Shown here: piece after piece, positions 1 through 64,000 of the stretch | Layout: every line of letters begins with the position of its first letter | Position numbering within the stretch: the first letter of the stretch is position 1 | Assembly (NCBI RefSeq): GCF_006345805.1 | Contig: NC_043006.1 | Span: 34,472,001 to 34,536,000 of the forward strand | DNA from: Octopus sinensis | Lineage: Eukaryota | Direction: 5' to 3' | DNA: 64,000 bases | Translations under genes and position numbers: made by a program | The notes under the pieces: model-generated | The model's database searches: none | Seen by the model: the letters and a program-made list of their open reading frames with translations, nothing else | Told to the model about the DNA's origin: nothing

Positions 1-349
1 AGTGCTCCAGCATGCCCACAGTCAATTGACTGGAAAAAGTAAAAGAATAAAAGAATATAACTTTGGCCTAACATTTCAACCCCAACCCCACCCCACTCCT
101 CTTAGTGATAATATTTAACATGGGTACAAGGAAGCATGTTTAGGAGAGGAGAGCAGCATACAACTGATTATATTAATCCAGTGTATGAATGGTATCTTAT
201 TACAGTAATTGCCTGGGGTCTTATTTCTTCAGTCCAAGAACTGTGACATCAAACTCAAGCTAGAGGAGAAACTGAACTTAGAAAGTAAAGGGACATAACT
301 ATTGACAAGTATTTTGCCAGTCATTCTTTTCGTTCTGCTGCTAATAACA

Positions 350-900
350 ATAATAATTATTTTATTGGCCACAAGGGCTCACATACAAAACATCAAAAGA
401 CATGCAACAACATAAAAGACAAAAACAGGAAAGAATGGGGTTTTGCGTGTATACAATGTAATACCAAAACAGTGGAACAAATTAAACTCCCAATAAGGGA
501 GGCGCTTTAAGGTCCTCATGGAAAAACTCACAAAAGCCACAGGTGCCTGAACAACAGGGCAAGAGCCCTTCTTCTTTTTTACAGGTGCAAGCTCAGAATT
601 GGTCCTTTCACACTGGCTATTCTTCCAACATTCACTCACCTTTCAACAAACTTACTACAAGGCAAAACTTCCCTCTCCATCCTCAACTTCCTTCTCAAGT
701 GAAACTTGAGCAAGTTGATGAGGGCTTGGCCAAAGAGGAAAGTATCTGTGCTTTAGCCCTTTCAAATGGGTCCACCATACTACCTCTTTTGCTACAGCCA
801 CCAGACAAATAAAAATTGCCTGCTTCTCCTAGCCAAAAGAGGGCGGTGGAGCAATCTTCACAATGGATTTAGCTGATAGCCGGATCCGTCCCACACATGA
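350..900 (-). mobile_element. 3' end of a decayed Tx1/L1-like LINE (ORF2 C-terminus, 3' UTR, AATAAA)
   Basis: Minus strand gives broken peptides AIFICLVAVAKEVVWWTHLKGLK and LINLLKFHLRRKLRMEREVL, resembling L1/Tx1 ORF2 C-termini; ends CCCTTGTGGCCAATAAAAATAAT. Confidence 0.5.
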
Positions 901-904
901 CAGC

Positions 905-1088
905 TTTGACTAAAGGCAGTGCTTCAGCACCGCCTTTAGTCGAAGCATTCAAACCCAGGAATTATTCTTTGCAAGCCTAGTACTTGGCTATAGTAGAAGT
1001 CACTTGCCCAAGGTGCCATGCCATGGGACTGAACCCGGAACCATATGGTTGGGAAGCAAGCTTCTTACCACACAGCCATTCCTGCGCC
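905..1088 (-). mobile_element. tRNA-derived SINE family A, internally deleted
   Basis: Same head (GGCGCAGGAATGGCTGTGTGGTAAG...GGTTCAGTCCC...ACCTTGGGCAAGT) as the copies at 2633-3032 and 41327-41713. Confidence 0.85.
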
Positions 1089-1644
1089 TATTTGTTTATA
1101 TTATTTTGAATTAATCATGCATTTTCTCATAACTTTGAGATTTTGATGATGTGGTTGCTTATTTTTAGAAGGACATTGTAGAGGAAGTGTGAGAGGCCAA
1201 ATCTAGCTGGTTTGGACATGTAACGGGTAAGATATTTTGGCCGGATACGGCTGCTTGAAATGCAAAAGGGTGAATGGTTTCAGATTTTGGCACAAAGCCA
1301 GCAATCTTGAGGAAAGTGAGTTAGTTGATACCACTGACCCTTCTACTTGACCGGTACTTTATTTTATTAACCCCAAAAGGATAAAAGGCAAAGCTGACCT
1401 CAGTGGGACTTGAATACAAAAAGCCAGAAGAAATACAACAAAGCATTTCTTTATTTTGACTCTCAACTCTATTTCTGCCAATAATCACTAGTGCAGCAGG
1501 GGCAGTCCACCCTGGGCAGCAACTTTAGAGGGGCACCACTTTTGGGTCTGCTGTAGGTAATATGTGTTTTATGTGGGGTCAAGGGGTGGCAAATGGAAGG
1601 ACTGCTCCTGGTGGCACACACTAGCTACACCAGTGCCAATAATC

Positions 1645-1852
1645 TTTTCTACTTTTAGGCACAAGGCTCTAAATTTTTGGGAAGAGGACCGGTTGATTAG
1701 ATCGACCCCAGGAAGCAACTGGTACTTAATTTATCGATCCCGAAAAGATGAAAGGTAAAATCAACCTCGGCAGAATTTGAACTCAGAACGTAAAGACAAA
1801 TGGAATATCGCTAAACATTTCACCTGACGTGCTACCATTTCTGCCAGCTCAC
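1645..1852 (-). mobile_element. tRNA-derived SINE family B (central GGTCGACTTTGCCTTTCATCCTTTCGGGGTCGATAAA domain)
   Basis: Reverse complement of the copy at 5566-5772; decayed copies also at about 1280-1480, 3200-3400, 3430-3610, 17315-17530, 39490-39695 and 53357-53640. Confidence 0.85.
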
Positions 1853-2632
1853 TAGCTATGCTAGTGCTAATAACGTTTCCTTTCTTAAATGTCACATGGG
1901 GGCGGGAGGGGGTGTAATGGATGAGAGACTCAGGCAATATCCAAAAACAGTGTGGGGTTTTGTGGGCATTAAAAAATCAAAACCAAAATTAAATGAAATA
2001 TAAAAAAACATAATAGTATTTTCTTATAACAATACTAATAAATAATAATTATAACAATAATAATGACAATGATGATAATAATGATGACAACCATGATAAT
2101 GAAGTATATTTTCAATTTTCTGTGAATTATAATCCAAATCTTGAATTATAATCCAAGTCATTAGTTAGAATTATCTTTTCACTGTGTCCCCAGAAAAGAC
2201 TATCCAGCTAGAGGCAATAATTCTTAGCAATCATGTTGGAAGATAAAATTACAAGGGAGATAACCTATTGACATAAATAATTAGATTAACACATCCAGTA
2301 AGCATAGAATTCAGTCACACAAGTTCACAGACACCTAAACACACACACGTGTACAATCAATCGTGATGGTGAATAAATATTTGTATTAACAGTTTGAGTC
2401 AAAGTTAAATAACCCAATCAGCTCTGTCCAAATTGATGTAACACAGGTTGATCACCCTCGAGGTGTGAACATTAAATTCATCCCTATCCATCCCTACACA
2501 AGTTGCTTTAGTGGTTGGTTGGTTGGGTTTGCAGGCTAGGCTATAGGACAGCAGTCACATGTTGCTTCTCCCCTGGCATTGTCTGGACCACACAAATTGG
2601 ACTTGAACTAAAATATTCTTAAAACTTTTCAT

Positions 2633-3032
2633 CACTCTTTTACTCTTTTATTTGTTTGTCATTTGACTGCAGCCATGCTGGAGCACCGCCTTTTAGTCGA
2701 ACATATCAATCCCAGGACTTATTGTTTGTAAGCCTAGTACTTATTCTATCGATCTTCTTTTTTTTGCCAAACAGCTAAGTTACGGAGATATAAACACACC
2801 AGCATTGGTTGTCAAGTGATGAAGAGGGGGACAAACATACACACACATACATACATATATATATATATACGATGGGCTTCTTTCAGTTTCTGTCTACCAA
2901 ATCCACTCACAAGGCTTTCATCTGCCCAAGGCTATAGTAGAAGACACTTGCCCAAGGTTCCACGCAGTGGGACTGAATCCAGAACCATGTGGTTGGTAAG
3001 CAAGCTACATACCACACAGCCACTCCTGCGCC
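2633..3032 (-). mobile_element. Near full-length SINE family A (pol III A/B boxes, CORE-like ACCTTGGGCAAGT, internal TA/CA tract, GAGTAAAA tail)
   Basis: Matches 41327-41713 end to end. Other copies at 1-58, 4430-4790, 6223-6556, 10365-10512, 23230-23405, 23662-24030, 24995-25150, 27990-28525, 52120-52283, 54840-55218 and 55355-55653. Confidence 0.9.
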
Positions 3033-3629
3033 AGGTAAAATAGTCTGATCTAATCACTTACATATTGATCATCATTTAACACCTGTTTTCCATGCTGGCA
3101 TGGGTTGGACGGTTTCTGTTATCTGATGTGGCATGATTTCTATGGCTGGATGCCCTAATGGTATTTACCTAATTCCTGGAAATGTTAAGAGAAAAGTAGT
3201 GGGTTGGCAGAATCATGAGCACACTGGAATAGATACTTAGCAGCCTTTTTTTTTTCGACTCTACATTCTGAGTTCAAATCCTGCTGAGGTTGGTTTTGCC
3301 TTTCATCCTTCCAGGATCAATAAAATAAGTACCAGTTGAGCATTGGTGTTGATGCCATCTACTGACCTCCAAACCCCATTTTATCCAGCACTCTTGAAAT
3401 TATGAAAAAAAAAAAAAGGAATAATTGTTTCCACCTGGGCATAAGGCCAGTAATTTTGATGGGAGGGTGTTTAGTTGAGGCCTTCAACCCTATTATTCAA
3501 CTGGTACTTTATTTTATTGACTCGAAAGGGACAAAAGATTAAGTTGACCTTGGTGGGATTTGAACACAGAATTTAAATAGCTGGAGAAATTAAAACAAAT
3601 ATTTGGTTTGACATTCTATTGATCCTGCT

Positions 3630-4060
3630 AAATAATAATATGGAGTAACAGAGAACTGGTATGAGCATGTACCAAGTAAAGTTATGCAGGAGGGTGGAGA
3701 AGTAATGATATTCTGGGACAATGATTTTCAGACGGATCGTGTAATCGAACACTCTCAGACAGGATATTGTCAAATTAAATAAGAGAGACAAATACTGTCA
3801 GATCATTGATGTAGCCATATCAAATGACATGAATGTTGTGAGTAAAGAGGTTAAAAAAAATCATCAAGTACTCCGAATTGAAAGTGGAAATGACAAGACT
3901 GTATGGAACGCGAGAGGGCAATGTAAAAGTGATATCAATGGTGATCAGAGCAATGGTGATCTTCAAGACTTGTGAAATCAAAAATCAAATCAAAGCAAAA
4001 GCCACTACAGAGCTGGACTGGAACAGCAAGAGTGAAGAAATAGGAGAGAATTATGCCATG
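3630..4060 (+). mobile_element. R4/Dong-clade non-LTR retrotransposon, decayed restriction-like endonuclease C-terminus
   Basis: Translates with frameshifts to WYEHVPSKV..IFWDNDFQTDRVIEH..DIVKLNKRDKYCQIIDVAISND..KYSELKVEMTRLYG, matching the R4/Dong RLE pattern WYEH-P...QTDR-I...PDIV...IIDVA-P-D...KY-DL. Confidence 0.8.
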
Positions 4061-5565
4061 TAAAATATTTTACTGAAAGACTGAGTTACAAATTGATGTA
4101 ACAAAACAGATCATTGTCCTCAGAAACATTCTTTATAATCAGACATTCTGTTGGACGATGACGTTTAAGCAAACCCACCAAATATCTTCAAGTTTTTGGT
4201 GTAAGATTAGATTTATAGCAATAGAACATGTTGACTAAATATTATCTGGCCACACCTTGCTCTGTTATCGAGCCATTTTATGTGTATATGTGTGTATATA
4301 TGCACACAAACAGCCATACACCAAAGCTTTCTTTCTTTTTTTTGTTAGAAAAAATACTGTATCAAGTTTGTTTTTCTTGTGATAGAAAAAGAGTTTGATG
4401 AATGTGCAAATTTTCAGTGACTGTACAGTAAAGACGTTTGTGCCCAAATCACATGGTCCTGCATTCAGTCCCACCACCAGGAACACTGGGCAAGTGTCTT
4501 CTATTGTAGCCTTAGGCCAACCAAAGACTTGTGCATGGATTTGGTAGACAGAAATTGAAAGAAGACTATTGTATATGTGTCTTTGTTTGTTCCTCCCACC
4601 ATTGCTTAACAACTGATGTTGGTGTGTTTATGTCTCCATAAATTCAGCAAAAGAGGCCGATAGAATAATTACTAGGCTTACAAAGAATAAGTCCTGGGGT
4701 CACTTTCTTCAACAAAAAATAAAAACCTTTAAGGTGGTGCTCCAGCATGACCACATTCCAATGACCGAAGCAAGTAAAATAATACCTTTAACACTTTTAC
4801 TCTGTGTGCGTAAGCAAAAGCACAGTATTGTAGTCACTCGTATTTGTCTGTGTGTTTGCAAAATTACTGGAAAACGTCTGAATGGATTTTCACCAAATTT
4901 GGCAGAAATACTCATTGGGTGAGTGGCTCGAAATGATGAACATTTGGTTTGATTATCTTCAAAACTGGAGGACGGATGAATCAAAATGTTTTGACTGCAG
5001 ATTTTTTGCAAAAGAATTTATGTGCAAGCAGGATATGCATCATTCTGGCATGTTCTCAGCACAAAAATCTATTACTAACACATAAAAGCATGTATTATGT
5101 TTATCAAATATTACTTATCTCTCACTGGATGGAGTACTTTTTTGTTGACCATAATATCATGGAACAGTACAGACATACATACATATATATATATCATTTC
5201 AACTGACCCTCATCTGCGTGTGTATAGATCATGGTGTACCTATACACATAGACATGTGTGGGTATATACATACATAAATACATAGATATGCGACTTTGTG
5301 TGTGTGTGTGTGTGTGTAGTGATAGATCTGAGGTTTCCTTTTTGAGTTGATTTTTAAAAAATTTCACCAGGATATAAATACCTATAATAGTGATACTTAA
5401 GAAAAAAACAAAAAAACAAAAACAAATTTCCCAATAAGTAAGTGGTCATATTATTTATATCCTGCAATGACCTACAGTATGTTTGATTTGCCTGCCATCA
5501 GTGTAAGACATTGAAAACACTTCTCAATTTTCTACGAAATATTTTATCAAGTCAATTTTTTAAAG

Positions 5566-5772
5566 TTGTCGAGCTGGCAGAAGCGTTAGCACGCCGGGCG
5601 AAATGCTTAGCGGTTTTTCATGTCTTTACATTCTGAGTTCAAATTCTGCTGAGGTCGACTTTGCCTTTCATCCTTTCGGGGTTGATAAATTAAGTACCAG
5701 TTGTGTACTGGAGTTAATCTAGTCGATGGGCCCCCTCCCCAAAAATTTCAGGCCTTGTGCCTAGAGTAGAAA
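5566..5772 (+). mobile_element. SINE family B, well preserved
   Basis: GAGCTGGCAGAAGCGTTAGCACGCCGGGCG head, B box GAGTTCAAATTC, central GAGGTCGACTTTGCCTTTCATCC; near-identical copies at 57688-57895 and 58555-58745. Confidence 0.9.
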
Positions 5773-6039
5773 ACAATATTTTATCAAGTCTACTTTTAGC
5801 TGTCATCTACTTAGGCTTCTAATCCACTTTTAGTCAAACACTTACAAAACTTAATTCAGTTTAATTAAAAAGCATGGGTAAGTAATACACTGTAAGCCTC
5901 ACTATAATTTGCGAAAAATATTTATCTGCACGCAAGGTATGCATTGCCCCTCCAATGCCTTTTTTTCATTTTTTATATAAATTCTATTTTTTTTCTTCCC
6001 TGTTTTGTTTGAGCAAGGGTTTAGGGCAACAAATTGACC

Positions 6040-6217
6040 TGAGAGCCAGCAAGCTCAAAGCCAGATAAAAGAGCCAGTAAGCAAAGGCCAAATGAAAGAG
6101 ACAGCAAGCAAAATCCAAAGGTTAATCCAGTCTGAAGAATCAATGAGGATAAATCAGTATGAAGAGCCAGTGAGCTCAAGTCAGTATGAAGAGCCAGTGA
6201 GCTCAAGACAGTATGAG
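6040..6217. repeat. Degenerate ~27-bp minisatellite (TCAGTATGAAGAGCCAGTGAGCTCAAG)
   Basis: Two exact units at about 6154-6207 plus several degenerate upstream units. Confidence 0.75.
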
Positions 6218-7659
6218 TTAATAGGCGCAGGTGTGATTGTGTGGTAAGAAGCTTGCTTTCTAACCACATGGTTCTGGGTTCAGTCCCACTGCATGGCACC
6301 TTGGGAAAATGTCTTCTACTGTAGCCAAAGCCTTGTAAGTGGATTTGGTAGATGAAAATTGTAAAAAGCCACTTGTGTGTGTGTCTGCTCCTCACTACAG
6401 CTTGACAAATGGTGTTGGTGTGTTTAAATCCCCTGTAACTTAGTGGTTCAGCAAAAGAGACCAAGAGAATAACTGCTAGGCTTAAAAAAAAAATTCAAAG
6501 CAGTGTTCCAGCATGGCCACAGCCAAATGACTAAAACAGGTAAAGGATAAAAGATAATGTGTTTTACTCTGAGCTAATTTAGCTGATCGATAAGGCCAAT
6601 AGCATGTTGCACTGTATTACATGCAACACTGAGCTACAAATATAATGAAATGCATTGGAAAACAAAGCTACAATAGTTGATAGTTAAATCCCCAAGAAAA
6701 GAGTCAAGGTGTTATTTAATTGACTTGGAATTGAAAAATGCTAAAACACTTGGCAATTTTCTCAAAAGCAATGCTTAATAGAAAGAATGTGAAATAACCA
6801 ACAAACCAACGCCCATTGAATGCTTTCTTTTTCATACATTTTTTTTTTTGTATTTTTAAATTGTAGTTTTGTGGTATAAAGGAAAACAATTGCATAATTA
6901 TTTCTAGTAAGAGACAGCCAATAGAATGGGTTCTAATTTTAGAATACATTGTTGTACTCTTTTTAGTGGACATGAGAGAAGAAAAGGGAGAAAAATGAAT
7001 GATGTTCTAATGTAAAAATGCTATAAATATGGTCAAGAATTTCAGAGTGTATATTTTATACTGATACAGAACTTTCCAGACTGACAGGAGTCAGTGTTGA
7101 CAATGTTATGAATGGTGGGGATGCTAACTGTTGATGTGTGGGGGTAAAAATAATAATAATAAGAAGAAGAAGAAGGGATGAGGAAAGGAAAAGAAGGTGA
7201 CAAAGGATACTTTGACTAAAAGATGGCAAAAGAAGGATGGGAAGAAGACAAAAGAAGAAAACAAAAGCAGGGAAAAGATGGAATGAATAATGAAGACAGG
7301 AAATGGCAAAAACAGGCAGAATAGGGACAACAGTTGCAAAAACAAAAATATTGGTATCCATTTACAACCAAGTGAACTGAGTCACTAGATTAACAGCACA
7401 CCACAACAGTGGTAAGATGAGCCAATGCAGAAATCTGTATGTGGTTGCTCAACATGCTAGAAGTAGCAGCCAAATCTCTTTCAAATCACACTTTATCATC
7501 TTCAAAAAGGAAGAACTCTTTGAATTATCTTGTCCTACATATCATCATGTCACAAATGGGGTAATCAGGATTAGAATGATTTTCGTTAATAGGTTTATTG
7601 CATAGGATCTTTGGAGTAATGTTATTTGACGGAATGGGTAGCCTGGAGATCAAGGAGTC

Positions 7660-7960
7660 TCCCCAGGTCAAACAAACTATTTCTCCACATTGAGAGGCAA
7701 CAGTTCTAGTGCTATGGACATGTGATCAGTGTTGAAGGAAAGGCTCACGAGATGGATTCTTCAAGCTGAGCCAACCAGCTGGAGATCTAAGGGCAGACCA
7801 AGGATGAGATGGTTGGATGATATCCACAGTCTTAGGTGGTCATGCTTGGGAATCCAGCCAGAAAGTGTCATGACAGCTGCTGCTGATAGGACCCTACAGT
7901 GGAAGAGTCTGAGGACTTTATTCCCATGACCTTTCCAGGGCAAAGAATATGGATGGAAGG
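7660..7960 (+). mobile_element. RTE-clade LINE ORF C-terminal fragment
   Basis: YGHV...ERLTRWILQAEP...RSKGRPRMRWLDDI...AADR, the typical RTE C-terminal GRP-RW-D motif. Confidence 0.8.
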
Positions 7961-8169
7961 ATGGTTTACTGAGGACTCAGCTAAGGATAAATAACAATAC
8001 TAAGAACAATAACTATCAGTGACAATGATAAAAAAAACATCTGATCCTTCAGCCAGTCGTTCAACCCTTTATAAACCCAACTATCCATGACTCATCTGGA
8101 ATAAACTCAGTTATATATTATTATTAGTATTGATATATCCAGGGTGGTAGAATGGCAGAGTCTGAAGCA

Positions 8170-8644
8170 TTAACCCTTTCATTACTGTATTTATTTTGAG
8201 ATGCTCCATGTTATCTTTCAATTACTTTAAATATAACAAAGAATTTAGTAAAATAACTTATTAAGCTAGTGTTAGGAATATAAATTGTGACTACGGTTTG
8301 GTGGAAGATTTTAATTCAGAACTTTTGAAAACAAGACATTTGTACTCAGAGCCAAAGCCAGTTACAATTGGGTGGGTATCGAAAGGGTTAAGAATTGTTT
8401 CTCTATTATATATTTTAACCCTTTTTCTTACTATATTTCTGTTGAGATGTTCTGTGTTTCTTTCAATTAATTTTAAATATAACAAAGAATTTAGTACAAT
8501 AACTTAGTTATCATTAAGCTAGTGTTAGGAACATAAATGTAACTAAGGTTTGGTGGAAGATTTTTATTCAAAACTTATGAAAACAAGACATTTGTACTAC
8601 AGAGCCAGAAGCAGTTTCTGCTGGGTTGGTAACGAAAGGGTTAA
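8170..8644. mobile_element. Tandem dimer of a TTAA-flanked piggyBac-like MITE
   Basis: Two units TTAACCCTTT...AAAGGGTTAA (8170-8391 and 8415-8644) separated by a 23-bp spacer. Confidence 0.8.
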
Positions 8645-9084
8645 ACTAAAGGTCTTGCATTTTGTTATAACCTTTTCCAATTTTCTTATCCTTCCAGGCT
8701 CAATGAAATAAGTAGTAACTAAAAAAACAAAACAAAAAAACTGGGATTATCCAATTAAATGCACTCTTTACCTTGAGAGAATTTTTGAATTTGCACAAAG
8801 TTAGAAATCATTATTTAAGGTTGTTAGGACCCCAATGGAAGTTTTAACTTCCCTTCAAGAATTGTGAACAAGTCTTCTTTCTCCAAGTGATTGACTGCAA
8901 CCAGAAATTACAGGAACAAGGAGTAAGTGAACTGAAATGGTTTGAATGGGTATTGAATTCACATTACAGTCTCAGGTTTTTGACACTGCTGTCACCACTC
9001 TTCCAATTCTTGTTACTTATACACACTAAACACTATCATTTTATTATTATTATTTTTATATTTTTTACAGCAAAATCCTTTCTT

Positions 9085-9415
9085 AGAAAATTACTATTTT
9101 TAAATCTCATAACATGAGATATTCAGCAACAGTACTTTGTAGTAAAGATTGCTTGCCAACATAACATGGCAGTCCTGATTTAGGACTAATGCTACTGTAA
9201 TTTAACCCTAGGAAATATCATCTCCAGTTGGCTATATGACACAATCTGTGTCCTTATATTTTTGAACAAGGTAATCTAGCATCCCCACTCAGCTCAAAAC
9301 AATACCCAGAAATCGTGATATACAGATATTATTTTGAGCTGAGCAGAGATGCTAGATACCCTTGTTCGAAAATGTAAGGACATAGATCGTGTCGTATAGC
9401 CAGCTGGAGATATAA
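9085..9415. mobile_element. Penelope-like terminal fragment with inverted duplication (same family as 19235-19620)
   Basis: About 9220-9303 is the reverse complement of about 9325-9412; shares blocks with the hammerhead-bearing element at 19235-19620. Confidence 0.65.
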
Positions 9416-9861
9416 GGCTTCATTTCCACACATGTCAGCTTAATTTAATTCGTGGAAGGACACCTGTTGTTACATCCTGTTATTATTATTTTTATTGTAT
9501 TTGTGTAACATTGTTTATTTCGTCCTTGTTTTTGTATGCATCTGCTGCTTTCTTCCAAGGAATATAATGCTCTTAGCTTAGTTTTTCCTTGGGACTGGCC
9601 AGATTGGAGCAATCTTGAGTATAATCAGCCGAAATTGCGAAGATAATCTGGTACTCGACTGAAGAAAGAAAACTCTGAATGACCCATCCTTGTTTTCTTT
9701 GTATCGTCTATCTGGATGTTTTGTTGTCCGATTTTGTATTTTATATACATAGCGGCGTACGTACACTTTGGTCTCTTATATATATATATATATATATAAT
9801 TTTAATCCAAAAGGGAAACAAAAAAACAACAACAACAGGAACAATTACAGTATTATTATTA

Positions 9862-9897
<36 letters not shown>

Positions 9898-10320
9898 CTC
9901 CTGGAATTTCTAATGTAGTATTATACTTAGAAGAAGGATAGTTATATTAATAAGGTGCTAGACAGCCAGCAAAAGAAAAAAAAGAGAAAGGTTAGCAGTT
10001 TGCATGTTATTCCTCCTAACTAGTTGTAATAGAAACTAAAGCACTTAACAATAAACAGACTACCACAGGGTAATATTACTGCTTACTACTGCAAGCAGTG
10101 GCAGCTTTGAAAAACTGATAAATGACTTGTTGGTTTTTCTTATGTTGAATTCAATTTCAAGAGAAGCTTAAATCACATCTGCTTCGAAATATGTCAACAC
10201 CATCACACTCAACTCTCTATACATGATACATTACTGCTTGTCTGAGTGTGTAGCACTGCTTCCAGTTCGTACTGAAATGCTAAGTTATGAGGCCATAAAG
10301 AAACCAACACCAATTGTCAA

Positions 10321-10321
<1 letters not shown>

Positions 10322-10368
<47 letters not shown>
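10322..10368. repeat. (TA)n microsatellite
   Basis: Perfect TA run. Confidence 0.95.
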
Positions 10369-10373
<5 letters not shown>

Positions 10374-13223
10374 GATTCCAGAGTTTCCATCTAACAAACT
10401 TTAGTTGGCCTAGGGCTATAGCAGATACTTGCCCAAGTTGCAGTGCAGTGTAACTGAACTTGAAACCAGGTGGTTGCAAAGTGAGCTTCTTAACAACATA
10501 GCCATGCCTGCACTTTTTGCTTTGGTAAGCATGGGAAATAACTCTGGATCTGTTTAGTTATATTCTGGCCTCATTAGCAAAACATAGCTTTTCAGCTCTA
10601 CTTGCCTAAGTAGTAATGAAAGAATTACAAAGTAGATGTACAAGATTGAACACTGGTTGGCATAGAAAAGCAGAAATGTTTAAAGATTAAACAATTTAGA
10701 AATGCGATCTTCATGAAAAACAATTGTCATGATAAACATATTTATTGCGTTACAATGCAACTTTAGTGTAATGACTTCTTGGAAAAGTTATATAATTTTT
10801 TTCCTCACAATTGTTATCATTATTATTATTTTTTTTCAATTTCTATTGTTGTTTCTTCCAAACTGCTACAACAACAACAAAACAAGATTGTTACTACAAT
10901 AGTTATTTCTACATTTTTATTGCCCAGATGAACTTAACCATTAATTGTTCTGAGGTCAATAAAATAAAGTATCAGTCAGTTGATTAAATTGGCTTACCTC
11001 CAGCGAGGAGAAAAGCTACAATTAACTTCAGCAGGGTTTGAACTCAAACTGAAGATGGACAGATCTATATCACGAAAGACAGTTTAACTCTTGACAATTT
11101 ACAATATCCAATGGCCTTATTAAGAAATCGTTTATTCAATACATCTGATTCCAGTGTGTAGGTGATTTGGTTAAAATGTAATATAACACAAGAGCACCCT
11201 CAAATGCTGACTTCTTGAAGAATGTTCACAGAAAATGAAATTGAATACTTTCATTTATCATATAATCTACTTTTAGACACATACAACTGAACATGACTAA
11301 ATCTGTGTAAAATAAAGTTGTTAAAAAGTTTATGTAAGGATTCCTTACATATGCTCCACATAAAGTTTGTATTTTAAAACTAAATAAAATAAATTATTAT
11401 GGAGTCTATCTAATGATTATTTACATAACACAGGTTCTTACATTTCAACTGTTAACCTCCAAACAAATGAGGGTGATACTATGCAGCTGGTTGATCTCCT
11501 AGAAATAGCAGTTAAGTAATTCACTATCAGATCACATCCTATCATTTTCAAGAAAGTAGGACACATTGGATAATATAGTTTCCTGACAAAATGTCAGGAT
11601 GATCATGGTAGCAATTCTATTGATCATAGATTTGCACAGTCAGGACTGACCTGAAGCTAAACAGAAGCCTTTTGCCTTCATAGCAGTATATTAAACACTG
11701 ATATCATTCATAATAAAAAGTATATAAAATAAATTCTTACAAAGCCATTATAACTACCACCACCACCACCACCACGACCATCATCATTTACCATCCATGT
11801 CTCATGCTGGTATGGGTTGGCTGGTTTCTGGATCCAGTGGGTCCAAGGACTGCATTGTCATCTACTGTCTGTTTGGCATGGTTTTTACAACTGGATGTCT
11901 TCCATAATGCCAACCACTTTGCAGTGTGTACTGAGTGTTTCTTTTCATGCCACCAGCACCAGTGTGGTTGCCATGCAACTTGAAAGATGACACACGCTGA
12001 GTGAGGGGTGGGAACTTAAAGATCATAAAATAAGGAGTGAGTGACAAGTATGAGAGAAAAGGGCCAGAGCAGAACGGGTTTTTGGCCAGAGAGGAGTAGC
12101 ATGACTAGAGTCTATCTAACAATTTCTTACAGAAGCCTAAAACTCCAGATATAAATATTTCGCATTCATAACAGTCTTACCGTATCAAAGTTTTCATATT
12201 TCAAAGCTATTTTGTTAAAGAATTTATCAATTAATCTCTTAGATATGCCTCAGACTTAAATGTGTAGATACTTTCACACCCTAAAAACTAAACGAGTAAA
12301 GATGCATTGGATAATATAGTCTTAGGTAATCTTGCTTGTCCAGCCAAATGGATGCTGATCATGGCTTCACTTATGAAGGGGTCTCAGAAGGGAAGACAAC
12401 TTTACTTTTTGTCAGTTCCTTACGACTTTGGAATTGTTGTCTGATTGAGTCTCTTACAAGTTTACAGTACAGCCCCCCCCCCATATTTCCAAGAAGGTTG
12501 GTGTATATTAATCAATTAATTAAATGTTAATCTAGATGTTACTATATTCATACTGAGACAGATGGAAATTAAAATTAAAACCCCAGTAAGACCTTAAAAT
12601 ACAGCTGGAGGTAGAATCTAAGTAGTGTCAAGAATTTAGTTTGGCACTCAATCAATTACTGTCTTTTCACCACCAGCAACACCACCATGGTGCTGCTGCT
12701 GCTGATGATGATGGCGGTGGCATAGGAAAAAGAAAGTTTTTGGTGGGCGTTTCTAAGAATCAAAAATTAAATCCAAGAACTTGCCAGCTGCACTTCCTTG
12801 CTTTTCATACAATGACCTAGTTTGTTATATATTTAGAAAAAACATACTTGTGTGTGTGTGTGTACATACATATATATACACACACACACATACATATTTA
12901 TGCATGCAAGTATGTGTATGTGGGACATAATAGAAATTAACAATGTTGTAAAAAAATAAATTTGCACTCTCATGGGTGTATATTACAGAATTAAAGGGTG
13001 TTCTTTTTGTTGCTTATCCTCAGGTTAACTAAGACTGAGCAGAGCCAGGAGTTTTTACATGGACATTGTATATACCAAAGACAACATTGTTTAAAGTGTC
13101 TGCCTCCTCTCTTAAGACAGTAGGGTGTAATTTGAGGGAGGCTTGCCAAATATTGCTAAAACAGATTTTCCATGTTAGTTAAAAGTTAGATGATAATTTT
13201 AACAGGGATAAATAGATGCACCT

Positions 13224-13254
13224 ACTCACCTAAGAAAGGTAAAAGAAAAAAAAA
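13224..13254 (-). other. Candidate recursive splice site (3' acceptor fused to 5' donor), junction 13230|13229
   Basis: Minus strand TTTTTTTTTCTTTTACCTTTCTTAG|GTGAGT. Confidence 0.6.
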
Positions 13255-13529
13255 CCAACTATAATCTAAAATGTAAATAATTCTAATTTTTAGCACAAGG
13301 CCAGGAATTTTAAAGGGAGTGTGAAGTCAATCACATCAATTCAAATGTATATGAATAAAGAAGGAAAAACCTGTTTAATCATAGAAATTGCAGGTTCTGA
13401 TGATGACAGAGTATGAGAAAGAGAAGACAAGCGAGACATGATTTGAAATGGGAAATTAAAATACTGGGTTCGTTGAAGAAGTTGAGTGTTATATATATGT
13501 TTTTATTTGAGCTCTGGGTACAATAAGTA

Positions 13530-13745
13530 TGAAGGTCACAAACTAAATTGAAAAGACAGAGGTAAATGTGAAGGTAGAGCAATCTACAGAGAACAGTGCT
13601 GCTTGGAACTGCACAAACCATCCACAGAATTCTTGAAATCTAAATGAAGAATATAACCCTCAGTCCAGTGATTACAGATAGAGGATACTTTGTCACAGTC
13701 TCCAGCACAGTTGCTGTGTTGTACAAGATAAAATATTAATCATAA
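13530..13745 (+). mobile_element. R4/Dong-like LINE extreme 3' end
   Basis: LQRTVLLGTAQTIHRILEI* matches the R4/Dong terminal LQK-VLLGTA-ILR-VL motif, then a short UTR and TAA-rich tail. Confidence 0.65.
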
Positions 13746-15144
13746 TGATTGTATTACTTTGTCACAAAATCACAGACAAGGGGTGTATTACAAGAGTAAT
13801 TTATAAATACTGGGGAGTCTCCACAGAATCAATTACATTAATAAAAAGAATCCAGCATAGAAAACTAAGGCATGTAAAAAAAAAGGCGGGGGGGGGCTGT
13901 GTAAGGACCAATCAAGGAGCTACTCACATTAAGGGTTATACTACCAAGAGCAAGTTGCCCCTTCCAAATGTGTTCTCTGAGACATGGCATATGCTGAGAG
14001 TAAACCAATTCACCTGAACTGTTCTCAACACTTATCCACCTTTCAGCAAATCACTTCTCTATTGGTGCCAACATAAAAAGCACCCAATACATTCTGTGAA
14101 GTGGTTGACATTAGGAAGAGCATCCACCCATAGAAACCTTGTGAAAACAGACAATTAGAGCTTGGTGCAGCTCTCCATCTTGCCAGCTCCTGTCAAACCA
14201 TCTAACCCAAGCCAGCATGGAAAAACAGGTGTTAAATGATGATGATGATGATGATTTATAATAACAGTAATAATATAATATTTATAACGATAATTTCAAA
14301 CAGAAACACATGACTACAAGTTTTTAGTGAGAGCTACATTATCAACATCATCATTTTACATCCATCTTTTCATGGTACAATACCAATGCATTCATTACGG
14401 AACATAAATTACTTTTATTATTTTGGCAAGTGATCCAGCCATTTACAACATATCTGTGACCGTTAACCATGTAATTAACTCATAAATACATCTGTTAGAG
14501 CACCGGACTGAGACTCCTTGTTGTCTGGTGAAAACGGTATCTTTGGTAACGCTTATGAAAATCATTTAAAAGAACAATATATATATATATATATATTTCT
14601 ATAGAACACAGCATAATTCAGAATACCCAGGACATGTGTAATGTGGACAACTCTGCAGTTATTTCTTTGAAAGCTTTTAGCTGCAAAGACTGAAATGATG
14701 TAAAAGCATCGTTTTGTTTTTGAATGTATTTCACTAGAATTTATTATATGCTTACAAAGGTAGATAGACATCAACAGCTAGCAAGCCATGCTACTCCAGA
14801 CCGATGATGAGCAATGACTCAGAAACTAGTCTCTGGATGCTGGCTTAGATGGGTGGAGGTGCTTATCTCCCCCTTTGTAAACATAAGGGTTAGGATTAAG
14901 GTTAAGGTTAGGAAATGTATCAAGGCTGACAGGAAGCGGTGCTGCTTCCTAGGGCTAAATAGCAGTAGTATTATTCCCTTTCATGGGACTGTCATATTAA
15001 GTCGACAGCACACCACCACTTTATACTACTGTATAAATCTCTCTGAGAGATTTAGAAATGTATTATTTCTATTTAAGAATCATTTTATAGATCTGTTTTG
15101 GAATAATTGTCAGTTATCAAATTTCTGGTTGCACCATAAATATA

Positions 15145-15295
15145 AGGAATTCCAACCACGTTTTGTGGTTCACTACCTCCACAGCTTCTTTATAGGATCC
15201 CGTGCCTAAAGACATCATCAGGAGGAACCATGTCCGGTTTCGGCCCCAATTCCTCTACCGTTTTTGATGTGGCTGGGCACTCCCTTTCAGAGAAG
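15145..15295 (-). mobile_element. Partial copy of the LTR-like repeat at 55769-56121
   Basis: Shares GGGGCCGAAACCGGACATGGTTCCTCCTGATGATGTC and GGATCCTATAAAG in the opposite orientation. Confidence 0.7.
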
Positions 15296-15684
15296 AAGGG
15301 GAGGAAGAAGAAGAAGAAGAAAGAAAGAATTCAGGAAGTCAGGTCTGATGATGACAATGGAAGTAAATGAGATGCTCTGCTTGAAAACACCCCACTAACC
15401 CATGCACTTGTTCATTTAAGCAGAGATTTGAAAATCCTTCCCAGCATTTTCCTTATTCTTTTATATGAGATTGTTTTTAGATTTCTATGTTTGGAATAGA
15501 TGTAGGTGTGAATATGTGATAAGAAGTTTGCTTTCCACCATGACTCAAGGTTGAGTCCCACTCTGTAGCATCTTAGGCAGGTACCTTCTGTTATAAACCA
15601 CGATATAAACCAGGGGTTCCCAACCCTTTTATTTAAATGGGTTTCCCTATGGACACCTTTTAATATGCCTATCCTTGTGTGTGT

Positions 15685-15986
15685 GTAAAAAGCACCATTT
15701 GAGTGTGGTCGATGCCAGTGCCACCTGACTAGCTCCCGTGCCGGTGGCATGTAAAAAGCACCATTCAAGTGTGGTTGTTGCCAGTGTTGCCTGACTGGCC
15801 CTTATGCCGGTGGCACGTAAAAAGCATCCACTACATTCTCGGAGTGGTTGGCATTAGGAAGGGCATCCAGCTGTAGAAACCTTGCCAGATCAGACTGGAG
15901 CTTGGTGCAGCCTTCTGGCTTGCCGGCCCTCAGTCAAACCGTCCAACCTATGCCAGCATGGAAAGCGGACGTTAAACGAAGACGAT
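15685..15986 (+). mobile_element. RTE LINE 3' UTR with internal ~60-bp subrepeats and GAT-type tail
   Basis: GCCAGTG...GTGCCGGTGGCACGTAAAAAGCACC subrepeats, then CATGCCAGCATGGAAAGCGGACGTTAAA. The same 3' end follows RTE coding sequence at 22450-22940 and 57910-58543. Other copies at 3065-3160, 11780-11980, 14060-14255, 28170-28298, 38060-38242, 40970-41200 and 59530-59750. Confidence 0.85.
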
Positions 15987-16355
15987 ATATAAATCATCAT
16001 CATCATCGTTTAATGTCTACTTTCCATGCTAGCATAAATACATTTATCAATTTGTGTTGCACAATTCCTGATGTGAAAGCATGTGTTGAAACAGATACTG
16101 TTGTATATTGGGATGGTCATTTAAAAAATTTTGTTTCTTTGCTGAATAAACACATGCTCTACATATTTGTTCTCCACTTGTTTATTTCTGTTCTTATTCT
16201 CACTTATGTCCATTGTCCCGAAATCTTTTGTCACACATCTGTGACCTCTCCAGTGACACTTTCTGTCCTCGTGTATGCTCTTGCTCCACTTACTACATTC
16301 TGCTCTTCAATGATATGTATTCTTATGTGCACATGCACTTGAATCCATGTGTGTC

Positions 16356-16386
<31 letters not shown>

Positions 16387-16869
16387 GAAATTTTGAATTT
16401 AGTTCATGAACCCCCAGTACTACCTATGCAGACTAACCATAGCCTGGAGTGGATTTACAAGAAAATCCACTTTTTTTAAATCTAAATATTTATGTACAGA
16501 AATAGGCTCTTATTGATCAGAGTTTTATATATACTGTTGTCGATGCTGCATTTTAAAAGTCAAAAGTAATTTCCTAGGCCTTTTTTAAATTTCCCAATGT
16601 CTTCCAGTGAGTCTGTTACAACCAGTATACCACACAAATACCATATAAATTGGCACCATTTTATTCTCTATTTTAACAATATAGAACAATATGATATTAC
16701 GCCCTAAGGGAGAACCCATGGTTACTCCATTTTTTGTTTATATAATTTACTTAGTGGACAGCGAAAGATGCACAATACACTTATAAGTTCTTCAATGTTA
16801 GCAGGTATCACGGGTAGCTTTGCTCATAGGCATTTCTAGATATCTTAGAAAAGAAAACCAACAAAGGAA

Positions 16870-17235
16870 AGCAAAAAAAAAAAAACAACAACACCTTAGA
16901 TGGTAATGTATCTCTCAAAGAAATGGAAAAATTATCCAAATATAAAGATCTGGATGAAGAGAAAAGCAGAATGTGGGAACTGGAGAAAGATGCATAATTA
17001 AGAAGTGCCTTGGGAAATACATTACCACAACACCAAGAGTTATGAACACATGCAAGATGCAAAAAATAGAACTGGTATGTGCTGCACAAACATTGCATAG
17101 AGTACTCTCAGTATAATAGGAAATAAACAAAACTGAAAAACAATTATCCAAGGCCCACAGAGCTGCACTTAGTAATGCAGTGAAAGCAGGCAGCACTACT
17201 ACTACTACTACTACTACAACTACAACAACAAAAAC

Positions 17236-17292
<57 letters not shown>

Positions 17293-17305
17293 TGATAATG
17301 ATGAT
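16870..17305 (+). mobile_element. R4/Dong-like LINE 3' end followed by (ACT)n(AAT)n
   Basis: PLDGNVSLKEMEKLSKYKDLD..SRMWEL...MQKIELVCAAQTLHRVLSV*, ending in a TAA microsatellite, a known Dong target/tail. Confidence 0.8.
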
Positions 17306-17530
17306 TCCAATAACTGTTTCAAATTTTGGTACAAGACGAGGAATTTTGAAGGAAGGATTAAGGTTGATTATATCGACCCCAGTCCCTAACTGTTACTTTA
17401 TCTGAGTGACCCTGAAAGGATAAGAGGCAAAAATGACCTCAGCAAGATTTGAACTCAGTATGTCAAGTGATGGAATAAATGCGTCAAAGTAAGTTTTCCA
17501 ATGCTCCAATGATTTTGTCAGCTAACAGTC

Positions 17531-17562
<32 letters not shown>

Positions 17563-17719
17563 CACCACAAAATTATTAACATTCTTTTTCTTACAATGTC
17601 ATGTGTTGTGTAGGTCTTTCAAACAACAGGTTGCTACTTAGCTCACTCTTTTCACATATATAGGTGTGTGTGTGTGTGTGCGTGCGTGCATAAATATACA
17701 TATTTCATGAGGAAATCAG

Positions 17720-18060
17720 ACCATCTTCCTCACAGCTTCCACTTTCATGACTCACCTACTTGAACGAAATCACATGCCACTTTCCCACTCACAACACATT
17801 GTCCATTTTCATTGCTAGCCCAAACAATCACAGGCATCTCTCACGTATACAATTGTTGATGGCTTTCATGCCTAGCCATTCTATTTGATTACTTGTGTGT
17901 GCTCCATCCATTGTGCACGGTAGCATTCCACATCATAAATATAATACTTATTTCATTTCTATCCACATCACTCACATTCAGTACTCAAGTTTCAACCACC
18001 AAGCAGGAACACATTCTCATACTGCATCTGTACACAAACATTTCACAAGAGAACCTCTAT
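17720..18060 (-). mobile_element. Highly decayed RTE ORF C-terminal fragment
   Basis: Minus strand gives ..VET*VLNVSDVDRNEISI..RERCL*LFGLAMKMD.., homologous to the RTE ETW...RNE...RRLRWFGHV-RM region. Confidence 0.55.
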
Positions 18061-18579
18061 GCAGCAGCTCAATCTGCTGAAAATAGCAACTCTGTCTTAA
18101 AATAAGATCACCCTATGTAACTGTTGTAGTGAAATGTTACACCCCTTTCCACATGGCAAAGTGGTATGAACCAGCCATTATAAAGTCAGAGGTCAGTCAG
18201 TGATGGTAGAGTCGTTGTATGAGTTTCTCAGTTGGAGCCAGTGTCAGTTACATGTGATATACGAGTTCGAGTTAATGTCAAGGTAGACATTTCACAGTCA
18301 TTGCCTTGTGGAGCTATCAGCAATAGCATGATAGACAGTTCAAAGATAATTGATGCGGAATATCACCAAAACATAATAGTGATGACAAGAATATACAGTG
18401 CTGATGACAACATACAAGTGGATGAGGATCCATTATTATAACAGTAACATAGTCTTAGATTCTAGAGTATGTCATGCTAGGAACATTTTGGTTGTAGATT
18501 TGATTGATTAGGGTTGACTGGGGTGGGGAGTTAGTATCACTGATATACTTTGCACCAGAAAGAACCATTTTTTGCCAAA

Positions 18580-18790
18580 ATGGAGGTGCATGGTTTAGTG
18601 GTTAGGGTGTTGGACTTTCTTTTGCTAGATTGTGGGTGTGATTCTTGAACTGGGTGGCACATTGCATTCTTGTGCAAAACACTTCATTTCACGTTGTGCA
18701 CTCAGCTGGTTAAAATGAATAACCGAGACAGACTGGTGTTCCATTCAATGAAGAATATAAACACATCAGAGAAACCACCCCTATGTTCCT
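18580..18790 (+). mobile_element. tRNA-derived SINE family C
   Basis: TGGTTTAGTGGTTAGGGTGTTGGAC head and GCAAAACACTTCATTTCAC core; related copies at 37180-37420, 52890-53090 and 21560-21770 (minus). Confidence 0.7.
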
Positions 18791-19234
18791 TAACACAAGC
18801 ACTTAGGCACCCTACTTTGAGTAGCCATGACTGAGATGCATCTCACCACAATACCCCAGGAATATCTAGCCACCATTAACTTGGGTAGATTCTGAATTTC
18901 ATGTTGTATGCTTCTAGCAATAGCATCAATGTAGCTAAGTGGTTTCCATCCTTGATCAGGGTGCAGAACCTCTGTAACATCCAATATGACCAAATGCTGA
19001 GCATGACAGTAGCTGGTCAGCAAAGTTCACCCTGCATTGAATAACAATAGTAGTGATGGGTGTAATGTGTCCATTATTTTCTTCTTTGGTCTCATGGCTA
19101 TACAAAGAGATGTCTTGAACCCTCACAAGAAGGCTGCCGTATATAACATCAAAATGATTTTGAAACTCCTTCTTCATATTGAAGATTTTGGTTTTGTAGA
19201 TAAGAATGTTCTCTACATGTGCTCCTGAAGGCCA

Positions 19235-19620
19235 GCCTTAGAAAAGTACTATTTGTAAATCTCACAAGAGATATTCAGCAACAGTACTTTGCAGTAAAGA
19301 TTGTTTTTAGTAATTTTCTAATTTATAGATCAGTGACTAGTTGTCACTTTGAAAACTATATATTTCGAACAGGAATGTTGGCAGTGCCACCTCTAGCTGA
19401 ACAATTATTCTGTGCTGATGAAGGGAAATAACCTGGAAATTGCTATACACAGATATTGTTTTGAGCTGAGTGGGGTGCTAGATTCCCTTGTTCGAAAATC
19501 TAAGGACATAGATAGTATCGTATAGCCAGCTGGAGACGATGTTTCCTGGGGCTAAATTACAGCAACATTCGTCTTAAAACCAGGACTGCCATGTTATGTT
19601 GGCAAGCAATCTTTACTCCC
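19235..19620 (+). mobile_element. Penelope-like terminal repeat fragment carrying a hammerhead
   Basis: Contains CTGATGA...GAAA at 19415-19439; the ends carry AGTAAAGATTG/CAATCTTTACT in inverted orientation. Confidence 0.6.
19411..19451 (+). ncRNA. Minimal type I hammerhead ribozyme (slightly decayed)
   Basis: TGTG-CTGATGA-AGGG AAATAA CCTG-GAAA-TTGCTAT-A-CACA: stem I TGTG/CACA and a near-palindromic stem III. Confidence 0.6.
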
Positions 19621-19984
19621 AAAGCCAGCCTTGTTAACTTTATATACTTGAAGCTCAGTACAAGTACCACAGACTTGTCTCTTGCATAGCATAAAGACTG
19701 TCTTACTGTCACCAACGCCAGACCCAAGATACTTGAACTTAGAGACTTCCCTGAGTCATGTGCCATCACAAGCACAAATTAGCAGGTGGCGTTTCATCCT
19801 CATTGATACTCTTATATTTAGTATCCTTTCTGCTCATAAATACAAATATATAAACATTCGTACAAGTACTGGGGTGCATATAATTAAGTAACTCCTAAGT
19901 TTCCCTATCTTGTGCCTATATAAATTGTGTGTGTGAATAAAATGTCCCCCATTTTTTATACAGTCTTTAAATAAGCAACTAGAA

Positions 19985-20493
19985 AAGAGGCAATGACGAA
20001 AGACCAAGACTTCTGGAGATATGCTGTGACTGCGAAGACCTGACAAATGAAGTGAGTTCATGGCTCGCAGGACGGCCTGCTGTGCTTATTTTGGATTGTA
20101 GGGTGACCTGCTGTTCTTGAGGAGAAGTACATCAACATCAAAATAAAAATCAAATGGAAATTATAGCTGTGATACCAGTGTTGGTGGCATGTAAAAAGCA
20201 CCATCTGAACATGGCCAATGCCAGTGCATCCTTGACTGGTGACCGTGCTGGTGGCACATAAAAAGCACCAACCAATCGTGGCTGTTGCCAGCCTCCTCTG
20301 GCCCCTGTGCCGGTGGCACGTAGAAAGTACCCACTACACTCACAGAGTGGTTGGCATTAGTAAGGGCATCCAGCTGTAGAAACACTGCCAGATCAGACTG
20401 GAGCCTGGTGCAGCCTCCTGGCTTCCCAGACCCCAGTCGAACCGTCCAACCCGTGCTAGCATGGAAAACGGATGTTAAACGATGATGATGATG
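19985..20493 (+). mobile_element. RTE LINE 3' end (last codons, UTR, (GAT)n)
   Basis: EAMTKDQDFWRYAVTAKT* followed by UTR subrepeats and GTTAAACGATGATGATGATG. Confidence 0.85.
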
Positions 20494-21171
20494 AAATGTC
20501 TGAAACACAAACCCTGTGAGGTGGGTTAGCTGTTGCAGTAAGTATCTTTGGCCATTCTCCATGGCAACACCTTTGCAATCAATGTCCACAAGGCATGGCT
20601 GAACCCACCATTTGATGTGGGGCGCATAACCTGTTACCCCCTCTTCCCTTACCCCCATTCCTTTTACTTTTTCTTTGTCTCTTTAGTAAGGTAGTCATGT
20701 TGTAAATAAAATGGGGTTCTTCTACTAGAAGCTATCAAACAGTTTACTTTAAGGGCCATTCATATATTTTAATAATGCACCTGAATAGTATAGTAGAAAC
20801 AAGATATATTACAACTTGTTTGTAGAGAAGAGAACAAAGGAAATGACCACTTGAACTTTGAGCAACACCTTTAACTCTCTTTAGGGTCATAGGGTTTAAG
20901 GTGAAGCAAGGATAAGTATTTTAACCCTTCAACATTATTTCAATGATGTGTTTGTATATGACATTGTAGGGTAAGTGTTAGAGTCTTTATATGGCCAGTT
21001 TCAATATAAAATGGAGCATTTTTACAATGACATTGTTGGATATGTATGAGAGGCCAGATCTGGTCAGTTTCAACATAAAACAGAATATTTTGGGCCAGAT
21101 ATGGCCAGTTTAAACCTTTAGCATTTAAACTAGACCTATCCAGCCTAAATATTCTACCCATAATTGTTGAT

Positions 21172-21505
21172 CATCGTCATCATCGTTTAACGTCCACTTT
21201 CCATGCTGGCATGGGTTGGACGGTTTGACTGAGGGCTGGTGAGCCAGAAGGCTGCACCAGTCTCCAATCTGATCTGGTAAAGTTTCTACAGCTGGATGCC
21301 CTTCCTAATGCCAACCACTCCAAGAGTGTAGTGGGTGCTTTTACATGCCAGTCAGGCGGCACTGGCATCAGCCACGCTCAAATTGTGCTTTTTATGTGCC
21401 ACCTGCACAGGCAACGACCACACTCAAATGGTGCTTTATTTTATGTGCCACCAGCATGGGAGCTAGTCAGTGGCCCTGGCAATGATCATGCTCAAATGGT
21501 GCTTT
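21172..21505 (-). mobile_element. RTE LINE 3' UTR
   Basis: Reverse complement of the 15685-15986 type. Confidence 0.85.
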
Positions 21506-21958
21506 AATCAGGCTGTACTGATTGACCAGGCTACTGAATGTCATTATACACTGCTGGTCACAATGCCACTTCACATCATTTTAGCTTCCGAATGATGTCA
21601 CTCCTTTGACTTGGCAAGAAGGCCAACATTCTCATTTACAGCTGAGTAGAGTGGAACAACATGAAATAAAGTGTTTTACTCAAGAACACAACTCACAGCT
21701 GGCCTGAGAGTTGAAACTACACTCTCACAGTTATGAATGTAACACACTTAACCAACAGACCATGCGTCTTCACTTATTGTATATATTGAAGTATAATAAA
21801 CACTTTTCTTACAGAGTTTTAAATCCCAAAATTTAGTGTGTGCACTATACACAAAGTTACCTATTTTCCAGTTCAATGTGTTTGGCCATATTTGGGATGG
21901 CATAACTGAAACTAGGTTATATTTATACTCCATGCTAACAGATGTGTAACAAAGGGTT

Positions 21959-22215
21959 ATTATTCAGGTCACTGCCTGGAATCAAACTCGGAATCTTGGG
22001 GTTAGTAGCCCGCACTCTTAACCACTACGCCATATGTCCGTGGGCAATTAGGAGTGAATTTTAGGGCTTATAAATCTAATATTTTAAAGAAGGATAGGAA
22101 ACTATTAGATTTATAAGCCCTAAATTCACTCCAAAATTGCCCACGGGTATATGGCGTAGTGGTTAAGAGCGCAGGCTACTAACCCCAAGATTCCAAGTTT
22201 GATTTCAGGCAGTGA

Positions 22216-22259
<44 letters not shown>

Positions 22260-22425
22260 TGGAAAAATACCATAGAAATGAGAATCCAGGTTCGAAATTT
22301 CTCCAAGACACCTGATGAAGGCTGGAGGGTATATCAGCCAAAACTTGTTAACAAACAAGATGAGGACAAATATCCATCAAATGTAAATAATGTACATAAT
22401 TACTCATCTCTTAAATATAGAACTG
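21959..22425 (+). mobile_element. tRNA-headed, hammerhead-bearing element with inverted 5' duplication and 8-bp TSD
   Basis: About 21959-22081 is the reverse complement of about 22103-22226; A box TGGCGTAGTGG; (AAT)n; CTGATGA-AGGCTG..CAGCC-aAAA; AAAGGGTT on both flanks (21951-21958 and 22426-22433). Second copy at 45409-45640. Confidence 0.8.
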
Positions 22426-22449
22426 AAAGGGTTTGAATTGCATAGGCTT

Positions 22450-22940
22450 GAATGAAATGAAGCCACAATGTTTCACTGGACGTGCAGTGTCAGTATGCAA
22501 GTCTTGAGAGAAAAGTTGGACATAAGAGGCATCAGATGTGGTGTGCAAGAATGCATACGCTGTGCCATGTATGCATATAAATGAGGACAGCTGTGTAAAG
22601 AAGTGCTAATCTCTAAGTGTGGAGTGAAACTGTGGAAAAGGTTGACCCAGGAAGACATGGGATGAGGTGGTGAAGCATGATCTTTGAACATTGGGCTTCA
22701 CAGATGCAATGACAAGTGACTAAGACCTTTGATGGTATGCTGTGCTTGAGAAGATCCATCAAACCAAGTGAAATCATAGTTATGGCTGATGCCAGTGTCA
22801 CATAAAAGCACCTGTGCCAGTGGCATAAAATCACCCATTACACTCAGACTGGAACGCTGTGCAGTTCTTTGGCTTACCAGTTCCAGTCAAACCGTCCAAC
22901 TCATGCCAGCATGAAAAGCAGATACTAAATGATGATGATA
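22450..22940 (+). mobile_element. RTE LINE ORF C-terminus plus 3' UTR
   Basis: LREKLDIRGIRCGVQE..EDSCVKKC..PRKTWDEVVKHDL..YAVLEK, then the shared 3' end and GAT tail. Confidence 0.85.
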
Positions 22941-25517
22941 GAAACACATTTTGCAATAACAGTGATAATACATTAAACCATCACTGGTTTAACATCCACT
23001 TTTCTATGCTTGCATGGGTCAGATGGAGTCTTTTGAGGCAGATTTTTCTATAAACCCTTTACCGTTTTCAAGAAAGGCAATATTTCCCTATGGCCACACG
23101 TATCTCTGTAGAGTATTGGAAATCAATGATATTCCTTTACAGAAATCACATCAGTGTACACACACGCATGCACACACACACACACACACACTTATCTGTC
23201 TATCTAGTAAGCTAGCTTGCTGGATAGAAATACATACATATGTTGGGCTTCTTTTAGTTTCTATCTGCCGCATCTATATACAAGTCATTGGTTAGCCTAG
23301 GGTTATAGAAGAAGACATCTGCTCTAAGTGTTATGTAATGAGACTGAACCTGAAACAATGAGATTGGGAAGCCAACTTCTTAGCCACACAGCCACACCTG
23401 CACCTATTTATTACATATGCATCATATTTCATGAGTGTACCTACATCAGAGGTAGAATCTATCAAGGTGGTTTCTTAGTTTACTAACAAATCAAAATAAT
23501 TCAGAAGTAAAACCTAAAAAGTAAAACAGAAACAATGAAAGGATGAAATGTACTAAGATTCAGTTTATATGCAGTTATATACATTAGTTTGTAGTTGGAT
23601 GTGGTACTAATAAGACAGCAATAACTCTTGAAATATGCATATACACCCATTATCTATAAAGCACAGTGGGTGTATGGTAAGAAGCTTGCTTCCTAACCAC
23701 ATGGTTCCAGGTTCATTCCCATGTTGTGACACCTTGGGCAAATGTCTTTTACTACAGTATTGAACCAATCAAAGCTTTGGGAGTGGATTTGGTAGACAGA
23801 AACTTAAGGAAGCCCATTGTGTGTGTGTTTGTCTGTTCTCCACCATTGCATGACTATGGATGTTGGTGTGTTTATGTCCCCATAACTTAGCACTTTGGCA
23901 AAAAGAGATTAATAGAGTGAGTACCAAGCTTAAAAAAACCAAAGTACTGGGGTTGATTCTTTCGACTAAAAATTTTTCAAGACAGTGGCCACAGTCTAAT
24001 GACTGAAACAAGTAAGAGATAAAAGATAGTAAACTGCCCCTAGAATACATACTTCTGAAAATTTTGTGTTTCAAAAACCCCCTAATTTAACATCACCTTC
24101 TGGCACATGGTTCTAGACCCCACTTCTTTCACTGTTCATGTTGATGGCATTGTTTATTACAGGTCAGTCCTAAACAAGCAATAACTCTATCATCAAAAAC
24201 ATTCCTGACATGACCAATATGTTTCTTGTTGTGTATCCATGATTACATTATCCACAACTGTCTTCCTCTTTTTAAGGTGATAGTGCATGATTGGAGGAAA
24301 TTTGGCTGCTATTTCTGACAGGAAGTGTAATCACATAAAGGCTCTGCATTTTTCCTGAAGCTGGACATTTGCCACATGAATCACACCAGTCAGGGATGAC
24401 CCACCTCTCCTCCTTCAACATAAAACAAAAATACACACAATCGTGTTTATTTTCTTTGTTGACTGCACATTCCTCTCTTACTTCATGGATGAATGGTCAA
24501 GTTTTTTTGTTTACAAAAAAAATATGTATGTAACTGTAGAATATTTGTGGCTGAATAGTCAGAGGTTAAATTGATAGATCTGATCACAACTTTTCTATTA
24601 TGTCTCTAGACAAGGAAGATAATCCAATTTCATTCAGCATGTCTAACCAAGAGCAAGGTGTCACTCATATTTCAAATTTCGACTGTTTACAAAATAACTG
24701 CTTTCACATTATGCAACAAATCTTTTAAGCTTTTACTGAGTTTTTTTTTTGTTTCTCCCAGTTATTGGACAGTATCTATGGTGGATCACTATCGTCAAGG
24801 CTTTTGCACCAATTATATTGCACCACACCCTACTTTTATCAATTTTCTAATGAGAAAAAGGCAAGCTCAACTTATAAAGTAACAAAACAACTCCTGACTA
24901 AAGTATCACAATATATGTGTTTGTGGCACCAATTTTACTATTCCATGTCAACAGGCGTGTGTGTGTGTGTGTGTATGTGTGTGTTAGTCATGTGATGAGC
25001 TTCTGCATAGTTTCCATCAACGTTTCCACTCAGGTGGGTCAGGTTGATCCAAGGCTATGGTAGAAAACATTTGTTGCCAAAGGTATACAGTGGGATGGAA
25101 CCTGGGCCGTGTAGTTGCCAAACGAGCTTCTTAACCATACAGCTGTACCTACATCCATCTGTGATTGGAGAAAATACAGTAAATAAGTAAAGATAAAGCA
25201 ACTCCAGCCATGTCCTCCTAACTCAGAACAAATGGATGAAAAAGAAGAAAGGCATTCAGACATAATAACGTCATTTAGAAACATTGAGAGACATGAAATA
25301 ATTTGTTTTTAATGATGGAACTCGAAGTAGATAAAGCTATAATAAAATGTAAGTATTGGTCAGTTTTTGGTTTCTTCTATCCAAAGGACATTTTAACCAA
25401 ATATTTACACTCTATTATTTATAGCATTATCTGCTTCGAGCTCCACAATTAAAAGCAAATTAATTCAGATAGGTATTTGTTTCTCTCTCAGAGATTTAGA
25501 AGGAAATATATAAATAC

Positions 25518-25661
25518 CTTAGCCACGGATTCATTGTAAGAGCGGCAAGACTTCTGCGAGGGGTACAATAGCTTCCTTAACGGCTTCGGAATCACTGTGT
25601 GTCGCAGTTTGCGTCGATTGTTCAGTCGACGACAGTGCTTACAGAACTTGCAGTGGTTCAT
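25518..25661 (-). CDS. Candidate coding exon, 48 codons (MNHCKFCKHCRRLNNRRKLRHTVIPKPLRKLLYPSQKSCRSYNESVAK), phase-0 donor
   Basis: Non-repetitive, CpG-rich patch. ATG at 25661 follows an in-frame stop and the frame is open to AAG|GTATTT at 25518|25517. Possible acceptor CCCTTCCACTCCCTTAACTGCTAG just upstream. No recognisable homology. Confidence 0.4.
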
Positions 25662-28600
25662 TTGTGCTAGCAGTTAAGGGAGTGGAAGGGTCTCTCAAAT
25701 CAAAACATAAAACACGAAAATAAATAAGAAAAACAACAAAACTAAAAAGAAACTAACAAAAAAAAAAAGACTCAGAAATTACTGAAAACTTTCACTGGAG
25801 ATGGGCAAAGGGTGTAATTATTATCAACATTATCATTATCATCATTCTGATTATAATAATTATTATTAAGGAATTTTTTCTTGCTTTCTAATAATTTACT
25901 TACAGGTAATTCTTTGAATGCTGTAATAACTCGTCTGTTTATAAAGAACATACGACTCTTACATCTGTTTATTCCACGAATTGAGCGTACAGTTCTTAAT
26001 CCAAAAGGCATAATCCGAATGGCACAAAAAATTGCAGAATGACAGGGGGAGGGAATGTGAGAATAAGGAATGGTAGGAAGGAGCAAGGATTTTGAAGATA
26101 TTCCAACAGAAAATGTCGCAACAAAGCACATAAATGTTTATTACAAGTCTCCTTGGATGTTTTGCTTTGTAGTCATATGTTGCAGTTGTTGGGGCCGTTA
26201 TTGGGCTTTTCCAAAACACAATTTCTTGTTTTTCTTTTTTCTTTTCCTTTAAAAGTGAAATGTTGTTGCTCTTGGACTTCCAGATGCAGTCTGAAATTTG
26301 TTGACATGTGTGTGTGTGTGATGGCAGTAAATTGGACTTTCGTTTTGTTGCTCTTTAAACTGTAATCTCTAGAGTCGATGAAACTTCCACACATACAACA
26401 AGAACAACAAAAATAATGATTGTAATTTTCACACAGAGACTGAATATTTTGTTTGTTTGAGGTTTTTGTATTTTGTTTATAATAATTTATGTGTATCTGT
26501 TTTAGAGAGACAAACAGACAGACAAGGAAATACAGAGAAAGATTCACAATTTTTTTTTTTCCTATTTTATTCTTTTAGAATTTAACACTTATATCCAATA
26601 TATTCTCTCTCTGTATGTACGTATATGCATGTGGTGTGTGTGCGTTTCCTATTATACATTTTTTTACTAAGTATTTATTTTCCAGCTGTAATTTTTGAAA
26701 TTATTGTTTCGCTGTTATTTTTAGATAAAATTTTGCTCTCAATGTGTATGTCTGTGTGTGAGTGTGTCAGAGAGTGCGTCTATGTATTGATAATAACTAG
26801 AACTAAGGATTTTATATGTGTGTGTGAGTGTGTGAATGCAAAATGGTCAAAATTTTAGTTTTCCTTTAGTAACTTTTATTGCTACAAATTGCATGCATTA
26901 GACTTTACAAGAGAGAAAGAGAGGGAGGGAGGGAGAGAGAGGTTGAGAGAAAAATATTCTGACACAGATATTTCAGTTTCTTTTCTAGACACTTATTCCA
27001 CTTAAGGAACCACTTCTAAAGACAAACAGATATTAACAATGATATTATCACTGTCACTGAGGATGATGACGATGATGATGATGAAACAAAAAACTGTAGG
27101 TTGGTTTTTCTCTTTCTTTATGTGTGTGTGTGTGTGTGTGTGTGTGTTAACAAGAGAGCAAATATGGATTGAAAGGTTAGTGTTAGTTTGGAACAAGTTT
27201 GATAGGGTCAGCAGACATCAATATAAGAGGTGATCAACTCTTAGAAAAGGTGGGAGAAGAGAGAGAGGGAAATAAAGTGCTTTTTAAAAAGTAGAATATG
27301 AACAAAAAATAAAGTTAAAAAGAAAAGAATAACTAAAATAAAATTGTCAGATCAGCCTCAACAAGATAGAAAATAGATTAATAAATAAAGAGGAGACAGA
27401 GTATCCGTGATCAGGTCTTAAATATACGATAAAAGTGTTTGATATATAGCTATGTAAATACTACTGAAAAGTAACAAAAGGGAACTGGCTAATAGTACAT
27501 GTGTCTTCTGAATAACCAATATGACTCTACCATGATGTAAATATACAAATCTAATTTGTTTGTTTTTCGAATTTTAAGCTACAGAAAATAAATTAAATTA
27601 TCAAAGAAAAGTGCCAAATAAGTAAATTTCTGGTATTTTTTAATGCAAACATCCTAATATAAATGTCAAGATTATAGATAAACTTATTCCCAATACAATA
27701 AATCTAATCATATACGTGTGTGTGTGTAGGTAGAGGAAGAGGCTTATTATAAAAAGACAGAAAGAGAAAATTGTTCAAATTAGCAGTTCAATGAATAATG
27801 ATACCTAACTGGTCACATAAGAAAGGCAAGCAGCTTGTTCAGGTTTTAAAACTCACTTAATGTATTTTATGTAGAGAAGCAATGATGCATGTGACACATT
27901 AAAAATGGTAGGTTAGTGAATTTCTAATATAATGAACTTATGCTATGTTTTTTTTTCACAATTTCTGGCTAAATATATTATATGTAAAGGTTCAGGCATG
28001 GCTGTGTGGTCAAGTAGATCACTTTGCGACCATGTGGTTTTGGGTTCAGTCCCACTACATGACACATCTTGGACAAATGTCTTCTGCTATATCCCTAGGC
28101 CAACCTATAGTTTTGTGAGAGAATTGCGTAGATGGAAACTGTGCAGAAGCTCGTCATATGTGTGTAGGGGATCTTGCTGTAGAAACCATGCCACGACAGA
28201 AAATGGAACTTGGTGCTGCTCCTGGCCTTGCCAGCTCTGGTCAAGTCATCCAACCCATGCCAGCATAGAAAACAAACGTTAAAAGATGATGATGATGCAT
28301 TTGTCTTTGTGCTTATGTTGTTTGTTCCCACCACTGCCTTACAACCGGTGTTAGTTTGTTCCTGTCCTTGTAAGTTAGTGTTTCAGCAAGAGATACTAAT
28401 AAAATTAGTATCAGATGATGAAAAAAAAAAAATACTGGGGCTGATTTGTTTGACTAAAACCCTTCAGAGCAGTGCCCCAGCATGACCACAATCCAATGAC
28501 AGAAACAAGTAAAGGATTAAAGATTAAACAGTATTATAAAGATATTTATATTTCATTCAAGGATAACTAAATGAGTGCAAAGAATGAAACCTGAGTCGTG

Positions 28601-28879
28601 ACTAAAATTTCAGTTTGGAACTAAGTAGAGTAACAGACCTTAATCTACATATTGTAACATAAACCTCGTTTGAAATAACGAATGAATGTTAGATTAGACA
28701 GTTTCATTTCAAACAACAAATAAATGCATTCAACCTCAAGGTTATTTAAATTCTGATAAATGCTATTTCTCCTTGTGATAATGATAATTTGAGTGAATGA
28801 ATGGTACGTTAGTTTGAGGACTGCAAAAATTTACATCTAAATGAATAAACATGTACATCATGAAGCAACAAAAATTTCC

Positions 28880-29075
28880 ACAAGTTATTATTATTATTAC
28901 TATGGTTGTATTTTTTGTTGTTGTTGTTATTATTATTATTATGGCTGTTTTTGTTGTTATTATTATTATTATTATTATGGCTGTTTTTTATTATTACTGC
29001 TATGGTTGTTGTTATTATTATTATTATTACTGTTGTTATTATCAAATATTATTACTGTTATTATTAGTAGTAGTA
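28880..29075. repeat. (TTA/TTG)n compound microsatellite
   Basis: Direct reading. Confidence 0.9.
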
Positions 29076-29111
29076 ACAAAGTATTATGCACTTTCCCTTT
29101 ATATCTCCTAA

Positions 29112-29981
29112 CTTACCATGGGCAACAAAAGTAGTAGTAGTAGTCTATAGACTCAATTAGAATTGGCTTTAGGGTAATTATTATATTTTCCCTATCATCA
29201 CTTTAACACCAAAGCCAATAAACTTTATACCAGTAATGTGCTCAGGGTTGCTCCAAAATCAGATTATAACTTACAAAGAAAACTTGTTTATAAGTTAAAA
29301 AAAAATAGCCATCATCATCGTTATCATTATCACAGCATTTTTGTTAAAGGATGAAGCAGGAGATTAGTGTTTCTGTTTCCATGGCAACTGCTTACATCCT
29401 GTGATGAAACAAATTCAGAAATTAGTAGAAATTGTTAAAAGTAATGAGAACAACAATAGCAACCACCACAACAGCTGTAATTGTATCTGTAGCCCAGTGG
29501 ATAAAAAAAGTTGCAAACTTCAGTTGAGAAACGAAAGTACCTGGTTCAAATCCAGTCAAACACCTTAATAAACAGCCAGGAATTAAGCACCTGATGACAA
29601 TCAAACTGATTTATTGGATGAAAATATCGTAAATCTATACTATGAAAAATGTGATTGATAGTTCATAAAATAATACACTTATTAACAACAACAACAACAA
29701 TAACGATGATGATGATGATGAAAGGAAATATGTACAGCAATAAACAAGCAATGCCTAAAGATGCTCCATGCTAATTTGATTGGTAAAGATTTTTCTTCTA
29801 TGGCATTTAAAGAAATACATACACACCCACCCACCCACGGACAGACAGACAGACAGACAGAAAGTGGGTGGCAGTGTTGATAGTTGTGACGTTTATAACT
29901 TCTTGAAAAGAACTGCGAGGAAGGGTGATGAAATTAAAAGGTATACAAGAGAAATGCTGTCTGTTTTAAAAGAAAATATAT

Positions 29982-30018
<37 letters not shown>

Positions 30019-30137
30019 TGTGTGTGTGTGTGAGTGTGTGTGAGTGGGTGTGGCAGATTGCAAATGTAAGTGGTAGCTTCTTTTATCTGATGGTATGGAA
30101 TTTATTATGAGTATTTATAAAGAGTAACCTTAGCAAC
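29112..30137. promoter_or_regulatory. Cluster of RFX X-box motifs
   Basis: GTTTCCATGGCAAC (29375-29388, consensus match), GTAACCTTAGCAAC (30124-30137) and CTTACCATGGGCAAC (29112-29126, looser). Confidence 0.5.
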
Positions 30138-32579
30138 GACTGCAACAGAACTAGTTACAACAAAAACAAGGCAAAGTTAAAAATGAATTACAATAAAATT
30201 TACAAGAGTTAACAATTATTATTATCATCATTATTATTATTATTAATGATAAATGCTAAAGAAAGAGGAGGCTGAAGAGGGTTGTTCTTCACTGTCAGTC
30301 ACGGAATAACGTCAAAGAATTACTTTAACGTCTACGATGATGACATTTGGTTTATACAACAACAACAACAACAATAATAATAATCTTAACAACAGCTTTA
30401 CTTGATTTATGTAGAAGGTGAGTATCCAAAGAAATGAGCAGGGTGTGTGGAAAACTGAAGAAGCCAGTGAAGAAACACCAAGGAATTACTGGTATTATTA
30501 CAAAGATAAAGCTGCAGGAAGAGTATAGAAAGAGAAAGCTGAAAAGAAGAGTTCTACTATAAAGGAATTTGTTTTATTTGGTTTCCTTATGTATAAACAG
30601 ACTCAAGACCCACAGAGAAAAGGTGGTGTAGTAAACCTATCCAACCCAAGGCAAAACAAGGGAGAAGTACACAGAAATAATGGCAATAATGAGTGTGATG
30701 ATAACTATGATACTATTGGCAATCAATATAAAAAAAATAATAAAGCAGTGAAACTTAAAGACATCTGATTTAGAGGTTGGCACTTACTGCATTAAAGTTA
30801 CTAAAATCATATATAAATATATAAATGTGTGTGTATGTGTAAAATGGCACAAAGGGAACTTAGAGTAGCATAGTAACAGAGAGAAAATTTAGCCAGCTGT
30901 GGATATATGAGTAAACTCTATCACACGAGTTGAGCACTTTTTCCCTGCTTTGTCAATATAAACATTTACAACTTTTAACAAAATTTAAGTACAGATGGAT
31001 GCATATGGCTAAACATTATATATCTAACTATACAACTATATACATATGTATATACATTTGTTTCCAAGCATTTTTAGTTTACGTTAACACATAAGATTAA
31101 TTTTGGAGGAAACTCAGAAAAACCACTATCTTAATCGGTATAGTTGTACAGACTATATGTAGGCATATTTATGTGAATCTATATTTAATTTCATATTTGT
31201 ACTCCCTTTACTCCTCTTAATTCTTATCCGTTCTTTCCTTCAAACTTTGTATCATTTTATTAATTTTTTACGTCTGCCACAGTTTATTAAATTTGTTTTA
31301 AAGAATTTAGTTTAGTATTTAGAATTCCACTTACCATATGTTCACACACACACACATATATATATATGTATGTATAGATACACATGCACACTACACAAAA
31401 CGGATTATAATGGACAGAGAAATATGAGATCCTGAATCTTTTAGTTATTTGACATGTTGCTAGCTTTTCATATTTTTTTTCCAGTAAAGTGGCGGGAAGA
31501 GTTGGAATTCTAGTTTAAATAGGCAAAAATAAAAGCCAAAACAAAAAACAAAAGAAAAAGAGAAGCCACAACAATTGCTAAGGCAGTTGAAATAGAAAAT
31601 AAATGAATATGTATATACAGAAACAATCACAAGAGGTGTGTGTGTGAAAGATGAAATAAGAAAAGAAAGAAAGAAAGAGAGAAGAAATCAATGTAAGAGA
31701 GAAGATAGAAGTAAACTAGTTCTTACTTTAGTGAAACTTTATGAGATTATACAAAATTCACCGGAGACTAAAATGCCACAAGAATTCTATTCAATTATTT
31801 ACACATAATCATACACAGAAACATATGCTGACGCATGACATTATATACACACACACACATATATATATATATATTAATATATATATGAAGTTATGTATAT
31901 AATATTATACGCATGCATAAACTTGGGTTTTCTTCCGCCTCTTTGCATGCAATAATGTGATATCTTTAAGGAAGGAATGGAATTAGAACCATAACAATAA
32001 CAAGAACAACAGTGTTAGTAATAATGGTAATCTCTCCAATACTAATACTACTAATATAACTACCACTGGTGGTGCTTGCAGAAGGAACTATAATAAAAGT
32101 TAACAACAAGGTGTATCTTTGTGTGTATGGATGTGTCTGTGTGCGTGTGAATGAGTGAGTGTGTGTAAAAAAAAAAGTTTAGTCACTCAAACTTTTCTTT
32201 CATCCTGTTCCAAGATTCGGTAAATTTTCAGTATAAGAACTGATCCAAAAATGCACAAAGATTTAGATGGAACTTTCTACAGAGACAAAGAACTGCAGTA
32301 ACCACCACAAAAACAGTAGTAACAGTCTTTAGATTTCATAATACAGAACAGAGTGAGAGCACAAGAGAGAGAGCGCGCGCGAGAGAGAGAGAGAGAGAGG
32401 GTAAATCCAACAGGGTCTATGGGAATGGTAGGACGATGCCTGGTGCTAACAACACTTGCTAGTGTGTCTTTTGACACATGAGTTCTGCTTAAATAGCTAA
32501 CTCTTCAGTTTGGAGAAACAAACAAAAGCAGCAACTGAACTACATGCTCCTTCAAACAGGCTTCAATTAATGAATATAA

Positions 32580-32666
32580 CATACACACACACACACACAT
32601 ATATATATATATTACACAAAACACACACACATGTATATATATATATATATATAATATATGTGTGTG

Positions 32667-32722
<56 letters not shown>

Positions 32723-32800
32723 TTGGGGGCATGTGTGTGTAATTCATATACACATGTGTGGTTATATATTTATGTGTGAGTGTGTATACATATATAGACA
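32580..32800. repeat. (CA)n/(TA)n/(TG)n compound microsatellite
   Basis: Direct reading. Confidence 0.9.
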
Positions 32801-34718
32801 TTCAAGCATATAAATTAGGCTTTAATATGTGGAATTTTATAGCTTTATGCTTCTATTGTGATAATGGACCATGCTGGAGCACCGTCTTCATACATACATG
32901 TATATGAATGTATAGATACTTACATATACAGATGTATACATATCAGTGTATATATATATATATATATATATATAATAATAATTATTATTATTTGAGGGAA
33001 TAAAATCCAAACTTACAAGGAAAAACAATTCAATTTACTTAATCTTTACTTTTTAATTGTTATTTTAATTTTAACTTTTCTATTATATGTAATTTTCTAG
33101 ATGGTGTAATTCAATTATTCATTTTGAATTGATAAAAGGTGGTTTTCTTCTAATATTTAATATATATATATATATTATATATATATATATACACACACAA
33201 CTCACATATAAACCTGTCATAAATTAGGGTTTAGAAAATATCATTTTATATTATGCACTCATCAACACCACTGCAACCGGCATCATCAGTCAGCAACCGG
33301 CATCATCAATCATCACGACTGGTATAAGCATGTGAGTGAACATTCTCTCAGTCACTCAACCGGTTACGAAGTTGCCAAACATTCCTAAGAAATCTTGCTA
33401 TTGTCTAAAAATTAAAAAGAATAAAAAGGAAGAACACATTGGATGATGTAGTCCAAGATACATTAGTCCAAAGAAAAGATAGAACAGTCAGGACTGGAAT
33501 GCCTTTGGTTGATCAGAGCTGACCTGAGACTAAACAACAATCTTCATCAGAACCATAACACGTACCACAGCCACTAGCACCACAATGACGACAACTGCTT
33601 CTACTAATATTAGTACTAGAACTAACAGCATTACCATTATGACAACCACCTAAACTACTATTACTACTGCTGCTGCTGCTATACGTTGAATTTATTTGTG
33701 TGACTTTAGCTTGGTTACTAAACCAAACTTAGATCCAAATAGTACCACTATTGCTGCAGTCATTGCTACTACAGCTACTAATACACTCAACACCCTGACC
33801 ATTACCAACCCTGACTAATATTTCGACTAGTATCTACTATTATTGCTGCTACCAGCTTGGTATTTTTATTTGTGTAGGTCTTGTTCAATCACCAAAAATC
33901 TTCCATCTTGAGCAGTCCCAAAGTCCCAAAGAGCGAAAGGTTACAAAAAGGGGATTTTCAGAAATAGAAAACTTGCAGTATTGTGCTTTGCAGATAAGTG
34001 GTGCCTAATTTTAAACAACTGGACTTTAACATACATAAGCAGACATACACACATATATACTTTACATAAGAATATATATATATATCACAGACATACTGTT
34101 AATCTTGTAACTACCAGAGTATATTCTATTGATGAGAAGGTCGTGTTTATATACATGTGTGTGTGCATATATATATATATATTTCTATACACACATACAC
34201 ACATGTGCATATACGTATGTGGCCTATGCAGTACATATATAAACAGAGTTAATTTAACTGTGTGTGTGTGTGTGTAAATGTATGTATGACAACAGTTGTG
34301 TGCGTGTGTGTATAAATGTATGTTTGACAACAGTTGTGTATGTGTGTGTATGACAACAGTTATAAATTCTACATATAGCTACTACTAGAGTACAGTTCAT
34401 AGTAGACAATGGCATGGACTGTCTATTAATAACTTCTGCATACATTATTGTTGTAATTGTTGTCGGCGAGACTGTTTCTATTATTGTTGTTACTCATGCT
34501 TTTGTGGTAGGCCTTGTCAATGATAACTTTTTTTTATGTGTGTGTAGGGGGAGAGGGACTATTTCACCATGTCAACTATGACTCTTAGAAACCTCTCACC
34601 CATTTCATCGTTTTCCATTTTAAAATCCGACAATGAAATATTATGTGTAGATGTATTCATCAGGAAGGAACCACAAGACTTTGCTATTGACAAAAACATA
34701 GACAATTAGATAGACAGA

Positions 34719-34753
<35 letters not shown>

Positions 34754-37700
34754 AAAGCGAGATGTTTTGTCTTCTGTCAAAAACGAAAAGCTATCACCCT
34801 CATTGATTACAAATGATGTATAATGCGTCTCATAAATAAGAACATTTAAACAATATTGTAAAGTATGGCCTTATATATGAAACCTATTATCAGTCTGGTT
34901 AATTGTCTACAAATATGAGTGTGTGTGTGTGTGTGGCATATTCTTCAGGTTCATTCTAAACAATATTTGAATGAAGTATGGGTCTAGTGCACTAGAATAG
35001 CTGGAGTGTGTGCTGCGCAGGGGCAGCCCCACTGGACCCCACATATTGCCTGCAGCAATAGCCTACAACAGGATGAAAAGTGTCACCTGGGGTGGACCGT
35101 GCCTACTCTCCCCCGCTCCCAGCTACGCTAGTGGTCAACTGATGAGAATGGAATCACAAGATCAGATGGTATTCCTCCATGATGCCCGATCTGGTAGAAA
35201 GGGGTTGAAGACTTGAATGGACATATAGAAAAAGGGATTTCACGAACAATTGGTAAATATTCTTTCAGGTATGATCCTGCTTTTAGCAAACAGTTAAGAG
35301 CAACAGAAATGAGTCAATGAGGTATCATAGCCTCTAACTCAGTGGTTCTCAACCACAGTCCATGTGAACTTGGAGCTAGGGTGGTGTAGGGGGGCATATA
35401 TGATTTTAGGGGGCCCACACAAGCAAAATAGTAAACTAGGGATCTACAGTATTATATTGAGGGTTCGTGAATTTCTTTCTTGTTTCAAACTCCAAAATGG
35501 TTGCTTGATAAATTGGATCTGACATCCTCTAAGTGTAAGGTTTCATGCAAGTAATTCTTGTTGATGAAAGATGGACAGGAGACTGGTTCTGGAATCTAGA
35601 TGCTGTAGTTTGCAGAAGAAAGGATTCAATTAAGTAAATGTTTCGGTGAGATTAGATGACATGCAAGGGACAAAGAGAAGTGGATAGGTGTCTGTATGAA
35701 GTTGTCATACAGTTGATTTGAGCCGCTTTATGATCCAACACCATATCCAATATAGTTTTAAGCCTATGGCATTTAAACTGGCCATATCTAGCACAAATGT
35801 TCCAAATGTGACAGTGAGCTAATGCAGTGTATTGCTTTCTAAAAACGGGTCATCAGTCAGATATATGATCCTTTCAGTTTATCTTTATGAACCATCTAAA
35901 ATACCCATATGGTTAGTAACTGGACTGTCCCCAATATTTGAGCAGCATTCCTATACAGGTTTACAAGTTGTAACCTGCCTTCACTATTGTGTTGTCTTTC
36001 ATAAAAGCTATTGACTTTCAGAAGGTTAACTCTCACAAGTTGTGAATAGTATTATTAAGACATTGTATTAAGATATTACTTAACAACCATTGTAAAATTG
36101 GTGTGTAATGTTAGCTTGTAGTTTTAAAATGGCTCAATTTTACTCCTCACCAGGATATGTCACTTGAGGAGAGTAGACACTATCATGGCGACTTTAATCT
36201 ACATGTGCAACAAAAAGACAAATGGCTTGGATTCACCAAGGTTCAGAGGTTGCTTGTTTATAGGCATTTGCAGAACTGCAGCACCCCATATTTCCACTTG
36301 ATATTATTGATAACATTCAATTTAATTCTTTCTTTATACTTGTACATTATATAATCCTTAAGCTTAATGTCAGTAGCCATCCCCTAATTTATGAATTAAA
36401 AAAAAAAAATCCTTCTATAGAACTGTGCGCTTCACAGTTTCAATGATGCAGTGTTTGGCTGTTGTGTGCCACACTAGGGAGAGAGAGCACTGTGTGAACA
36501 ACAGTGCTAGGTGAAAGGTAGTGTTTCTTTTTGACTTTGCATGTGTTGTGCCTAAGAACATGTTTATATTCTTGAATGTGATAAAGCATAGAATTAGATT
36601 ATTATCCTGCTTCCAGCTTTAGTGTTGCTGCCAGGATCTGAAAAATAGGGCAGATGTTCACCCCTTATTTTGAGATTTAGGGGAAATTATTGAAAAACAA
36701 GGGGGAATTCGTGACAGTGTTGAGTGAACAAATTAAACACACTACCTGGCAGTGGCTAAAATGCGAACTAATCAAATTTATGTATAAATTCTCTTTTTAT
36801 ATGTTTGTTTTCTTTTACACAATATTAAAACAATGGCTAAAAATTTTCTGAAGCAGCACCCCCACTAATCTTATGTACGAGCTGCCACTGCCAGTGTTAT
36901 TATTTATTCTAAGTGTTATGAGCCAGCAAGAGTGTCTCGCCATGGCTGGTTGACTTAGAAGAACAAATAAATGGTGCAACAGACATTGCATAAAATCATT
37001 GGTGCAACACAGACTCTGATATAACAAATGATGGAACAATCACTGCTGGGGGGTGGTTGATAACGAGTCTCCTCAATCAGTTTCTGAATAACAACAACAA
37101 CTTAGAGAGGGAGGACTCTGTCAGGCTGATTTACCATAAATATGCAACATAAAGATAAATGGGTTATTGCACAGTGAATGCACATAACCTAGTGGTTAGG
37201 GTATTGCATTCACAATCGCAGGGTCATGGTTTCAATTCCCAGACTGGGCAATGTGTTGTATTCTTGAGCAAAAATGCTTCATTTCACATTGGTCTAGTCC
37301 ACTCACCTCTAAAAGAGTAACCTTGCAATGGACTGGCATCCTATTCAGGGAGAATGCTGTGATCACAGTCATTTATATTCCACAGAAACCAGGTAACTGG
37401 TTCTCTAAGTGCTAAGATTCAAGAAAGTAATATCTAGTGGCTGACAATGATGATGATCTTCCATGTATTCACTATGGCCACCCTCATTAATATTGTCATG
37501 AGATAGTGAAGCAATTTTTACATGGTCAGTCGACCTGCTTGACATCAAAACCAAATTTTCCTCTAATCCTTATCCAACTGTCTGTCCTAACGAAGGACAC
37601 ATTTGACAATGTAGTCTCAGATACCCCCAATAACATGGGATGGTCATCAGTGGAATGCATTTGATCATGGGTTTGCTTAAGCATATTTGATCTGAGACAG

Positions 37701-38284
37701 AACAACCAACAGCAACAAAGTCCCACATATGTGCAACATAAGCACAAATGAGTAATTGGTTGCATACACCATTACTAATCCTATTAATACCGTTTGTTGT
37801 TTTTATTCTTTTATTATATATTGTTTACATCAAGTGTGGAAATGTTCATTTATATATTGAAGCAACTGGATTCTTGTTCACTTCAACTTACCTCTGCATT
37901 TGCTGACCTATATATGATTAAAAGACATTCCATCTAAGATCATCTTGTCTTTCTTGTATATTTAGAACAACAGTGTTTGATGTGTTCTCCTCTTTCTGAG
38001 AAAATAGTGGGAGAGATTTGGCAGCCATTTCTAGCAAGTCTAGTGCATGTGCTAGTGCCACAAATAAAGCACAAATGTTGGTGCCATGTAAAAAGCACTC
38101 AATACACTGTGAAGCAATTGGTGTTACGAAGAGCATCCACCCATAAAAACTATGCCAAAACAGACAGTTGGAGTTTGGTGTAGCTCTCCAGCCTTGCCAC
38201 CTCCTGTCAAACCATCCAAATGGACATTAAATGATGATGATGAGTAACATGTATGTATATACATGCTTGTGTGTGTGTGTAAAT

Positions 38285-38784
38285 ATCGTCAGCCCCAGCT
38301 CGTATCTGAGCATTGGGTCCATCAGTCTCCATCCAGCCTCCTCGGCAGATGTTTGTGCCGAATATGACTTTGGAGTCCAAGTCGGTGGTGAAAGAGTTGT
38401 GGGCAGAATTTTCACAGGATGGTCGGTGTGGATCAAGGATGTTGAAGACACTCCTTTCTTCTCCTGTATTTTACCTCCTCATTCTGCTGTCTGTTCTGCT
38501 CAAAGGAGCTGGCTCCATTGCGGATAGCAGTCCTCCAGGCTGTCCTATCCATGGCAATCTGTTCCAATTGCAAGTTCTCCATAGAGCATGATCCTTGGGA
38601 GACAAGAGGGCTCCATACATTGGATTTGACCTGGCCAGCGGAGACGATAGTGAAAATGGTGGCTTTGATGCTTTGTAGTGAGGCACAGCAAAGAACCTCA
38701 TTGTTGGTAATGTGATCTTCCCATCGAATATTGAGGATCTGTCGTAGCCTGGATTGCTGGAAGCATTCAAGGCACTTGAAGTCA

Positions 38785-38785
<1 letters not shown>
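38285..38785 (-). mobile_element. RTE-BovB-like LINE C-terminal fragment
   Basis: KCLECFQQSRLRQILNIRWEDHITNNEVL...AMDRTAWRTAIRNGASSFEQNR, characteristic of the RTE/BovB C-terminus. Confidence 0.85.
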
Positions 38786-38820
<35 letters not shown>

Positions 38821-40299
38821 AAATATATGCATGTATGTGTGTGTAATTGTATTAACACTGTCACTAATCTGCATATTGTCAGGTCAGCACCAATTCCATC
38901 ACCAGCTGATGGAGACCTGCTCCTGGTAGCTGTGTAATCCAGTACCACCTAGCAATGGTTTGAGCAACCACTGACTAAATTGGACCTCCTATAAGGCTTG
39001 CCAAGTGAGGAGGGTGTATAAGAGCCCAGTATGGTTACAAACGAAAACCTGGGTGAGGTGATGGGCACTGTCAGGATTGCCAAACCCAATGAAGCACCTG
39101 AATGGAAGTACCAACATTTAATTCTGTATTGAAATGGTCAGGACCTGGGTCATAAATAAAACTCAAATCAAGGAAGGAGCGAAAAGAAATTGATGAAAAG
39201 CTCAAGATATCCTGATAGCAGAAATAGATAATCTGATTCGAGGTGGATGTGACAGTGTAATTAGCTGAACATATTCCCTTTTTTTTTCTTTTTCTACCTC
39301 AAATCATACTTGTAGTTAGTAATATATATAATATATCAAACATTATTTTACAATATTTTATATAATATATTCTTTGAAGAAATATCTCTTCAAAATTTAA
39401 TATATTAAACCAGTGTATCTTGAATAAATATCCCTATAAGAGGCTTAAATATCCTCATTGTGACTATATATATACATATGCATAGGCAGACAAACTGGCA
39501 GGATCGTTGTCATGCTAGGCAAAATGCTTAGTGGCATTTCATTTATCTTTACATTCTGAGTTTGGATTCCACTGAGGTCAACTTTGTCTTTCATCCTCTC
39601 AGGGTTGATAAAATAAGTACCAGTTGAGCACTGGGGTTGATGTAATCAACATGCCCCCTCTCTCAAAATTGCTGGCCTTGTGCTAAAATTTGAAAGCTGT
39701 GTGTGCATGCGCGCGCACACACACACACAATGGCTGTTTTTGTTAGTTTAGTATAGGTTTCTGTATTTATTATTTTGATAATAAACACATGGAACAGTTT
39801 GGAAAGAGTCTTAGCTTATTTTGTTTATACATTCACAAATACACATGGCTTGTGAAGCAGTCATAGAAACAAAGAATAAACAACAACAAATAAAACACAT
39901 TAGAAAAATTAAAAAAGGCTATAAAAACAAAAGGAAATAATACAGAGTTATAACAATAATATATAACAGATGAAATGTTCTTTTTTTTGTTCTATACGCA
40001 CACCCATATGTACAAAGATGAACAGGCATAACCAGTCGAAACTGCAAAATATCAGCTTGATAGGAGCATCTACGTGGCAACTTGACTTGATAGAAATAAA
40101 GTAAAAATATCTTTCAAATTTCCCCCTATTATTTCAAATCAGGAAACAGAGATTGGAGTGCTCGGCATCTTGAGAAAGTGTCTACTACAATAGCCCTGGC
40201 AAAACCCAAGTCTTGAGTGGATTTGATTGAAAGGAGCCAATCACACACACACGTATATGATGCCAAAATCATCTGTACTAGCATCAACTGCGTTTGAAC

Positions 40300-40732
40300 A
40301 GGGCTTTTTATGTGCCACTGGCATGAGGCCCCCTGACTTCCTCCCGTACAGGTGGCACATAAAAAGCACCATCCGAAGATGGTTGATGCTGCCAGTGCCC
40401 CCTGACTGATTGCCGTGCTGGTGGCACGTAAAAAGCACCATCCAAACGTGGTTGATGCCAGTGCCCCCTGACTGGCTCCTGTGCCGGTGGCACGTAAAAA
40501 GCAACATCCAAACATGGGTGATGCCAGTGCTCCATGACTGGCTCCCATGCTGGAGGCATGTAAAAAGCACCTGCTACACTCTCAGAGTGGTTGGCATAAG
40601 AAAGGAAGGGCATCCAGTGGTAGAAACATTGCCAGGTCAGATTGGAGCCTGGTGCAGCCAAACCTCAGCCAAATCGTCCAACCCATGCCAGCATGAAAAG
40701 CAGATGTTAAATGATGATTATGATGGTGATGA
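40300..40732 (+). mobile_element. RTE LINE 3' UTR with 4-5 internal subrepeats
   Basis: Repeated GGTGGCACGTAAAAAGCACCATCC...GATGCCAGTGCCCCCTGACTG units, then the common 3' end. Confidence 0.85.
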
Positions 40733-41326
40733 TGCATACAAGGTGGTGCTGAAAAGTTCCTGGCTTTGGGTTACATAGATTAAGATCTCCTGGGGACTTG
40801 CTCTTGTATGCCACTCATCAATGTCCTTCATCCTCAAGTCATAAATAAAATAAGGATGATGAAAAAAAAGATGTGGGGTTGGGGTAGGATGGTGCATGGT
40901 TCTCTAGTTACGAAGAGCAACACTAATATAAATAAAGGCAGTTCTAGTATTCCTTCTCCTCTTCCTCCTCATTTAATGTCCATTTTCCATGCTGGCATGG
41001 GATTGGATGGTTTGACAGGAGCTGTCAAAGCCAGAAGCCACATCAGGTTCCACTGTCTGTTTTGGCATGGTTTCTATAGTTGGATGTCCTTCCTAATGCC
41101 AACCACTTCACAGAGTGGTGAGTCTTAGGTGGCACCAGACACCAGTGCTTTTTATGTGGCATTATCGCCAATGCTTCTTATGTGACACCAACACCTGTGG
41201 AACCGGCACCAGTTCTAGTAATGCTAAAGTGTTGGTGAGTGAAATCTTTATTGAATGTAGTCTATAAAGCTTGTACAAGTAACAGTAGCACAGTCATGGA
41301 CACACTTCATTAATATCAACATATTA

Positions 41327-41713
41327 GGCACAGGAGTGGCTGTGTGGTAAGTAGCTTGTTTACGAACCACATGGTTCCGGGTTCAGTCCCACTGTGTGGC
41401 ACCTTGGGCAAGTGTCTTCTACTATAGCCTCGGGTCAACCAAAGCCTTGTGAGTGGATTTGGTAGACAGAAACTGAAAGAAGCCCGTCATATATATGTAT
41501 GAGTATATATGTTTGTGTGTCTGTGTTTGTCCCCACAACATCGCTTGACAACCGATGCTAGTGTGTTTACATCACCGTAACATAGCAGTTCGGCAAAAGA
41601 GACCGATAGAATAAGTACTAGGCTTACAAAGAATAAGTCCTGGGGTCAATTTGCTCAACTAAAGGCAGTGCTTCAGCATGGCCACAGTCAAATGACTGAA
41701 ACAAGTAAAAGAG
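41327..41713 (+). mobile_element. Full-length SINE family A
   Basis: Best-preserved copy, from GGCACAGGAGTGGCTGTGTGG to GAAACAAGTAAAAGAG. Confidence 0.92.
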
Positions 41714-41833
41714 TATATAATACAGCTAACTATTAAGTTAAATTCCTTGATAAGGCATTCAACTCCATTTATTTGAATAATAAAGTAATGTAACATCAAA
41801 AAACAGATTCTGAGTATTTCTGACAAGAGATCC

Positions 41834-42304
41834 TTAACCTTTTTCATACCAACCCAGCTGAAACAACTACTGGCTCCGTACTACAAATGTCTTGTTTTCA
41901 AAAGTTCTGAATTAAAATCTTCCACCAAACCTTAGTCACAATTTATGTTCCTAACACCAGCTGAATGAAAACTAAGTTATTTTACTAAATTCTTTGTTAT
42001 ATTTCAAATTAATTGAAAGAAACACAATCCATCTCAACAGAAATACAGTAGCAAGAGGATTAAAATATATAATAGAGAAACAATTCTTAACCCTTTCAAT
42101 ACCAACCCGGCTGAAACCACCTCTGGCTCTGTCTTGTTTTCATAAGTTCTGAATTAAAATCTTCCACCAAACCTTAGTCACAATTTATGTTCCTAGCACT
42201 AGCTTAATGAAAACTAAGTTTTTTTGCTAAATTCTTTGTTATATTTAAAGTAATTGAAAGAAATACAGAGCATCTCGAAATAAATACAGTAACAAAAGGG
42301 TTAA
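41834..42304. mobile_element. Second copy of the piggyBac-like MITE dimer, inverted relative to 8170-8644
   Basis: Units 41834-42063 and 42087-42304, with the same spacer in reverse complement. Confidence 0.8.
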
Positions 42305-42550
42305 CTGAAGTTGCCTGCCTCTGAACTTCATCCATTTCTCATATCTTCCACTAGAAGTTTCCTTTAAGATTGCAGCCTGGGGCTTATCTTTGATGCACAC
42401 TATTGATTCTGGTGTGTCATGAAATTTGGTTATGTTATCTAAACCAATGCTTCTCAAACTATCTGATGTGGCATACTGATAGTTTTTGTTTCCAGTGTGC
42501 CAGGGTCCGGTAATATTTCCTAGTAATATTAATTTATACCAGAAACAATA

Positions 42551-42908
42551 TCATCATCATCATTTAACGTCCGTTTTCCGTGCTAGCATGGGTTGGACGG
42601 TTCGACCGGGGTCTGGGAAGCCGGGGGCTGCACCAGGCTTCAGTCTGATCTGGCAGAGGTTCTACAGATGGATGCCCTTCCTAACGCCAACCACTCCGCG
42701 AGTGTAGTGGGTGCTTTTTATGTGCCACCTGCACAGGTGCCAGGGGGGTCCGGCATCGGCCACGATCGGTTGGTGCTTTTAACGTGCCACCGGCATGGAA
42801 GCCAGCCAAGGTGGCGCTGGCATCGGCCACGTTCGGATGGTGCTTTTTATGTGCCACTGGCACTGGAGCCAATCAAGGCAGCGCTGGCATCGGCTACGTT
42901 CGGATGGT
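42551..42908 (-). mobile_element. Young RTE LINE 3' UTR, interrupted at 42908 and resumed at 45221-45240
   Basis: (CAT)n tail at 42551; CpG-rich subrepeats; last subrepeat ACGTTCGGATGGT|GCTTTTT split by the insert. Confidence 0.85.
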
Positions 42909-43671
42909 ACCGACAGAGATCAAAGAGGGTACCGACAGAGATCAAAGATGGTGCCGACAGAGATCAAAGAGGGTGCCGACAGAGATCAAAGAGGGTGCTG
43001 ACAGAGATTAAAGAGGGTGCAGACAGAGATTAAAGAGGGTGCAGACAGAGATCAAAGAGGGTGGCGACTGAGATCAAAGAGGGTACCGACAGAGATCAAA
43101 GAGGGTGCCGACAGAGATCAAAGAGGGTACCGACGGAGATCAAAGAGGGTACCGACAGAGATCAAAGAGGGTGACGACAGAGATCAAAGAGGGTGCAGAC
43201 AGAGATCAAAGAGGGTGCCGACAGAGATCAAAGAGGGTGCCGACAGAGATCAAAGGGGGTACCGACGGAGATCAAAGAGGGTACCGATGGAGATCAAAGA
43301 GGGTGCCGACAGAGATCAAAGATGGTGCAGACAGAGATCAAAGGGGGTGCCGACGAAGATCAAAGAGGTTGCTGACAGAGATCAAAGAGGGTGCCGACAG
43401 AAATCAAAGAGGGTGCCGACGGAGATCAAAGAGGTGCCGACGGAGATCAAAGAGGGTGCCGACGGAGATCAAAGAGGGTGCCGACGCAGATCAAAGAGGG
43501 TGCCGACAGAGATCAAAGGGGGTGCCGACAGAGATCAAAGAGGGTGCCGACAGAGATCAAAGAGGGTGCCGACATAGATCAAAGAGGGTGCCGACAGAGA
43601 TCAAAGAGGGTGCCGACAGAGATCAAAGAGGGTGCCGACAGAGATCAAATAGGGTGCCGACAGAGATCAAA
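42909..43671. repeat. 22-bp tandem array, 35 units (consensus GCCGACAGAGATCAAAGAGGGT)
   Basis: Counted directly; single-base variants, one 21-bp unit, no spacers. Confidence 0.95.
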
Positions 43672-44128
43672 ATCGAAGGGCGTGAAGCCGCCGCGCACCT
43701 AGGACCCGCGCGCGCAAGGCGGCTGCTACGACGGCCCGTACGCACCGGTCTCAGTCTAATATTTGCGCCGCGACCAATGCGGAAGGCCGACCGTATCATC
43801 GTGACCGGAAGGGACGGGCGTGGATGCGCGGCCCCCGAACCGGCCGAGCGGACGCCGGCGCCGCCGCGAAGACGCGACAGCTGCTGGACGTCGTTTTCGA
43901 GCCCAATGCCCGGGTGCGTCCTGCGATCGCGACTTCGGTTGCATGTATTATTAGCTCTAGAATTGCCACAGTTATCCACTCTCCTCGCGGTGGAAGAATA
44001 CGGTCCCGAGGATTAGGTCCGGTTCCTGAGCCATTTGCGGTTTCACCATTCGTTTACGGCATGAACTTACACTTGCATGGCTTAAGCTTTGAGACAAGCA
44101 TATGAGTACTGGCAGGATCAACCAGGTA
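43672..44128 (-). pseudogene. 18S rRNA: 18S rRNA 5' fragment (~457 nt, GC-expanded V2), truncated
   Basis: Minus strand starts TACCTGGTTGATCCTGCCAGTACTCATATGCTTGTCTCAAAGCTTAAGCCATGC at 44128 and contains GGATAACTGTGGCAATTCTAGAGCTAAT; it ends abruptly in the array. Confidence 0.92.
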
Positions 44129-44866
44129 TCACCGACGTTTCAAAAGAACGAAGCGCAGCAGCGGCGGAAGCTCGCGAAGCAGCCGCCGCCGCCGATCGAA
44201 AAAAAAACGAGAAGAAAAGGAATTGGCGGGGCCGAAAACAGAGGCGTTAGTGCTCACGTGTTCGGCCGCCGTTCGTATATGCACGCGCCTCCTCCAACGC
44301 TGGGGAGGCGAAAACAAATGAGTCAACACGCGAAGAAGCGTTCGCGGAGCAAAAACGATTTGTGATCCGACTGCCGCACACCAGGGCTGCTGCGGGTCGA
44401 TTGGAAGTGGGGCCGCTTTCGGGCGGAAGAGGTGAAGGCCAGCGACTAAGGCAGTAGACGAGAGGGGCAGCGGCGATGGGCGGCCCCGATGCAGCTTTTA
44501 GACTCGCCCGGCGCCCTATGCGTCAGTGGTCACTTCCTCCTCCTCCTCCTTTCGAAACGGCTGCGATGAACTGCGTCCGGACTGCGGTCAATGAGCGAGT
44601 GCTATGACGATGGTCGCCACGAAAACGACGCGCGCCAAGGCGGTGATGCCGGGGGAAGCTGCAGAAATGCTATGAGGCAGCGAAACCCGGAGTTGAAGCC
44701 ACGGTTCTGTCCAGGGAAGAAGGGACAGACACGGCACCGCTAACTTTCGGTGACGCCGCGTTGCCTGTGGCGGAACGGGAACGGTGGCGAAGCAACACGA
44801 GGTCAACGGCGTAACCTGACCGGGTCCTCAGCTGCGAAGACGAGGCCGGGGGTCGGAGGAGGCGAG
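44129..44866 (-). other. Putative 5' external transcribed spacer of rDNA
   Basis: GC- and CpG-rich unique sequence directly upstream of the 18S 5' end. Confidence 0.75.
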
Positions 44867-45022
44867 AAGAGGGTGCTGACAGAGATCAAGGAGGGTGCCG
44901 ACAGAGATCAAAGAGGGTGCCGACAGAGATCAAAGAGTGTACCGACAGAGATCAAGGAGTGTACCGACATAGATCAAAGAGGGTGCCGACAGAGATCAAA
45001 TAGGGTGCCGACAGAGATCAAA
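44867..45022. repeat. Second 22-bp array, 7 units
   Basis: Same unit and same terminal variants (GACATAG, CAAATAGGG) as the first array. Confidence 0.95.
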
Positions 45023-45213
45023 ATCGAAGGGCGTGAAGCCGCCGCACCCCTAGGACCCGCGCGCAGAAGGTGTAGCGGCTGCTACGACGGCCCGTACGCG
45101 TCGGTCTCAGTCTAATATTTGCGCCGCGACTAATGCGGAAGGCCGACTGTATCGTCGTGACTGGAAGGGACGGGCGCGGATGCGCCGCCCCCGAACCGGC
45201 CGAGCGGACACCG
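45023..45213 (-). pseudogene. Second, diverged copy of the 18S V2 segment
   Basis: Aligns to about 43672-43858 with roughly a dozen substitutions and a small indel. Confidence 0.88.
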
Positions 45214-45408
45214 CAAAGAGACGTCGGATGGTGCTTTTTTATATAATGAATATAATAAAAGTTGGCTATTTAAAAAAATTTTATGTTTATTTTGTAAACA
45301 AATAATACAATATTACATAAGCATTTCATAATGCTTCTTTCTTTCCTGGAAACTTGCTACGTATCGGTGTGGCACTGATCTAAGCCCCTTCTCTAGCAAA
45401 CTAATAAC

Positions 45409-45640
45409 CATATGGCATAGTGGTTAAAAGCGTAGGCTACTGACCCTAAGATTCCAAGTTCAACTCCAGGCAGTTACCTGAATAATAATAATAACATCAA
45501 AAAATACCTTAGGAATGAGAATCCAGGTTCAAAATTTCCCCAAGACACCAGATGAAAGCTGGAGGGTATATCAGCTGAAATGTTGTGTTAACAACAAACG
45601 AGATGAGGAGATATATCCGTCAAATGTAAATAATGTAAAT
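45409..45640 (+). mobile_element. Second copy of the tRNA-headed hammerhead element
   Basis: TGGCATAGTGGTTAAAAGCG head, (AAT)n, ACAC-CaGATGA-AAGCTG..CAGCT-GAAA-TGTT-GTGT at 45545-45588. Confidence 0.8.
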
Positions 45641-46059
45641 AAATTAATATCCTGCATGCATGCTGTCACATCTAATAGTGTTTGCTCATATGCAAATAAT
45701 ATACCAATGCTGATCTGGGACTAAATAACAATTCAATATTTGAGACATCAGTTTGGAAGCAGGAACAAGAAAAGCTTGTAATTAAAATCTGTTAAAACAG
45801 GCTCCAAACAGAAAAAGTAAAAACAAAAGAAAGAAAAAAATATATAAAGTAGAAAAATAGTGAAATCAGTCAGATAAATAGATTTGTCTAGATAGGCAAT
45901 TGAACATATTGTACAAGAAAATATTGATCAATGTGCAGTTTTGTGTCTTTGAAATAAAATAGTTGCTGTAGTTTTTTAATGCTCTTGGGAAATGGTTTCC
46001 GGTCAATATGTGAAGGTGTAAAGACAAATAAATGGTATGGCAGTATAAGTGATTTGATT

Positions 46060-46700
46060 GATTAAGTGAGAAGATGAGCGAGTCTGTGAGAGTGAAAGAA
46101 AGAATTGAGAGAGATAAAGACAGAATGAAGGAATTTTAATGTGTGTGTGTGTGTGATGGAAGGAAGTGGAAGAGGGAGTGTGTGTGTGTGTGTGTGAAGA
46201 AGCAAGACATAAAAGAAAAAGACAATGGAAGGAGATATGAATGAAGAAAACAAATGGATGATTGTGTAAGAAGAAAATGAAAGAGGAAAAACGAGGGAGA
46301 GTATAGAATGCATTTGTGTGTGAAGTAGATAGAAGGAGAAACGAAGGAATAGAGAAAGGTATAAGAAGAAAGAGGGAGAGGATATAAGGGAGAGAAAAAC
46401 CAGAAAAATAGGGAACAAATATAAAAAGAGAGAGGAAGAGAGTTCGAGAAAATAGTAAGAGAAAGGAGGAGGAAAGGAAAACAAAGAGAGGGGAGGAGAA
46501 GAAAGAAATAATTAATTTAAGAAAAGAAAGGCATAAGTATTTCAGATAGTAGGAATGAGAGGAAAGAAAAAAGTAAGAGAGGAGACTGAAAGGGGAACCA
46601 AAGAGAAGGTGAAAAAAAAAAAAAAAAAAAGATGAGAGCGTGAGTGAGAAAGAGGATGAAGAAGAAAGAGAGAAATAAAAGTAGTGTAAAATGAAGATAA
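46060..46700 (+). repeat. Long purine-rich (GA-rich) low-complexity tract
   Basis: Strong A/G strand bias over about 640 bp. Confidence 0.85.
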
Positions 46701-47109
46701 GTAAGTCAAAGAAACTAATTTACTTGCGATATTATTTAATAATTCCAATAGGTGTATGAGGGGAAAATATGTTGCAATAGCTTGTCCCTTTATATTCTGA
46801 GCTTAAATTGCACCTAGGTTGACTTTATCATTTAGTATTCCTGTGCAGAAGTACCTGCTAAGTGCACCAAACAAACCGACTTGTCAATTAAGTCCTTCTG
46901 TGGAAACCTCAGGGGCAACAGCACAAGAGATATCTAAGATTAAATAGTACAAGATCGACAGGGACCATTAGCTGATAAACCTAGGATGGAAAGATGCTGT
47001 AAGGGCAGCTGGTGACTGATTGTGCTGGAATAATTTGACTTCCTCAAGCATCAGCTGATGCAAGAAAACCTAAGTTTAAGTATGTACCAGGTTGATTTAA
47101 TAGAATATC

Positions 47110-47320
47110 CGAGGGGGTGCTGAAAAGTGCCTGGCTTTACAGGCATCACGAAAGGCCTGGTGGAAACCCAACCTCTCAAGTTCTTTTACAGGGCTTAGAA
47201 AAACTGAAGGACCACTGCAATAAGTGTGTGAATATGAGAAGGGAATAAGTTGAATAGAATCATAATTAACTGATCCTCATGGATTTTCTTTTACCCAAAG
47301 TCAAGAACCCTTCAGCACTG
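47110..47320 (+). mobile_element. Mariner deletion derivative (MITE)
   Basis: TIRs GTGCTGAAAAGTGCCTGGCTTT / AAAGTCAAGAACCCTTCAGCAC; internal GLEKLKDHCNKCVNMRRE*VE* resembles the mariner transposase C-terminus. An isolated TIR lies at about 40738-40772. Confidence 0.75.
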
Positions 47321-48856
47321 TACTTCACCCCACAAAAATGTGACTATGTTTATGTAGAAAATATTATCCATGACAGAGAATAAAAATTATTACAAATTCA
47401 AGGACACATTGAATTAACTAAACTAAACCTGAACTTTAAATAAAACCTTTTGGAAGATGGTCACATAGATTGCCAAATGATAAAGCATTATATACTTCCT
47501 CTGTTTTTTTTTTTTTTGGTTTTCCCTATAATTCCAAGTTATGTTTGGAGCTATGATCATTCACAGGTAAAATTGTTAAAGGAAGTGTGTTTTTCCAGTT
47601 TGATAAATGTGTTTATCATAGTTACATAATTAAAATTATCAAACAACATGAGGGATGGGTTTCTGCAAAGCCTATCGACTTGATAGAAATGGCCAAATCT
47701 CACTCAAATTCCTCACCATACCATTTTAAAAGGTGACAGACACTATGAATCATATAGTTCAAGATAGACTATGTCTAAAATAGAAAGAAAAAGACAGAAT
47801 GGTTACTGTTGGAATGTCTTAGATTATGTAGAGGACTGCATGCACAAATATGATAAAAAATAAAAAACAAAAGGTAACAACAATTAGGATTGCTCCCTGC
47901 ACCCACTGATACACGTTTTAGCCAAGAAAAATGAAAGGAAGTTTAATATTCTTCAATCTTTACAAAATCAATTAACTTAACCAGAGAACGTTAGATAAAA
48001 AAAAAATTAGCTCGAAATACATTTTGTAAAATTGTGAGATACACAAAAGAGAATACTCTTCACAGAATTTAGTAAAGTTCAGTGATCTCTCTCTCTCACA
48101 CACACACACACATACACAGAAGTGTATTACCTGTCAAAAATGATGCAATTTACTTCTGCCTCCTTTCAGTAATTTCTAATGCTTTTGTTTCAAGCTTTGC
48201 TCCATTTTCTTCTTATGTTTCATTTTATCTTCTTTTAGTCATTCTTTTTAACTTCACTCATTCTCTTAATTTTCAAACTTATATGATTACATCTCTATCT
48301 AAATATATCTGTATTTTCTAAAATTTTTTCCACTCAATCAAAATCTGCCTCAACCCCTTTTCTCCCCAACCCTTCCATACCATACAGGAATTCCTTTTTC
48401 TATCTCTATTGTTCTTTCTATATCCTACTTATTTTATCCCATTACTTCTCTAATTCCCCATCAGTACTGTAGAGCTTTATCTTTCTTCACTTCTTTCTAC
48501 TTCTCTCACCCTTTCTTCTACTCCTCCCTCTATTTCCATGTCTGCTACTCTGAATATTGTATGACTGCTGACAAATTTTCTATTACTTTTCATCCCACGC
48601 TGTCAATCCCACTTTTATATTAAATCTTTCTTCATATTACTTTTCATTTCTCTCTCTCTCTTCCACATCATTCAGCACAGTTACTACTTTCTCCTATCAG
48701 CATGTAAAGGAGAGACAAATGACCCAACAAGAAAATGGATATATCACGTTGCATTATATGTATAAAGATACCACTAGCATATTGATGGATGGTATTCTTC
48801 TGTCATTACTGGTGCCAATGTTCCTCCAAATGAGCAAGACAGCTTTCGAAAACATC

Positions 48857-48886
48857 ACTTACCTAGAAAGAGAAAGAAAAAAAAAG
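48857..48886 (-). other. Candidate recursive splice site, junction 48863|48862
   Basis: Minus strand CTTTTTTTTTCTTTCTCTTTCTAG|GTAAGT: 22 consecutive pyrimidines, AG, then a perfect donor. Confidence 0.65.
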
Positions 48887-49570
48887 CCTGAGTATTATGA
48901 CAGTAAGAACAGAAGTTCTCTAGAACAATTCTTTGATATACAAATAATTAAGATGAAAATGTTGTTTCTGTTTTGTTTTTTGCGAAGAGAAACAGCTGAA
49001 AGATTAAGAATCTATTCAACATTCATGTACACACACACACTGACCATATCCGTGCCATCCTGTACGTAAGTGAGTGGACAGGCATTAAGAGTTAGATTTT
49101 CTCATCATGGATGCAAACAGATGATTAATGAGTAGGTTTGAACTGACAGTCTTTCTTTTATTTGGTCACGAAGCTTGTTAGAATAGCAGTAAAATCTTCC
49201 TTAAGCCAAACCACACTCTTAAAAAAGATATTTAGATAAAATAGTTTAGGGTATAAAAACATCTAAAAAATAAATAAACAAAATGAAATAAAGAAAAATA
49301 AACAAGTTCAAATGCTTTCCATTTAAGTTTTATTCTTGAAGAAGGATATCCTGGGGCTATACAGCTAAACCATGTATTGAAATAAATTTTATCCATCAGT
49401 TAAGGAAACTTGAATTCTGTTAAACCCTTAGGCAGGAATTTTTTTTAAAAAGATCCTTTTGTTAACAGCTTGGTCCCCAGTGTGAAGAATTTAGCATGGC
49501 ATGAAGAAACAAGTAGGACCTACAGTCCTCATTATAAATGTTCTGTGCTGCCTGTACAACTATTTATACT

Positions 49571-49800
49571 TATTTCTTTACTACCCACAAGGGACTAAAC
49601 ACAGAGAGGACAAACAAGGACAGACACACGGATTAAGTCGATTATATCGACCCCAGTGCGTAAATGGTACTTATTTAATCGTCCCCGAAAGGATGAAAGG
49701 TAAAGTCGACCTTGGCGGAATTTGAACTCAGAACGTAGCTGCAGACGAACTACCGCGAAGCATTTTGCCCAGCGTGCTAATGTTTCTGCCAGCTCGCCGC
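49571..49800 (-). mobile_element. Young SINE family B subtype with alternative 3' tail and 11-bp TSD
   Basis: TSD CTATTTATACT at 49560-49570 and 49801-49811. Confidence 0.9.
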
Positions 49801-49927
49801 CTATTTATACTGAGAATGCTTTCTCTTGAATCATTTTAAATCACAGTGAAAGCTGGAGTTGTAGGGTGTCTTTCATACTGTACTAATGATGACAATACTC
49901 AGATATTCACTGCGGAAGTCAGTGCAG

Positions 49928-50176
49928 TTAACCCATTCATGCTGATCATCCGTCTAAACTGACAATTTATAAGGGCATAAAACAAATACTCGATACAAAT
50001 TGTGATTTATGTATGATCTGTATCAAACAATGAAACATGTTCTTAACGCATATGCAGTCTGTATCAAACGGATTTCAATGGAATTTCTTTCAGTTCTTAT
50101 TTAGGTTAAAATAATAGTATCTGTGAATTTTCAGGCAATTTCATTCACCAGAAAAATTTTGGCACGAATGGGTTAA
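49928..50176. mobile_element. TTAA-flanked MITE
   Basis: TTAACCCATTC ... GAATGGGTTAA termini. Confidence 0.7.
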
Positions 50177-51576
50177 GAAACTTACTTTGTAACAGTGTGG
50201 TTTTCTGTTCAGTCCAACTCCTTGGTCAAGCATCTTCAACTATAGCTCTTGGCTGACCAATGCTTTATGAGTGAAGTTGGTAGACCATCTTTTATCTATC
50301 AGGAACTAAAGTGTCCAGTGTTTTCATGATTTGCAGGAAATTTGACTATTATTTCTAGCAGTTACACAGAAGCTTCTTCATTAGCTTATCATGCTTTGTT
50401 GTTAAGAATATTTAACATTTGTGTTAGAATTAAAGATTCTGTGCTGAAAATTGGAATATAGAAGACAACCAGAGATTCTAAGGTCAAACGGATAATAATA
50501 CAGAAAACCTGAATAGTTATCATTATTGCAATAATTCGTTTCAGAAATTTAATCAAATAGCCTTCTACTTGAATCACAGGAAATATATTGTTTATTGATA
50601 TTTTGAAATTCTAACTATTTGAACAGATACTGAGATCAGATTTATAGAATATAATACAATAGGATAACACTGTCAGATATTGGTTTGATCTTAACCTGAT
50701 GGAATATTGCCAGGGATGAAAGGACTATTTCAGTGATAAAGAAATACATTTCAGAGAGAGGCATCTTTGTGCCTCAAATCACACCCTACTGGTTTCAAGG
50801 TAAATCGGATAATGTGATCCTATATGCAGTCAGAATAAAAGACAGTGAGGGTCTGCTTCTTCAATGCTGATTTAAAAAATTGTAATTGCTAAAAAGCAAT
50901 CATTACTATATTTGATTGCCTCAAAAATGCACAAGCATGTTAGATGCATCCCAATCCCAGCAGTACATGTTCAAGAAAAAAAATATTCTTAGTGCATGAA
51001 AGCTTGAAATGTAGGCCTAACTTTGCTTACACAATCCAAGGTGATTTTTTTTGAGACATTGTTTGGAAGAAAAAGAGAGGGTCTTACATGCCAACAAATA
51101 CTGTAGTTTAAAAGCCTAGTTCTATAAGGTTATACACGAGAGAGAAATAGCAGGGGTGCTCAGTACTGTTACCAAGAGAAGTATATTTTAAATGCCATCC
51201 TCTATTTGGGGTCATATTTTTTTATCGTATCCTACTGACATATATACAAACATAAATTGTAGATGAAAATATAAATAGTTTATAAACCCCCAAGGGACTT
51301 TTAATGAGTAATGCTTAGCTGTCATTTCATGGCATTATGTGAATGAGAGAAATTTTCTGCTGATAGTCTACTGCAGATAACATTAACAGATCTGGTGCCT
51401 ATTCTTGAACAACTAACTGCACTGTAAGTACCCTGGAGTGAAACAGAGTAATATAATTTTATTCGAAGTGTTGTGAAATAAAATTAAAAGTGATTGAGAA
51501 GGTAACAATAGTGTAAGTTAGAAATAAAGGCATGAAGATAAAAACAAGGGTTTAACTTTAACTTTAGTTATTTGTG

Positions 51577-51805
51577 TTAAACCCATATATACCCCTTGTT
51601 GCGTTTTCGCAACACAAAACCTGCTCCTACTTGTTTGGACATGAACTCAGCGGGAAGCAACTGACTGATGCCAAGGAAATGTTCTGTAGGTAGTTGACAC
51701 CCATAGCTAACAGTTGCATACTGTCCTTCTCTTCCAGATTGTGAAAGCCTACCATAACATTTAATCTAAATACAGTGAAATTTTTTATGTGCATATATGG
51801 GTTAA
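51577..51805. mobile_element. TTAA-flanked MITE
   Basis: TTAAACCCATATAT ... ATATATGGGTTAA termini. Confidence 0.6.
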
Positions 51806-53684
51806 ACGTTTGAAATAAATAAAGTAGGATATAGGAGATTTGAACTCGGAAACAATGGACAAACACTGGTTCAATACCTTATCTACTCAGCCGACCCATC
51901 ATCTTTTAAAGGCCACTTTTCATGCTTACACGGGTCAGACAATTTGTTGAGGCAATTTTCTAAAGCTATTTGCCTTACTGGAATCACCCTCCCCTGTTTC
52001 CAGGCAAAATAATATTTTCACATGGCCAGACGTTTTTCACAGAAGACTAGAAATCAACTTAGTTGTATGACACTGATGCTCGTTTACAACTGTCACATGA
52101 TGTCAAGAGTACACTTGTATGACAAGCTTCCGTATTGTATCCATCTACCAAATCCACTCCCAAGGCTTTGGTCAGCCTGGGGCTACTGCAAGAGACACTT
52201 GTCCAAGATACTGCACATAGGGCCTGAAACCAAGACCACTTGGTTAAGAAGCAAGCTTCTCAACCACATAGCCATGTCTGCACTATCACTATGAAATTTA
52301 GATTTACAATATACAAAGGTGTGACATGTGTGTGAATGTGAGGAAAGGCAAAGAATGAGAGAGCTACGTTCAACAACAAAGGAAATAAGTAACAAGACAG
52401 GTGAGACAGACAGGTAAATTAGTGGAGAAATACGTGATAGCTCCAAAATGGTACAGACTTTCACCGATTCCATTCTCTGCATTTATATACCTTCATAAAC
52501 TTAAATCACAGATTATCAATCAGATGACACACTGGTTATACTTAATTACTTTTATCAATAGGAAAAACAAAAACATATATATATAAAGAGAGAGAGAGAG
52601 AGTATATATACATTCCTAATACATAGGAATGTATATATTCAATAAATAATATTATTAAAGGCAGATGAAATCAGTGATATGACCTGGCTGAATGGAGCCA
52701 GAGACTGCAAATGAGAAAGGGTACTTACTCCCAGTAACCAAGGAAATTCAAGACCTTGGTGGAGAGGAAACCCCTGATCATTGGTCCTCAGTTGCTCTCC
52801 CTCTTTTGTGATTATATTATGTCAATGTATGGTTTGATTGAATTTATTTTTCTTTTTGTGTGTATCCATATCTGTTTACTAAACTGACACATGGCGTAGT
52901 GGTTTGGATGTTGGACTCAGGACCATAAGACTATAGTTTCGATTCCTGGACCAGGTATTCATGAGCAAGACTCTTCATTTCAAATTGCTCTAATCTATTC
53001 AGTTGGCAAAAATGAGTATTCCTGCAACAGACTGGTTTTCTGTGCAGTGCGGAATATTTCAGGGAAAATGGCCCTATGAGAATATATGACTTGGGGAAAG
53101 AGCAGAGAGAACACCACCATTATCATTTAAAAATCACTTTTCTATGTTCGAATATGTCAGATGGAATTTGTTGAGGCAGATTTTGTATGGCTGGATGCTC
53201 TTCCTGTTGCCAACTCTCACCTGTCTGCTAGCAAGGAAATGCTTTTACATAAGCTTGGAGGAAGATGTTTCTATGATGGTGACACTCATTTGCCACAATA
53301 ATGCAATATCAAGACAAGGAGACACCAACTCACACATACCCAAACACACACACTAGTTTCAAATTTTGGCACAAGGCCAGCAAGTTCAGGAGAAGGGGTA
53401 ACTTGAACAACCCCAGTCCTTAACTGCTATTTCTTTTATTCCTTTCTACTCTAGGTACAAGGCCCAAGGAGGGGGCCAGTCAATTAGATCGACTCCAGTA
53501 CATAACTGGCACTTAATTTATTGACCCCGGAAAGAAGAAAGGCAAAGTCATCCTTGGCAGCATTTGAACTCAGAACGTAAAGACAGACAAAATACTATTA
53601 AGCATTTATCTGGTGTGCTAACGTTTCTGCCAGCTGCTAATGTTCTGCCATATATATAATGGGTACAAGACGTCACGAACAGTA

Positions 53685-53950
53685 AAAACATGAAATACGA
53701 AAACAAATGAATTCAATATGCAAACAACGAGAGAAACAAATGAAAAACATGACAAGTAACACAAAGAACGACCCTTCGTCAGTTGTTGGCTGTCTTTCAA
53801 CTTATTTATTGTTCAATGCTCGAAATGAGGAAGTAAATAGACAACCGACAACTGATGAAGGGTCGTTCTTTCTGTTACTTGTTTTGTTTTGCATTTGTTT
53901 TTCTTGTAGTTTGTGTATTGAACTAATTTATTTTCGTATTTCATGTTGTA
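53685..53950. repeat. Long imperfect inverted repeat (~110-bp arms)
   Basis: GAACGACCCTTCGTCAGTTGTTGGCTGTCT pairs with AGACAACCGACAACTGATGAAGGGTCGTTC, and pairing extends outward to ACATGAAATACGAAAA/TTTTCGTATTTCATGT. Confidence 0.8.
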
Positions 53951-54275
53951 TTTCATATATGCATATATATATATATATATATATATGCATATAAATAGAT
54001 GTGTGTATTTTTCCCTTGTTAACAATTAACATGGAAAAAATAGATAAATAGTTACCCGGGTAGCAGAAATAAATAGCACGGGAAAAGAAAAAAAAAATCA
54101 AGCTCTACTTCATTTCCTCCCAAATCAATTGATCTCAATAGGTAAAAGGTATTTTACATTGTTTTACACCATTTTATTCCTTTGGAATAATACCAGTGAT
54201 ATCTTCGAAACGTGTCGGAAGTAAAAGAATTTGAATAACACCTGCGTTTAACTCGATTTATTTATTTATTTATAT

Positions 54276-54309
<34 letters not shown>

Positions 54310-55768
54310 GCATATATAGATCTATATTAAAAGCATTATTAAGTTTGCACAGTGATGCATAATTGCAGCGATAAAGTAAATCAGAAAACTATATTTGCTG
54401 CAGCTGAATTCCTTCAGCTTTGCGACAAGTCTAGTGTCAGTGATGAATTTTTTATCAATAACAACAACACAGATAGTTTACTTGTTCGAACTGTCAAAGG
54501 ATTTCATTAGACACGACATAGGCAATGGAATGGCTAAATATCTCTCAATAACGATTCCACTAGTCTTCATTATGATTTCTTACATTGGCAGGAAGCTAGA
54601 CATTTTGTAGTAGAGTTTATAGTGACAATAGCTGTCGTTGTTGTAGCCACTACTACTGCAGATGCTACCACCACCACCACCATTACTCTACCATCATCAT
54701 CACCATCTCCAGTAATGCTACCATCATTTTCTTTGATATGATATATATGTATGTATGTGTATATATGTGTGTGTGTGTGTTTATATATATGTATGTATGA
54801 GTGTATATATGTACATGTGTGTATATATATGCATATATATACTCTTTTACTTGTTTCAGTTATTTCACTGCGGCCACGCTGGAGCAACACCTTTAGTTGA
54901 ATAAATCCATCCTTGGACTTATTCTTCGTAAGCCTAGTATTTATTCTATCAGTCTCTTTTTGCTGAACCGCAAGTGACAGGGACTTAAACAACATTGGTT
55001 GTCAAGCAATGGTGAGGAGACAAACACAGACACAAACACATACACACACACATATATACACACACACACACACATATATATATATGATGGCCTCTTTCAG
55101 TTTCCATCAATCAAATCCACCCACAAAGCTTTGGTTGGCCCCCAAGGTGCCATGCAGTGGGACTGAACCTGGAACCATGTGGTTGGGAAGCAAGCTTCTT
55201 ACCATACAGCCACTCCTGTGTTATAATTAGGTGCTACCCCAGGGTACAAAATAATTCACACACACTCTCTACATGATGGGTATGTAAAATTAGACTGACA
55301 TTGACTGGAAAATTTCACAAAAGTTGGATCTTAATGTCGTCTCATTTTATTTTTTACTTATTTCAGTCATCAGTCTGTGGCCATGCTAGAGCACCAGCTT
55401 GAAAGGTTTACTCAAAGAAGTTGACCCTCATATTCATTTCTTAGGTATGGTATTTATTCTATCCGTCGCTTTTGCGAAACACACAGACACACACACTATG
55501 GGCTTCCACACAGTCTCCATCAACCAAACACACTCACAATGCATCGATCGGCCTGGGACTATACAAGACACTTGTTGAAGAATGCCACACAGTGGGACTG
55601 AACTCAAAACTGCACAGTTGCAAAGTGAGCTCCTAAACCACATAACCATGCCTATATGTATATAGGCATGTAATTGAACGTTAAGCATTAGCTGCAGCAC
55701 AATTTTTAATTTTAGAAAATGTGCAGGCTAAGACTACGCGCCTTCACTGGTCAGTTAAGGTGAGACAG

Positions 55769-56121
55769 TGTCACGTGACAACTTGCTGGGGTTGCCTGCT
55801 GGAGTCTAGCGGCAGGTATTTAAAGGGGAAAATTTGACAAGACAGTCAGTCACCGGCTGACACTCACTGACGATACATCGAAGAGGCCAGGGAACAGAAG
55901 AAAGAAGACATGCACCCAACACCAGAGCTGAAGACACCTCCGAAAGGGGGATCCCTGCCACATCAAAATGGTAGAGGAGTAGGGGCCGAAACCGGACGTG
56001 GTTCCTCCTGATGATGTCTTGAGTTAACTGGATCCTATAAAGGAGCTGTTGTGGTAGCAGACCATGAAACACGGTTGTAATTCCTCCCCTCTGGTCCATC
56101 TCACGATACCACATCATGACA
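55769..56121 (+). mobile_element. Possible solo LTR
   Basis: TGTCA...TGACA termini, TATTTAAA box, partial second copy at 15145-15295; no clear TSD. Confidence 0.4.
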
Positions 56122-56449
56122 TTTTAAGTTGCATCTTGAGAACTTATTTTCAATATGTATATGCACACACACACACACACACATTACTGTTTTTGTGAAG
56201 CAGTAATGAAGTAACTTGGCAATGCATAGCTGTAACGAAAATAAGCCATCAAAGAGGTAACATATATCAGCATTTAGAAACAGTATGCTCTGAAAGTTAA
56301 CCTCCATTATCAAAGACATACTTATCAATGGCACTTCTTTATTTCAGCTACAATTTTAAGAAGGAAAATAAAACATTAAAAAGATATCGAACATTTTAAA
56401 AATCACTTTTAAACAATGAATAGCGAAAAAGAAATAAAAATGAGTATGT

Positions 56450-56664
56450 ATGTGTGTACACACACACACACATATACATATATATATGTATATATGTATA
56501 CACACACACACACACATATATATATACACACACGCACAAATATATATATACACATACATATATATATATACACACACACACACATATATATATACACACA
56601 CACATATATATATATACACACACACACACACATATTATATATATATATATATACACACACACAC

Positions 56665-56701
<37 letters not shown>

Positions 56702-56731
56702 TATTTATATATACACACACACACACATATT

Positions 56732-56785
<54 letters not shown>

Positions 56786-56810
56786 TATATATACACACAC
56801 ACACAAATAC
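56450..56810. repeat. (TA)n(CA)n compound microsatellite
   Basis: Direct reading; source of the HTHT/YIYI ORFs. Confidence 0.95.
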
Positions 56811-57909
56811 ATATTCACACAAAACCAGACATTCAGAAGATTCACACAGGCACACACCATGTGTGTATGTGTATACATATACCAATAAAGACATACATAA
56901 ACATGTACATGTGCGGTGCGAGATTACACAAATACATATATAAAGCTTTCTATGTGCATGCACACACACACACAGACAGACATCTGCAACCCACACACAT
57001 ACAAAAACATTATCAGTAATATTACTTTCTTGGCTTCTTTTGCAGATTGTAATGTGTTTCTCTTGGAGACTAAATACATGATTAAACACATTGAAAGCAA
57101 AAACCAGAAGATAAAAAAGAAAACAAAAATTAAATGGACAAAAAAAGTGCAGAAATAAATAACATGGGAAAATAAAAATAAAAATTGAGCTCTGCTCTCC
57201 ATTCCCTCCCAAATCAATTGATCTCAATAGGTAAAAGGTATTTTACATTAGATACGATTGGATGACGTACATTTTGTTATTTCTGATTGGCTGATTATGC
57301 ATTGGTGCAAACCTGTTTTAAGATGTAGCTGTTATTGAAGTAGTTGTTTAGCCCCAGGTGAGATTTGATTAAAAAAAAAGAATCAGAGATCAAAGATGTT
57401 TTAGCTATTGTCCAATTTATTAGTCAATCTAATTTAAGATGTAGGCTATAATTTGAGGAAGATTTGACTGCTATTTCAAGAGTAACCCTGCAAGGGTTTT
57501 CTTGTTGGTTTGCTGTTGTTAATTAATCTTGCTCATTTCCAAGATCATTTTCAGAGAATGCCAACGGTTGTATTGATAAAGTAACATACAATAAAGCAAG
57601 AACTCAATAGTTTCTATCTCATCATTGGCACCATAGATATATGTGTGTGTGCGTGTGTTCAAAGTTAATACATCTTTAATACTCTGAAGTGGCGAGCTGG
57701 CAGAAACATTAGCAAGCTGGGCAAAATGCTTAGTGGAATTTCGTCTGTTTTGACGTTCTGAGTTCAAATTCTGCCATGGTTGACTTTGCCTTTCATCCCT
57801 TCGGAGTTGATAAATTAAGTACCAGTTGGGTACTGGGGTTGATTTAATCAACTGACCCCTTCCCAAAAATTTTGGGCTTTGTGCCTAGAGTAAGAAAGAA
57901 TATTTATTG

Positions 57910-58543
57910 CCATGACCTTCAAACACTGGGCCTCACCGAGGCAATGACTGGTGATCGAGACCTTTGGAAATATGCTGTGCTTGAGAAGACCCAGCAAACC
58001 AAGTGAGACTATAACCCATGGCCTATGTCAGCAGTGTAACCAGCCTACTTATGCGTACCTTTCTTTCGTTGGACACAAAAATTTGCTTGTGAAGACCTGT
58101 TGAGGTAAGTGAGATCACTATCAAAATCAAATTTGCTGACGTGGCCAATGACAGCACTGCAGGACTGGCACCTGTGCCAGAGGAACATTGAAAGCACCAT
58201 CCAAGCGTGATCATTACCTCACTGGTACAAGTGCCAGTGGCACATGAAAAACAACATTCAAGTGAGGTCATTGCCAGTGCCACTGGACTGGCTCCTGTGC
58301 AGGTGGCACATAAAAAACACCGTTTGAGCGTCTCCAGTACCACTTGACTGGCCCTCATGCCGGTGGCACATAAAAGCCCCCACTACACACCCGGATTGGT
58401 TGGCATTAGGAAGGACATCCAGCTGTAGAAACTCTGCCAGATCAGATTGGAGCCTGGTGCAGCCATCTGGTTTGCCAGTCCTCAGTCAAACAGTCCAACC
58501 CATGCCAGCATGGAAAGCGGACGTTAAATGATGATGATGATGA
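57910..58543 (+). mobile_element. RTE LINE 3' end inserted between two SINE B copies
   Basis: HDLQTLGLTEAMTGDRDLWKYAVLEKTQQTK*, UTR subrepeats and (GAT)n; shorter sibling at 58940-59277. Confidence 0.85.
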
Positions 58544-59934
58544 TTCAAAGCATTGAGCTGCCAGAAATGTTAGCATGCCAGGCAAAATGCTTAACAGTAT
58601 TTTGTCTTTCTTTATGCTCTGAGTTCAACTTTGCCTTTCATCCTTTCGGACTCGATAAATTAAGTACCAGTTGCGTACTGAGGTCGATCTAATCAAATGG
58701 CCCCCTCCTCAAAATTTCGGGCCTTGTGCTTAGAATAGAAAAGAATATGTGAAATATGTCCATCAAAGCAATTTAATGAAATCTTTTCATTTTAATCTTC
58801 CAGTCATTTCTCAGCTACAAGTTCTGTGTTTGTTGTCCTTCCCAAATTCTTCATTCTCTTTATTTCTTAGGGATATACAGAATTGTTTCCAACATCTATT
58901 TTTCTTTCCCATATTTCTCAAATTTCAAATATGTACAAGCATTGGGCACCATTCAAGTGCTGGGCCTCAAGGAGGCAGTGACAGGTGACCAAGAGCCTTG
59001 GCAATATACCGTGCTTGTGTTGACCTGTCAAACTAAGTGAGACTATAATTATGGCTGATGCCAGTGTCAGGTCAATGGCACCCATGCTGGTGGCACATAA
59101 AAAGCACCCACTACACTCTCGAAGTTGTTGGTGTTAGGAAGGGCATCTAGCCATAGAAACTTTGCCAAATCAGATTGGAACCTGGTGCAGCCCACTGACT
59201 AACCAGTTTTCAGTCAAACCGTCCAACCCATGCCAGCAGGGAAAGCAGAGGTTAAACGTTGATGATGATGATGATGTAGTGTACCTAATAACACAGGTTA
59301 GTTGAATATATTGAATATTTGGATATGCATTTGGCTGGAATTGGTCAATGCTGAGATATGAAGGTCAAAGATTGAGGATAAATACATCGTTCAGACATAT
59401 GAAAATTATTCCCATTGATTTTTGTTTGGTGATAAAACTTAGCTTTGATTGTACTACTATTCTTACCAAAATATATATTTAAAAAAAAAAATACAGAATA
59501 CACACACAAAACTGACTATATCACCAACATCGTCATCATCATTTGATGTCATTTTTCCCATTCTGGTATAGGTTGGACAGTTCAATATGAACAGTGTGCC
59601 AGATGGCTCTGCCGGGTCCTATGTCTGCTTACGTAGGGTTTCTATAGCTGGGTGCCCTTCCTAATGCCAATCACATAAGGTGCACTAAGTGCATCTTATG
59701 TGTGCACCAGTGTTTTTTACATGGCACCAAGTGTGTTTTCATGTGGCACAAGAAATACATGTTTATGTTTGCTCCTCCCCACTGTTTGACAAGAGAAGTT
59801 CATTTCTTTAAGGCACTGTAACTTATCAGTTTGGCAAAAGAGACTGATAAAATAAGTGGCAGACTTCAAAAATAAGTGCTGGGTCCTTTCTATATTTCTA
59901 ACGAAGACACTTAAAGAAGTGGGTAACTGGAAAA

Positions 59935-60035
59935 CGGATTAAGGACGGGATTAGTCTAGATGTGATGCAGTTTGGTTTTGTCCCGGGAAGAGGCACCATT
60001 GATGTTGTATTCTTTAAAGACAATTACAAGAGAAG
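59935..60035 (+). mobile_element. RTE reverse-transcriptase fragment
   Basis: RIKDGISLDVMQFGFVPGRGTIDVVFF..RQLQEK matches the RT QFGF-PGR-T-D motif. Confidence 0.7.
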
Positions 60036-60619
60036 AAGATATTTTGAATTGTTGCTGATGTGTTTTAGATAAAGGGAAAATAATGGTTGGAAGGATGGAA
60101 TAAAAAGGAAAGGAAATGCTTGAAAGATATATAAAGATGTATTTGGAAAAGTGTAGAACTTGAGTCATAAGAAAATGTACTTCCCCACCCATGTTCCGAT
60201 ATAATCTCATTTTTTAAAAGGTTGTCATCAATAATTTATAAAAAATTACCAAACAGAGATAACAGTTTACAGTTATTGTAGTGAGAGGTAAATTGATGTG
60301 TGGCTGTATTTTCTGGCTCTAAAAAGTAGTTATAGTGCATGTTCATATAAGTGGGTGTGTCTGTCATACATGTGTGTTTGTGTGTGTGCATGTATGTATG
60401 TGCGCATGTGTGTGTGTATATATATATATATATATGTATCTATGTATGTATATATATACATATATATGTATACATAAATAAATATAAGAGAATGGTCACT
60501 ATGTGGCTCATTCTAGCACTAGAAAATCCAAAAGGTTTCAACCACAAAAATACATGTTTCCCGTGAAAGTCAGTACGATTGTTAGCTCACACGAACAGGG
60601 CAAATAAAAAATAATATGA

Positions 60620-60797
60620 AGTGTGTATATATCTATATATATGTATGTATGTATATATATATACATACATATATATACGTAAATATATATATATATATAT
60701 ATACATACATATATATACGTAAATATATATATATATATACATACATATATATACGTACATATATATATATATATACATATATTTATGTATGTATATA

Positions 60798-60847
<50 letters not shown>

Positions 60848-61170
60848 TATATATATATACACATATATATATGTATATATATAAGTGTGTGTGTGTGTAT
60901 ATATATACATATATATATACACACATATATATATACATTTATATGTGTATATACATATATACATCTATGTATGTATATATCTATGTATGTATATATATAT
61001 ATTATGTATGTATATATATAAGTGTGTGTATATATGTATGTATGTATCTATATATACACACATAGATGTGCATATGTGTGTGTGTGTGTATCTATGTATG
61101 TATGTGTATATATATAGACATATATATGTGTGTGTGTATATATCTATGTATGTATATATATATATACATA
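60620..61170. repeat. Long (TA)n/(TATG)n compound microsatellite
   Basis: Direct reading. Confidence 0.95.
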
Positions 61171-61336
61171 AATTATGAGTTAGAGGTTATGCAACCATTT
61201 AAGGGATAAATGTATCTAGGCCCTACTGGTGGATTACCTCACTACGTATAGGCCTTGCTATAAGGTTAACGGTAGTTGGTAATTCAAATGGTAAAAACCT
61301 TCATTTAATATATTCAGATAAGAAAAGAAATGGAGC

Positions 61337-61380
<44 letters not shown>

Positions 61381-61686
61381 ATATGCATATATTATATATA
61401 CATATGTGTCTATATACATAATGTTGTTTTGTATGCATGTACTTTTATTTGTGCCTATGTGTATGCATTTATGAGTGAAATATTTGCATATTGTCGTAAA
61501 TTCGTATTGGATGTTACACTGTTATCTCTTTGTCTGGTTTTCTTTTCTATTTTCTGCTGGCTTTTCATTCTACATTTAATGTTTCTTTAATATTATCTCG
61601 AATCTGATGTTTGAAATTTTAAAGATATATAATTAATACACTCAAACATACACACAGATGCACAAAAATACATGTATATGTGTATG

Positions 61687-61729
<43 letters not shown>

Positions 61730-61796
61730 ATACATAAATATCATTCGCCATGATAGATTGCTAGCCACTGCACATTCTTTATTTTCTTTCATTGTT

Positions 61797-61834
61797 TCTT
61801 TCTGTCGAAGAGCGTAGGCTCGAAAGGTTAAAGA
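61797..61834 (+). ncRNA. Variant minimal hammerhead-like motif (CUGUCGA core)
   Basis: TCTTT-CTGTCGA-A-GAGC GTAG GCTC-GAAA-GGTT-AAAGA: perfect stems I and II, non-canonical position 6. Confidence 0.45.
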
Positions 61835-61911
61835 CTTTTTCACTTCCTGAGCATTATACTAATACATCTCTTTGTTGTCTACACCACCTGTCTTCGTCTT
61901 TTGTTAATTCT

Positions 61912-61952
<41 letters not shown>

Positions 61953-61959
61953 TATATAT

Positions 61960-64000
61960 AATAATAAATATTAGGGAATAAATCCAAATTTACAGGGAAA
62001 AATCAGATTTAGGATTGAATCCAATTTTATAGTAAAATATTATATAATATTAATTAGAGACAAAACCACTATTAAGCAAATCAAACAAAGAAAGACTTAA
62101 TCCAATACATAAAAAATTTATATAAATTAAATAAAATTAAATTCGCCACTACAATTGTTTCGTGTCTCTTCTAAGGACATTCATCAGGTGGTATTCAGAT
62201 CTAAAAATAATCAATATTTTTAAGATATAAATTTAAAATGACTAAAAAATATAAATAATATAAATTTATCAATGAAAAAATATATATATAATCTATATAT
62301 AATCAAGAACTAAAATAACCTCTATAAACAATTGAATATAATGAAACCTAGTATTTAAGTTCTCATATTTAAAGATGAAGAATCTAATTTCAAAAAACAA
62401 AAAGCAAAAATTAAAATATATATACACACATGCTCATACCCATATATCTAAGTATATATATAAACATATCTAAGTACATACACTAACTCACACACCCATA
62501 TATATATCTCTATACATACACATAAACATCTAGGCAACGATAAATTAATAAAGTAGCCGTATACTTCTACACATTACTTATTCATACTCCAACACATACA
62601 CATACAACCCTCATTCATAAACACAGACAACAACACAGAGCAAACACCACATCCAGCAGCCGCAGATACTCAACAACAACCCACAGAAACAGTTCATTCT
62701 TAGCAAGAAACTACCAAATACCATATACCACATATATACAACAACCATACATAAATACTTAAAACAAACACACACACACACATATTCCAAATACCACATG
62801 CATGCAACAAACATACACAAATACGCAAACAAACACACGCACACATTCACACATACATAAACACCCAAAGGAAAACATCATTTCTACACATAAACAATGC
62901 ACACCCACACACTCACACACACAATCACTCGCACACAACCGCACTCCCACCGCAACACTCCAACACAGAGGAGTAACAAATTCAGCAGATACATACACTC
63001 AGCCACACACATACAGGAACATTCCCTACTCAGCAATATACTATTAAAAACACCAACACCACTCTAAAACAAATTTATGAATAAGAATAATAACATATAT
63101 AAAATTATTCTATTATTAAACATAACCTAAACCATTTAAAACGAACCTATCTATTTATCAAAGTATGTCTAAATTATTTAATAACTAATAACAAAGAAAA
63201 ATACGATAAATAGATCACTACATAAACAACAAGATTAACATAATGAGAATATATTATTCAAAAGCTTATACATATTAAAATTACAATTAGGAGATCTTAA
63301 AAAATACGTACCTTCTATTCAATTTTAAGTTATGAAGTAAATTTAAAAGCCTAACTGTTACAGCGTTTACAAAATTACGTTATCAAAGAAATAGAATATA
63401 TTTTTAATAAATCCTTTGCACGTGATGAACGAACATTATTTTAAAGATTATGAATGGAATAGAATAGAATATGTTAATCAACGTAAATAGACTGAATTTA
63501 CTAAAAAATTCTTTGTGTGTGCATATGTGTGTATGGGTAGATATATTATGCATGTATATATGTGTATATATATGTGCACATCTATATATATATACATCTA
63601 CACATAAAATACAAAATACAAAGTTATATCTTGATATCGCTAGTGATAACAATACTCAAAATATATAATAGACTGGAATTGTAGGCCCGTCTCTTGCAAT
63701 TTCGATCAATTGGATCTTGTCCTCCCTCTTGTATAGAAGTGTACGGCTGCAGCGAAATTCATTTTTGGACTTTCTTCTATCGAAGGCATTTTAACAAAAA
63801 TGCTTCCGTAAAGACGGTGAAAATATTATCAATTTCCCCAAATAGGGACACAATTCAATTTTTAAACAATAATCAAAGCCCCTTCTCCGAAAGGGGGAGG
63901 GTTACAGTTTACAATTATTTAACAAATGCAACACAACAACGTTTCCCTGACGAGGAACTAACAAACCTGATTACAATAATCAAACAATAATAATAATAAC
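61960..64000. mobile_element. AT-rich repeat carrying the hammerhead, probably Penelope-like; right boundary unclear
   Basis: Its start GGGAATAAATCCAAATTTACAGGGAAAA recurs at about 32995-33030; contains the 62146-62191 ribozyme; no RT or GIY-YIG motif recognised. Confidence 0.4.
62146..62191 (-). ncRNA. Intact minimal type I hammerhead ribozyme (GUA cleavage triplet)
   Basis: CCAC-CTGATGA-ATGTC CTTAGAAGA GACAC-GAA-ACAATTGT-A-GTGG: all core nucleotides present, palindromic stem III, stem I CCAC/GTGG. Confidence 0.8.

Follow-up and report, generated by a model that had tools for sequence, protein, structure and literature searches.

Organisation of the Block

The window analysed here is a 64,000 nt stretch of C10, and carries a block of rDNA and minisatellite sequence on its minus strand (Table 1). 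Judged by its expanded 18S and its repeat families, the host is most likely an octopus. Read on that strand, the order is 17 nt of a LINE 3′ UTR, a V2 piece of 18S, seven 22 bp units, a 5′ external transcribed spacer (ETS), 18S nt 1 to ~457, 35 units of 22 bp, and the remainder of the LINE 3′ UTR, with the rDNA block bracketed by a 9 bp direct repeat of that UTR. The parts are arranged as X-Y-X, where X is V2 plus array and Y is the ETS plus the 5′ part of 18S. This is the layout of the original prediction, which had a ~740 bp spacer in the middle, and it is borne out by coordinates, repeat detection and Rfam. The Rfam match (SSU_rRNA_eukarya, E = 2e-18) begins at 44128; a scan of the whole window at the gathering threshold returned nothing. 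The spacer is a decayed 5′ETS, showing 75–76% identity to the DNA 5′ of 18S in three rDNA units and 88% identity to the corresponding copy on C14.

Table 1. Positions of the rDNA block, its LINE context and the splice-site-like sequences in the window.
Feature	Position	Strand	Evidence or remark
Ratchet-point-like site: polypyrimidine and AG, then GTAAGT	48845..48863	-	sequence; 5′ boundary of C6 daughter
Host DNA carried into C6 daughter as 5′ transduction (likely intronic)	45928..48863	-	44 substitutions in 2878 aligned bases
LINE 3′ UTR (truncated), 5′ remnant	45224..45240	-	holds left copy of 9 bp direct repeat, 45232-45224
18S piece 1, V2 region, decayed	45020..45223	-	sequence comparison
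22 bp minisatellite, 7 units (7.1 copies)	44867..45022	-	TTTG microhomology at 18S join
5′ external transcribed spacer, decayed, 738 bp	44129..44866	-	TT microhomology at array join
18S rRNA 5′ end, nt 1 to ~457, decayed	43669..44128	-	Rfam match; intact copies run on as ordinary 18S
22 bp minisatellite, 35 units (34.9 copies, 92% matches)	42906..43671	-	repeat detection
RTE-like LINE 3′ UTR: 66 bp repeats, (TGA)n tail	42549..42908	-	right 9 bp repeat copy 42908-42900; 3′ boundary of C6 and C3 daughters
Ratchet-point-like site 2: pyrimidine tract, AG, GTGAGT	13212..13230	-	35.6 kb downstream of 48863 on same strand

The element with 66 bp repeats makes up the 3′ UTR of a LINE that is abundant and whose longer copies carry an upstream RVT_1 frame (E = 4e-18); its classification as a SINE was therefore rejected. 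From its motifs, we take this LINE to be RTE-like. Its (TGA)n tail lies at about 42550 in the window. Two papers, in their accessible portions, describe RTE LINEs whose 3′ ends are microsatellites, both in octopus and elsewhere (PMC9115989, PMC6007223).

Pieces specific to the window are also found in run X3, which comes from another study and has another organism label: 96 nt of 18S piece 1 match with no differences, and contigs of this run contain two stretches of the spacer, 156 and 124 nt long, each with one difference. Hence, the block is not an assembly artefact, and the mis-assembly or contamination that had been named as a possible objection does not apply. No contig spanning a block junction was seen among the matches listed, and among those listed for other organisms, inspected for an empty site, none bridges the left junction.

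The 18S–Array Junction and the Two 18S Pieces

The two array/18S junctions of the window are identical, as first described. A 39-mer across the junction has exactly two exact matches in the 2.72 Gb genome, both inside the window, while a relaxed pattern finds four places on three chromosomes (two in the window, one on C6 and one on C14). The C6 junction is at the identical base and that of C14 is 2 nt shorter. A search with V2 DNA agrees, the array following in 4 of the 40 matches scored; V2 matches on C1 and C11112 that run a few bases beyond the junction turned out to be plain 18S. Intact 18S copies continue with ordinary sequence past the junction point, showing that the array is foreign to 18S, and the join uses a 4 nt TTTG microhomology.

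The C14 locus (C14:55275562-55285365) is a 6.1 kb rDNA fragment consisting of the end of an R2-site element, the 3′ part of 28S from the R2 site, IGS, ETS and the 5′ part of 18S. A 22-mer array closes each end, with the same strand pointing outward in both: 21 units after the 18S and 126 units, in opposite orientation, at the other end. In a phylogenetic tree of ETS and 18S sequences (18 of the 31 collected, some rows being partly non-homologous flank), the long copy of the window groups with that of C14 (support 95/93). Together with the C6 and C14 junctions, this upholds the earlier proposal that the junction is older than the present insertion and was copied. The simplest reading is that one old fusion accounts for all four junctions.

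In an alignment of the two 18S pieces of the window, 13 of 179 columns show a difference and there is an indel, so the dozen substitutions originally described are present. Nine of the 13 are at CpG sites (CpG makes up 39% of positions) and each is private, being shared with at most one of 18 other copies; between piece 1 and its own daughter on C6 the number is as high, with 12 of 175 positions differing. These differences, mostly CpG decay, do not prove that the pieces are copies of an amplified unit, as had been argued from them. Two derived V2 states are common to both window pieces and C6 and absent from C14, and the two pieces likely came from one donor and then decayed in place. The suggested tandem or amplified family of ~1.35 kb units does not exist in the assembly, as the array-to-ETS junction was found in 1 of 49 matches, i.e., in the window alone (40 scored of 195 candidates).

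Probable Daughter Copies on C6 and C3

The array-to-LINE junction is present at exactly three loci: the window, C6:83.96 Mb and C3:45.46 Mb. On both C6 and C3 the matching stops at the (TGA)n tail, and both adjoin (TA)n tracts, in which no target duplication is readable. The C3 daughter is array and tail alone. The C6 daughter comprises the tail, 62 units, 18S piece 1 and 2.9 kb of upstream DNA of the window, and is the only one of the two to carry rRNA. Its flank diverges by 1.5% (44/2878) from the window and is the only long match among 40 scored of 8499 candidates; by the rate implied in the accessible part of PMC13282606, the copy is roughly 2 million years old. C6 is missing 700 bp of window DNA and the ETS unit, so two further deletions or template jumps are needed. 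An intron was rejected as the cause of the 700 bp gap because GT..AG ends are absent. C3 is the more divergent copy in the tail (19/350 versus 11/350), and its array variants are shared with C6, not with the window of today, leaving the parent of C3 uncertain. As judged from these boundaries, both copies were likely made from host-gene intron RNA by retrocopying primed from the LINE tail, and it is this mode of amplification that the original prediction overlooked.

A rather unlikely alternative for the window itself is that the locus first had a single V2 plus array, into which a small extrachromosomal circle of ETS, 18S and array integrated by homology to give X-Y-X, the daughters still being retrocopies. 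The permuted order is what integration of a circle would be expected to produce, and C6 has a single X, which has one V2 change and the array start in common with piece 1 of the window and the array end in common with piece 2. However, C6 would look no different if Y-X had been lost between direct repeats, and it carries a second deletion in any case. The two window pieces also have states in common that C14 does not show, among them the first array unit, and no second array-to-ETS junction occurs in the 49 matches.

A Splice-Site-Like Boundary and Candidate Recursive Splicing

The homology between the window and C6 begins exactly at 48863 (C10:34520863), at a pyrimidine tract and AG followed directly by GTAAGT. 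This arrangement resembles a ratchet point. Acceptors with at least 17/18 pyrimidines number two on the minus strand of the window, and both have it (48863 and 13230). A third ratchet-point-like site is found on the same strand at C10:34379281, 106 kb downstream of position 13230. Over 384 kb, GTRAGT follows good acceptors in 3 of 156 cases on the minus strand versus 0 of 124 on the plus strand. The combination of a strong pyrimidine tract with AG|GTRAGT is strand-specific, and the spacing within the putative long intron is 105, 36 and 106 kb.

C6 has seven extra bases before GTAAGT, and these are identical to the end of a candidate exon 105 kb upstream on the same strand (C10:34625812). The exon match is 7 nt, or 9 nt if one CpG change is allowed. 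The 13-mer formed by the 7 nt exon end and GTAAGT occurs once in 384 kb, counting both strands, and the DNA around it is a CpG island, with an o/e of 1.12 compared with 0.39; for the 62 GTRAGT sites upstream, chance predicts about 0.003 such matches. The spliced, joint form was found only at C6. Just upstream of the CpG-island exon, long frames resembling the gag-pol of an LTR retrotransposon are present (L111:2058-6106).

A start at AG|GTAAGT, preceded by seven bases matching an upstream exon end, indicates that C6 is most likely a copy of a recursive-splicing intermediate. Its template would likely have been an RNA with the first exon already joined to the ratchet point and the next intron segment still present, and the block itself likely lies inside a giant intron of a host gene. 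Against the exon reading, the match is short, a cDNA ending that near a splice joint is itself unlikely, and antisense LINE tails contain GGAACTG followed by GTAAG as well (at 22883 in the window, for example), so a template switch could mimic the exon joint. Lariat read-through was rejected as the origin of the seven bases because the 7-mer does not occur upstream of the 13230 acceptor. Pfam and homologue searches with the candidate exons of the host gene were empty, and nothing in 384 kb could be singled out as a coding exon of that gene. The stretch 42317-42520, considered as a host exon, was rejected on the same grounds, having no Pfam or homologue match. An open frame of 101 codons directly follows the LINE tail, at 42245-42550 on the minus strand; an AG lies close to its start, and no homologue was found.

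As described in the available text of 10.1101/006163, the ratchet points of zero-nucleotide recursive splicing in Drosophila likewise have adjoining strong 3′ and 5′ splice sites, a long intron and a prominent pyrimidine tract, and the TT at −5/−6 of the Drosophila type is present in two of the three sites reported here. Unlike those of Drosophila, which are known from RNA-seq and lariat reads (10.1101/006163, same portions), the present site is known from a genomic DNA copy of the joint. The literature search returned no paper joining recursive splicing and octopus and, among the matches listed, none on recursive splicing in cephalopods or on retrocopies of such intermediates.

It is improbable that C6 and C3 are instead DNA-level templated duplications made by break repair, in which case the splice-site and LINE-tail boundaries would be coincidence or microhomology. 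Many 22-mer arrays are indeed embedded in DNA unrelated to them and end in microhomology at a wide range of phases; being simple sequence, the (TGA)n tail could also anneal to microsatellites. However, C6 starts at the acceptor that is the strongest of the 64 kb, with bases in front that come from a donor 105 kb distant, and the same LINE tail ends both daughters.

On balance, and with some reserve, we favour the reading of C6 as a germ-line cDNA fossil of a recursive-splicing intermediate. A cephalopod would then use ratchet points of the Drosophila type, and intronic LINE tails would prime reverse transcription of nascent RNA, spread rDNA and minisatellites, and start SVA-like composites. 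If this is true, retrocopies that start at AG|GTRAGT would map recursive splicing from DNA alone. The C6 daughter supplies an exact donor (C10:34625812) and ratchet point (C10:34520863), providing a testable lead on recursive splicing in cephalopods.

The 22 bp Minisatellite

The 22-mer is dispersed genome-wide (493 exact matches to a 37-mer), and among the matches listed its arrays reach 7 kb and occur inside SINEs, microsatellites and other repeats. Some arrays are inverted or alternate with 9–10 bp repeats; at unrelated loci, the alternating partners are a 9-mer, an AT-rich palindromic 10-mer and a GC palindromic 10-mer, and arrays often invert at their own GATC palindrome. Array ends fall on 17 of the 22 phases in 35 array segments, as counted with a crude script, and the genome contains TTAGGG arrays (1016 matches), so a telomerase-like register is not indicated and the 22-mer is probably not the telomere unit of octopus. 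An 18 kb interstitial stretch rich in TTAGGG (C1:75755887-75774223) lies ~40 kb from an rDNA fragment (C1:75812485).

No 22-mer arrays are present in three rDNA units (C11589, C12776 and C913), and the continuous 6075 bp of 28S-IGS-ETS-18S on C14 contains neither an array nor a unit. Between the 22-mer and a unit with 18S, 5.8S, 28S and the full IGS, the longest shared word is 9 nt and there are at least seven mismatches; the units compared are dispersed copies in the assembly rather than functional arrays. Judged by these comparisons, the 22-mer is a dispersed minisatellite and not the IGS/ETS subrepeat that had been suggested. It was also rejected as part of an R2-like element, as the R2-site element end that adjoins the C14 array recurs once elsewhere, without an array. 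Copy number estimates from contig depth were discarded as unusable, being sums over contigs that overlap and seem to be capped. A description of the 22-mer repeat is absent among the literature matches listed.

It seems very unlikely that a sequence-specific element or repeat-adding enzyme, itself unassembled, repeatedly places the 22-mer at 18S nt ~457 in rDNA arrays collapsed by the assembly. The 2 nt difference of the C14 junction and the outward-pointing arrays at both ends of the C14 piece would fit such an activity, as would the wide variation of summed 22-mer contig depth among runs, and real arrays would go unseen because the assembly holds only dispersed rDNA copies. However, 0 of 27 downstream 18S halves follow an array, i.e., there is no right-hand junction of the kind that a site-specific insertion would leave, and the original suggestion of site-specific addition in 18S fails on this count. 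The array-linked copies also form one old lineage, no coding frame is attached to them, and neither the many phases of the array ends nor the ordinary TTAGGG arrays favour a repeat-adding enzyme. Two of the 27 downstream 18S pieces begin within ~10 nt of the junction site, in unrelated DNA, which together with the shorter C14 junction leaves room for a break-prone site.

The other options first proposed, i.e., a truncated rDNA repeat with spacer subrepeats that became a tandem family, or a TRIM whose terminal repeats derive from rRNA, would explain the identical junctions and the direct repetition of V2 plus array around a unique middle, but can practically be set aside, because the 22-mer is absent from the full rDNA unit and from 28S-IGS-ETS of C14, the repeats are unequal and without TG..CA ends, PBS or PPT, there is no TGG after repeat 1, plain 18S precedes repeat 2, and the structure is single-copy.

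Comparison with Known Elements

The cassette combines unrelated parts, a central VNTR and a 3′ end recognised by a LINE, as in an SVA-like composite. According to the accessible portions of PMC6139936, SVA/LAVA elements, especially SVA_F1 (MAST2) and chimpanzee pt_SVA_D6 (STK40), are likewise non-coding composites that have a VNTR in the middle and end 3′ in sequence that a LINE can use. Their copies, too, are 5′-truncated and carry 5′ transductions, and they acquire a GC-rich first exon by splicing from upstream, as the C6 copy putatively did. Unlike the SINE-R/Alu/poly(A) of SVA (PMC6139936, same portions), the parts here are 18S/ETS, a 22 bp minisatellite and an RTE-like 3′ UTR with (TGA)n; the copies number three, and the acceptor is a host AG|GTAAGT 3.6 kb upstream, not one within the element. 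By analogy, the cassette appears to behave much as primate SVA source elements that have a spliced 5′ transduction do, yet it is not an SVA. Of the marks of target-primed reverse transcription, a common tail, 5′ truncation and a spliced-type joint are seen in the daughters, and a target site duplication is unreadable in (TA)n. With three loci and 1.5% flank divergence, the cassette is not an established family, nor an expanded, active one of the SVA type.

SINE28 and other rRNA-derived retroposons, as far as the available text describes them (PMC4994717, PMC10946416, PMC5786205), are similar in that large-rRNA sequence is moved by LINE machinery. In contrast, the rRNA here is 18S V2 and not 28S, is carried by one of two daughters, and does not form a uniform high-copy family (PMC10946416, PMC5786205, in part). 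The Cassandra/Ajax TRIMs, with 5S in their LTRs (PMC10946416, in part), also place rRNA sequence within a direct repeat, but the cassette is without LTR ends, PBS, PPT and a Pol III promoter, and its two-repeat form is single-copy. TRIMs have a 4–6 bp target duplication and many copies, whereas the repeat found here is 9 bp.

Among the non-LTR elements that target rDNA, R2 inserts at 28S and R7/R8 at 18S, and R2-site insertions do exist in the 28S of this genome. The likeness to these is a junction at one 18S position in several copies; the cassette differs in being without a right-hand junction and without an ORF, and in belonging to one lineage. Independent insertions in differing rDNA lineages would mark an 18S-specific element; the window and C14 copies form one clade, but the C14 junction is 2 nt shorter. 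As far as the accessible parts of the literature define these groups, the cassette belongs neither to the Cassandra-type TRIMs nor to the SINE28-like families or the R-type 18S elements (PMC10946416, PMC5786205, PMC4994717, PMC13174262, PMC7692494).

Proposed Origin

The block is probably best explained as a decayed rDNA fragment and a dispersed 22 bp minisatellite within a LINE 3′ UTR, from which LINE reverse transcriptase likely made copies on two chromosomes out of host intron RNA, one of them likely from a recursive-splicing intermediate. Initially, microhomology repair would have joined one rDNA fragment to the minisatellite at 18S nt ~457, and C14 retains the longest piece of this lineage (28S 3′ part, IGS, ETS, 18S and array). 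In the window, the parts are rearranged as X-Y-X between the 9 bp direct repeats in the LINE 3′ UTR; both X parts likely derive from one donor, by template switching or via a small circle, with later decay. The C6 and C3 copies share the array-to-LINE junction and stop at the (TGA)n tail beside (TA)n, consistent with target-primed reverse transcription from that tail. Lastly, C6 starts at AG|GTAAGT with extra bases equal to the exon end 105 kb upstream, and its template RNA would have had the first intron segment removed and the next one retained.

The cassette itself is minor, probably a small, dead, SVA-like chimera of three copies, and its main value lies in the apparent splicing fossil. 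It also illustrates, step by step, how an SVA-like composite of rRNA piece, VNTR and LINE tail can form and move outside primates.

Other rDNA Fragments in the Genome

At least 27 dispersed rDNA fragments containing 18S, of different ages, are present on many chromosomes. In one rDNA copy (L032), the 18S gene is 2639 nt long, and on C12776 the copies of a ~4.4 kb direct repeat lie on either side of a 12 kb rDNA fragment. Apparently non-coding elements with differing 3′ ends are inserted in the 28S of C11589, L101 and L102, at a position that we take to be the R2 site, and may possibly be non-autonomous R2 derivatives; that of C11589 replaces a large part of 28S.
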